Of a DNA stretch of 58,358 nt, positions 1-58,358 are shown one piece after another (within the stretch, counting starts at the first letter, position 1; each line of letters begins with the position of its first letter). Origin of the DNA: Leidyana gryllorum EB-2025a. Lineage: Eukaryota; Protista; Apicomplexa. The stretch is from the NCBI GenBank assembly GCA_048772705.1, contig JBLWGC010000007.1, positions 1 to 58,358 on the forward strand, written 5' to 3'. Position numbers and translations under genes: made by a program. Under the pieces are notes generated by a model. That model was given only the letters and a program-made list of their open reading frames with translations. It did no database searches and was not told the DNA's origin.

Positions 1-2
1 CG

Positions 3-212
3 TCACTCTTCCAACTTACCGTCGACCACGTGGAGAAGAACGAAGGGCAGTGGCTACGAGAGAGGCCTTTGAATCGGGGCTGGCCCAAGGACGTTACTGT
101 GGAGGATGTCGTCTTGCAGGGGCGAGCGCGGGTGGAAGATCCGCTACGACCCACGGCGGACGGCCCGCCCGCTAAGAAGCGCCGCGCGCCCTCTAGAGTG
201 GTAATCGATTGA
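3..212 (+). CDS. 3' end of a gene entering from the left; unknown protein with a basic NLS-like motif (PPAKKRR)
   Basis: Frame is open from the window edge (SLFQLTVDHVEKNEGQWLRE...) to TGA at 210-212; no recognisable domain. Confidence 0.4.
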   Translation, partial: SLFQLTVDHVEKNEGQWLRERPLNRGWPKDVTVEDVVLQGRARVEDPLRPTADGPPAKKRRAPSRVVID

Positions 213-409
213 GGGACGCGGCGGGAGGGGAGCTGAGCGGTCAGGCGCAGTGAGGCAAAACGCGAAGGCAATGTTATGTCGCCGACATCCTTTTAGTCTT
301 TTGTAAATAGATCAGAGCTAGTTGATAACTAATGAGCGACACGCCTATGTTGAGTAAGCCTATAGGAACCCCCGCAGCCTCGGAGGTTAACGTGAGCCAT
401 TCACACGGC

Positions 410-1756
410 TCATTCGAGAAACGTGCTTTGGACGCAGTGAAGCGGTCTTTGGCTTAGGAGGAACCCCCCGTCACGTACACTGCCGTGATTGGTCCACACT
501 TCTTCGAATCGGGTTATCTGTGTTTCAACGGGCTGATCAATCGGGAGGCGGTCGTTCACGATCAGCGTGGCACGAATGGGCCCGGTTTGGCTACAATCGC
601 TTCCCGACTCGTAGACAAGTGGCCAATCGTCAGATGTAATGGCGATTTGATCAACCGCCAACTGCACACTTGCCTCCCTCTCTCCTCCCTCCAGCTTCGT
701 GATCTGGTTGAACGCCACCATCCCTCGCGGCTGAGAAAATCCCCGGACCGAGTGATCATGCCAGCTCATCAGGCAGTTGTACGTGGTATAATACTCGAAA
801 TTCCAGTGATGGTCGTTGCCGGGCCTGCTCACAGGCGCCAGAGGCGGAAAATCGGAGTCGGAGAACCCCTGCGGGATGGGTGCAGCCTGGGGATGACTGA
901 CGGTATCCTCGTCGACGTTCCTAACACCGAATCTCCGTACGTCGGAGTTGTCCGACGACACAGCCTCCACACAATCCGCCGAGCGAGTCGCACCATCAGG
1001 GAGGCTCACCCAAGAAGAGACAGTGTGGCTCAGTTGCCAGTCCACCAAGTCGATTGGCCCACTTCGGGCGCGCCCCAGGATGCACAGCGACTTCGCAGAG
1101 ATCGCCACCCGTCCTCCCGCACAGATGATGCCACGCTGCAGAATGGAATCCGCCCCCTGCTTCCGGCCGTTGCTAACGCGCACATCGCCTGTACTCGCGA
1201 CCAACCCGTTGACCTGGTAAAAGTTATCGCACTTGATCACCACCTCCCCCTTTCCGATCTCATCGAAGGCGGCAACCATAGACTCCTTGGTCTTGTAGTC
1301 AACCACCTTTCGTGCGCTCACACTGCACGTCACCCCGTTCCACACTCGTCTGCCGGCGAGGGTCACCGCTCGACCGATCAGCCTCCCCTCGTCGTTGAAA
1401 ATCTTCACTGCCCCGACATGGAGATGCCCCGCGGATATGAACGTGCCTCTGTTAACCACCAGTTTTGAGGCTTTTAGAGACACGCCTCCCCCCGCCGAGA
1501 TCGTTCCCACGTTGGTGATGGTGGGTGCCTCGAGCACCAGAGGTTGGAGGAAAGATACGTCGGCATCGAGGTTCACGGGTTGAGTTGCTCGGACGTGGAG
1601 TCGAGCGCTGATGACCGTCGGCCGGTTGACGATCAGGCGATCCACCTCGATGGTCAGATCGCCGCTTCTGTTGGCCAGATCTCTCAAATTGATCTGTTTG
1701 GCACGAAGGAGTGGTGCCTTCTGATCAGTCGTAGTGGTGCTGTTGATTTGGTTCAT
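410..1756 (-). CDS. Intronless 448-aa protein with N-terminal filamentous-haemagglutinin-like beta-helical repeats
   Basis: ATG-started ORF; periodic ~20-aa units (LVLEAPTITNVGTISAGG / VSLKASKLVVNRGTFISAG / LHVGAVKIFNDEGRLIG) resemble FHA/CdiA repeats; no obvious signal peptide. Confidence 0.6.
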   Translation of the reverse strand: MNQINSTTTTDQKAPLLRAKQINLRDLANRSGDLTIEVDRLIVNRPTVISARLHVRATQPVNLDADVSFLQPLVLEAPTITNVGTISAGGGVSLKASKLVVNRGTFISAGHLHVGAVKIFNDEGRLIGRAVTLAGRRVWNGVTCSVSARKVVDYKTKESMVAAFDEIGKGEVVIKCDNFYQVNGLVASTGDVRVSNGRKQGADSILQRGIICAGGRVAISAKSLCILGRARSGPIDLVDWQLSHTVSSWVSLPDGATRSADCVEAVSSDNSDVRRFGVRNVDEDTVSHPQAAPIPQGFSDSDFPPLAPVSRPGNDHHWNFEYYTTYNCLMSWHDHSVRGFSQPRGMVAFNQITKLEGGEREASVQLAVDQIAITSDDWPLVYESGSDCSQTGPIRATLIVNDRLPIDQPVETQITRFEEVWTNHGSVRDGGFLLSQRPLHCVQSTFLE

Positions 1757-1799
1757 CTCGAAGTTCTGTTGTGAATGATAAGTGTTCTAAGCAAGGTAC

Positions 1800-1855
1800 T
1801 CACACAACACACACACAACACACACTACTGCACCACACACCACTGCACCACACAG
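1800..1855. repeat. CA-rich low-complexity tract upstream of the FHA-like gene
   Basis: cacacaacacacacacaacacacac...caccacacaccactgcaccacac. Confidence 0.8.
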
Positions 1856-2876
1856 TTTTCCGACTTTGTAGCACAGACATGGATCGCCGTACACGCGGCC
1901 GATACCATACGCCAGTATTCGCGTTCCTTGCAACAGGCCACCAGATCATAATTGTTACAGTAATTACCATCAGTCAATACTTTCCGATTAGCAAAGCCGT
2001 ATCCACGGCAACAGTTGGATAAGTTGTATAGCGTGTAGCCGTTGGTTAGTCGGGGTCACATTATGTTTCTCTCTTGCTTTCCCTCTCGAGCCCGCTTATG
2101 AGGTCCCCACGTTGAAAGACCCGCTGTTATTCCAAATATTGATCGGACACCACTGCTCTCGACTCGCCGGCCCCGCTCTGCTCCCATATCAGTACCTTCC
2201 AGACTGTGACCGGCACGAGTACCTCCGAATACTCTCGTTATATGGACACTGAACGCTTCCATCTGTCTCTAAACTGCTCGGAAGTGGCGTTCCGACAGCC
2301 GGAGATACAACATAGCTTTCAACGCTGAGAACTTGACATCCCAAGGGCCCTTGAACACTTACGCAACAATCCAACGTCCGGCGAAGATATTGCAGCCGGC
2401 TGTCGATGTGTGACGTTCAACCCAATCGACTACCACCCCTGAGATTGACAGTGAGACAGAGACTGGAGGCACTCATTACAACACCCCTTTTCGGTAAGTA
2501 AATGGTTACAGTCCCGCCAGCCGCAGTCTGTGGATCGTTGGAATCATTTGAGCGACTTTGCCGTCTGCGGGAGAACGAGAATTCGAACAGACGAGCCCGG
2601 CCGTACGCAGTCCCGGGCGTTGGTTTTCCTGTGAGGTTTTCCTCACACGTATCCGAATGTTCAGATAGAGATTCATACAAAAACACAATGCCTACCGGCA
2701 ACATCGTGTACATCACAAACAAGCGTCCTCGCCAAAGGTCGGACCTCATTGAGTGTCCACCTCCGTCTTGGACACTGCTAACCACGACTGTGTGGTCCTC
2801 TATTGAGAATGCGAGGACCCAACTAGTGCCCACCAAAAGGCATTCTTCAAGAACTCGCGGTGGTGAGCAAAGCTCT

Positions 2877-3050
2877 TCACCTCCTTAGGGAGGTGAGTGG
2901 CTTTCACTCGCTTCGTGCTGAGAGATACGGCGACTGCGGTGGAACTTTTTAGTTCCATTGCGGTCGTTGTGTCAAGCGGGGAGAGTATTCATTAGCCGAT
3001 AGTTAGGACGTCATTTTGATGTCAGTCTGCCCCAAACAGACTGCTTTTCC
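2877..3050 (+). ncRNA. Putative structured RNA core, copy 1
   Basis: TCACCTCC-TTAG-GGAGGTGA hairpin; 23-bp stem 2924-2946/2951-2973 with 6 G-U pairs; enclosing stem 2900-2913/2974-2986; GACGTCA/TGATGTC hairpin; CAGTCTG-7nt-CAGACTG hairpin then a T-tract. Confidence 0.5.
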
Positions 3051-4007
3051 TTTGTGCTTAATTACGAACCAATGTGTATATCTCCGATTATTCAAAAGCC
3101 TCCGTAACCCCTCCGCATCACTTCATCCGGTAATACTTTGCCAAGTAACAGCGGCGTCTCCGTGATAACCCTCCGCGCGATCAATCAGAATACTTTTGGA
3201 TCGGGAATCTCGATGGTCTCTTGACCTCCTCGAAAATTCCGAACGCTTTTTGGCCACTTTTGCGCAAAGCCATTGTTACTGTCTCCGTCTGATCGGGTCA
3301 CTCGCCACTTAGCCTTTGAGAGATGGACAGAACACTCAGTGCAACTCGATGAGACAGAGGCGGTGGCGTAAAGTCATTGAGAGACGGTGGTTAACGGACA
3401 GATCAGTGGCATTGGGGTTTAAAACGGAGTCTCGTTCGATAGCCGGAGACACGATTGATAGACTGACGACGGTGAGACTCCGAAAGGGGCCACCATTCGT
3501 TTGTTGGAAAGAGACGTTATAACGAGTGCTTCCAGTCTGTCTCACTCTCAATTTAAGCGATGGCGGTCGCTTGGGCCGGGCCGCACGTCAACCGGCTGCA
3601 CTATCTTTACCAAAGTTCGATCTTTGCGGGACTGTCCGAAACTGCTGACGGCCCGCAGTCTGTGGACCGTTGGAACCACTCCAACGACTATGAAATTACG
3701 GATTAATGAGATGGGGAAAACGCGTGCGACCGTAAGAGGCCACCCGCTGGATTTCCGTGAGGCTTTCCCCCACACGTGTTCGGTGTTCGTGCATCGATAC
3801 ACATCAAAAAGCATGCAGTTAGGAAACGTCGTGTTCATACGCAATCGCGGAATCCGTCCACGGGGCAGTTCGGATCCTTTTCAAAGTCCGCCTCCGTCTT
3901 GGACCCTTCTGACCACGACTGTGTGGTCCTCCATTGAGAATGCGAGGACCGAACTTCTGACCACCAAAAGGCATTCTTCAAGAACTCGCAGTGGTGAGCA
4001 AAGCTCT

Positions 4008-4181
4008 TCACCTCCTTAGGGAGGTGAGTGGCTTTCACTCGCTTCGTGCTGAGAGATACGGCGACTGCGGTGGAACTTTTTAGTTCCATTGCGGTCGTTG
4101 TGTCAAGCGGGGAGAGTATTCATTAGCCGATAGTTAGGACGTCATTTTGATGTCAGTCTGCTACCACCAGACTGCTTTTCC
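4008..4181 (+). ncRNA. Putative structured RNA core, copy 2
   Basis: Same stems as copy 1; terminal loop CTACCAC. Confidence 0.5.
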
Positions 4182-5250
4182 TTTGTGCTTAATTACGAAC
4201 CAATGCGTATTTCTCCTATTATTCAAAAGCCTCCGTAACTCCTCCGCATCACTTCATCCGGTAATACTTTGCCAAGTAATAGCGGCGTCTCCGTGATAAC
4301 CCTCCGCGCGATCGATCTGAATACTTTTGGATCGGGAATCTCGATGGTCTCTTGACCTCCTCGAAAATTCCGAACGTTTTTTGGCCACTTTTGCGCAAAG
4401 CCATTGTTACTGTCTCCGTCTGATCGGGTCACTCGCCACTTAGCCTTTGAGAGATGGACAGACAGCGTAGTTAGTGCAACTCGATGAGACAGAGGGGAGC
4501 GGGGCAACATGGAGGGCAGATGATTGTCTGTCATACACTGAATCCAACTCTGCCGACAGAAACTTGAACTGTCCAATGAGTCAAGAAGCTTTCCGCCACT
4601 TCATTGGCGTTGACACAGCCGCCAAAGGTGGTATCCCCGTTATCCCCTCCGCCCTTTGAACCCATGTTTGGGATTGCTGCGGAACCAGAACGTGCGAGAA
4701 CCCAACTTCCTTTCCCTTCCCATTGCTTTCAGATCTCGCCGAAGCTGAGGCTTCTGCACTCTGAAGAGATCTCGGCGACGGTGTCTTCGTGCACTCTCTA
4801 TTCTTCGGAAGTCCAACGGTGTTTCAACCGTTGTTGGGACTCATCGGAGTTTCAATAGCTCTCAGATCGATTGCCACACGGCAAGCGGAGTGATGGTACA
4901 ACGAATGATCACTCTTCCCGCGAGCCACGGCTCGTGGATCATTAGATACATCGATTGACTCCGGACTTTGTCCAACGCAACATGGAACGAGGGAATCGCT
5001 GGTTTTCCCGTGAGGTTTTCCCCACAAGTGACCTTTATCGAATTGAATAGATACGAAAACTAGAATGCGCGGTACAGTCGTGTTCATACCAAACACAAAG
5101 AAACTAAAAGTTTCTAACATCATTGAGTGTCCGTGTCCAACGTGGACACTGCTAACCACGACTGTGTGGTCCTCCATGGAGAATGCGAGGACCCAACCTT
5201 TTGCCACCAAAAGGCATTCTTCAGGAACTCGCGGTGGTGAGCAAAATTAC

Positions 5251-5423
5251 TCACCTCCTTAGGGAGGTGAGTGGCTTTCACTCGCTTCGTGCTGAGAGAT
5301 ACGGCGACTGCGGTGGACTTTTTAGTTCCATTGCGGTCGTTGTGTCAAGCGGGCAGAGTATTCATTAGTCCATAGTTAGGACGTCATTTTGATGTCAGTC
5401 TGCCCCAAACAGACTGCTTTTGC
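5251..5423 (+). ncRNA. Putative structured RNA core, copy 3
   Basis: Same stems; first hairpin extended to ACTCACCTCC/GGAGGTGAGT; 1-nt deletion near the apical loop; terminal loop CCCCAAA. Confidence 0.5.
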
Positions 5424-5656
5424 TTTGTGCTTAATTACGAACCAATGTGTATATCTCCTATTATTCAAAAGCCTCCGTAATCCCGCATCACTTCATCCGG
5501 TAATACTTTGCCAAGTAATAGCGGCGTCTCCGTGATACCCTCCGCGCGATCGATCTGAATACTTTTGGATCGGGAATCTCGATGGTCGCTCGACCTCCTC
5601 GAAAATTCCGAACGTTTTTTGGCCACTTTTGCGCCAAGGCATTGTTACTGTCTCCG

Positions 5657-5980
5657 TGATTAGTGAAAAGGGTGTGCGTAGCCCTAGCTAGGTGTGACCC
5701 TTAGGGTTAAACTACTGCTTTGGAAGAATTTTTGTTTTTGAACTGCATGCTATGATATGATCTAGTTAGTGTTCCGGCCGGGCTAACACGGAGACACCGG
5801 GTCGACAAACACGCACGTGTGCTTCGCACGGATTAAACTTACTTCTTAGATTGAACTGCAGGATGGCCAGAGATGGACTAGGAGCAAGGCAGGTACCGAT
5901 CCAGAGGATGATCAAAGCCCTTCTGTCGACCTCCCAGCAGATCCGGCCGACAATCAACCGGTACAACTAATACCGGTTCA
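5657..5980. mobile_element. Solo LTR (324 bp) with 5-bp target-site duplication CTCCG
   Basis: Begins TG(A), ends (T)CA; CTCCG at 5652-5656 and 5981-5985; the empty site tgtctccgtctgatcggg is present at the 3281 and 4412 junctions. Confidence 0.85.
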
Positions 5981-6663
5981 CTCCGTCTGATCGGGTCAGT
6001 CGCCACTAAGCCTTCGAGAGACCGACAGAACACTCAGTGCAGCTCGATGAGACAGAGGCGGTGCCGTAGAATCATTGAGAGACGGTGGTTAACGGACAGA
6101 TCAGTGGCATTGGGGTTCAAAACGGAGTCTCGTCCGATAGCCGGAGACACGATTGATAGACTGACGACGGTGAGATAACGAGTGCTTCCACTCTGTCTCG
6201 CTCTCAATTTAAGAGATGGCGGTCGCTTGGGCCGGGCCGCACGTCAACCGGCTGCACTATCTTTACCAAAGTTCGATCTTTGCGGGACTGTCCGAAACTG
6301 CTGACGGCCCGCAGTCTGTGGACCGTTGGAACCACTCCAACGACTATGAAATTACGGATTAATGAGATGGGGAAAACGCGTGCGACCGTAAGAGGCCACC
6401 CGCTGGATTTCCGTGAGGCTTTCCCCCACACGTGTTCGGTGTTCGTGCATCGATACACATCAAAAAGCATGCAGTTAGGAAACGTCGTGTTCATACGCAA
6501 TCGCGGAATCCGTCCACCGGGCAGTTCGGATCCTTTTCAAAGTCCGCCTCCGTCTTGGACCCTTCTGACCACGACTGTGTGGTCCTCCATTGAGAATGCG
6601 AGGACCGAACTTCTGACCACCAAAAGGTATGCATCAAGAACTCGCGGTGGTGAGCAAAGCTCT

Positions 6664-6837
6664 TCGCCTCCTTAGGGACGTGAGTGGCTTTCACTCGCTT
6701 CGTGCTGAGAGATACGGCGACTGCGGTGGAACTTTTTAGTTCCATTGCGGTCGTTGTGTCAAGCGGGGAGAGTATTCATTAGTCCATAGTTAGGACGTCA
6801 TTTTGATGTCAGTCTGCGCCAATCAGACTGCTTTTGC
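6664..6837 (+). ncRNA. Putative structured RNA core, copy 4
   Basis: Same stems; terminal loop CGCCAAT. Confidence 0.5.
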
Positions 6838-7806
6838 TTTGTGCTTAATTACGAACCAATGTGTATATCTCCTATTATTCAAAAGCCTCCGTAACCCCTC
6901 CGCATCACTTCATCCGGTAATACTTTGCCAAGTAATAGCGGCGTCTCCGTGATAACCCTCCGCACGATCAATCAGAATACTTTTGGATCGGGAATCTCGA
7001 TGGTCTCTTGACCTCCTCGAAAATTCCGAACGTTTTTTGGCCACTTTCGCGCAAAGGCATTGTTACTGTCGCCGTCTGATCGGGTCAGTCGCCACTTAGC
7101 CTTCCAGAGATGAACAGAACAGTCAGTGCAGCTCGATGAGACAGATGCAGGCGTAGAGTCATTGAGAGACGGTAATTCATAGACACTTAAGAGGATTGGG
7201 GTCCAACACGGAGTCTCGTCCGATACGCGGACACACGAAAGAGCGATGGACGTACAACGGTGACACTCTCAATCTGAAGAGGCCTCAGACACGCAGAAAT
7301 CCCAATTCCAGCGGAGATATCGCAGTCGGCTGTCAGATATTCACGTGCGGCCGATGCGACTGCCCTCCCTTAATTAACAGTGAGACAAAGACTGGAAGCA
7401 GTCATTACAAAGTCTCTTTTCGGTGATTAAATGGTTACAATTCCCGCCAGCCGCAGTCTGTGGATCGTTGGAATCATTTGAGCGACTTTGCCGTCTGCGG
7501 GAGAACGAGAATTCGAACAGACGAGCCCGGCCGTACGCAGTCCCGGGCGTTGGTTTTCCTGTGAGGTTTTCCTCACACGTATCCGAATGTTCAGATAGAG
7601 ATTCATACAAAAACACAATGCCTACCGGCAACATCGTGTACATCACAAACAAGCGTCCTCGTCAAAGGTCGGACCTCATTGAAGGTCCACCTCCGTCTTG
7701 GACACTGCTAACCACGACTGTGTGGTCCTCTATTGAGAATGCGAGGACCCAACTAGTGCCCACCAAAAGGCATTCTTCAAGAACTCGCGGTGGTGAGCAA
7801 AGCTCT

Positions 7807-7980
7807 TCGCCTCCTTAGGGAGGTGAGTGGCTTTCACTCGCTTCGTGCTGAGAGATACGGCGACTGCGGTGGAACTTTTTAGTTCCATTGCGGTCGTTGT
7901 GTCAAGCGGGGAGAGTATTCATTAGCCCATAGTTAGGACGCCATTTTAATGACAGTCTGCCACAACCAGACTGCTTTTCC
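7807..7980 (+). ncRNA. Putative structured RNA core, copy 5
   Basis: Same main stems (A>G change in the first hairpin keeps a G-U pair); terminal loop CCACAAC. Confidence 0.5.
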
Positions 7981-8712
7981 TTTGTGCTTAATTACGAACC
8001 AATGTGTATATCTCCGATTATTCAAAAGCCTCCGTAACCCCTTCGCATCACTTCATCCGGTAATACTTTGCCAAGTAATAGCGGCGTCTCCGTGATAACC
8101 CTCCGCGCGATCAATCAGAATACTTTTGGATCGGGAATCTCGATGGTCTCTTGACCTCCTCGAAAATTCCGAACGTTTTTTGGCCACTTTTGCGCAAAGC
8201 CATTGTTATTGTCTCCGATGCTCAGTGGCTGTTGACATCTTCAACAATTACCGAGCACGGTGCCCCGCTTTGCCACGCTATGCGCTTTCGTTATCAGCCC
8301 TGCGTCATGACGGCGTTTGAATTTAGCAGAAATCACACCCAACGGGTAGAAGTGTAGTGGCAACAATGCCATCTCAGCCGCAGCAGTCAGATCAACGTAT
8401 TGAGAAAATGGACCATAGACGGACGGTCACATCGGGTAAGAACGTTTACCGTTGGCGACGTTTATGGTTTCTGGAGTACTCTCGTCGTGCACTTTGCCTC
8501 ACGTAGTAAAGGATAAGGGTAGCAGAGCTGTATGATGGCTCGCTTCGGTATCACGGTGAAGCGTACGGGGAGACGAGTTGACGTTCGTCACCGCGGTGGC
8601 AAGAGTGTGCTGCGGGACGCAAGTTCCCTGAGTCCACGTCGTAGCAGGTTTGGGAGTGCACATGCGTGTAGATTTTGGGCAGTGCGTGGGGATTTTTTGA
8701 GGTTGAGTGCTT

Positions 8713-10626
8713 ATGGAGAAGCGCTTGAGGCCTCCAGTTATCGTTGATAATGCTGACGAGTCGCCCAAGCACCGCTCCAAACCCAACAGGTCGAAGGTTC
8801 AGTATGCGGTAGAAGCCGCATGTTTCTCTCTCAAGTCGAATGCCCTGGTATGGGCACTATTTTACGTCACTGTGATCGCCCAGTTGTTCTGCGGCATCAT
8901 ATATATCTTTGGGGTGGTCAGTCAAACCCTCATAGCGAACAACTTCACCCCTACCCAGACCGACTTTCTGTATGCGTGCGGTGAGTGTGAGGACGACATC
9001 GACAGGTTGTTATACACTGTCTCACAGGGACATTGGGTCAGTATTTCGGTATCATCCCAGGATATCTGCATGACTGGACTGGCCCTATAGTCACATGTCT
9101 ATACGGGCTGGTGTGCACTGGGTTGGGATACGGTGCTGTTTGCGGGTTGCTAGCTCGATCTTTGTGCCGAGTACCGATCTCCCAGACCTGGGTGGGCATG
9201 GTCGAGAACTGGGCGGCGGAGGTCCAAGGGTCAGCGGGTGCCACCGTCCATTGTCCGCACACAGCCGATAGTCCCTCGGATGCGACCATTTATATGTTGG
9301 GAGCGGCGATGTTCATTATGACGCAAGGTGGAGCAGCTCTCCATTACTCTGTTTTCCCGACGTTACTGATGCAATTTTCCCCTCAACGACGAGGATTGGT
9401 GTCGGGGCTTGTGGCTGGTGCCTATGGCCTGTCTGGTATTGTGCTGACATCTATATTCCAAGCCCTGTTCGCTCCCAGTAGTGTGGCTGGTGACCGTCCC
9501 CGATTGATTGGATTCATCGCGTTGGTGGGGACGATCGTATTTGGGTTCTCACTGGTTCTTTTGGTGATGCTGACGCGTGTCAGAACACCCCGAAAATCGT
9601 CTCTGCAACCGGAAGAAGCTGAGAAAATGCCGTTATACGACTACAGTCCCCAGTCTGAGGGGTTCGGAGACCGGCAAGAAACAGCTCTGACCATCGGTGG
9701 CTTGCAACGGCGTCACAGCTCAATGGTTGCTTTTGAACTTGAAGGGAGCAGCCCTGTTTCTGACAGCAGTTTGACAGTGGCGAGCCCGGGCGATCACCAA
9801 TGCTGTGCCGTTGGAGTTGACACACGGCAGGATTCAAGAGGAGGACTTTTAACGCAGATCATCAGTGCCAAGTACCTGATATATATGTTGGTGCAAGCGC
9901 TAATGCAGGGCACTTGCGCTGCAGTGATTGGAAATGTGTCGCTGATACGCCAGGCCTCTATGCCGTCTCCCGAGGAGGAGAGTGATCTGCTTGTCAGCAA
10001 CATTGAACTCAAGTTGTGGAGTGTAGCCATCCTGGTTCAGGTTATTTCAGCGGGGAACTTCATGGGCAGGATCGTGAGCGGTGTGATCAGTCAGTGTATG
10101 CCACTCAGCGTATACATCATGTTCTTCATTCAGTCAGCAATACTCATTGGTCTCGCTCAGGTACGTTGTCCATTGAGAGGAGGAGAACTTTATTTTGTAC
10201 AACAACCACAGCTGCTAATGTATGTGACAACACCTTCGTCAAATGGTGTTCTGTTGACCGCCCTCTTCTGTACGGCTTGGGCCATGGGAACAAACTTCGC
10301 GATTGGACCAGTGTGGATAATGCAAACCTTCCCAGCCCGTCATTTCGCCTCTCTGCAAGCTACAGTTATGGGCGCAATCGCGGTCTCAACCTTTGTGCTT
10401 TCAATGTATACTGGAGTAAGTGGCGGCGCTCAAACCATTCACATTCCCTCTCCTCCAGAGGAATTACGAACGCCATGCACATCTACAGCATTTGGAGATG
10501 GGTGCTCCTGATGCGAACGAGAATTTGGTGTGCCATGGACCGTCCTGCTTTGAAGTTCCCCAGTTGTTGAAAATGAGCGGTGCGGTTATTTCTGCTCTGC
10601 TTAGTGCGAGTTTGGTGTGTGTCTGA
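8713..10626 (+). CDS. Nodulin-like major facilitator superfamily transporter (multi-exon)
   Basis: Intron 8981-9027 (gtgagt...cacag) joins into GTLGQYFGIIPGYLHDWTGP; FSPQRRGLVSGLVAGAYGLSG and GNFMGRIVSG motifs; many TM segments; further introns near 10161 and 10416. Confidence 0.85.
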
Positions 10627-10720
10627 CTGAATATACCGGCGAAATCGTCAAGACTCCCCCCTAGTTTCAAATTACCAAGAAAAAGTTGCTCTTCCTAGTT
10701 GAGCTACCAAGCGCAATAAT

Positions 10721-11797
10721 CTAAACCTTTGTACGGAACCCATCGGGATGCGATGACTGCCATTTCCAAGCGGACTCACAAGCGTCACTGAATAATTATA
10801 ACACACCGTTCTTCCGTTAACACACAAGAACTTACTCTATGGTACGCTTCGCACGGAAACCGAGCTCTTTCTCGGCTTTAGCGGGGTTGCAAACCACTTG
10901 AGCCAAGTCGCCGGCCCGTCTGCCAACAATTTTATACGGAATGTCCTTCCCGGAGGCTTTCTTGAAGGCCTCAATCAATTCCAGCACCGAGTAACCGGTA
11001 CCCGTTCCCAAGTTATATATCAGAATCTGACCCTCCGCAGACTTGAGCAGCTTGTCAAGGGCGAGGATGTGACCGTCCGCGAGGTCTTGGACATGAATGT
11101 AGTCCCGCACACCCGTGCCGTCACGAGTCGGCCAGTCATTCCCGCAGATGTTCACGCACTCCTGCTTCCCCACCGCGACCTTCTGAATGATCGGCAAAAT
11201 GTTAGCGGGGTGCTCAGGCGCCTCTCCGATCTTCCCGGACGGATGGGCACCCACGGGGTTGAAGTATCGCAGCAAAGCGATCTTCCACGACTTGTCCGAC
11301 ACGTATAGATCGCGAAGAATTTGCTCAGCCATCACCTTAGTCTGCCCGTATGGATTGCTCGCGCCCAGCAGACTCTCCTCTGTCAAGAGCTCGTCACAGG
11401 GTTGATATACAGTAGCACTGGAACTAAACACCATATTCTTGCAGCCAATGTCTCGCATGGCAAACAGAACATTCAAAAGAGCGTTCATGTTGTTGTGGTA
11501 GTATTCAAGAGGCTTCTCCACCGACTCACCCACAGCCTTCAAGGCTGCGTAGTGAATAACGGCGTCGAAACGAAGCTTCGCCAGCTCAGCACGCGCATTC
11601 GGACCAGCCAGGTCAATATTGACGAATGTGCAATGACCACCGGCTAGCTCCTTAGTCACCTCTATGGCTTTCTCACAGGAATTGGCCAAGTTGTCAGCTA
11701 CTATCACCTCATACTTGCCACTCTGTACCAACTCAATAACACAATGGGCTCCGATATAACCAGCTCCACCGGTACACAGAATTGTTTGCCGAGCCAT
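10721..11797 (-). CDS. galE: UDP-glucose 4-epimerase
   Basis: TGGAGYIG, FSSSATVY, PYGQTK, LRYFNPVGAH, DGTGVRDYIHV; intron ~10788-10835, then last exon DACESAWKWQSSHPDGFRTKV*. Confidence 0.97.
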
Positions 11798-12372
11798 TCT
11801 ACTTCCAATTCAATTCAATTCAATTAGGTGGGAAGAATACAAGGGGTGATCAATTCCAAAAATTGTGGTTTCTGTGATCCATGTCCATGTGTGTGCGAGG
11901 CGTGCTCAACTGATTAGGCACTCAGATCTCCCGCTCACCTGTCTCCGTCACATAGGTTGGACTGATGCAAGACGACTTTTTCCATATCACAGCTGTGAGA
12001 CGACATGTACCGTTGGAAGATATCAATTCTGCCTTTGTGAGCTGTTATTGCCAGAGTCTGCTACCAATATGCGCTCACAGCAAGGCATGGGACGGCCGCC
12101 TGTAGAAGGTTGGGCTGTTCAAGTAACAGCAGCATATGCCGGATTTACGCTACCAGTTGACTGTATATTCAGAACACCAGCGATGAGGATTGCGGATAGA
12201 TCATTTGAGTGGAAAGCTCGACCTGTATCTAACGGAGGACGGTTAGTGTTCACCGGAGTGTCGTCCGACCCGACCGACCGAAACCTAAGCCTCCTTTGTA
12301 TGCTGCGTCAAGCTCACCAGTTCCAAGTGAGCACCCGTGTTTTTAAGTGGTGTGTGGGGTGTAATGTTGTAT

Positions 12373-12621
12373 ATGACACAGTTGTCCGACCGTCAAAGGA
12401 AGGAACTGCAAATTGAAAGCGGAGTTGTCAGTCAAGCAGTCCTTTATGAATCGGTGGCTAAGTTTTTGGCTGCCAAAGGACGGGATGCTGCTAATACGTT
12501 TGATCGGTATTTATTGGAACCTGGGCCCGTGATATCCATGCCACTCTGTCTAGAAGAGGCCACGTGGGTTGCCAAGCAAAATGACGAGCATCGTTATTCT
12601 TTGTGCTGTGGACAGGCTTAA
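12373..12621 (+). CDS. Possible small LisH-like protein or LIS1-like fragment
   Basis: MTQLSDRQRKEL...LYESVAKFLAAKG resembles the LIS1 N-terminal LisH region; no WD repeats seen. Confidence 0.25.
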   Translation: MTQLSDRQRKELQIESGVVSQAVLYESVAKFLAAKGRDAANTFDRYLLEPGPVISMPLCLEEATWVAKQNDEHRYSLCCGQA

Positions 12622-12754
12622 CCCGGATGGCACATTGGTGTGGACGTTAAAGTGCCCGCTTCCACAGATTGTCAAGCAGCACATTCGTTTGGCTCATTTG
12701 ATGAAAGGTCTGCCTTCGCCTTGTTGAGTCATGCGGCGGGTGTTGAAGACTTTG

Positions 12755-12830
12755 GTAGTTCGTTAGTTAGTTGGCCAGTTAGTCAGCGGTTAGTAGTTAG
12801 TTAGTCAGTTCGTTCGTTGGTTCATTCATC
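12755..12830. repeat. Degenerate GTTA/GTTC tetranucleotide repeat upstream of the DDX60-like gene
   Basis: gttcgttagttagttgg...gttagttagtcagttcgttcgttggttc. Confidence 0.7.
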
Positions 12831-12896
12831 CAGGGCCCAAAAAAAACTTTTGAGGGCAGGGGCTTAATCGCTTCAGCGCGCAAACCTTACACTTAC

Positions 12897-15800
12897 ATGG
12901 AGAACGAGGAAACCCTGGACCGTCTGGGGTCCGCGGAGATTGCCAATCCGGCAGTCCTTGGAGAAGACCCCACGCCGGCCCAGGAAGCGCTGGTTGCAAA
13001 AGGCCTGCCCGATGCAGATGCGGATGAGATGGATGTGGATGACGACCAACTGTCAGTGGCGTCAGAAGAGTTGGAGATCGATATCCGCGAGAAATTCAGT
13101 GAGTGAAATTCCTTGGAGGAGCGGTTTCGATGGTCGCAATGAGTGGAGGCAACAACAATCCGTTGTCAGCAACGGGGTGTTGTTCCGGTGCACCGAGGGG
13201 AAGAACCGCTCTTCCTGGTGACGTGTATCATTTAATCACTCGTTTCTTCTTGTTTCAGCTTTGTTGCCCGAAGAGGCAGTGGGAAAGCTGAACGCCGAGA
13301 CCAAATTGTCATTGTGGTATTCTTGGTTGCCTTCGATCAAGGCTGATGCTGTGGACGAACTGGGAGCCAACGACTCGTGTCTGATTTCGGTTGAAGGGCT
13401 GATCTTGCGGTATGCAGCAGGTCAGGAGTATCGCGGAAGGTTTGCTGAGAGTCCTCAATTCTTGAGGCTGCAGTACGCAATTGAGAAATTACTGGCAGAC
13501 CTGAACGATGTTGGGGTGGTCAACACCACACTGATTTTCTTCGACTGCTTCAAGGGTATCCTTGCCAAAGAGCACGCTTCGCTGTGGGCATTCCGCGAAT
13601 CCTTCCGTGCTTACTGCGAGCTCAACCCACACACACTCACGAGCAAGCGGTACTACTCGTGGTACGATCAGGAGTACTCTGACTTTATCGCGCAGCGGTG
13701 CCCGTTTGTCTTCTTTATGGAAGATGGGTCCGCCTTGGACCCGTACCGCACAGTGTTTTGGGAGAAACCCGAGGAGGCCACACCGGCTGAGCACGGGTTT
13801 ATTCCGCTGTATGCACTCATGTTGGACTCCATCATTCGTGGAATCAACATTGCCTGCTTCTACAAGTTGGCCTTCAGCGGTCGTCGCATCAAAGCCTTCT
13901 GTATCCTGCCTCAGAGTGGCATCAAGGAGCTCGCTGATGAGCTGAAGGGTGAAGTTTTGGAGTCTCTCAAAGAGGACTGTGCCTTGTTGGATGACGTGGC
14001 ACCCAGCTCAACTTTCACCGTGCAGAATTGGCAAGAATCCCAGCTGCCTGTGCGTATCGCCATGTTTGCCGCGTGCGCTCGGGAGACATTGGGTCCCGAT
14101 GGTATGGAGGACAGCTCGAGCTGGACAGTGACCTTCTTCAAGGTGCTGATGCTGCACGACTTTATCCTACGAAGCACTCCGCTCCCAGAGCGGCCAATGT
14201 GTCTGGCGGAAGTCGAATCGTTCACATACTCCTCGACGATGGAGTTCCTCTTTGCCAACATTAGCTTCTTCATGGAAACACTCATTGACACAATGAAGTC
14301 GGAGAAACTCGAGACACTCTTCGCGTCCCCCGAGATACACCGTGAGATCGCGGATCTCGTCGACGAGCGGATGATCCGAGCGATCCTCTTCGCTCTCTAT
14401 GATCAGATCAAGGAGTCCGAGGACCGTACCGTGGCAGCGGACTTTTTCGGTATCCCTCCTCAGTGGCTGGAGTTACTCGAGAAGGCCTGGCGAACTGTTC
14501 AGCCTGAACAGTCGTTCTTCCCTCTCAATGTCTCCGAGTTGTTCGAAGAAGATGGTCTCTATGCGGAGCTCGAAGGCTGTGAGCTCTTGGCTTTGAGCGA
14601 AGAGGCAAAGGACACCACCCTCGAGAAGCCCAAAGTTTTGGTCGTCGAGAAGAACGATTACCTTTATCAAATGCTCGATCGCAAGGCCCGAGTCGACGGA
14701 CTGCTGCCCGACTTGATGGATCTGGAGACCGACGATTCGCTGGAAGGCGAAAAGTTGGTGGACAAGTTCCTCGCTCAGGAGCGTCAGTACGATCTCAAGA
14801 GCGCCTTGAGCACAAACGCCTCCACCACAGCCGCTTCCTCCAAAGGTGCCGACACTGTCAATGGAGGGGAAGAAATGGACAAAACTGTGGCTGCTTTGGC
14901 TTGGAACCGCACGTCTCCGTACGATGTGGCCACCCATCACGTCCAGGCAGTGATGAGGAAAGTAGTCGACCGTCTTCCCAAATGGATCGAGAAGAAGAAA
15001 GGCGACGAAAGAGAGAGAGCTCTGAGACGCTGGAGGCTGCGCCGGGAACAAGAGGGAAAGCTGTACGCTCGTAACATCAACAAGTATTTCGGCGGTCTCG
15101 ACAAACTTCACTTGCCCATCGTGTTGGTTGGAGGCCACGCGGCCGGCGACCATCCGTGGGTGGGGAACGCACTCACCTCCACCGGAATCGATGATGGAGA
15201 TTTCGACGACGCTGATAACGATGACGACGGGAACAGCCCCTCTTCCGCCAAGGCAAAGAAGAAACTCGCTGGCGGCAAAGAGAAGAAGGACAAGGAAGAG
15301 AAAAAGGAGAAGAAGGTCGGCAACAAGGCTGCTGCCATCATTGAGAAGAACAAAGAGCGTCAGGCCACCAAGATGAAAGCCAAAGAGGAGGACGTTAGCG
15401 AGAATCTTTACAGTCAAATGGGTCACATGTTCAAGAAACGGAGCGCGAGACCAGCCGCATTCTGCGAGTCCTTCTTGGAACTGCTCGTCGGGTCTCGGAA
15501 CGCCAATGACTCCACCGTCCTGGAGGACTTTAGCGCTATCAGGAAGGTTTTGAACCTCCCCGAGAACCAAGCTGCCTTCCTCGCGGCTCTCAGCACCAAG
15601 TTGATGGACCCACTCGAGCACACCTGGAGGCGAAAAACAATCATCGAGTCCAACCAGGTGGCAGAAATGCTCAAACTCATTGGTCTCGTCTTCCGATTCG
15701 CCCAACTCAGCATCGACAAACACTACAAAGTCATGACAGCCGACCAAATCAAAGTCTTCCAGACATTGCTGCTGAGGCTCGGGTTCCGTCGATCTGCTCG

Positions 15801-18800
15801 TGCCACCTTTGAGGTCTGGGCGCAGCACCAACTGGAGCTCAAACAGGGTCTCAAGGCGGGCACGGCCGGAGACGCTGCCGCACCCGCCGCGGAGGAACCC
15901 GCAAAGAAGGGCTCCAAACCCCCCAAGCCGGGCAGCAAGGCGGCCAAGGCTGCCAAACAGGGAGGTGCGGGCGCCACAACAGCTTCTGCGAGTGGCAAGA
16001 CGATGTCTGAGAGCCAAATCGCCAGTTACAAAAAGAAGTTGGAGGGCGAAGCCTACGTGAATCCGGTTCTGGTGATCAGATCAATGTTCGATTTTGCCAT
16101 CGATCCGGCCATGGAAGCCACATTCCAGGTCAAATACCTCGGACCCGACATGGAACGTACATTGGGCAGTCGCAGTGACCCCCGTGTCACCTTCCGACCC
16201 GATGCTTGGCAGAAGAAGTTGTTGGACATTGTTGACAACCAGGAGAGTTGTCTGGTCGTGGCCCCGACAGCCTCGGGTAAGACGTTCGCTGCGTACTATG
16301 CGATGGACAAAGTGCTGAGATTCGACAATGAGAGTTGTGTGCTCTTCATCAGTCCGACGCGTGCGCTCGCCCTTCAAGTCGAGGCGGAAGTCATTGCCCG
16401 TTTCAGTGGCAAAACCTATCCACAGACCTGCAAGACTGTGCTTTGTGGTCACTTGTTCGAGGATCGTCAAGACGCCTGGAACAACTGTCAAATCCTTATC
16501 ACAGTCCCTTCGTGTCTGGAGGCGGTTCTCTCGTCGACCAATCCTGAAATGAAGGAATGGGCCAAAAAGCTAAAGTACGCCATCATGGATGAGATCCATT
16601 GTATCGGTGAAGAGAAGACAGGCAAAGATTGGGAGAATCTGATTCAGCTGTTGCCCTGCCCCTTCATGGCGCTCAGTGCTACGGTCGGTAACGAATCCGA
16701 CTTTAGATCGTGGCTCAAAAAGGCGCAATCCGTTGTGCCGCCCCGGCCCGTGCGGTTCATCAAACATGGTGAACGTTATGCCGACCTCCAGACACTCTAT
16801 TACAGCAGTGCCATGGGTGGTAACAAGGGTCTGTACAACCTCAATCCTCTGCTGTGTTTGGACTTCGAGCGTGTCAAAGCCGGCAGTCTCGGGGGTGACT
16901 TCTATCTCATCCCCACGGACCTCTTGGCAACATACGGCGGGCTCGCGACCATTTTCCAGCAGCGACTGACCGCGGAGAAGGCCAGCATGGACGCTGAGAC
17001 CCGCGAAGCACTCTCAACTTTCATCGAAGGTTACAATCCGGAAGTTTACTTTGAGGGTGTCCGTGCCATCAAAAAGAAGCAATACAGACAGTATCTGTAC
17101 GCTGTGTACGGAACCATTGAGAGAATGGCTCAGGAGAACATTTTGCGCGAGGTCGACTTTGAGCAGCTCGTGGAGCAGTTGGGTCAAGACACGCCTCTGG
17201 GTGCCATCCAACTGGAACCCTGGTGGGTTGAGAGGGCTGGCGGCACCAAATCGTCACCTGCGAGTCCGACTGCTGGAGGCGATGAGAATGGCGAGACGGT
17301 CGCCACCGCTCCCCCAACCCCCATTCGACCACTCAACGAGGTTCTCGTGAGTGCGGGCACGCAGCTTCAGTGCTTCAATGATCCGGCTGAGTTCCTCTCG
17401 TTGGTCCGGGATCTGGAGAGTCGTCGTCTGATGCCTGCGTTGGTGTTCAACTTCAACCGTGCGTTTGCCTCGCGTCTCTTCTACCGTGTTGCCCACAAGC
17501 TGATCGACGAGCACCGGGCCAAGTATTATGGGACACCAGAAGCCACAGCCAAGACGAAGGCCATCAATAAGAAACGCCAGGACGACTACAAAGCGATCCT
17601 CGCTCGCCGCGAGATGGCTGAGAAGTGGAAGACCCTTTCCAAGGAGCAGCGTGAGGAGCAGGGCATCGACGAGCAGTTGTTCGCTGAGCTCACGGGGGCC
17701 GCTCCTCCTCCCCCCACTGATGTGGCGGAGGAACACGACGGAGAGTTTTTCCTCTGTGACAAGAGAATGTACGCCAGTATGCAGGAGGAGTTTGAGGAGG
17801 TCATCACGATGTGTAAACTGAGATACTATGTCAAGAACGGTCGTGTGAGTAACATTCTTCTCGAGGGTCTCCGCCGAGGTATTGGCCTTTACCACGACGC
17901 CCTCAACAGAGAGTATCGTCGTGCGGTCGAACTGTTATTCCGTATGCGGTACCTGCGTATCGTCGTCAGTGACAGCTCCCTGTCTCTGGGTATCAACATG
18001 CCCTGCAAGACGACAGTGTTTGCCGGCGACAGCGCCATGTTGACTCCCCTGTTGTATCGACAGACCAGTGGTCGTGCCGGTCGTCGCGGTTTCGACAGTC
18101 TCGGGCACATTGTGTTCTGGGAGTTCCCCTTCAAGAAAGTTCGTCGTTTACTCTGCAGTAGACTTCCAACTTTGAGTGGCAACTATCCTGTCAGGCCCAC
18201 CATGGTGCTCAAGGCGATGCATTTGAGTCAGAACCTCGCTGAGGAATGCATCACCGAGTTCACTCAACGCATGGCGGCCAAGAATCTGCCCATTACAACT
18301 CTCGACCCGATGACACTGCGAAAGATCGATGTGTCGAGAAACAAGTTGCAGAAACTTTTCACTGCTCCACTGTTCGCGGTCGGGGCCACAGAGAGAGTCA
18401 AAGCTAAACTGCACGAGAACACTCTCCTGGCCTACAGATTCTGTGTCGACCTCAACAGACGTTTGGGACTTCTCAATCGGTTTGGACACGCGGATGGTTT
18501 CTCCACTCTCACCACCAGTCTCGGCGAAGATGAACCCGGAAACCTCTACTTGGCCCTCGCCATCATGGAGGGCGCCCTGCGGGGACGCAAACCGAAGGTT
18601 CTGTCACCCGAAGCTGTCAATGAGAGCACATTGGATGAGTAAGTCACTCACACCCACCTCCTCTCTAAAATATCTTTCTTTGCTGTCCCTACAGAGTTCT
18701 CGTTCAATTGCTGGCCTTCACGATCAAACGTCGTGTCTACACCCACTCGATTGTCCGGCGATTCGAATTGGCTTCGACCCATCCTGACTTGAAATCTATC

Positions 18801-19795
18801 CTTCTACCCACTGTCGGAGGGGTCAAGGGAGTCCAGGAGACCACCCCATTGCTGGGCCCGTTGCCAGACAAACTCCGAGATTTGGCCGAGGTCTTCGACC
18901 GTATGGTGAGTAAAAGGCGTGGCCACCGCTGGGGGTGTGTGTGTATACAGCGTTATGTGTAGGTGTTCGACAACGCCATCGCGCGTGCCAAAGCCATGAG
19001 TCTGCAAGAGGGCGAGTTTGGCGACCAATCTTACGTCTTGCCACTGAGTGGCGTACCATTCCTCGCCACAGAGTTGACTCCGGTCGCCGGCAGCAAATGG
19101 GAGGAGTGGCACCGTAAGGCGGCCACTCCCGCGAAATATCGGTATTGGCAATCGCCTTTCGCCGCAGTCAGTGGTGCTTGCGACTCTGACATCCAGAGCG
19201 TTGAGGAACTCGTTCTTCACTCGCGCGATGGAGTCTTTATGGAGGCTGGAATGGTGCCACAGCTGGCAGCCGACAAGGCCGAGATCCCTCTCCCGGACTC
19301 GAGAGGCTCAATCAAACTGCCACTGGTCAACAGCTATGCCGCTGATCTCTTGTCACACGGGAAGCTGAGGTACGTTATTTCATCAACTGTTTGACTTTGG
19401 CGACACACAATGTGTGCTGATTGTTTGGTTCGCTCTGTTGATGTGATGTCATATATATATCAATCAATCATTGTTGGGTGTTAATTGTTGCACGCAATTG
19501 ATATTGATCCGCTACGCGTCTCTGTTCTGCCCTCTCTTATCTCATACGCGCTCTTCTCTCTTTCAGGAGTATCATTGAGTGCAATGATGTGCCCGCATCG
19601 GAAGCCTACTTTATTCTGCAAGCTTTGAACAACAACGTGACGCGTTTGATCAAAGTGTTGGAGATGCAGACGAGCCCTGTCGGCGTGGTGGAGTCAGCCG
19701 ATGCGTTGCCGAGCGCGACCGCGTGTGTGAGTCTGATGGAGGCTATTGGTGCGCGGTGTCAGCAGATCTACGGGGCTGTGCGTTCGCAAGTATAA
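12897..19795 (+). CDS. DDX60: DDX60-like Ski2-family DExH RNA helicase (multi-exon)
   Basis: FRPDAWQKKLLDIVDNQESCLVVAPTASGKT, DEIH, SAT, QTSGRAGRRG; DDX60-type N-terminus; GT-AG introns near 13099-13258, 18638-18694, 18906-18962 and 19370-19566. Confidence 0.88.
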
Positions 19796-20513
19796 TGGCT
19801 TGGAACCTTCGCAGTCTATTGAGATTCTCGTGCACCTTGTCTTCGGCGACGCTCAAGAGGCGTTGTATTTGAGAGTCGTAGAGATCCTCTCCTTGGAGCC
19901 GGAGGGGCACAGCTACTCTGCACGACCCACAGACTCGTACATCGAAGCCGTGTTTTTCGTTGCCACCAGTGATGCCTATTTCTTTCAAACCAGCCTCTCT
20001 AGCCCACTTCAAAAGATCCATGGCCGCCGACAAATCTCGACATCTGCAGTGCAACAACAACGGCTCGGCTCTCAACCAAATGTTCTCCAACGGCCGTCCA
20101 ACAATACTCGGCAGCTTCGACGAAGTGCGAAGGTAATGGTACTGTCGGTCTGCGATCCGATTCGAGATCAATGCCACGCGCTTCTCTACGGTCGACAGGT
20201 CCTCCTCAACCACTCCCTCTCCCTCGTCGTCGTCGAGGTGGTCAACATAGATAAGAAAGCCAGCATTCTTCGACCGCTGTTCCTCACCTTCAGTCACCAC
20301 GTCTCCGTACACAGCCACTCGTCCAGCGCAGCAACTCGTTGTATAATAGTTTTCGTGATTATTCAAAGCTTCACATATCGACTGGAAGTGTTGGTCGACA
20401 CCCTGTTTCAGGGATCGGTCCTCCTTGGCCGTTCCGCCATTTACAACTTCGACCGTAAAATCATTCAAACCCGCCAGAACTGTTTTCTTCCGCAGGTCAA
20501 ACTCGTTCGTCAT
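19743..20513 (-). CDS. TYW3: tRNA wybutosine-synthesizing protein 3
   Basis: MTNEFDLRKK, DRSLKQGVD, YYTTSCCAGR, EPLLLHCRCRD, GLKEIG; first ATG at 20513. Confidence 0.9.
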   Translation of the reverse strand: MTNEFDLRKKTVLAGLNDFTVEVVNGGTAKEDRSLKQGVDQHFQSICEALNNHENYYTTSCCAGRVAVYGDVVTEGEEQRSKNAGFLIYVDHLDDDEGEGVVEEDLSTVEKRVALISNRIADRQYHYLRTSSKLPSIVGRPLENIWLRAEPLLLHCRCRDLSAAMDLLKWAREAGLKEIGITGGNEKHGFDVRVCGSCRVAVPLRLQGEDLYDSQIQRLLSVAEDKVHENLNRLRRFQAIILANAQPRRSADTAHQ

Positions 20514-20922
20514 CTCCCACGACCAAAAAAAATCTCCTCTGCCGAGTTTGCAACTATCGAGACCCACAGAACCTTCAACGTTCACTACCGTACATCAGAC
20601 TGGATTTTTGGTAGCAGCCCACCCATCCACCGACTGCCACCACTCACACCCTCGTCCCAACAGTGACGTGGGATGGGAGTTTAGAATCGAAAGGCCAGAC
20701 ATGCCGTGACACGTAATGGGCGTCGTGCAGGGAAAGCCACACCAGAGCACGAATCTGTGTACCGTAATTCAAGACGCGTACAATGCAGATCAATAGACAG
20801 CCAGCACTCAACGATAGCGTTAGTCGGAAGGTCTGAACAGAAGGGTTGGGGGGAGAGGTGGCGGAAGCGACAGTGGACGATGCATGTACAGTGTGTCGAT
20901 TGTGTGTTCGGATCTACAGTCA

Positions 20923-21312
20923 ATGCATCGTCTGACCCTTTTGGCATTCCTCCTGCCCGGCCTGTTGGCGGACTCGTGTCAGCCGAGCGCAATTTCACGT
21001 CCGTCACCGGGGGAATGCGATTGTGGAGATGGAAACGAAATCATTCCAAGTCTGCCAGAAGCAGTGGAAACCCCCAGCACCAGCACCACCCGACCCACAA
21101 CGGCGGCCACCACGGCTGCGACGACTACTGCGTCTTCTTCAGGTGGAGCTCGATGCGTAGGGATTGACGAGTGGGTACCCAATGTTCCCTACTGGGGAGG
21201 ACAGAAGGCTCAATATCGCGGATATTTGTACACAGCGAAATGGTGGACCTTGCAGGAGCCCTCTGCGTCCGCTTTCGAATGGAATGTGGACGGCGTCTGT
21301 TCCAGTGCTTAG
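20923..21312 (+). CDS. Small secreted protein: signal peptide, Thr-rich linker, C-terminal ChtBD3 (CBM5/12) chitin-binding domain
   Basis: MHRLTLLAFLLPGLLA; TTAATTAATTT; EWVPNVPYWGGQKAQYRGYLYTAKWWT..EP..W flanked by two Cys. Confidence 0.85.
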   Translation: MHRLTLLAFLLPGLLADSCQPSAISRPSPGECDCGDGNEIIPSLPEAVETPSTSTTRPTTAATTAATTTASSSGGARCVGIDEWVPNVPYWGGQKAQYRGYLYTAKWWTLQEPSASAFEWNVDGVCSSA

Positions 21313-21394
21313 ATGCGTCCGGAATTGAACATTACAAACAATCGTACACACAATGCTAGCTATACTTGTCGATGTAAAGAAACGATCTAATCAA

Positions 21395-23815
21395 TCAGTC
21401 ACGCATGGCGAGATCATCATCATCTTCCTCCTCAGCCTCCTCGTCCTCTTGGATGGGGCCCTCCATAAACTTGAATCGTTTACGTTGAGGCCCATCCCAC
21501 ATCATCGTGCCCATATGCACCATATTGTCAACGAGTTCTTCCACCAGACCGACTGGAAGGTCCTCCTGTTGGGCTTCTGCCAGCGCACTCTTGAAGTTGA
21601 TCCAGCTTCCGGGTCCAGTACGTCCCCGCGCCTTAGTTCTATCTAAACGTTTCAACATATCCATCATGCGGCTGCGGTCACGGCTACCCAGATCTTCGGG
21701 GGCAGAAACATCTGCTGCTGCGCGCGCCCCGAGAATGCTTTGTTTGCTCGCCTGACAAAGTCGGAGGGCTTCGTGGAAATCGCTGGGTAATATCTCGTCG
21801 CTGAACCGGAGCCGTGCCAATGCTTGAGACATTCGCAACAGACCAAACAGAGTCCGGGGAGTGGTGTAGGTGGACTCCTCGTGAGATCCGCGGGATTGTC
21901 GATCGATCCGGCGAAGGTCGACATAGTGCTCTCCGATCTCATCGGCCAACTCACGAGACATTTTGGGAATATAGTTCTTTGCGCGAGCGACCAAAGCTCG
22001 GATCTGACGGTTAGTCAATGGCTTGAAACTCTCACCCTCTCCGGTCTCAATATCATCGATTCGGTGATCTTTGTGGATTTTGAGGAGATATCGAGCCATA
22101 TTCAGATCCTTCTCGTAAGTACCGCCCTGATCCAGCAGCAAGAACACTATATCGAAACGACTCAGTAAGGCGGCTGGTAACCCAATGTTCACCACAGCGC
22201 TCTTCGTAATGTCATATCGCCCAAACACAGGATTCGCGGCCGCCAATATCGTCGTTCGGGCGTTCAGTGTTGCCACCAATCCGGCTTTGCTGATACTCAC
22301 AGTCTGCTGTTCCATCACCTCGTGAATGGCAGTTCGGTCACTCTCTTGCATCTTGTCAAACTCATCCACGCAACAAACTCCATTGTCAGCCAGCACGATA
22401 GCACCGCCCTCCAGCGCGAACTCCCCCGTCACAGGATCCTTCGTCACTGACGCTGTCAAACCCACACCGCTCGCTCCTTTGCCACACGTAAAGTGGGCGC
22501 GAGGTGCCACACTGCACACTCGCAGTAGCAATTGACTCTTTGCGATACCCGGATCACCCATCAATAAAATATGGATGTCACCACGAATCTTCAGTCCGTC
22601 CCCGTGACACTCAGTCGCACCCCCCACCAGCTGCAGCAACAGAGCCTTCTTGACATCGTCATGACCGTGGATAGCCGGCGCCAAACTCGCTGCCATCTTG
22701 CTGTACAAGTCGGGGGTGTCGCGGATGATCGCGTTGATCTCTGCAGACGCTGCTTCTTGCGCCATTTCAGCCGTCTCGTATACACTGCGATGAGCCTCAA
22801 CGTAGTGCACCTCCATCACTGTGGGACTGGCTTGACTAGCCTTGGGATGCCGATATCCTCTCTCAACCACAGGTAAAAATACGCCGCCAACAGTCACTGC
22901 CATCCCAGGGGCAACGGTCTTACACAACTCGCCTTGCAGAACAATCTTCAGTTGTCGCGGAATAGCTCCCGGAGGCACCAAGTGGGGCAACTCCTGAATC
23001 CGAGCCTCCTGCCGCTTCACGAATTTGCTATCACGACTGCTCATCACCAGAGTATCTCCTCTCCGAGCAGTCTTACAAGACTGGCTGGTACAACTCGTCA
23101 GGGGCGTGAAAGTGGGAGCGTCAATGTGCTGAAACTCGTAGTGACCACACTCCTCGCACCGATACACCGCAACCTTCAAAGATGGCTTCACCGTCGACAC
23201 TTTCGATACGATACCATCAATCTTGCTCAACCCACCAACATGGTGAGCTCGCAAATTGTGAATCGCCACGGCGGTCTGTTTGACCGGGGGTAGCAAGCGA
23301 ATCTCGTAAGGAACCCGATACGACATTGGTAACTTCAACGCATTGTTCAGTCGTTCTTGCATCTGGTTTTCAATCTCATCGACTCCACATGTACTGTTCG
23401 GGAAGTACTCGGAACGAATGCCTTCTACAACTTCGTACAGAAGAGCTAATGACCGTTGCGTATTCGTGATTACAGTGTTAATCACATCTGCACCCTTGTC
23501 GACTTCATTGGGGTTGTAGTGATATGTTCCGTCGGGATGGCCAAAGAAGGATAAGATATCATCTGCCTTGATCTCGAGAACTTTGTCTCCTTTAGAAAGC
23601 TTCTCTATACCATTGAGGTAGGGGGTGGCCCTCTGCTGACTTTGGGTCTTGTTCACCTTCCCGGCAGGGGTCTCCCCATCAACTGCAAACTCCACCAGAA
23701 AGTCTCGGAGCTTGCGTTTTTGAGCAGCATAATTGCCCACTGCCCGTACAAAAGCCGCAGGATTCACATGACCTGTGATCACGCGCGAGGCCGCGGCCGG
23801 AGGTCGTTGACTCAT
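21395..23815 (-). CDS. MCM7: DNA replication licensing factor MCM7
   Basis: C4 Zn finger, RGDIHILLMGDPGIAKSQLL, VDEFDKM, AALLSRFD; KFVKRQEARIQE..VPPGAIPR is MCM7-type. Confidence 0.93.
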   Translation of the reverse strand: MSQRPPAAASRVITGHVNPAAFVRAVGNYAAQKRKLRDFLVEFAVDGETPAGKVNKTQSQQRATPYLNGIEKLSKGDKVLEIKADDILSFFGHPDGTYHYNPNEVDKGADVINTVITNTQRSLALLYEVVEGIRSEYFPNSTCGVDEIENQMQERLNNALKLPMSYRVPYEIRLLPPVKQTAVAIHNLRAHHVGGLSKIDGIVSKVSTVKPSLKVAVYRCEECGHYEFQHIDAPTFTPLTSCTSQSCKTARRGDTLVMSSRDSKFVKRQEARIQELPHLVPPGAIPRQLKIVLQGELCKTVAPGMAVTVGGVFLPVVERGYRHPKASQASPTVMEVHYVEAHRSVYETAEMAQEAASAEINAIIRDTPDLYSKMAASLAPAIHGHDDVKKALLLQLVGGATECHGDGLKIRGDIHILLMGDPGIAKSQLLLRVCSVAPRAHFTCGKGASGVGLTASVTKDPVTGEFALEGGAIVLADNGVCCVDEFDKMQESDRTAIHEVMEQQTVSISKAGLVATLNARTTILAAANPVFGRYDITKSAVVNIGLPAALLSRFDIVFLLLDQGGTYEKDLNMARYLLKIHKDHRIDDIETGEGESFKPLTNRQIRALVARAKNYIPKMSRELADEIGEHYVDLRRIDRQSRGSHEESTYTTPRTLFGLLRMSQALARLRFSDEILPSDFHEALRLCQASKQSILGARAAADVSAPEDLGSRDRSRMMDMLKRLDRTKARGRTGPGSWINFKSALAEAQQEDLPVGLVEELVDNMVHMGTMMWDGPQRKRFKFMEGPIQEDEEAEEEDDDDLAMRD

Positions 23816-24357
23816 TACTATTGAATTATGTCTGAAATAGGGTTTTTGTGTATGTCTGACACACGTGTGTGCTGGACGCTCGACGGAGACACAATATGTC
23901 GAAGACGGAGGAAGTGCCGCGCAACTTGACTATATCAAATGTTAGAGACGACGAATGGATAGACCACACCACAGACTATGGCATCAGCATGGTTTACAGT
24001 CCTCAATATTCAGACAGTGATTATGTCTACAGGTAGGGCAGACCTCAGCAAAGCGCGCGTTCGACACTACCCTCAGACATATCCGATGTTCGTCCAGACT
24101 GTTTAAGCTAGTTAGACAACACATGGCCAGCTCTGGCAGCCCCCTGCTTTCCGTTGAGATACTGACCAAACAGATAGGCATTGCAATGAGTTTGGATTGG
24201 GAACATTACCTGACACACACGTGGGTAGAAAAGCTTAAAGCCGCCCTCCATCCATTCATTCATTTCTCCTCATTCAGGCGATCAAAAGTGCTGCTCTTCC
24301 GTCGCAAAAGGCGAGACACATCCTGAACCTACTCCTTGCACTTAAATCAGTCTTTGA

Positions 24358-25743
24358 TCAATTCTGTTTGCCTTTGGTCCACTTGAGGAAGCGGACGTCT
24401 CCGAGAATTCTGAGTGTCAAGATTGATCAGACAGCGTTTGTGGATCTTCCTACCTCGGGTCTCTGCGGTTTCGCACTGCCATACACAGTCCGACCACAAA
24501 GAACAACGATCCCAAAGTCACGAAAATGACTCCTAGGAAGGGATTCTTGCCCCCTAGCCAGCTAGTTGTTGAGAGTACCAGAAACTTCCTGCCGCCGAAA
24601 TAACCAACAGGATAACCTGAAAGCCAGAGTCAACGTCGAAGACACGGTGCTCAAATCTGTCGATCTTACGATTCATGACATCTACAACAGCAGGAAGTTC
24701 AACGTCATCATCTATCCGAGCGTACAGCTTTCTGTGGTGGTTAGATATGATCTTTCGATGCCGGATAGGGTCTCTTACCGGAAGTTCGGTAGTGCGGCAT
24801 TGCGCATCCAGACCATGAAATGTGGATTTTCCATCTTGCCTGGGAAGATGTCTTCATCCAACCATTGGTCCAGCTTCTGCAAAGCGGGATTGTCATCTCC
24901 TTCGGGATTTTTGAACCGCGTCCGCATAGTCGCTGGCCACACGATATCATCTATTGCATCGTGTAATCTGCGAGGTTGATATGGAGAGGATGAGCATTGC
25001 GCACGGATCTGACTGAGCTCACTGATAGTAATTAGTGGCCGAACTACGTAAGCTGAAGGTGTCATTGAAGACGGAGCGTGCAGCGAGGCCGCAAGGAGTC
25101 AATATTCGGTAACCGTCATCTGACATGAGGGCAGGCTCACAATCTGACAAGCGAGAGGCGTCGATAATGATCTCGCCTCTTTGAAGATTATGGATGGCAC
25201 GTGGATATGGCATTGAATGTCTCACTGAAGTTGAGCATTACTTCGGCTGAGCATATATCGTCGATGGTTCTGGTAGAATTTGGTGAGTGAGTAATACATA
25301 TAGACAGGTGCCGGTATGGTGACTCTGCCGGAGTTGTCAGTTCGTAGATTGCTTCCTCGGCAGTCAGTGGGGAGGAGATTGAGGTTTAGTAAACATCCAC
25401 CTGTTCCCAAGCAGTCTGGCTCGGGGTCGGCGTAGTTGACCTGTGGGCTGTTTGACGCTTGTTACTGGTTTCAGTGGGCTCACGACGCATTCAACGACTC
25501 CGTTGCTGGTCTGTATGAGGACGACGCCTGGGTGTAAGTGTGAGTAGTTGGTGGGAAAGATTTACCAAGTGCAATGAAGCCAATGCCGAGTATCGCAAGG
25601 GCTATAGTCATCCATCGTGGGGCGAGTACGGGTTGCCAGGCAGATATCCTTTGTTGGGCGAAGGCGGTGTTTCTGACACCGCCCATCTCCTGGTCGGACT
25701 TTCCCTTGGTACTTCCGCCCTCATTGGCACCTTTTGTTGACAT
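24358..25743 (-). CDS. CDC50: LEM3/CDC50 family flippase beta subunit (multi-exon)
   Basis: FAQQRISAWQPVLAP, YYSLTKFYQNHRRY..SRSNAQL, PCGLAARSVFNDTF, ENPHFMVWMRNAALPNFR, WLGGKNPFLG; several short introns. Confidence 0.92.
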
Positions 25744-25787
25744 ATGGAGAGTTGGTTAGAACAGAAAAATCACTATCTAAGTGGGTA

Positions 25788-26633
25788 TTATGATGTCGAT
25801 TCAGGGTGGAGCTGAAGAGCATTTGCTCGGATGTTGAAGGGACCTTTCTCATTTCCTAGGGTCTTTCCATCATGTCCAGCTACGCCTGCATCAGCAATGA
25901 GGGTGGCATTGTGATTATTTCGGCCGTCATTGGTGACCAAAGCCACGTGGGCTGGATGAATGTTTTGGCTGAGCTCTTCTTCTGGGGTTGCTGCGATGTC
26001 ATTGGAATTTCTGTACTCAAGAGCTCCGAATTTGCTTCCAACGGGAACTGCTGCTATATCGTGTACCCTGACTTGGACATTGGGCAATCCCTCCTCTTCG
26101 TGATTCTGTCTCTGAATGATGGCCACAGCTTTGGCCGTCTTGTCGAGGCGATCGAGCGCCACGGTTTTGGGGTTTCCCGTGTAACCGGGAGAGTAGCTAC
26201 CAGCTAAAGCGCTGTCTCGCGAAAGTTGGGCGACGAGCAAGTTTTGCGGTGTGGGCCCTTGAAGCTGTTTGTAAGACTCGGGATCCAAGTGGCAATTAGC
26301 AGCAACTGAAAGTCGGCCGTCCTTTGCCCTCCGAACCACTGAGGCTCCGACTGTGGGCAATACCTGGGCCGGCAGCGCAGCTCCTGCGAGCGCGGCATTC
26401 AAATATTGGGTTCCAGTCACTTTCCGGAATCTCGACGTCCACTGGGTGGCAGCTTGGGTCGCGGGGGGGGGGTTCCTCGGCTGGTCTTGTGCACTGGTGA
26501 AGGAGTCCTCATCGAACCCCGACGCGCTCGCAGCCCCCGAAAAGAGGCTCTCTGCCGCAATTAACACTCCACTTGCAGTCTGAGACTGTCCCTTGTGTGA
26601 CGACTTGGGTTTGACCCGTACTGCTCCTGCCAT
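25788..26633 (-). CDS. Hypothetical protein, paralogue of 29308-30135
   Basis: ATG at 26633 (MAGAVRVKPKSS); shares the N-terminus and an RLSVAA..D..LQ.PT..LV.Q motif with the 29308-30135 ORF. Confidence 0.7.
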   Translation of the reverse strand: MAGAVRVKPKSSHKGQSQTASGVLIAAESLFSGAASASGFDEDSFTSAQDQPRNPPPATQAATQWTSRFRKVTGTQYLNAALAGAALPAQVLPTVGASVVRRAKDGRLSVAANCHLDPESYKQLQGPTPQNLLVAQLSRDSALAGSYSPGYTGNPKTVALDRLDKTAKAVAIIQRQNHEEEGLPNVQVRVHDIAAVPVGSKFGALEYRNSNDIAATPEEELSQNIHPAHVALVTNDGRNNHNATLIADAGVAGHDGKTLGNEKGPFNIRANALQLHPESTS

Positions 26634-26676
26634 ACTTGTGTTAGAAATAAAATAGTTGACACTCTTTTTGGTGCAA

Positions 26677-29390
26677 ATGTCCGCCTTCGAGGAGTTGGGG
26701 GTATGTCCAGAGATCATTCAGGCAATTGAAGAAGACGGCTGGCTGCTCCCTACTCCGATTCAGGGGGAGTGTATCCCGTATATACTCAACGTAAGACGAT
26801 CTGCTCTAAATCCAGACTCTTGAAGGGTGCCGACGTCTGCGCTGCCGCTGAGACTGGAAGTGGCAAAACTGGCGCCTTTGGCCTTCCGTGTCTCCAGATC
26901 GTTCACGAGACATTGAGACAGAAAGCCGTTACGACTACGGCTGCGGCCAAACCGGCTACGGTCAAACTCGGATTGGATTTGACAGACAAAGATCCCTTCG
27001 TCTTGGGGTCCCCGGACTTGACGGAGGCCAAATGTGATGAAAAATCTCGCTGGAATGGTATTCGATGTCACGGAGATATCGCCGGAGGCGCTTATCAGTT
27101 TGAGTTGGAGGTGTTGGGCGAAGGTCTCGTTCGAGTTGGAGTCAGCTCAGCCTCCGCTTCCCTCGAATTAGGAAAATGCCCCCGCGGATGGGGGTACGGA
27201 GCCACGGGGAAAAAGAGTTGGAACAACAAGTTTGAGGATTATGGCCTCCCTTTCGGCCAGGGAGATACTATCGGTGTGCTGATCGATCGAGACGCACGAA
27301 CTGTCAGTTTTGCGAAGAACGGACAGAACCTCGGGGTCGCTTTTGCACTCCCCCCACAAAGTGATGGACAGCCCTTAAAACCTCATTTGTGTGGTAAAGG
27401 ATTCCACGTTCGACTCAATTTTGGCCCATCACTCCAATATCCCATCTCTGGCTACAGCCCATTGTCGGACATCAAACCAGAGCATTCATTGAGCACAATG
27501 GCCGAAAGTGAGTTGTCTCTGTGCACTTGGAGCTCTCATCACATATGTGTGTGTCGCAGGCTTGAACAAGATTGGGGCTGGCAAACGTCATCCTCTGTGT
27601 CTGGTTCTGGAGCCCACTCGCGATCTCGCCATGCAGACTTACAACTGTATGGTCCATTTCTCCAAGTATCTCGAAGCCCCCGACATCCGAGTGACTTTGT
27701 GTGTGGGTGGCGTCGACGAGAGAAAGCAAAAGGATGAATTACAAAAAGGAGTGAGTGGGACCGCTGAGTGTCGTCACTCGAATCATTCGAATTCCACAGA
27801 CTGACATTGTGGTTGGAACGATCCCAAAGATTGGTCAATGGGAAGGTCGGAAGGAACTGTCACTGGAGAAATTGCGGTTTTTGGTTTTGGACGAAGCGGA
27901 CGATCTGATCAAAAACGATGATCGGAACAATGTTCCTCGTTTTAAGCAAATGGCGAGCCGATCCACCGGCGCCAAAGTGCAGACGCTCTTCTTCAGTGCC
28001 ACTCTGCACTCTCCAGAAGTGCGAAAAGCCATTGAGAAGCTGACGAACACACCGGTATGGGTCGATCTGAAAGGCAAACCGACCGTCCCGGAGACTGTCC
28101 ATGCCGTGGTATACACTGTCAACCCCAATAAGGTGAGTGACCACTGTCACTTCGCAGCGATGGCCTCGACAGCCACTGGCGGTGAATCCCGTAAACCCGA
28201 ACATCCGACCGGCCACCGATGGTGTGCACGCCCGCGATCAGATTACCACTCAGTCCCCAGAGTCGTTGTCTGAGAAAGTCAAGTTGCAAAAGATGCAACT
28301 GGCAGTGTATATCGCCGACACTCTCAAGATGGAGAGCTGTATGATATTCTGCCGAACGAACGTCGATTGCAATAACTTCGAGACCTATCTGAACGCATTG
28401 GGGGGGAGCAAAGGATTCGCCGGTAAAGTCGAGGGAGGCAAAGAGAATCCCTACAGCTGTGTTGTGTTGGCGGGAATGCGAGAGCAATCGGAGAGAATAA
28501 TGAATTTGAAACACTTCAAAGACGGCGACGTTCGCTTTCTCATCTGTACCGATGTCGCGGCACGCGGAATTGATATAAAGGAACTCCCTTTCCTCATCAT
28601 GTTGACTCTGCCCGATGAGTCCGATCAATGGTTCCACAGAGTCGGCCGTGTTGGTCGCGCTGATAATATGGGTCTCGCAATCTCGTTGGTCAGCACCGTC
28701 AAGGAGAAGGTGTGGTATCACAAATGTAACAACCGCGGCCAAGGATGCACTAACACTCGTCTAACTACTCAGGGCGGCTGCTGTATTTGGTATGATGAGC
28801 CGTCGTACTTCAAAGGTGGGCTCGAAAACGTCCTCTCCCACAGAAGAAATTCTCGCGCAGCTTTGGAAGAGAAACTCGGGTTCGCTCTCCCTCAAATGAA
28901 CCCCGCCACACTCAGTGTGCCCGGAATCCTCGATATGGGAAAACGCGTTGACGCCGGGGGTAAAACCGAAGAGAAAGGTGGGTGGCTTGACAGCGACCGT
29001 CGGTTCGACCGACCGTTATCTGTTCCCAAGTCTCCGTGTGTGTGTGTCTGTGTGTGGGGGTGTGTGTGGGTGTGGGTGTGAGTGCGTGTGCGTGTCTCTC
29101 TCTCACTCTCTCACTCCCCTCCTCCCCCCCTCCCCCAGCGTTCGCTCTCTCCCCCAACGGTTGTTGCAGACAAAGAGAGGAAGCTGAAGGCTTTGCGAGT
29201 TGGGGCATCGAAAGCGGGCGGCGCTACGGTTGAAGATAAGGGAGAAATTCGAGGAGCAATGATTATGTATGGGAAAGCTCGCAATGATGTGACGACCCAA
29301 GAAACTGTCAAGAGAACAGAAGCCCTTTTGGCCGCAGCCCAGGAACTAGCATCTTTGGAGGCAAATCTTCAGGCCCAGTACGTGGCATGA
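26677..29390 (+). CDS. DDX1: DEAD-box helicase DDX1 with SPRY insertion (multi-exon)
   Basis: [29 protein letters not shown] domain, [43 protein letters not shown]. Confidence 0.95.
29035..29140. repeat. GT/CT microsatellite in the last DDX1 intron
   Basis: gtgtgtgtgtgtctgtgtgtgggggtgtgtg...ctctctctcactctctc. Confidence 0.85.
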
Positions 29391-30135
29391 GCCTCTCGCT
29401 CTCGGTGTGAAGATTCAGTTTGGGGGGTCCCGTCTGCCCCACCAAGTAGGCATGTTGAGATCCACTGGGCAGTTGCCACAAAGCTCTGGAGAACTGGCGG
29501 TCTTCTGAACAGCTGGAGGCTTTTTGGCTGTGAGGGTCGACTCGGAGTTGTGCCTTAATGATGCCGTCTCCTTCTGCTGGTGCTGGAGGAAGAGGCGTGC
29601 CGAGTGCCACAACGTTGTTGACACTCGAGGCTTCCATAGGAATGTCACACTCCTGCATTCCGCGATTGTCCATTGTGACAAAGTGAGTCACGGAACCATT
29701 GGGGTTGATGACCTGTGTAGCGCTGACTCCGCGCTCAACCACAACCGGCTTGTGACGAATCTTGTGACTTCGGGACGCTACCGACTGACCGACCAACGCG
29801 CCTCGGGAGGTGGGAGGCTGAAGCGCGGTCTCGTCAGTGGTCGCTTGTGCCGCCACACTCAGTCTCTGCTTGCCGTCAGGTCCGCTCGCGCCGAGCCCGT
29901 AGAGTTTCACTGAAATACGAGACCTCGGGCGGCTGGAGGAGGTTTGTCCCACTTGTCTCGCCGAAATTAGAACTTGAGAGTGATCAGTGTTGGTTTTGAT
30001 CGAAGCCCCCGTAGACGTTAGAGCATCGCTCCATGTTGGTGTGAGAGTGAAAGCCAACACCGCTCCTCCGGCTGCTGCTGCTGCTGCTTTGGACTTGGGG
30101 GACGAGGTGGGAGTGACTCGCACAGCTGAACCCAT
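29308..30135 (-). CDS. Hypothetical protein, paralogue of 25788-26633
   Basis: ATG-started 275-aa ORF MGSAVRVTPTSSPK...QRLSVAAQATTDETALQPPTSRGALVGQ; 3' end overlaps DDX1. Confidence 0.65.
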   Translation of the reverse strand: MGSAVRVTPTSSPKSKAAAAAAGGAVLAFTLTPTWSDALTSTGASIKTNTDHSQVLISARQVGQTSSSRPRSRISVKLYGLGASGPDGKQRLSVAAQATTDETALQPPTSRGALVGQSVASRSHKIRHKPVVVERGVSATQVINPNGSVTHFVTMDNRGMQECDIPMEASSVNNVVALGTPLPPAPAEGDGIIKAQLRVDPHSQKASSCSEDRQFSRALWQLPSGSQHAYLVGQTGPPKLNLHTESERLMPRTGPEDLPPKMLVPGLRPKGLLFS

Positions 30136-30211
30136 ATTTTTTTGTGTCGTGAATTGTGATAAGGAGAAGGTGAAAACCAGATTCGTGTGATATATAAAGT
30201 AACAATGTTTC

Positions 30212-31965
30212 TCAATCTATGTGATGCGGCGCTACAGTGGGCCTCCAGACTCCTCCCTGTTGCAAAAAAGGGTAGTCCAATCGAACCGAATATCGAACAC
30301 TCACTGGTAGGAACGACTGGCTCATCTGAGACACCTTGAAGTAGTCACCCTTGTTCAAGAAGGTCTCTGCCAGCCAGAAAGTTGCAGCTAACTGAGCCAG
30401 ACAACTCATGTGAAAGAAGAACGCGTGTCTCCAGTAGGGCTTGCACAGACTCGTCAGCAGGAGCAAGCAGGGGAACGCCAGGAAGTATAGCGAGGCCGGC
30501 AGGAGCATACGCCGCAGGAAGCGGTCAGTCGCTCCCGGAGTACGCGGATCACTCCGAGTCTTATGCCAGCACACCAGAAACAGTCCCCACAAACAGAATC
30601 GGAAGACTACCAGCACCCAACCAACAGCCCCTTCAGATGCGTAGTACTTAAACCGACTGTCCGACACGTATTTATCTAACACCACCTGCCAAACAGCACA
30701 GTCAATTGTGAAAGGACAGGAGAAGAGTCACCCGGGGAGAGGGAAGAGAGGAGTCCCCTCTCAAGGGCTGTAAATAGACACAAACGTACCGTAGCTACAT
30801 GAGCGAGAGCCACCATCAGACCAATGGCGGAGCAGAACGAGAGGGGGATGTGCTCGGGGGCGTTCAAGGTGACGCCCAGCCCGATGAGAATGAGGCAACT
30901 GCTGATGGCAACTTGACTCAACATCAGACCTGTCTCCGCCAAACCCTCCAAGAGCGGCCACTGCAAACCCGTCTGTGAGACCTTGAAGATATGGATCACT
31001 TGGAGGATGTTGCCACAAATGGCAACGACCAACGCTCCATTAAGTACTTGACACATAATGTGCAGTTTGAACCGTTGGTTCTTCATCACCTTCCCCTGTT
31101 TGGCTATCATGTATCCCAACAGTGCTGTGTTCAACAACAACTGCACAATATTCCATTTGATCATTCCAACGTGCTCGAAACTCAGATGGGAACCGTCAGC
31201 CTGGAAGATCTCCATCTCGTAAAATAGTTCATAATCGTCAAAGTCCTCCGGCTTCGCGTTAGCAGCCTTAGCCAATTGCTCGGTGATACTGTTCCGACAG
31301 TCCTCAGCGAAAAAGTACCAAAAGTGCGGCCGGTAAGTTTGGCGGAACGTGTTCTCGGACCAGCCTGCACAACCACATTGATATAGATCATTCGACAACT
31401 ATCGAACATCGAACTACAAGACACACAGCCACGGGTGATCACAGATCGCTAGGCCGCACAACGTCCAGCACGTTGCTTGGACCGACCACCAGGGAGACAG
31501 CGCCGAAGAGAGGAGTGTGTTCGACACACACGTCATTACCACCGCACGCATGATGCGCTTACTGCCAAGAGTGCCATTTAGAGGAACTTGGAGAGTCGTC
31601 CGCCCCCGGGCGAGCTCAGCTCGGTCACAAGCCGCCATGTCATGTGATTTGTCCCATTCGTCATCCAGCACCACTCGGATGACCATCTTGGCGGGAGGTG
31701 ATTTTTGCAGAACATCAACACCAGACTTATAGCCAGCGGCTTCGATCACTTTCGATTTGGCCCACGCTATGAGCGCAAAAGGGCTCCTTACACCAGCTCT
31801 CACGCGGTATCTGCATTCGCCGATAGAGCAGGCGAACTGGGTTATGTAGTGCACACGATCGTGGCGTTTGGTGGGAGAGACCTTGAAGGACCCACTGACG
31901 ACTTTGGCTTGGGTTTGTACTACGAAACACAGAAGCACTCCCAGGAGGAGCCGCCAGATTCGCAT
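30212..31965 (-). CDS. GPR180/TMEM145-like (intimal thickness-related receptor family) 7TM protein (multi-exon)
   Basis: Signal peptide MRIWRLLLGVLLCFVVQTQA-KVVSG; RPHFWYFFAEDC, DGSHLSFE, multiple TMs, YFKVSQMSQSFLP. Confidence 0.8.
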
Positions 31966-32007
31966 CTTTGTCCGCGAAACAAATTTCGAACGAACACTGC
32001 ACCTCTC

Positions 32008-32832
32008 ATGGGTGAGTCTGCCGCCAAACTCCGTTTGGACTCCCGTCGACACCTGCTGCGCCTACAGCAGCGTCTGCAACGGGAGAGGCGGCAAAAGGAG
32101 TTCTACAAGAAGTTGGCGTACTTTAGCTTCTGTCTGAACCAAGCGCTCCTTCAGCGAGAGAAAGAGCAGAACAGAAAAGTTGAGGGATGTGTACGTGTCT
32201 TGCAGACCCTGTCAGAAGCCCTAGACAAAGTACAGCCGCGCAGCAAACCACAAACGAACCCCGGCACAGTGGTGCTGGCGACTGCAGACCCCCTGAAATG
32301 GATCACCCAGTCGGTGGCTCGTCCGAAACCATTCACTACCTCTAGTAGAGCCATCCTGGACGGCAGGAGTCTCCATGTGCCAAAGTTCAGTTTCAGTGAA
32401 TCCCTGGCCGTTGCCTTTGGCCGTTACACAGCAGCCTGTGCTCCGCCGCTGATGATCCGAACACCTGCCAGACGGCCTCCGCTACCATTGACTAACATTC
32501 CTCACATTTGGATCGTCACGGGCATCACGCGAGGTGCGGGAACAGCAGGATCGAAGCCGCCGGGCCCCTGGAAATTGCCGTGTATAGATGATAGCACCAA
32601 CACCGTGGATGATGATAAGGACAAACGTGTGTGCACACAGCAGCTCGAAGTGAAAGTGACATTGCCTGAGCTCTGGGGTCAGCCGAAGATCGCATTGAAA
32701 TCCAACCACAGCCGGACCACAGAACAAGTGCCATCACCAGGGACTGGTCGCCAATTGGCACTTGAGGAATGCGCTCGATGGAAGGCAGAGGACGAGGGAT
32801 GGGAGATTGTCCCGGAGCAAGTCTCGAAATGA
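32008..32832 (+). CDS. Hypothetical protein with N-terminal coiled-coil-like region
   Basis: First ATG at 32008; open to 32832; no recognisable domain. Confidence 0.5.
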   Translation: MGESAAKLRLDSRRHLLRLQQRLQRERRQKEFYKKLAYFSFCLNQALLQREKEQNRKVEGCVRVLQTLSEALDKVQPRSKPQTNPGTVVLATADPLKWITQSVARPKPFTTSSRAILDGRSLHVPKFSFSESLAVAFGRYTAACAPPLMIRTPARRPPLPLTNIPHIWIVTGITRGAGTAGSKPPGPWKLPCIDDSTNTVDDDKDKRVCTQQLEVKVTLPELWGQPKIALKSNHSRTTEQVPSPGTGRQLALEECARWKAEDEGWEIVPEQVSK

Positions 32833-33539
32833 TTAAAATTGGAGCAGTCATGCATGTGATCTGTGGTTTTGCTTTTGTTGTATTGAGCGCGAATGGTCTC
32901 TTGGTTGACTTGGACAAACAATATGGTGACTCTGATAAGTTGATCAGCCGTATTGAACGACTGGAGGCGGCAGTGGCGTCCTTGGGTTATGTTGAGAGCG
33001 TCACGGCAGCGACGGCCCAGCAACCGCCGCCGCTGGAGGCCATGGGAAAGGACGAATTGATTGCTTTGATTCATTCATTGGTGGATTCGGACAATGCTGT
33101 AAAGAACGGGAACGATGAGGTGGTATATGCGCAGAGTACACGGCGTGCAGGACTAGGCTGGGAGACCGCAGATCTGGCGCTTGCGGCGGCTGGCGACGAG
33201 GAGGTTGGCTTGGAGGATTTTATTGTCAAGCAGCAGGAGCGGAGTCAGCGAGGGGTGGAAATAGCAGCGACGACGGCGGATATTGGGCAGAATTTGCCCG
33301 CTTTGGACCCGACGATGCAGATCATGACAAGACCAGCGGTTGGCAATATTCGTTTGTCGGACTTATACGCGGCTGCAGACGAGAACGGGGTGCGACTGTC
33401 AGAATGGAAGCGGGAGAAGAAGGTTTCATCATCAGGATATCCGCTACCGAGTCGTGAAGAGTTGGGTGCGTTAGCGCACGCTGAAGGTGTTCGGCAAGAA
33501 GAGATGTCAGAAAGACGTATGACTATGGGTTCTCATTGA
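32829..33539 (+). CDS. Hypothetical secreted/membrane-anchored protein
   Basis: MIKIGAVMHVICGFAFVVLSANG hydrophobic N-terminus, then an acidic coiled-coil-like region. Confidence 0.6.
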   Translation: MIKIGAVMHVICGFAFVVLSANGLLVDLDKQYGDSDKLISRIERLEAAVASLGYVESVTAATAQQPPPLEAMGKDELIALIHSLVDSDNAVKNGNDEVVYAQSTRRAGLGWETADLALAAAGDEEVGLEDFIVKQQERSQRGVEIAATTADIGQNLPALDPTMQIMTRPAVGNIRLSDLYAAADENGVRLSEWKREKKVSSSGYPLPSREELGALAHAEGVRQEEMSERRMTMGSH

Positions 33540-33629
33540 AAAGTGAATGGGTTTTAGCAGCGGCGGCTGTACGAAACTGAAAACTAGAGAGTTTTGTCGG
33601 TTAGCGTTTAGACGACGAGGGTGCGAGAG

Positions 33630-34880
33630 ATGGAGTTGGTCGCCAAGCCCATCCACATAACCGCCCTCAGCGTGCTGGCCTTGATTTTCATTATAGGGAA
33701 CGGTTTCCTGAACCGGAACTCCATAACCGGACGGCTGGGCCCTGGAGATCTGAGAAGTCTGCAAAATGAGAGCTACTGGGCGATTGATCCGTTGGATCCC
33801 AACAACGATTGGGCTGGCATAGAGTACTGCGCGATGCGACTCCATTGGCCGCAAACTCGCTGTCTCCAGGACGTCAAAGAAGACACGATCGAGTGTGATG
33901 CTGTGCTTTTTGTGACAGCCGGTGACGATGAGCGACTCCAAAGACTCCACGCTGAGCGACTGCGCTGGGTGCAGAGCCGTCAGGCGCACGGCGACCGGAT
34001 GTGTTATATTACTCTGCGACTGAAGGGCCCCGAGCGTCAGAAGTTGGGTCGCGGTTTCGCCAAGTACAAAGCAGGTCTCACAATGTCGGACTTGGTGACG
34101 TCCGGCAGAATTAAAAGTCAAGGTTGGCGCTCCACCGAGGTGCCATGGGTCCTCCAGATGGAGTACGATAGCGCCCCCGTCAATCCCGAGGTCGGGTTCA
34201 TTGACATACTGCGTAGACTCGAAATGGGCCTCGTGCAACGAACATTGGAAGAGATTCACTGCCAAGCGGAGCAAATTAAATGCTACGAACCCAAACGCGT
34301 GGGCATCTGTCCCCCGGCGTTCTTCGCTGCTCTTAGTCTCGAACCCACCTGCCAGCAACCCAAAGGTGGAGTCACGGGCTCGGTCATCATGTACCAACCC
34401 GGACCCCATATCGCCCTCATCTTCCACTCTGTCATCCAGGCTGCCTCGGCAGCTTCAGGTCGACACGCCCGTGACTTGCCGTGGTTTAATCAGGTCGTAA
34501 GTGACTTGACGGGTGTGAAAAAACTACCTAAGGTCTGTGACTCCGCCGCCCTCCCCCGAACTCGACTGCTCGCCAAGCGAAACGTCTCGCTCGCTGAGCT
34601 CCTCAACAAGACTACCACACCCAACTACGCTCAAGACTTCCTACACCACCGTCGGGACGATATCCATTGGCTTGAGTCCGTGGCCAGAGCGAATCGGGCA
34701 ATCGCTGTCGTTCATCCCAGATGGTTCAACAGCTTAGCCTGCCCGGACGATATGATCAAGCGACCTCTATTTGCGCTACACCCCGACGACTTTGTCGCTC
34801 ACTATCTTTCGTGCACTAAGCCTTCGGACCCGCAGCCGCTACTGCAACAACCCCTTCAGCCCAATCCCGAAGCTGACTAG
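33630..34880 (+). CDS. Type II membrane GT34 (GMA12/MNN10)-like glycosyltransferase
   Basis: N-terminal TM; WVLQMEYDSAPVNP (DxD position), WFNQ, VVHPRWFNSL and PDDFVAHY occur in GT34 order. Confidence 0.55.
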   Translation: MELVAKPIHITALSVLALIFIIGNGFLNRNSITGRLGPGDLRSLQNESYWAIDPLDPNNDWAGIEYCAMRLHWPQTRCLQDVKEDTIECDAVLFVTAGDDERLQRLHAERLRWVQSRQAHGDRMCYITLRLKGPERQKLGRGFAKYKAGLTMSDLVTSGRIKSQGWRSTEVPWVLQMEYDSAPVNPEVGFIDILRRLEMGLVQRTLEEIHCQAEQIKCYEPKRVGICPPAFFAALSLEPTCQQPKGGVTGSVIMYQPGPHIALIFHSVIQAASAASGRHARDLPWFNQVVSDLTGVKKLPKVCDSAALPRTRLLAKRNVSLAELLNKTTTPNYAQDFLHHRRDDIHWLESVARANRAIAVVHPRWFNSLACPDDMIKRPLFALHPDDFVAHYLSCTKPSDPQPLLQQPLQPNPEAD

Positions 34881-35026
34881 GTAGGGTGGTCAGCTCTTCT
34901 TCTATCGATCTGACAAAGTAGTACATGTTGTAATTTACATACGTATATAAGATCAACAAACACTGAAGAAATCCACAACAAACGATCACCGATTCAATAT
35001 AACCGACAACACAGCAAAGTCCGTCA

Positions 35027-35080
35027 CGGGTCGGGCCGGGCGGGGTGGGAACTCAACTTCCCCCGCCTCGGCCCGGCCCG
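35027..35080. repeat. GC-rich inverted repeat between convergent genes
   Basis: CGGGTCGGGCCG-GGCGGGG ... CCCCGCC-T-CGGCCCGGCCCG. Confidence 0.75.
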
Positions 35081-35131
35081 GCCAGACCAGACCGACAGAC
35101 CCTCCCCGCTCCCAACTCACACAATCCAAGC

Positions 35132-38100
35132 TCACCTTTCCAATGCTACGTGGTCGATGGCCTTGGAGGAGTACATCTGACGCTCAACCTGTGCCAGACA
35201 CAGCGCCTCAATCACAGCCATCAGGTGTTTGACACTTCGGATTTCTCCACACCGTATGACTGGACCCAACATGGGCGAGCTGACCACCTTCTCTCTACCT
35301 CCGGTGGTGCCGACTTCAATTAGAGATTTCCGCATATTCAGTCGGTCCTCCAACCGTTGATTACACTCTGCACTTCCCATACCTTTGGCCGTCTCCATCT
35401 GTTCACATCTCCTGTACAGTGCCAGCACCACTGGCTCGCAGGGGGCAAAGGTCTCCTTCTCGCCGCCTACATCACCATCACTCTCTCCTCCCCCCGAGCC
35501 ACGACTCGCCACACCTGACGGAACTTCGGTGTCCACTAAGGAGTCAGCGAGGGCGTTGTGGACGCCAGACGCTGACACAGCCGGTGCGTGGTCCGCCACA
35601 TCATATGTCGGCAGGAAACAGTGCAGATATGGGAAAGGTGGACGGATCAGACTCAGAAGGTCCAATAGTTTCAACGCCGCCAAAACTTGATTGTTCTCAA
35701 TCGGCGTCTTGTTTCCACGGGCTTCCGGGCCCAATAACGCTTGCGGACACGCAGCTGCACTCAGCACTTGACCCAACTCGGACAAAATCACGGGCCACAG
35801 TGCTGCTTGCGCTTGAGACGAGTTCACCTTCAACACTAACATTCTCAGACACAACAGAATCCGGACCTTCAGTTCCACCGCTTCTCGCGCTTGGCTCACT
35901 TTGCAGTGTTCCGATAACCGTTGCACCATGTTATCCACGTCTCCGTTCAGGGTTCCCGTGGGAAGAGCGAACAGCACTACGGCTAACCGGAACAGATAAG
36001 CGCTCCGTTGAGCCAACTCGGCGCTCCAAGTGGTGAAGAGACCCACAGAGGGCGGTGGGAATGTCTCGTCCAGCTCCAGGCTGGCGCCCAAGAGCTTCCA
36101 GAGGCTACCCATGTCAGACGTCACGCTGAATAAGCCACCAGCTGGAACTCCGAAACTGTTCTTCCGCACTAAAGTTAAGAGGTGATTGATTGCCATCAAC
36201 TGGCAACAGATTCGGAAACAGCGCCGATCTTGTTGCTGCATGGAGGCCAGCGGAGTGTTCAAACTCCACTCTCTCAGAGCTTTTGCCACTTTCGATAGAA
36301 AGTTCTGGCACGCCACTGCGAGTGTCTCCATCAGAGTCGTCGCCTGTCCCATCGGCAGCAGTCCCGATAACAGCGGCCGCGAGTGGTTTTTGGAGTTGGA
36401 GCCCAACGCGAGACGCAGCGCAATGCACACCAGCTCAAGTAGGAAAACCAATGTCAGATATCTCGCTGATGTGCAGCTCTGATTTGATGGGCGAACGAAT
36501 GTCAACGGAATGAGACTTCAGATCCTTTGTTTTACCTGAAGTCCTGTGAGATTCAGGGCACCCAACAGATGTGTCAGCAGCGGTGGATAGTTCAGCAACC
36601 GCATGAGAACCGCAGCTGTGGCTCCTTCCAGATTCCGACGACACTGCAGTGCAGCGCGAATTTGATACTGTGGAGGCACAAACCTATGAGAGAGACTCAC
36701 GTGAATTGTAAAGGCGAGCATCGTCGCGGCCGAATACTCCATCAGAATTTCTGTCGGAGAAGAAGTGGAGATCAGCTGAGTTCCCAACGCAAGAGGAGTA
36801 TTTGAGGCCACTGATGCATTGGGCGGTGAGTTGGCGTCGCTTCCGCCCGTCAGAACGGGACTCTCTTGACTCGAGTCCAAGTTGACATCCGAGGCCAGAA
36901 CAGTTGCAGCCAGAGACGGCTTAAGTACGAAGCGGGCCATACGAGGCAATCCCATCTCTCCTACCTCAACACTCTTTAGAATTTGTCTCTCGATCTCCTC
37001 CAGGGACGGAGGGAGGGGAGGCAGCAGATCGACAGTGTCCACAACCAACTTGGCACTGCCACTCATCAAGGTGACGATCAGACCAAAGAGAGCGTTTATC
37101 CCATTCCGTCCGTTACCGGAACACTCCTTGGGGACTGCCGCGACCGCGGCCAGAGCCGTGAGCAACTCCACCAACCATAACAACACCAACGGCTGCTGAC
37201 TTGGGACAGCGGTGCGAACGACAATCTCCTGATACTCGCTCCAGAGTGCCACTGCCATATCCTAAATTTCATCCACAAAGTCAGCGATCGGGGGAGAGCT
37301 AACTAACACTCAACGCACCGGAGAGGGACTCTCAGTTTTAAACATTGCAGAGGTGACGAGCGCCAGCAGCTGAATCATAGGAGGACTGCGCAGTGTGTAT
37401 TCTGCAATAATCAATACTTTGACACGGCGATCAGAGATTTCGGCCGGCTCACTGAGATTGCGTTCCACAGTGACCTCCGACTCGGGTCGAGACAGGAGAT
37501 GGGACGTTTCCTTCCAGAATACACTGCAATGACAAATCTCCGATTCGGCCACAAGTCTCAGATTGACTCACAAAATGTCGAAACACGGCAAATTGATGAG
37601 GAAGTCGACGAACTGTTGAGCTTTGTCCTCACGAGCCGAAGCGAGCGATAAACTCGCCCAGGCATTGTGAATTGATGCCAGAAGACTCTGCTCGGATTTC
37701 TGCCAAAACATTGAGATCAGATCCATTCGCACAGGGGTGAGCTCTTCATCGAGCTCGAAGAAGTTATCATCGAGCACCAGGGCCAGGAGACTGACTGTGT
37801 TATCGCCGGTCCAGTTGCACTGCGGAAAGGAAAGGGTATTAGTGACCGACTCTCAGTGACCCTCACACACACAACACTCACACTCGGAGAAGGTCCTCGC
37901 TTGCGTCCCAGAGCCGCGACAGCTAAGAGTCTGTCCTGAGTTTGCGGGTAATAGCTGTGCAGATATCGAGCGGGACACTCCGCTTGTTCAGTGAGATGGT
38001 CTGCGTAGTCATAAAAGAAGTGGAGCCGGGTCAATTGTTGGTGCAAACTGGGCCCTCCTCCGGTTTCCTTGTCGCGTTCCGTCATATCGCCAACCGCGAA

Positions 38101-41100
38101 ACCTTTCCGCACAACAGCTGTCAGAATCAGCAATGAGGTCTTTGTTTGGAGCCGTTAACTCACAAGTCAGATACTGTAATAGGATCCGATGGATGGCGGG
38201 TGTCTTGGCTTTGGCCAAGAGACCCCCAATGGTCATCGCGGCAGCTTCACAGCGTGCCAGCATACTCGGACGGTCCAGATAGGCACTGACAAAGATCAGC
38301 AGGAATCGGAGAGTCTCATCGAGCAACATGAGATCCGGACTCGGTTTGTCGACTATATAGCTCAGCACGGTACTGATTGTCGATAAGACACACGGGTCAG
38401 CCACCGGCAGGACGGACACACGCTGAGCGATCTGACATGAGAGGTGGAGACAGATGCCGAAGAGATTTCGATCTGCTCACCGAGTGGAGGACCGACAAGT
38501 TGACTCTTTGGGCGAGAGTTGAAGAGTCCCTGTTGGCTGGAGACAGCGCGATGTCTTCGGTGTTGGGGGCTGCGTAGCGTCTCAAAATGGTGAGAGTGAT
38601 GTCAGACACCAACGGCTGACTCCAACTGTCGGCGTCCCCGAGATTGGCGAGAAGGAGATAAGCTTCGAGAAACTGACGGCCGATTTCGATCCGACCCTGA
38701 AGGATGCGGCTTCTCCAGGCGTCCAGTAAATACTCGCCCAATATGCAGAAGAGCTCTCGCGGTTTGCGGAACTCTTTGAGCGCCGGGTCAGATGAGCATT
38801 CGACGAGAATCTCGAGGGCAATCATATTGAGTTTAGTTATAGAGTCATTTGACGACGGCTCAGTCGAGGGGAACTCGGCCACTGCGATACTGCAGTGGAG
38901 AGGCAACGAAGTGGATTTGGGCGACTTTAGGAGACTCACCGTGCGCAAATGATGCGAAGGAGATCAGCAAACGTCACAGGTTTGAACAGAGACAGAGCCG
39001 CTCCCGCAAAGGTGGATTGGTCGAGAGCGAAGGCTGGCGACGTTTGGACATCATCTGTCTGCTCAATGGAGGTGAGAAGGGAGATAGTCTCATCCGGGAG
39101 AACAATCAATTCCGCCTTGATGGGATTGGGACGGGCCAGAATCCGCCAGAGCATTCCAATGACGACAATGTCATTGCAGAGATTCCGAACGGCAAAGGCG
39201 TTTCTGAAATAACACTGAGCCGATTGGCTGTCCGGCAGCCTGGTGGTGTAGACTCTGTCGAGCAGTCTTTTGAAAACTGCCGATAGCAGTTTTTGTCGAG
39301 CAAACATTGGGAGGTTCGTGATGAGACAGTCAATCTCCAATGCCACAGTGCTGGAGATCCCTTTGAAAGTTTGACATCCCCCGCGTCGGGTGAGCCGAGA
39401 AGACGGTGTTGTGACGGGCGACGCCTCGGCGACGTAGCCAAAGACTTGGTGGAGAGCGTTTTGGGTGAATCTCGTGACAAAGTCAGCAAAGGTGTCGTCT
39501 TGCTCGGGAAGCGAGTGGACCGATTCTTGCAGAATGCGGGCATAGACAGCCCATATCGTACCGAGAACTTGCAGAAGACGTATTCTGTAGACGTCGGTGA
39601 GACTCGAGTCATTGGCCTCCAACCAGTGCTCTTCGACTTGACGGAGACTGTCTATGCCGACATAGCGCCAGAACCGGGCCAAAAAGTCGGCATTCAGATG
39701 CTGCGCTCCCGTCAGGCTCACCAACAGGTCCGACAATGCAGATCGATCCAACAGATCGAGCCCTCCTCCTGTCAAACTGTTTTGGTATTCGACACACATT
39801 AAAGCCGTCTCCAAATCGGCTTCGGTGGCACTGAGTGATCTTTTGTCTTGTGAAGGCGCTGAATATTTGTTGGTGACCTGGGAGAGTACTACTGGGAGCC
39901 ATTCTTTGCTCGCTTGGGCCAACTCCTCTGCCAAACAGGCGTGTGACGATAGGAGACTCATGACGCTCTTGTAGGCTTTCGTCAGGGCCAGCAGTGATGT
40001 ATAGCGGTCAAGCACCTTTGGCCTGCTGCTGGAAAGTAGTGTCCTGAAACTTTCATTGATGGGATACACCAGTGATACAATTGGGGGTGCGGAGTCTTTG
40101 AATATGAAGTGCTTTGGTAATTCTGCAGCCGCGGAACACAGCTGATCGACCAAATGGTACCACACTGCCAGACTTTTACGGCCTGGCAGCAACTCGAGAG
40201 TTGCGGCACAAAGTCCCAGATGATGTGACATTAACGCGAGGATGTGATGAGTAGAAACGCAACTCAACGGTCGAGGGGCGTCTCGCCTTTTCGTCCGTTT
40301 AGACAACGATGAGTCTTCTTCTCCTCCCTCAGCGGCGGCGGCCTCTTCTTCGTCGTCGTCACTGCCGTCGCCTTCGTCACTCCCTTCCTCCATTTCGGCG
40401 GCCAAAGCTATTGGTGACGCGAGTACAGTAAAGTAGTAATTGACATCCAGAAGAAGATCGGTGATCTGAGAATCTGTTGCCGTCATCACACCCTCAGTCA
40501 AAGACTTGAGTTCCTTCGCAACAGCGTCATAGAAGAACGACACACCTTCCACCGTGCGCGCAGAGAATATCGCTTTGCTCAATTCCTCACTCGTCGCCCC
40601 CGACTCGTCCGTCACCATTCCTTTCACCCAGTGACGCACCGGGCAAACTGCGTACCATTCGGACCGCTTGGAGTCTCGTAATCGCAGATGACGAGTCAGA
40701 GCGGTCGCTATCAGGGGAAACAAAGCGCTGTAAAACGGTCCCGATGTCTCCAGAAACAAGAAATGCAATAATTGCAGGAAAGACGTCAGGTGATCGGACC
40801 CTCGCGCCATTGCCCATTGCATATTCGGAGACGGGGCAATTAGATTCGGCTTGGACAATTCTTCAATCATTGACAATAATACACTGGAAAGATAAGGAGT
40901 GCTCTAGACGAGCCATGCGGTTGAGCCAAAATACGCTTACTCGGGCTCTAAACATTGGAAACCCTTCCTCCGGACCCCGAGCCGAAGACAAACTGCTGTC
41001 TCCCACTGTCACGGACTGCTCCATGTCACTGCTCAACAACCATTGTACCACTCGACACCGGATCGATGCGTCCCGAATCGTACACAACGGCAGAACGTGA

Positions 41101-42283
41101 CTCATCAAAGACATCTGAGGAGTATTTCCAGCGGTGCCGTTCAAACTCGCGATTCTCACCCGTTGACTACGACTTAATTGGGCTGTTGTTAAAGGGACAG
41201 CTTGCAGCAGCACATCCAGAACCAGCCGTTGACTTAGGAGCATAACTTGAGGTGACACAGTGGCTGGACGAGCTGCCGTAGTTCCTGTGGTAGTTGACGC
41301 GTCTCGTGCGAGATGGGGGGAGCCAGGAGGTTCGATAACCTCCCCCGGTACTAAACAGCTCTGAATAGCCTCCAGGAGAGTGATCGGAGGGTTGACTCCC
41401 TAACCGGTCAAAGCAGAGTGATAAGAGCGTACTGGGCTGATTGAGCTTACGTCGAGAGTGTAGCGATCTTGTCGTCTCCCGATTGTGCGCAAAGCGCCCA
41501 GTCGCCGTGATTGCATCCGTGCTGCAATGTCCCACAGGGTAGTCTGTAACCCTTCGACATCCAGCACGGCTTCCCACGCGTTCAGATAGTTCATGTATCT
41601 GTCGTGCTCGGCGAATTTGTCGTCTTCGCCGGATATTACAAAGCAACTCAACAATTCTGAGGCCACAAGTCAAAGACGACCCGGACTTTGTCCCACACAC
41701 GATAAGCGCACACACACCCGACTCCATCTTGCCATGTCAGAGGTTGACGAGAATGACTCACCAAATCGCAGGGGAACAAGACTCGCCAAATTAGGGATCA
41801 CGTGAGCTTCGAAGATTTCAAAGCAAACCAAACGGACGGCGGTTGCTGCCGAGGGATAGAATGCGTGAATGCCCGGAAGAAGAATTGGGAGACCCTGTAT
41901 AAGCCTCTCATCCCCAAGTCTGGCCAATATAGCCTCATAAACCTTCAGTGCTCGATTGTGAATGCCGCCTACGAGTGCAGCATAATACTGATACTGGGGT
42001 GGGCCTTTGTTTACTCGGCAGATTAGGTGTCAGACATTGACTCAGCCGTTTTGCCAAGAGAATGAGACAAGGAACTGGTGTGTTAGGTGAGTTGGGAGGT
42101 TTTGCAACGACCTGTGGCGGTCAATATCGATATCGATTGAGTGATGGAGATTACTTTCTGAAGTCGTTGGAGGGAGATAGCGAGGTCACTCCAATCCTTA
42201 GCTTTGTCGAAAGTGGTCAAAGCGGCCTGAATATCCGATTCGAGGCGTTTCCAAGCACTACTGGTGATCGAGGGCTCCGCCAT
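35132..42283 (-). CDS. DOP1: Dopey/DOP1 family trafficking protein (large, multi-exon)
   Basis: AALTTFDKAKDWSDLAISLQRLQK, LAKRLSQCLTPNLP; C-terminal LCLRMLVLK..LWPVILSEL..LAALKLLDLL. Confidence 0.85.
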
Positions 42284-42321
42284 TTGTCTGGGAGGGTGGA
42301 AAACTGTACTGAATTATTGGT

Positions 42322-44364
42322 ATGACGCTCCACCCTTTTCGGTCCACAGAGCTGACAGGGCCTGTTTGGGAGGTATCCGCACGGTTGGTTGCACCCAAGC
42401 TTGCCTACAGTTATGCATTACATGGCCCAATTCACCTGGCTAATCGGCTCACCACGCTGCTGACCAGCAATGAGACTGCCCGGACTGAGAGTTTTGCAGT
42501 GGCTTCGCCAAGTGAGGCTTGTCTGGCCTGCCGGATCTGTTTCTACCGAGATGCGTTGGTGGTAACAGCGGTATCGCATGAGCCTCGGCTCCTCCATCAT
42601 GCAGCCTGGGAGATGGCCTACGACCGTTTGGCAGTGCGATCCGGTGATGGACTGATGTTTGAGATCAGCGACCAGCCGCTCCCTCCGAACAGCGCCCCCC
42701 TGAGCACTCTGGAGTTGACGCCTGAGCACCGTACATCAACCCGCTTAACGTTTGACTTTACCTCGCTACTGAACGGTGCCGGTCAGTTGTCGCAAGCGCA
42801 AGCCTACCAGCAGCAGATCACAACTGCGGGGTCGGTCATCAACTTGACGGCTTTGAGACATCGAGCCCAGAGTGACCCGTTTTCAACGCCTCATCCTTTG
42901 CCATCTGTGAGCGCGACCAATAGTTCCGCCTCGACCGCTTCTCGACATGTTGTGTGGCAACAAACACCCCAGATGATGATTTATAATCCATCAACCGACG
43001 AAGAGAATGGAAATTGTACCAATCTGACTTGTGTCTTTCGATCGATATGGAGAGGGCTGGCCACCACCGCTTCTCCCACACGCACTCCGTTTCTGCGTCG
43101 GTATTCCGGCTACTCCACCACACTGTCGAGTATATCGTCACAGAACTCAGAGGCAACGTCGAATCAGACTGATTTGGGACCGTTCTCATATGAAAGTGAC
43201 AACTTCCTGGCCACCAGATGGAACCCCCCCACAGTCGACGAAGATGTTCTCGAATACCTCAAACCAAATCGGGGAGGTTTACTGCTACTATTCCCTTCCA
43301 AAGAAGCTCGCGACCTCTTCAACCTTCTGGTCAACGCTGTAATGAACCGTACAGTGGGTTTCTTTGAGTCAGTGGCACTTGCAGACCTCCGCAAGGTGGC
43401 AGAACTGGAAGCTGAACTGCAGAACGGCTCATCCGACAACACCGACAGTTGCAGACCCAATTCCCAACCTTCAGGCTCGCAGGCAACAGTCTGCAGCACG
43501 CCGCTCGTCAGCGGCCGTCATAATGACGCTGCTCCCGAAAGCCAATCGCATCTTAGGAACAACAACCCACCTGGCGCAGATGGCCAACATATGGCTCAAA
43601 TACGATCTTTGTGGCGAGATATGATCGATAACATACAGAGAATGGATGATGCACTCGGTCGACCTCCGCTCAGAGGACCTCCCGGAGACCCAACTGACTT
43701 TCTATTCCACAAGTGTTTGTTCCCTTCTCGACCAATGCGAACCGACCTTTCCAACCTGCCCTCCTTAGCTCGTTTTTCGTACTGGCTGGCCTTTGTACCC
43801 GTTCATCTCCTCCCAGAGTCAACCTCACCATCTCCAACTACAGCAGACTCTCCCATGACAACGACCAAAAACTGGGCGGGTATCGCTCGAGCATTCTGGG
43901 CCGAACGTGCCGCCCAGTTGCGAGAACACTCTGAATCCGTGGCCTCTCAGTCGCCTCCGACCCGCACCTCGCACCACAGTCCGATCTCACTCGCAGCCTC
44001 CTGGCCCCCACGCTCACATGCCACTTCGTCAGCTTCGGAATGCGCAATTTGCCTCTCTGCTTTCTCCAACCCTCTCGACATTGCTGCACGCTTCCCTACC
44101 TGTGTGCATTTCTTCCACCCAACCTGTCTGCTGGAATGGGTCGCCCATCAGCAAGCCAAAGCGCCACCTGCCAGTACTCCCGTCAGCCGACCATGGACGG
44201 CAAACGATCATGAAGGGCCCACGGCTATTCAATCGAGGGCAATCGCAGCCAGATTGGATCGCAGGCGGGCATTGACAGGAAGAAGCCCACCTGAGGCTTC
44301 TTCCACAATAGTTTCAGCTTTCCTGGTACACTGTCCAATCTGTCGCAGCCCCCACTGGAGCTGA
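42322..44364 (+). CDS. C-terminal RING-H2 protein (putative E3 ligase)
   Basis: CAIC...CVHFFHPTCLLEW...CPICR. Confidence 0.8.
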   Translation: MTLHPFRSTELTGPVWEVSARLVAPKLAYSYALHGPIHLANRLTTLLTSNETARTESFAVASPSEACLACRICFYRDALVVTAVSHEPRLLHHAAWEMAYDRLAVRSGDGLMFEISDQPLPPNSAPLSTLELTPEHRTSTRLTFDFTSLLNGAGQLSQAQAYQQQITTAGSVINLTALRHRAQSDPFSTPHPLPSVSATNSSASTASRHVVWQQTPQMMIYNPSTDEENGNCTNLTCVFRSIWRGLATTASPTRTPFLRRYSGYSTTLSSISSQNSEATSNQTDLGPFSYESDNFLATRWNPPTVDEDVLEYLKPNRGGLLLLFPSKEARDLFNLLVNAVMNRTVGFFESVALADLRKVAELEAELQNGSSDNTDSCRPNSQPSGSQATVCSTPLVSGRHNDAAPESQSHLRNNNPPGADGQHMAQIRSLWRDMIDNIQRMDDALGRPPLRGPPGDPTDFLFHKCLFPSRPMRTDLSNLPSLARFSYWLAFVPVHLLPESTSPSPTTADSPMTTTKNWAGIARAFWAERAAQLREHSESVASQSPPTRTSHHSPISLAASWPPRSHATSSASECAICLSAFSNPLDIAARFPTCVHFFHPTCLLEWVAHQQAKAPPASTPVSRPWTANDHEGPTAIQSRAIAARLDRRRALTGRSPPEASSTIVSAFLVHCPICRSPHWS

Positions 44365-44385
44365 CTAAATGACTAGAACTAAAAT

Positions 44386-44772
44386 TCAAGCTGTTGCAGT
44401 GCTTCGAGTAACCGGTATCAAGGTATAATCCACGGTCAGAATTTGATCTGTGCTTGGTGATGGCCTGGGAGTAGAATCTTCAGGTTCCATGGGACGGCAA
44501 ATATCGCTATGGGTAGTGGTTACGCAGTCCAACAATGAACAAATGCCGTTAAACAAACAATTGTCAGGTTCCGGGTCGTAGGGACGGAGTTTGTAGTCCA
44601 AACAATAAGTCTCGCAAACTATAAGTTCGGTGGGCGGAATAGCTTCTATACCCATCCGACACTGGGCGACTGTACCCTCCAGAGTTCCACTGGGGCATAA
44701 AGGGCCAATACGGGACGTGGATCCTCCAACGGAAAGTACACTAATAGCAATAAAGGTGTAAGGGAATCTCAT
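44386..44772 (-). CDS. Small Cys-rich secreted hypothetical protein
   Basis: MRFPYTFIAISVLSVGG signal-like start; 8 Cys; S/T/P-rich tail. Confidence 0.6.
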   Translation of the reverse strand: MRFPYTFIAISVLSVGGSTSRIGPLCPSGTLEGTVAQCRMGIEAIPPTELIVCETYCLDYKLRPYDPEPDNCLFNGICSLLDCVTTTHSDICRPMEPEDSTPRPSPSTDQILTVDYTLIPVTRSTATA

Positions 44773-44913
44773 TTTCGAGGCACACGATGTGGTGTGATGA
44801 TAGAGCACCTTCCAAAGTGACTGTGTCTTTTTCACGATCAGACCTTTTGTCTAAAGTACAGTGTTCCCGTCTCCTCGCGGCTGCACACACGAATCTACAC
44901 ACACGTATCTAAG

Positions 44914-47900
44914 CTATCTATTCACTAAGTTGTGCAGTTCCATTTCCATTTGTCTAGTTCTAGCGCTTTCTTCTATAAAGCGAATGGCACGGGCAACGTC
45001 GGGGGTGACCATAATGTCCCCCGCCATGTCATCTATATGAATCTTCACTTCCCCTCCTCTTTCCAGTATTTGCTCATCCAAGGCTGTAGTTGTGGTATCA
45101 TCTGCGGAAAGCCGGCGACCTGGAGGAGACTGAGCACCGAATTCTTCTTTGAACATCTCGAGATCGTGGGCCAGCTCATTGCGAGTAGACTTGGCGAGAA
45201 CAACGTCCTCGACATCCTCGACTTGGGCGAGTATACTGTCGAACTCTGTGTCAGCTGCCTGGAGCTCGGCTTCAATGTTTGCCTCGCCTTCCTCCATTCC
45301 TCGCAACATCAGATCACTGGCAGCGGTGCGATCGTGCAGAACGCGGGTGGCATACAGGTCATCTGTGCTGTCCATCTGCAGGCGGAAGGGGTGAGTTCGA
45401 TCACTTCCAGAGAGTGTCAATACTTACGGTGAAAAGGAGGTTCCGAATATCATCGTCCGATTTGAGAAGACTGGCGTCGTATCGACTCTTATCCACCACC
45501 ATGTCATCGAGAAGTCTTTTCTGGAGCTGTTTTCGCCAAATGTTCTCCTCGATGGTGGCCTCATTGATGAAACGGTAAATGTGGACGTCACGAGTCTGAC
45601 CGAGTCTGTGACATCTGTCCATAGCCTGACGATCCATTGCGGGATTCCAATCAGTGTCGTAGAAGATAACGATGCTCGCGCTCGTCAAATTGATTCCGAC
45701 ACCGCCAGCCCGGGTACTCGCAATGAATGCGAGAATCCGGGTGTCGTTGTTGAATCTGTCAACAAGTTGTTGCCTGTGTTCTGGTCGGGTGGATCCACTG
45801 AGTCTGACGTATATGAGGCCATAATAAGCGAGATATTTCTCCAGGATGTCGAGCATTCGAGACATTTGGGTGAAGATGATGACTTTGAGGCCTTCCATCT
45901 TGGCCCTCAAAAGGATGGGGGTGAGGGCTAAGAGTTTGCCACTGTCATGTTCTATCATTGAGCTCGGGGGCAGAATGATTTCCGATCGGCACTTCCAGTC
46001 CCACTCCGCATTGGAGATCCTGTCGAACAAAATCTCCCGTCGGAGGCTTTCGTACTGCCCGAAGAAGGCTCGGAGTTTGTTATAGCCTCCCTGCCCCGTG
46101 AGAGTGGTTTTGGGGCCGAGAGGCATTACTTTGAACACTCGGAGCAGTTGGAGCAGTTGGGCAGCTCTCCGTATATGCGGGAAGACTTTGTCTGAGTGGT
46201 CAGGAAGGTACTTGCGGCATATTGAGGTCCAGTGGGTAGTCTGGTATATATCAGATTCGAAGTAACGGTTGGGGTTACGGCAATCGAAGGGTGCTTGAGA
46301 AGCAGTGAGATAGAGAGATGTCGGGTGGGTATTGGCAGATCCGAGTGGTCTGCGGGATACCTCGGAGCACATGACGTCATGGGTGTCTGAGTTGGCGACA
46401 GTGTGTCTCCGTCTCTCCCTGACTTCGGTGAGAACGAGATCGACGAGACGAGGGGATACCCATCGAGAGCTCTGACAGGTGTGCCACATTTGTCTGTGAT
46501 TGTTGGCGAGAACGACGGTCGATTGGCGTTGTTGGGCGGCAATATCTTCGGCTTCTCTGACTTGGCAGATCCATGGGTCGTTGAGGAGGAGAGAGTTGAA
46601 GAGATCCTCATGTTGCCATTTGGACTTGAGACGACGACGAGCGTTTATGTAAGTGTCTTCTCGTGTCTCCGGGTCGAGACTGGAGTAGAGCGCCTTGCGA
46701 CGTTGCAGAATGCGGTCGGGGGGAGTGATGCCGGTGAGAGTGACGGTGTCAAGAGAGGTGGCGATGGATAGCTGACGAGCAGTGCTCGCGGTGTCATTGT
46801 CTGGGGCGAGTGCAGAATTGACTCCGAGGTTGAATATGACCATAGCGGGTTCCGTGAGATGTGTGTTGAGATCTTCGACCGATCGATTGGTTCGGCAGTC
46901 TGACCAGAGATTGAGCCAATGAGGGAATTTGGCTTCGACTCGGATTGCATCGTCACAGACGGGAGCCATAACCTGCGTGTCCTCGACCAAGTCTGGATGG
47001 TTACAGACCTTCCGAAGCTGCATGAGGATATTCATTACGGCGAGTTGGTTGGTGTTGGCAGCACCACCACTCTGGCCATCGGTGGGCGTGGAGTCGTCGC
47101 CGAAGGTTTGGTCACTCAATGTGATATACTCGTCATATATATAGCGTTGGCGTTTAGTGAGTTTGCATTTGACGACGTGTTCGATCTTGCTGGGCATTTG
47201 ATTCTCGACGTCTTTCTTGAGTCGGCGAAGAATGAAGGGCTTTATGATTCGATAAAGTCCTTTGATTACACTAATGTTCTCCGGCAACGCCGACTTGCCG
47301 CCCTTGTCGATGGCCCCGAGTATTGGGTCGTTGAAGAGTATTTCCCATTCTTCATGTGAGCCAAATACTTCTGGCATTAAGAAGTAAAGGAGAGACCAAA
47401 GTTCCATCAAATTGTTCTGCAGCGGGGTACCGGTCAGAAGGAGGCGCTTTTCACTATTGAAAGTCAATAGCGTTTGCCACTTTTGACTTTGAGCGTTCTT
47501 CAAATTATGAGCTTCATCCAGAATCAGATAATACCATCCCAAACGCTTCAACATGAGTGCATCTTGCAGCGCTATTGTGTACGACGTGATGCACACATTG
47601 AACATAAAAGGTGTTTGCCACCCCACTCGTTTCTTCTCTCTCTCCTTCTTGGTGCCCATATATACTAAAGTCTTGAATCCGGGCAGGAACTTCCGAAATT
47701 CAGCCTCCCAATTCAACAAAACAGATGTTGGAACAATCACCAGGTGGGGACCCCAGATACCACGCTCACTCGCGAGATAACTCAGAATCGATATACTCTG
47801 AAGGGTCTTCCCCAAACCCATCTCGTCTGCCAATATTCCATTTATATCGCAATCGTGAAGGTTCAATAACCATTGGAAACCACTGACTTGATAGCGACGC

Positions 47901-49869
47901 AGATTCGCTCGCAATAAAGGACTGACTTGATACTTTGTTGCTGCTGAACTCGTTGTCGCCGTCATCTCCGGAGAAGAAGAAGAAGTCGCACACTTCCGTA
48001 TCGACTCTGTCTTGGCGGCTTTCCCAGACCCTCCGCGGCCAGAACTCTTCCTACGCTTCTTTGCAGCATTCAAACTCGCCTCACCTCCACCACGCTCCTC
48101 GGGACTGCCATCAGATGTACAGTATCTCCGCCGTCTCTTCCCTCTCCGGCGCTCGGGACCCTCCTTCGTGCTTCCCCAGGGCCGCTCTTCCGACTCCACA
48201 GGTCCATCTGCTTCTCCCTTTATCGACGGAGAATCCCCAGAGGAGTCTCGGAGCACCGCCTTCTCCACTTCAATGAACGTCTCTATGCCAAAGGAGGATG
48301 CACGACGCGGCCGATGACTACCGGGACACTCATCCTTGACCACTGGGGAGCAAATGTCGGGTTGTCGGGGCTCATTTTTCACCCCGGCCATCCCCGTCTC
48401 GGGCTGTCCGCTGTCGACCTCAGCAACGCCCACAGTCTCGCTGCTGGGAGAAGTGGCTGTCGTTTGTCCCAGAAGCGCGCGGCGGATGCGAGCGCGTCTC
48501 CGACTCTTCTTGGACCTTTGCTGCTGTTGGGTGTCGTCATCATCATCATCCGGGGGCTCTCGTTTACGTTTGTTGCGACTCTCAGCGGTCGCGGCGGATG
48601 CCCGCTTAGCCTTTTCTTCTTCCATCATCTTCTGTTCTTGCATTGTGATTCGTCGCAAGAGCTCTTCGATATCCATAGTGCTCTCCTCTTTCAACTGAGC
48701 GACTTCATCGACAAACTCATCTTCGTCGCTCGCCTCCCTTTCAGCTTTGTCCATCGCTTCTTCGAGTTCAACGTCCTCGTCTTCCTGCTGTGACCAGTCG
48801 CTGCTGTTCTGATACTCCTCGTCCTCGTCGTCACCCTCCTCTGGGCCTTGACTCCCATTTGGGTCATCGCCTGCCGTTAGAGCTTTGAGTAAGCGACGAT
48901 TCTCAGCCAATTTCTCGGCGAGTTTGGCAGCGTAGCGTTCGGCTCGGCGGACAAAAGCCATTTGTTTCTGTAATCGGTCAGCGGCCAGAATCTGACGGAG
49001 TTCTGAGCGATATCGTCTGAGCGCGATCGAGGAAGCCAACTTCCAGAACTGTTGGAATGTTGTGGCAACGAGCTTGGCTGTCTGCTGCCTTCGCTTCTGC
49101 AACGCCTTCTCCTCCTTCTCGGCCCGAGTAGAAACTACCTCTCTCCATTTGGCCGCCGAGGCAGCGACAAGGCGCACGGACTTTTGTTGAGCCTTCCGGT
49201 GGGCACTCATTTCGTCAACTGTGGCCATCGCGTCCACCACCAACTGGTCTGTGGCACATCCGTAGTTGTAAAAGTCCGTACTTCTGCTGGTGAGTGGCTG
49301 ATTGACGAGATCATCTGACAGACCTCCGACCGATAGTTGCGAAGTCTGGGACCTAAGGGCAGTAGAGTCAGTCGTTGGGGCAATGCACAGTTTCAAGCGA
49401 CGCACTTTAGTAGGATGGCCCGGCTTCCAGCGCCTTTAGCGGCTTTTCTACTGCTTTGTGTGGGTGTGGCGGCAGTGTTATTGAGTGTGTGTGCCGTGGC
49501 GGGCGTGGTGCCAACAGCTTTTTTAAGGTGTTTGACAGCATTTCGCACAACATTCAGACGATTATCCGGTTTGGGGAAACAGTGTTGATACACAACGCTG
49601 CACGGCGAATTGGGTGCCACCAACAATGCTTCTTGAAGATAGGTGACCACTCGGAAGAAGTTGCTGTCCGCTACCAGACTGTCGGAATAATGATAGTCTT
49701 TCAATACAGGGGGCGGTAGAGAATAATCTACCAGACAGTCATATGCGTCGAGTAACCAACTTGGACTCGCTCCTGCACCTTCTTGACTGAAACGTCGCGC
49801 CAACTCCACAACCCGTTCCACCAGACTTTCGTCATCCAATAAAGCCAGACGAACACTTCCACCACGCAT
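44914..49869 (-). CDS. SWR1: SWR1/SRCAP SNF2-family chromatin remodeller (multi-exon; 5' end uncertain)
   Basis: HSA-like helix, NGILADEMGLGKTLQ, LDEAH, LLLTGTPLQNNL, LRKVCNHPDL, long ATPase insertion, DSGKL, DWNPAMDRQAMDRCHRLGQ; intron ~45377-45427. Confidence 0.92.
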
Positions 49870-49910
49870 CCATTGACCGACTAATTGTTTGAAAAATAAA
49901 TCAATTTGAT

Positions 49911-51776
49911 ATGACGGGACGAGATGAGCCCCGGCCACGCCACCAAGTTTCTATGCATTTAGGCAAACGCCACCAACTCACTGCGAACTGGTTCTCTGAG
50001 AACCTACTGAAAACTGCACCTGAATGGCGCCTTATTGATGTGCTTTGGCCTGGCACGCATAATAGTGGCAGCTACAATATCGGCGGAGTCATTGGAAGAT
50101 GGGCCAAATGCCAATGTATTTCTATCAAGGACCAGCTTCAAATGGGCATCCGTTTCTTCGACCTAAGAATATGTGACGATGTCTACAAGAATGGGGGCAG
50201 TGCCAACAACTCTCCAGCCAACACGAACAACACCAATAGACAACACATAGTGACCACTCCCAAACTCACCAAGAACCCCTCCTCCACCCGCACTGGATAT
50301 AAACGTTCTACCACACGGGAATCAGCCGCCGCCCCCTCCACGGCAAATCCCCAACCCATATACATCAGTCATCGATATCCGTCTGTGAAGCTCGAAGCTG
50401 TTCTAAACGATATGTTCACCTTCCTACTCACACAGAAACAAGAGATCATATTGATCCGAATCGAACCTGATTATGATCGAAAACTATCTTCCTCGGGAAT
50501 TGATACACTCGATCAGATGCTCAGTGAAAGATTTGGACATCTCATGGTCGATCAAGAAATGGCACGCACTCTAACTATCTCCCAGCTCGTTGCTAGTAAC
50601 AAACGATTTGTACTCATGCCACGGAACCTCCCAATGCTCAACTGCTGCCCAAATCCATGCCGAATTCTTCCAAGCTGGTACGATACACGAGCCGATTCCT
50701 TCGCTAAGCTCTGTCTGGAAGTCAAATCATATATATCTTTCCGTCTCCCGCGAATCAAAGACGACGGCGTCTCCTTCGCCCAACTGGAACTCCTTGTCAC
50801 TCCCAACTCCAAAGTCATCATGAACAATCTACACTCGTCACTCAAGAGGATATCCGCCGCCGTCAAACCATATCTATATCAACCTGGAGGCTTCCTCACT
50901 CAGGTAAACCAGGCTGGCACCGGTCTTCCAGCTGAAGACCATACTCCTCCTCCACCGCAAGGAGGAGTCTTCGAGACGGCCATGAAGAGGATGGAAATGT
51001 CATCCCCCCCTGCGAAACCACCCTCTGTTGTTAATCTTTTCCGTCGCGTGAATTGCATCACCATCGATTTCGCCGACCTTGAGTTCGTCCAGGGAGTTGC
51101 TGCACTCAACCTGCAAAGGGCCTTGTGCGCTGCCAGCGCCGCCCCCAAAAGGACTGCTAAGAAGACGCTGACAACGACATCGCCGCCTGCAGTCACCAAG
51201 CTATGCTCACTGCCTCAACCAACAGTACGTGACATTGAACCCTCTTCCTGGATCAGTCCATCGGGTGTCCCACCCTCACAATTGAGCTATAAATCAAAAC
51301 AAGCAGCCACAACAGTACATGCACAGGTAACAACACCTCCTTTGCCCCCATTGGCACCAAGTCCGCTCATGGGGGCTTCCATAAAACAGCGTGGCATGCC
51401 CTCTCTGGACAAACGAACCACACGATCTCCGTCGCTGTCTGATCCGATTCGAGCTGGTGGTGGTGGTCCATTCATGCGAGCAAGAACCCTAGGTGGCCCC
51501 AAGGAGCAGCCTGGTTCGCCGTCAACTGAAACACCTGTTCGAGCCCGCATACCCAGGCACAATAGTCTGGACACGTCTTCCAAAACCATGGAGGACTATA
51601 GATGCGGTGGCCGAAGACAATCGTCATGTGCTGCCAAGCCTCCAGTCTTTCCTTTCTCTCCAGACGGATCTGAAGCGCGCTCATCCGGGAGCAGCTCGTC
51701 TTCAATCCAACGAATGTTCCGAAAGATTCATGGCGTCTTCCACCGCCGCCACTCGCCCAGTAAGAGGCCCGCCTGA
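49911..51776 (+). CDS. PI-PLC X-domain (PLCXD-type) protein with low-complexity C-terminal tail
   Basis: WPGTHNSG, CQCISIKDQLQMGIRFFDLRI, IYISH, EIILI; S/P-rich tail. Confidence 0.85.
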   Translation: MTGRDEPRPRHQVSMHLGKRHQLTANWFSENLLKTAPEWRLIDVLWPGTHNSGSYNIGGVIGRWAKCQCISIKDQLQMGIRFFDLRICDDVYKNGGSANNSPANTNNTNRQHIVTTPKLTKNPSSTRTGYKRSTTRESAAAPSTANPQPIYISHRYPSVKLEAVLNDMFTFLLTQKQEIILIRIEPDYDRKLSSSGIDTLDQMLSERFGHLMVDQEMARTLTISQLVASNKRFVLMPRNLPMLNCCPNPCRILPSWYDTRADSFAKLCLEVKSYISFRLPRIKDDGVSFAQLELLVTPNSKVIMNNLHSSLKRISAAVKPYLYQPGGFLTQVNQAGTGLPAEDHTPPPPQGGVFETAMKRMEMSSPPAKPPSVVNLFRRVNCITIDFADLEFVQGVAALNLQRALCAASAAPKRTAKKTLTTTSPPAVTKLCSLPQPTVRDIEPSSWISPSGVPPSQLSYKSKQAATTVHAQVTTPPLPPLAPSPLMGASIKQRGMPSLDKRTTRSPSLSDPIRAGGGGPFMRARTLGGPKEQPGSPSTETPVRARIPRHNSLDTSSKTMEDYRCGGRRQSSCAAKPPVFPFSPDGSEARSSGSSSSSIQRMFRKIHGVFHRRHSPSKRPA

Positions 51777-54700
51777 TGCATCGCCATCCATGTCCTCGGA
51801 CATTTTGAGCACGTCCAGGACACGTTCCAGTGCGACTCTGACGGGCTCACTGTCCAACGGATCGAATGCAGCCTCATTGGCAGAAGGTGGCTCGTGACCT
51901 CGCTGCTGCATAAAGCGGACTGGCTGATCGATAGCTTTTGCGTCTATAACTATATTCCCAGCGTCGGCGAAGAAATTGGTTCTTGGGAACTCTGAGGATT
52001 TCATGTCATAAAGCAGGAGTTTTTTCCTGTACCTGGAAGGTTTATTCCGGCTGCGTATGGAAAGGTGCGGTGGTACTCCCAGAAGTCGTCAACGGCTTTG
52101 TCCACCGCCTGGTTGATCGCATCTATCAGCGTGTCCAGTGCCACGCGACCAATCTTAACATCTATGCAACGATACGGGCAATTCAAGACAGTGCTGTGGC
52201 TCACGTTTCGAAGGAAGCATCCGCAGGAAGACCCGATGAAAATCATCATTATCTGCCTCCAAGCTGTCAGTGGCTATCTGCAGCACTTGGTGTCAGAGAC
52301 TAGCTGGGTTTGTGCGTGGCCTACCTGGGCTGATGCAGTTGTTAGCAGAAGAATGGTTGACCAGCACAACATCGAGCACACACGTGTGTACCTCCTAGAT
52401 AGTTAGGGCATCAATCCACGACTCGCTTCGTGGGATCTGGCGAAGGGTTATGGAAAGGCACACCGCGTGTAGAATGCCCAAGGAGCCGATGACCAGCCAC
52501 AAACTTGCAATTATCAGCTGATGAGGATCAATTTTGGGAGTTGGCCAGAGCTGTGGTGCCTTCTTACCATGGTTGGTCCAACGATCTGACACATAGAGTT
52601 TTCGACTCGTTCAACTAGTTCCCGAAGGAGAGTGCAATTATATATCTCCGAGACACCGAGAGCCGACCTCCACATACCTGAAGAGAGTGTGTTAGATGAG
52701 CGGTGATCGTCATCCATATTCATATGTGGGAACGGCTGAACACCTGAGATGAGCTCTGACTCACGGGTCAATGGATTGAATTCCCAGAAGCTCTGTGTAG
52801 TATGAACCCCGATAGCAGCGTTATCCTGTTCTAGTCCCCAGCGCAGAGTGTGATCAAACGACTCTTGAAAGTCTGGATTGCTGACCAAGATGGGTCGTCG
52901 ATACTTGACAGCAGGACTCTCTGGCGTCCGACCAGGTCGGTGTTCGACCTGCAGGGAAGGTTTAATCGGATGGAAATGGTTTGGGTTGGGATGAAGACAG
53001 ACAGAATGGGTTTGAAGGCACGAGGAGAGAGCTCGCTTACGGTGCCGAGGGAGTAGAATATATTGCACGATTGACCAATAGGACAGAGGTCAAAAAAGTC
53101 GCGTTCATGGCTTCTCAGGTAATTGACGCTCGCCCTTTCGAGGAGTTGCTCAACGAAGATGAGTTCCTTGGCGATGAGCTGATAGAGGGCGGAAGCGAAG
53201 TTCATTCTGATAGAAAGAGGCGCTCCTCCGATGCAGTTGAGGAGAGCGGAGGCGGTGGCGGTACGCCCGGTTCTCTGGAAGCGGGGCCAGTTGAGGGCGA
53301 AGTCATCTTCCGATGCGAAGATTGAAGTATCTGGGATGATGGAGAAGATGGCGGCCTCAATCCGATATGTATTGGAGCAATCGCGGTCGAATTTGGTGCA
53401 GAGCTTGGCCATCGCGTTGCAGCGTGCCGATTTGACAATCTCCCGCATCGCGTCTGCAGCTTCTTTGAGTGTATACAGTTTCCTTTCAGTTCGGTTGGTC
53501 CACGGCAGTCGATGATTGAATGAGGGAAAATCGACCTGTATCTTGCCTGCGAGGTCTTCGAGTTCGTTCATCACTTTGTTCTCCATGCGGCCGAGTTGAT
53601 CGAAGCTCATGGATTGTGAGATGCTGCCTGTGGCCCAAACAATACGTTCATCAGTGAGATACAAATAGGGTCTATCCAGTATAGATCCTGGAATTACAAT
53701 GTGCAAATGCGCTGAGTCGACAAGTTCCTCAATGACTTTCTCATCAATAGTGGGTGGAGGAACGCTTGAGAACAAAACTTCCCCCAAAACTGCAAACTCA
53801 GCATAAGTCGTATTCAAATCCTCGATTACAGCCTCAACCTGTCCGATTTCATCTGCCAGCCAGAGTGTGTGGTGCAACGGGCGTTCCAAAGGGCATTGCG
53901 TCCGACTCACCCGCAACACCTAAAGCTTTGTAAAAGTCACCATCAGCTTCTTTGATCAAACAGTGATCCACTATTTCCGGTGAGATGCTATCAGCACCTA
54001 ATTTGTATTTCCGGTATTGGGAATGATCTAACAAGTCAACCTTCACAATGCCGCAGGCGTCACTCAAAATTTGTATAAGTCCGTACACCACGGCTCCCGC
54101 CGCGAGGACTGCGTTCCACGTTGCGTGTCCGCTCACAAAAAGTACTCACCACATCCGGCCACAACGGCAGAATATAAATAGAGCGTGTACTTTATTCGTC
54201 GACGATGGCTCCGGCCTTCGTCCGGGGTCGCAGATAAGACAATGAAGATTGCCGCTGCAGAAAGCGATAGGATAGGAGACATTCTTTCCGCGAAGGAAGT
54301 GGAGCCTCACTGCTGACAACAACGAGGAGGGCTGCAACCGGAAATGCGAACATTGTTCCAGTCAGGGCGTCAGCACTAGTGGAGTTCTCGCCATATACCG
54401 CTGACACCAGGGAAGTGGTGCCGGAGAGCACATCCGATACAGCTGAATGCATTGTCGCCATTGACTTGTCCACAGCAACCCAAGTATTCAATGCTAAGCG
54501 CACCACTTGCATCAGCAGAGCTGTGACCGTTTCGGGAATGACAGAGTCAAGCAAATTGTCATCAATGAACCGTGTATGATAGCGATACACGTGGTCCCAA
54601 CTGAAACTTTCAATATCAGAGAGAACCAAATCCGCAATAATGTCGTGATTCAGTTGAAAGCCGTGAGTTTGATTACTTCCCGCAACAATGTATTGAGTCT

Positions 54701-55848
54701 CTTTTAACGAGTGCGCCGTAAAAAACACTGGAGCGTAGAGCGACCTGCCGAAAAAGACACAGATGTGCCTCGGCCACATTGACACCGTCTCACCTGAACG
54801 CCGCAGTCACAACGCTATACGGGTCAGCGCTTAAAAGACGCTCAACCAGATCTTCGATGATCAACAGTCCGGCTTCCACGATCGGGCCCACCTTCACCAG
54901 ACCCTGGAAGTTTGTGTATCCGCCGACCTCACTTTGGGCCAGGCTTGTGTCGTCAGCTCCAAGGTTTCGATTGGGATCGTCTTCTTCTTCCTCCAACCCT
55001 CCCGTACCGACGGCAGGAATGTCCGCTCCCCCGTTGATGCCACCAGTGGCTGGCAGACTCTCTGGTATCTGCACCATTTCGCCTGACATCCAGAAGGCCG
55101 GACGCTTCTCCTGAGCGCCAGATCTGGTGCCAAACTGGCCATACATAATTTCGTAGAGTGATCTCGTGCAGACACAGCGAGGCTGAAGGTATGTCTCCCT
55201 CCCGGAAATGCTTAGAGACATCGCAGCAGCCACTGTGATAATTAGGGTGGACACCACGATGATCCCAATCGCAAAGTCCCGCACTGTTCGACTTGCACGT
55301 GGTTTTCCCGCTTGGCCTCGATTTGCAGCACAGTGGCTGCGAAACTGCTCTTCGAGCGCGGCTCCGGGTTCGGGGCGGCTCCGCCGGCCCCACCCGAATC
55401 TCTTATGGCCCCAGTTGTATATAAACAGGCTCAGAACAGCACACACCCACGTCACTCCGAGGATCGCGATTAGAACGGGTAACCACACATCCATTAGCAC
55501 ATTCGATACGCTCGTACTGCCCGGTACCCCGTTCAGCATATTTCGAAAGAAGCTCGGCTGGCGCACCTTCAAACCCGCTCGGCTGAACGACTCCACGATT
55601 GATCGAAACTCAAACACCGCCTTCACATTCCGCAATGGACCCGTGTAACTTTCCGAGAACTGAGTAAAAGGGAGGCATAGAAGAGTGAGCCGACGTGACG
55701 AATGCTCTTTCCTCACCCTGTAGTTTGTCTGGTCAACTTCGCAAGCCCAGAATACATTATCTCGTAAGAGCGGCTCACACGCCGACAGGCCTAATGATGA
55801 GTTGAAGGAAGGGCAGGCTCGTGGATGGTCAAAAAAGGGGTTTGCCAT
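51702..55848 (-). CDS. Large multi-exon multi-pass membrane protein of unknown family
   Basis: Chain of minus-strand ORFs with TM segments (DVWLPVLIAILGVTWVC, FAIGIIVVSTLII, AVLAAGAVVYGLI, LIIASLWLVIGSLGIL) separated by short GT-AG introns; may be more than one gene. Confidence 0.55.
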
Positions 55849-55854
55849 ACTTAA

Positions 55855-57106
55855 ATGAATAGAGTAGTCGCTAACCAGCAAGCAAACCTAGCAGGTTTGC
55901 AACGGTTACTCCCACAACTCGCACCCTATTCGCCCACTGAACATGCTGATGTGAGTAATTTGAAGCCTCTGCAAGCCACATATCTATCTGCCAGGCATGT
56001 GTCACTTTCCTAACCTCCCTCGGAGCTCCAGATTCCCCGCCCCGATCGAGACCTCGTCAGCCCAAACAGGTCGTTATTGACATCCAGGACGAAGCAGGCA
56101 GCAGTTCACTCTCGAGCCGACCACAACGATGGTGGAAACGGCTCAGAAGGCGGGCTGCCGGCACTCGCCCTCACTCCCATATCCCCCCCGCCCTCCGCTT
56201 ATCTCCTGATCACGGCGACTCCACTCTTCGCCGGGAGGGAGTGAGCTATGCACCTCTGCTAGAACTGCCCCCGCCCTCCTACAACCCCTACGACTTTGAT
56301 CCCATCTCACTTCTCGCGGCACAACCGCAGTCTCCACCACAGGTCGATGAGTTTGGGAACAGCCTGCCGCACAAAGACGAGCTGTCGTCCCAATCTAAGC
56401 TGTCGAGGGCGGCACTTAACAGTGATTTCCAGCGACGGCACCCCACCATTGATCAATCTTTCAGCTTAACAAAATTGCGAACTCTCAAGATGAAAGCTTT
56501 CAATCTCGTAGACGAATATCCAGAGATTCTGGATGTTACAACTCTCGCTTGTGCGTGGGTATACTTCGAACGGTAAGAAGGGACTCTCTTTTTCACTGTC
56601 TCATTCATTGAGCGTTGGAACACCACGGATCTGTGTGTCACGTTTGCGCGCGAATGATTGTGCCACGTTTGCACGCGGATGTGTGTGTCACGTTTGCGCG
56701 CGAATGATTGTGTCACCTTTGCACTGCTGCAGACTCGTGCACCGTGGTGTGGTCACAAAGGGGAATCGGTATATGATTCTTGCCACTTGTGTGGTGTTGG
56801 CATTTAAATTCAATCAAGATGTGAGAGGGAAAGAGCCGTTGGAGCAGCTGTTGGAAACGGTTCTTTGCGAAGGGCTGAACGGAAGAGTGGTACGGGCACA
56901 GATTCTTCGGGCAGAATTGGAGACATTTGCTCATTTGGAGTTCAGTTTGGAGGTAGGTACTCTGGATCATCTACAAAAATTACACAGACAACCAGGTGAC
57001 CGAGGGCGCTATTGGTCCTCATATAAATCACTACAATCACGCAAGTAAAGCAGCGCCCCTGACACCCCCGCGAGCATCACCTCGCCATGTCGCCAAACAA
57101 ACATAA
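55855..57106 (+). CDS. CABLES-like cyclin-fold protein (multi-exon)
   Basis: LNSDFQRRHP..FSLTKLRTLK, TLACAWVYFERL, TKGNR..LATCVVLAFKF, LEFSL; last exon 56996-57106; start uncertain. Confidence 0.8.
56626..56716. repeat. Intronic minisatellite (~24-25-bp units)
   Basis: tgtgtcacgtttgcgcgcgaatgat / tgtgccacgtttgcacgcggatgtg, repeated about 3.5 times. Confidence 0.85.
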
Positions 57107-57107
57107 G

Positions 57108-58358
57108 CTAGAACTGGACAGAATTCAAAGCTGAACAATCAATGAATGATACAGAAGCATATCCGAAACCTACGTCCATGAAAATCTTGGTCGGATCCTC
57201 AATGTAATCTGACACGGCTTTCAGGAAGCTGACGGCCTCACGTCCATCGACAATCCGATGATCGTAAGTCAAAGCCAGATACATTATGGGTCTGATAACA
57301 ATCTGTCCATCTTTAACCACTGGACGATTCACAATAGAGTGCATTCCTGCGAAAAACAAACACAATCATTCAAGAGACAGTACTCTCGCCGCCGCCGGCT
57401 CACCGAGAATGGCGGACTGAGGAGGATTGACAATGGGACAGCCCATCATCGATCCATACACTCCTCCGTTAGAGATCGTGAAGGTTCCTCCTGTCATTTG
57501 CTCGAGTCCGAGCTTCCCGTCGCGAGCAGCCTTAGCCAATCCCAACAATTCGGCTTCCAATTCAACAAGGGTCTTTTTCTCAGCATTCTTGATAACCGGC
57601 ACCGTCAACCCACTGGGAGTTGCCACGGCGACCGAAATGTCACAGTAATTTGGAGTCACGAGATTCTTGCCGTCAAGCACTAAGAGAGAGAGATCGAGAT
57701 CTCAGGATCGATCACCCGATTTGAAATTGAACCTCACCCGAATTGACGCCCGGATACTTTTGGAGAGCTTTTGCACATGCAGCGATGAAGAAGGACATGA
57801 AACCCAACTTGGTGTTGTACTTCTCCAAGATAGCCGGGCCGATACGCTTGCGCAGCTCCATAACATTGCCCATATCACATTCTTGGAAGGTCGTGAGCAG
57901 TACACCGTCAGACTGAGCAGACTTGAGACGTTCGCCGATCCGTTGACGTATTTCGACGAGTGGGACCACCGTCTCGCTCCGGCCGTCTCCGCTGGACGGA
58001 GAGGTCGAGGCGCTGGAAGGGTACGATCTGCACTGATCGGTCGCAACGGTCTCGGTCCGGGCCGACGGGGACGCTTCCTGAGCAGCCGGCGTGGCGCTCG
58101 CACGCGCTCCGCTCTCATAGTCGTCGCCGGAGTCCTCGTTGGAGGGTGTCGGCACATTGACGTCCGGGTCAGTCTCCACCACAAACAATCTGTTGCCAAC
58201 GTAAACTGTGTCTCCGTCGCCAGCGTCGATTGAGAGGAGACGACCACTGACGGGAGCGTTGACATCGACGGAGATTTTGTCGGTGTCAATGATGGCGACG
58301 ACCTCGTCGGCCTCAACCACCTCACCAGGCTGTTTACGCCAAGTCCGGACGGCTCCAG
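57108..58358 (-). CDS. DLST: Dihydrolipoamide succinyltransferase (2-oxoglutarate dehydrogenase E2), 5' truncated by the window, multi-exon
   Basis: Lipoyl [10 protein letters not shown]; [49 protein letters not shown]. Confidence 0.96.

Follow-up and report, generated by a model that had tools for sequence, protein, structure and literature searches.

A tandem array of five predicted small spliced genes in a gregarine genome, with 3' halves probably kept alike by gene conversion

Silent-cassette antigenic variation is exemplified by Borrelia vls and Neisseria pilS, and non-autonomous LTR elements of the TRIM and LARD types may form tandem arrays. In parasitic protists, tandem arrays under concerted evolution have been described, for example, in trypanosomatids, and Trypanosoma VSG is a further case of silent-cassette antigenic variation (PMC4413820).

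Here we describe a + strand tandem array of five predicted gene units, ordered A-B-C-[LTR]-B-A by type, at 2290-8217 of a 58,358-nucleotide stretch (the window) of contig C7 from Leidyana gryllorum. The array resembles those of trypanosomatids (PMC4413820) in its head-to-tail paralogues and partial homogenization by apparent conversion, in the persistence of differentiated copies and parts, and in the divergence of its ends. In contrast to those arrays, the product is a predicted orphan of ~75 aa with introns, and homogenization extends over the predicted intron and 3' flank whereas the coding 5' third stays type-specific. The locus probably represents a small spliced gene, present five times and encoding a ~75-residue protein; ordinary gene conversion probably made the 3' halves of the copies alike.

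Architecture of the array

The five-unit tandem repeat is real, with conserved blocks beginning near 2755, 3886, 5129, 6542 and 7685. The junction motifs end at 3287, 4418, 5656, 7074 and 8217, and units 2-5 measure 1131, 1238, 1089 and 1143 bp from junction to junction; about 100 nt found at the 5' end of the other units are missing from unit 1. The near-identical block of ~530 bp that had been reported for every copy measures 527-532 bp, at 91.7-97.9% identity. The variable blocks show 46-64% identity between types. Their division into three diverged types agrees with the original prediction, which had also taken them to be homologous; for the initial ~400 nt of type C, no homology to types A and B is demonstrable (z 0.2 and -0.6). 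The constant/variable border sits within a reading frame.

As had been noticed, non-adjacent units form the closest pairs. The variable blocks of units 2 and 4 are 90% identical and those of units 1 and 5 73% identical overall, with values of 99.6% and 98.8% over the last 240 nt. From 2513/7443 onward, units 1 and 5 match at 98.2% over 773 nt (14 substitutions, no gaps), and upstream they are clearly diverged, exactly as proposed. A segment of ~150 nt in this upstream region (2351-2506) recurs in inverted orientation in type B (3492-3639) at ~72% identity; no inverted repeats were seen at its ends. A sixth copy at 1895-2150 (z 1.0) and an internal copy within type C (z 2.1) are unsupported, the profile search giving no match to either.

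Between units 3 and 4 the array is broken by a 324-bp solo LTR on the + strand (5657-5980), with TG...CA termini and a 5-bp target duplication, CTCCG, at 5652-5656 and 5981-5985. Five further near-full copies of the family, 86-94% identical, lie elsewhere. In its termini, 5-bp duplication and dispersed family the insert is an ordinary member of the Ty3/gypsy solo LTRs, with no difference from them.

The predicted gene

Each unit contains a + strand frame whose ATG, aligned among units, lies in the 'variable' block and which extends into the 'constant' block. No type has a stop in this frame, the only one of six to be open, and its indels measure 6 and 3 nt; the ATG lies in an A-rich context in six of six good copies. 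For exon 1, the comparison of types A and B gives a dN/dS of 0.36 (pS 0.38 vs pN 0.17, Fisher p 0.005, with the frame chosen after inspection), and those of A with C and B with C are borderline (p 0.09 and 0.05). An equal signal arose in 0.1% of simulated non-coding units (null 0.001). Differences between near-identical copies are mostly silent, with three synonymous and no non-synonymous changes between unit 1 and copy cA. Codon-level constraint is present in exon 1; pooling all diverged blocks gives no such signal (84 vs 85). Coding across whole units, lacking a global codon signal and with 3 of 13 indels in frame, was rejected, and coding is confined to small exons.

Coding exon 1 of unit 1 (2688-2862, + strand) comprises the ATG + 58 codons. 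It is followed by a predicted 90-nt intron (2863-2952) that leads from a GTGAGC donor to a pyrimidine-rich TAG acceptor and contains a second donor at 2893, and by a predicted 50-nt coding exon 2 (2953-3002) ending in TAG. Left unspliced, the frame would give 66 aa, with a stop at TAG 2886-2888. The corresponding + strand models are 3813-4133 for unit 2 (type B; ATG 3813, intron 3994-4083, exon 2 4084-4133), 5065-5375 for unit 3 (type C; ATG 5065, intron 5237-5325, 89 nt, exon 2 5326-5375), 6469-6789 for unit 4 (type B; ATG 6469, intron 6650-6739, exon 2 6740-6789) and 7618-7932 for unit 5 (type A; ATG 7618, intron 7793-7882, exon 2 7883-7932). A 1-nt deletion in unit 3 falls inside its predicted intron.

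The intron and exon 2 are homologous to a distant paralogue, D, on another contig. The best ungapped match to it covers exactly 2863-3002, from donor to stop, and scores 24.8 (maximum of 21.6 in 200 shuffles); GT, AG, the 90-nt length and TAG occur at equivalent places in D. Exon 2 and D have 6 of 15 residues and the stop in common, five via synonymous codons. Taken by itself, the protein-level match of exon 2 to D reaches p~0.03 in one arm and is absent in the error-rich arm, exon 1 of D has no significant match, and a rival collinear alignment of D gives z~3.5. Candidate host introns have the form GTRAG...YAG and are mostly 37-100 nt long. The predicted splice signals fit these introns and, by sequence, are kept in the distant paralogue.

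The three reported anchors are all present, and we read them as splice sites and conserved codons. Anchor 1 (2521-2526, + strand; equivalents end at 3658, 6314 and 7456, with a variant at 4924) resembles host acceptors and would open a predicted 5' UTR exon. Anchor 2 (2631-2636, + strand; further sites at 3757, 5010, 6413 and 7561) has a donor-like GTGAGG matching the host GTRAG and would begin a predicted 5' UTR intron. Anchor 3 falls within exon 1, at codons 6-9. Downstream of the coding region, the predicted 3' UTR or flank (3003-3287, + strand) contains, at 3023-3043, a stem of 7 bp closed by a variable loop of 7 nt, and a T-rich run follows it; a loop 'barcode' was discarded at p~0.06. 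Also discarded were a terminal exon at 3169-3312 (p 0.009, one of many windows), which spans the tandem junction and has a stop in two copies, and a 48-codon frame at 3019, which is open in five copies, frameshifted in the copy on contig C202 and without silent-site excess. The bases after TAG 2888 resemble a gammaretroviral readthrough signal; readthrough was rejected, with the next stop 10 codons on and the motif altered in unit 4. A bacterial promoter scan is inapplicable to this eukaryotic host.

In exon-by-exon searches of the spliced model, none of its exons matched a domain or a homologue outside the genome. Searches of phage, plasmid, viral and metagenome sequences gave chance matches only. 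Three phmmer matches were rejected: they contained several repeated matched stretches, and the one examined was an unrelated bacterial repeat ORF. An exact look-up of the window proteins found none, and none of the controls either, and so carries no information. The protein is predicted to be unstructured, basic and Ser/Thr/Pro-rich, and folding it gave a model of no use (pTM 0.13). Transcription, the splice sites and the UTR exons are all predicted here from sequence; most likely, the units would constitute a lineage-specific family encoding ~73-76 aa with the 90-nt intron removed and 65-68 aa unspliced.

Exchange between the copies

Simple tandem duplication had been held insufficient to explain the array, and the data bear this out and show that copies did exchange sequence: among pairs of informative sites, 15 of 36 downstream of the donor are mutually incompatible, compared with 19 of 300 in exon 1, and variants are shared between copies in a mutually incompatible patchwork. 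Intron and 3' flank are homogenized as strongly as the coding part, and this patchy homogenization of non-coding as well as coding sequence points to gene conversion. Identity climbs gradually within exon 1, with no defined-length payload or recombination-site borders.

Types A, B, C and D would stem from old duplications, and later unequal exchange would account for the order A-B-C-B-A and for the additional locus on C202. The 'constant' block would be the product of repeated conversion whose tracts centre on the 3' half and die out within exon 1, some tracts (units 1/5 and 2/4) extending further 5'. The resulting paralogues would differ by type in their N-terminal ~27 residues and have their C-terminal part in common. 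At one junction, insertion of a gypsy-type element probably left the solo LTR behind.

Alternative explanations and implications

An invariant 23-bp stem (2924-2973, + strand; 17 Watson-Crick and six G-U pairs, no A-C) pairs the intron end with exon 2, placing the acceptor AG at the loop edge. It covers the predicted 3' splice site and is not required by the gene model; a further hairpin (2868-2904) lies within the predicted intron. Rather unlikely, in our view, are micro-protein genes gated by this structure, in which the stem would mask the 3' splice site, retention or the second donor would yield 65-68 aa, and the opened stem a product of 73-76 aa whose C-terminus differs; alternatively, the stem itself may be processed into a small RNA used by Argonautes of this genome. 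This regulatory module would then be spread by conversion over paralogues keeping different N-termini.

Somewhat more doubtful still are tandem genes for an uncatalogued structured ncRNA or hairpin small-RNA precursor of ~250-550 nt with diverged spacers, the frame being incidental or a short leader peptide. The folding of the constant block (z -5.4 on the + and -2.5 on the - strand, local z down to -8.9), the G-U but no A-C pairs of the stem, the location of variation in the loops of several stems and the presence of Piwi-domain genes speak for it, as do the multicopy U1, U3 and SRP genes of the genome, of which U1 and U3 lie partly in tandem arrays with a similarly conserved structured block. 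However, neither ARAGORN nor Rfam, used at the gathering threshold and at E<10, found an RNA family in the array (one chance match at E<10 fell outside it), and none of 168 predicted pairs shows a two-sided change among copies 92-98% identical. Paralogue D lacks the 23-bp stem and has a different one, and near-perfect targets of either stem arm are absent elsewhere in the genome. Unlike the U1/U3 arrays, this array shows no covariation and has deeply diverged spacers (those of U3 are 81-100% identical), and a constrained reading frame crosses the block border. An RNA product would leave the codon constraint unexplained. U1, U3, SRP, RNase P/MRP and rRNA are located elsewhere in the genome. A telomerase template was not found in the units (best 6-7 nt for TTTAGGG/TTAGGG, the host telomere repeat not being established), a C/D or H/ACA guide cluster was rejected on chance 11-12 nt matches to a partial host rDNA contig, and an rDNA spacer origin had no match.

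It is improbable that the units are a decayed, unexpressed gene family or the relic of a mobile-element gene, with a historical coding signal and similarity due to recent duplication or conversion. Broken relatives do exist (one upstream on C202 that is partial and diverged, and a deletion-riddled one on C43), LTR elements abound in the genome, and the protein is an orphan. Yet all six good copies retain ATG, frame, donor, acceptor and stop, and recent differences are chiefly silent. An integrase or Pol origin, suggested by short motifs, was rejected, as 24 Pol fragments of the host genome do not match the units. TRIM/LARD arrays share with this locus alternating conserved and variable blocks, structured RNA and an LTR-rich genome; the units, however, fit no LTR termini (TG...CA), primer site or purine tract, no target duplication surrounds the array, and only three loci occur in the genome.

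The original prediction had likened the locus to silent-cassette libraries or to RNA arrays of scaffold plus payload. Neither reading is supported, given the start codon and intact frame of each unit and the RNA evidence above. A switch of one protein's N-terminus, with variable 5' modules copied to an expressed site, is very improbable, even though N-termini are type-specific with a shared C-terminus, the breakpoint at 2513 is sharp and a separate type A copy lies on C202. Silent-cassette systems likewise combine mosaic copies of constant and variable parts with gene conversion, but here every unit is a complete gene model and not a truncated donor or one without a promoter, surface-protein features are not evident in the product, dedicated flanking repeats are absent, and three or four types make no large archive. 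The C202 copy itself lies within a small array, and DNA, covariance-model and protein-profile searches of the genome revealed same-sized copies and decayed fragments and no fuller, separate expression copy. No recombinase, nuclease or RT is encoded in the window (Pfam, 30 ORFs), as stated before. An assembly artefact is scarcely credible: the C202 locus folds back over 14 kb and is rich in errors in one arm (165 gap openings, a broken transporter ORF), which indicates that chimeras exist in the assembly, but the C7 units differ by clean substitutions and their array holds three types and an LTR with exact target duplication.

No new diversification machine is indicated. If the five-copy spliced gene model is right, a parasite group with poor annotation would gain a family of orphan micro-proteins, too short for common ORF-length cut-offs, and the array would provide a clean natural case of conversion tracts ending within an exon, giving variable N-termini and a shared C-terminus.

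Setting and architecture of the array

The array at 2290-8217 (+) is probably a small family of orphan protein genes in tandem, shaped by gene conversion. It lies on contig C7 of a 15.5-Mb eukaryotic genome. The host is a gregarine apicomplexan, since its UDP-glucose epimerase is closest to those of Protomagalhaensia wolfi and Gregarina sp. Poly1 (70-71%). Introns of the host, as judged by the epimerase gene and by junctions of ORFs, follow GTRAG...YAG and mostly span 37-100 nt. On one side of the array lies a haemagglutinin-repeat gene (- strand, ATG at 1756), on the other an MFS transporter gene (+ strand). The former, an ORF of 448 aa at 410-1756 (-), carries a bacterial-type repeat (Pfam Fil_haemagg, E 1.4e-5), has a likely 5' UTR intron at 1803, and is possibly a product of horizontal transfer. 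As originally noted, the window shows no recombinase, nuclease or RT in a Pfam search of 30 ORFs; integrase matches number more than 100 genome-wide.

The described geometry was reproduced. Five constant blocks of 527-532 bp share 92-98% identity. Each is preceded by a block of one of three types, A, B or C (46-64% identity between types), arranged A-B-C-B-A, with units 2-5 measuring 1131, 1238, 1089 and 1143 bp. From 2513/7443 onward, units 1 and 5 share 98.2% identity; 5' of that point they have diverged. An upstream segment of ~150 nt has opposite orientations in A and B. Units 3 and 4 are separated by a 324-bp solo LTR of a dispersed family, which has TG...CA termini, is flanked by a 5-bp target duplication and is probably incidental to the array. 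Its insertion site (5652-5657) is the exact tandem junction, equivalent to the end point of unit 5 (8213-8217).

Genome searches at the DNA level, with covariance models and with protein profiles found two further full blocks, both on contig C202 and representing a single locus mirrored within a 14-kb palindrome (305036-318999). The palindrome is most likely a fold-back artefact or assembly chimera, because its left arm shows 165 gap openings and a transporter ORF that is broken; counts of copies can thus be inflated in this genome. The locus comprises a type A unit, preceded by a partial copy that has diverged and followed by a fourth type, D, which is very diverged; LTR-like sequence related to the solo LTR lies immediately upstream of its units. 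Contig C43 carries a fragment riddled with deletions (3600-4960 of the excerpted stretch), a 72-81% copy of the C202 locus that includes the 3' end of the ABC transporter gene and a type A upstream block. Outside searches found no homologue beyond the host genome. In the same assembly, TTTAGGG was found only as a single, internal run of three repeats (C12:6955); either the assembly lacks canonical telomeres or they are of a different type.

Predicted reading frame and exon structure

No codon signal emerges from the variable blocks as a whole. Within them, each good copy carries an ATG at an equivalent aligned position in an A-rich context (2688, 3813, 5065, 6469, 7618 and the C202 type A unit), opening a frame of 65-68 codons that extends into the constant block. 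Types differ in this frame by indels of 6 and 3 nt, and it is the only one of six frames in exon 1 (2688-2862 in unit 1) free of stops. When non-coding units of comparable divergence were simulated, 0.1% of cases gave the three types a common ATG with 58 or more open codons in each. Between A and B, exon 1 gives pS 0.38, pN 0.17 and dN/dS 0.36 (Fisher p 0.005); values are borderline for A versus C (0.61, p 0.09) and B versus C (0.55, p 0.05). Differences among near-identical copies fall mostly at silent sites. Searched separately, the exons returned neither domain nor homologue, and the folded model of the exon-1 frame is disordered and of low confidence.

From the sequence we infer two coding exons around a 90-nt, frame-keeping intron (donor 2863, pyrimidine-rich acceptor 2952) that would take out two stops and contains the 1-nt deletion of unit 3. 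Predicted exon 2 is 50 nt long (2953-3002) and ends in TAG at 3002. Use of a second donor at 2893 would leave a 66-codon product. Two of the three motifs previously noted as common to the variable types look like an acceptor (ending at 2526) and a donor (2631) flanking a predicted 5' UTR exon, which has no frame common to A and B; the third corresponds to codons 6-9 of the ATG frame.

A further line of evidence comes from D, whose best ungapped alignment to the constant block covers exactly 2863-3002 (score 24.8 versus a maximum of 21.6 in 200 shuffles), with GT, AG, 90-nt spacing and TAG all at equivalent places. In exon 2, 6/15 residues are identical, five of them through different codons, and the intron has no protein-level similarity to D. 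The support that this match lends the model is moderate, because a rival D alignment scores z~3.5 and exon 1 of D is not significantly matched.

RNA folding and known RNA families

The least unlikely alternative is that the units are structured RNA genes of an uncatalogued kind. Folding of the + strand is stronger than that of shuffles (z -5.4), chiefly via two stems. The units have no Rfam match, and no two-sided change was found in any predicted pair. One stem, of 23 bp (2924-2973), includes six G-U pairs but lacks A-C pairs, a bias that speaks for transcription of the + strand. Its two arms are the end of the predicted intron and part of predicted exon 2, with the acceptor AG at the loop edge. 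The D intron also folds strongly (z -3.9), through a different stem. Genes with Piwi domains, two clear and one weak, are present (C121 41751-42719 and 208175-209125; C43 450907-452273), but neither arm has near-perfect targets elsewhere in the genome and two-sided changes are absent, so a splice-regulating or small-RNA role of the stem is only possible. A variable 7-nt loop 3' of the predicted stop is borderline unusual (p~0.06).

Genes for U1, U3, SRP, RNase P, MRP and rRNA are located elsewhere in the genome. Several are highly multi-copy (matches: 42 for U1, 24 for U3, 10 for SRP), and tandem arrays occur on C216, C182 and C126; SRP genes adjoin U1 genes, and U3 matches cover just ~150 nt. 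The RNase P and RNase MRP RNA genes form a direct tandem 58 bp apart (C43 425950-426581). On the rDNA contig C157 (5930-8950 of the excerpted stretch), the SSU rRNA gene was found only in its 3' part, and the ~2.9 kb of non-rRNA DNA upstream, bounded by a ~330-bp inverted repeat, is possibly a mobile element.

Exchange among copies

The types share 45-60% identity as far as codon 27, ~90% from codon 28 to codon 58 and 93-100% across intron, exon 2 and 3' flank. Homogenisation of the constant block, as originally proposed, is borne out: the predicted intron is 94-100% identical, beyond the reach of protein-level selection. Past the donor, 15/36 pairs of informative sites are incompatible and copies form seven different groupings, versus 19/300 incompatible pairs in exon 1; this pattern is the mark of short conversion tracts that recurred. 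The likeness of units 1 and 5 and of 2 and 4 is explained by tracts of greater length or by unequal crossovers. Constancy of the block is limited to copies that still exchange, since in this part identity is ~65% for the partial copy at the edge of C202 and ~47% for D. That the units are a decayed relic is unlikely and ranks next among the alternatives; the silent cassettes to which the array had been compared are improbable, and an assembly artefact highly so.

We retain the tandem family of orphan genes as the preferred reading. Partly homogenised tandem arrays, which the present one resembles, are well described in parasitic protists (PMC4413820).
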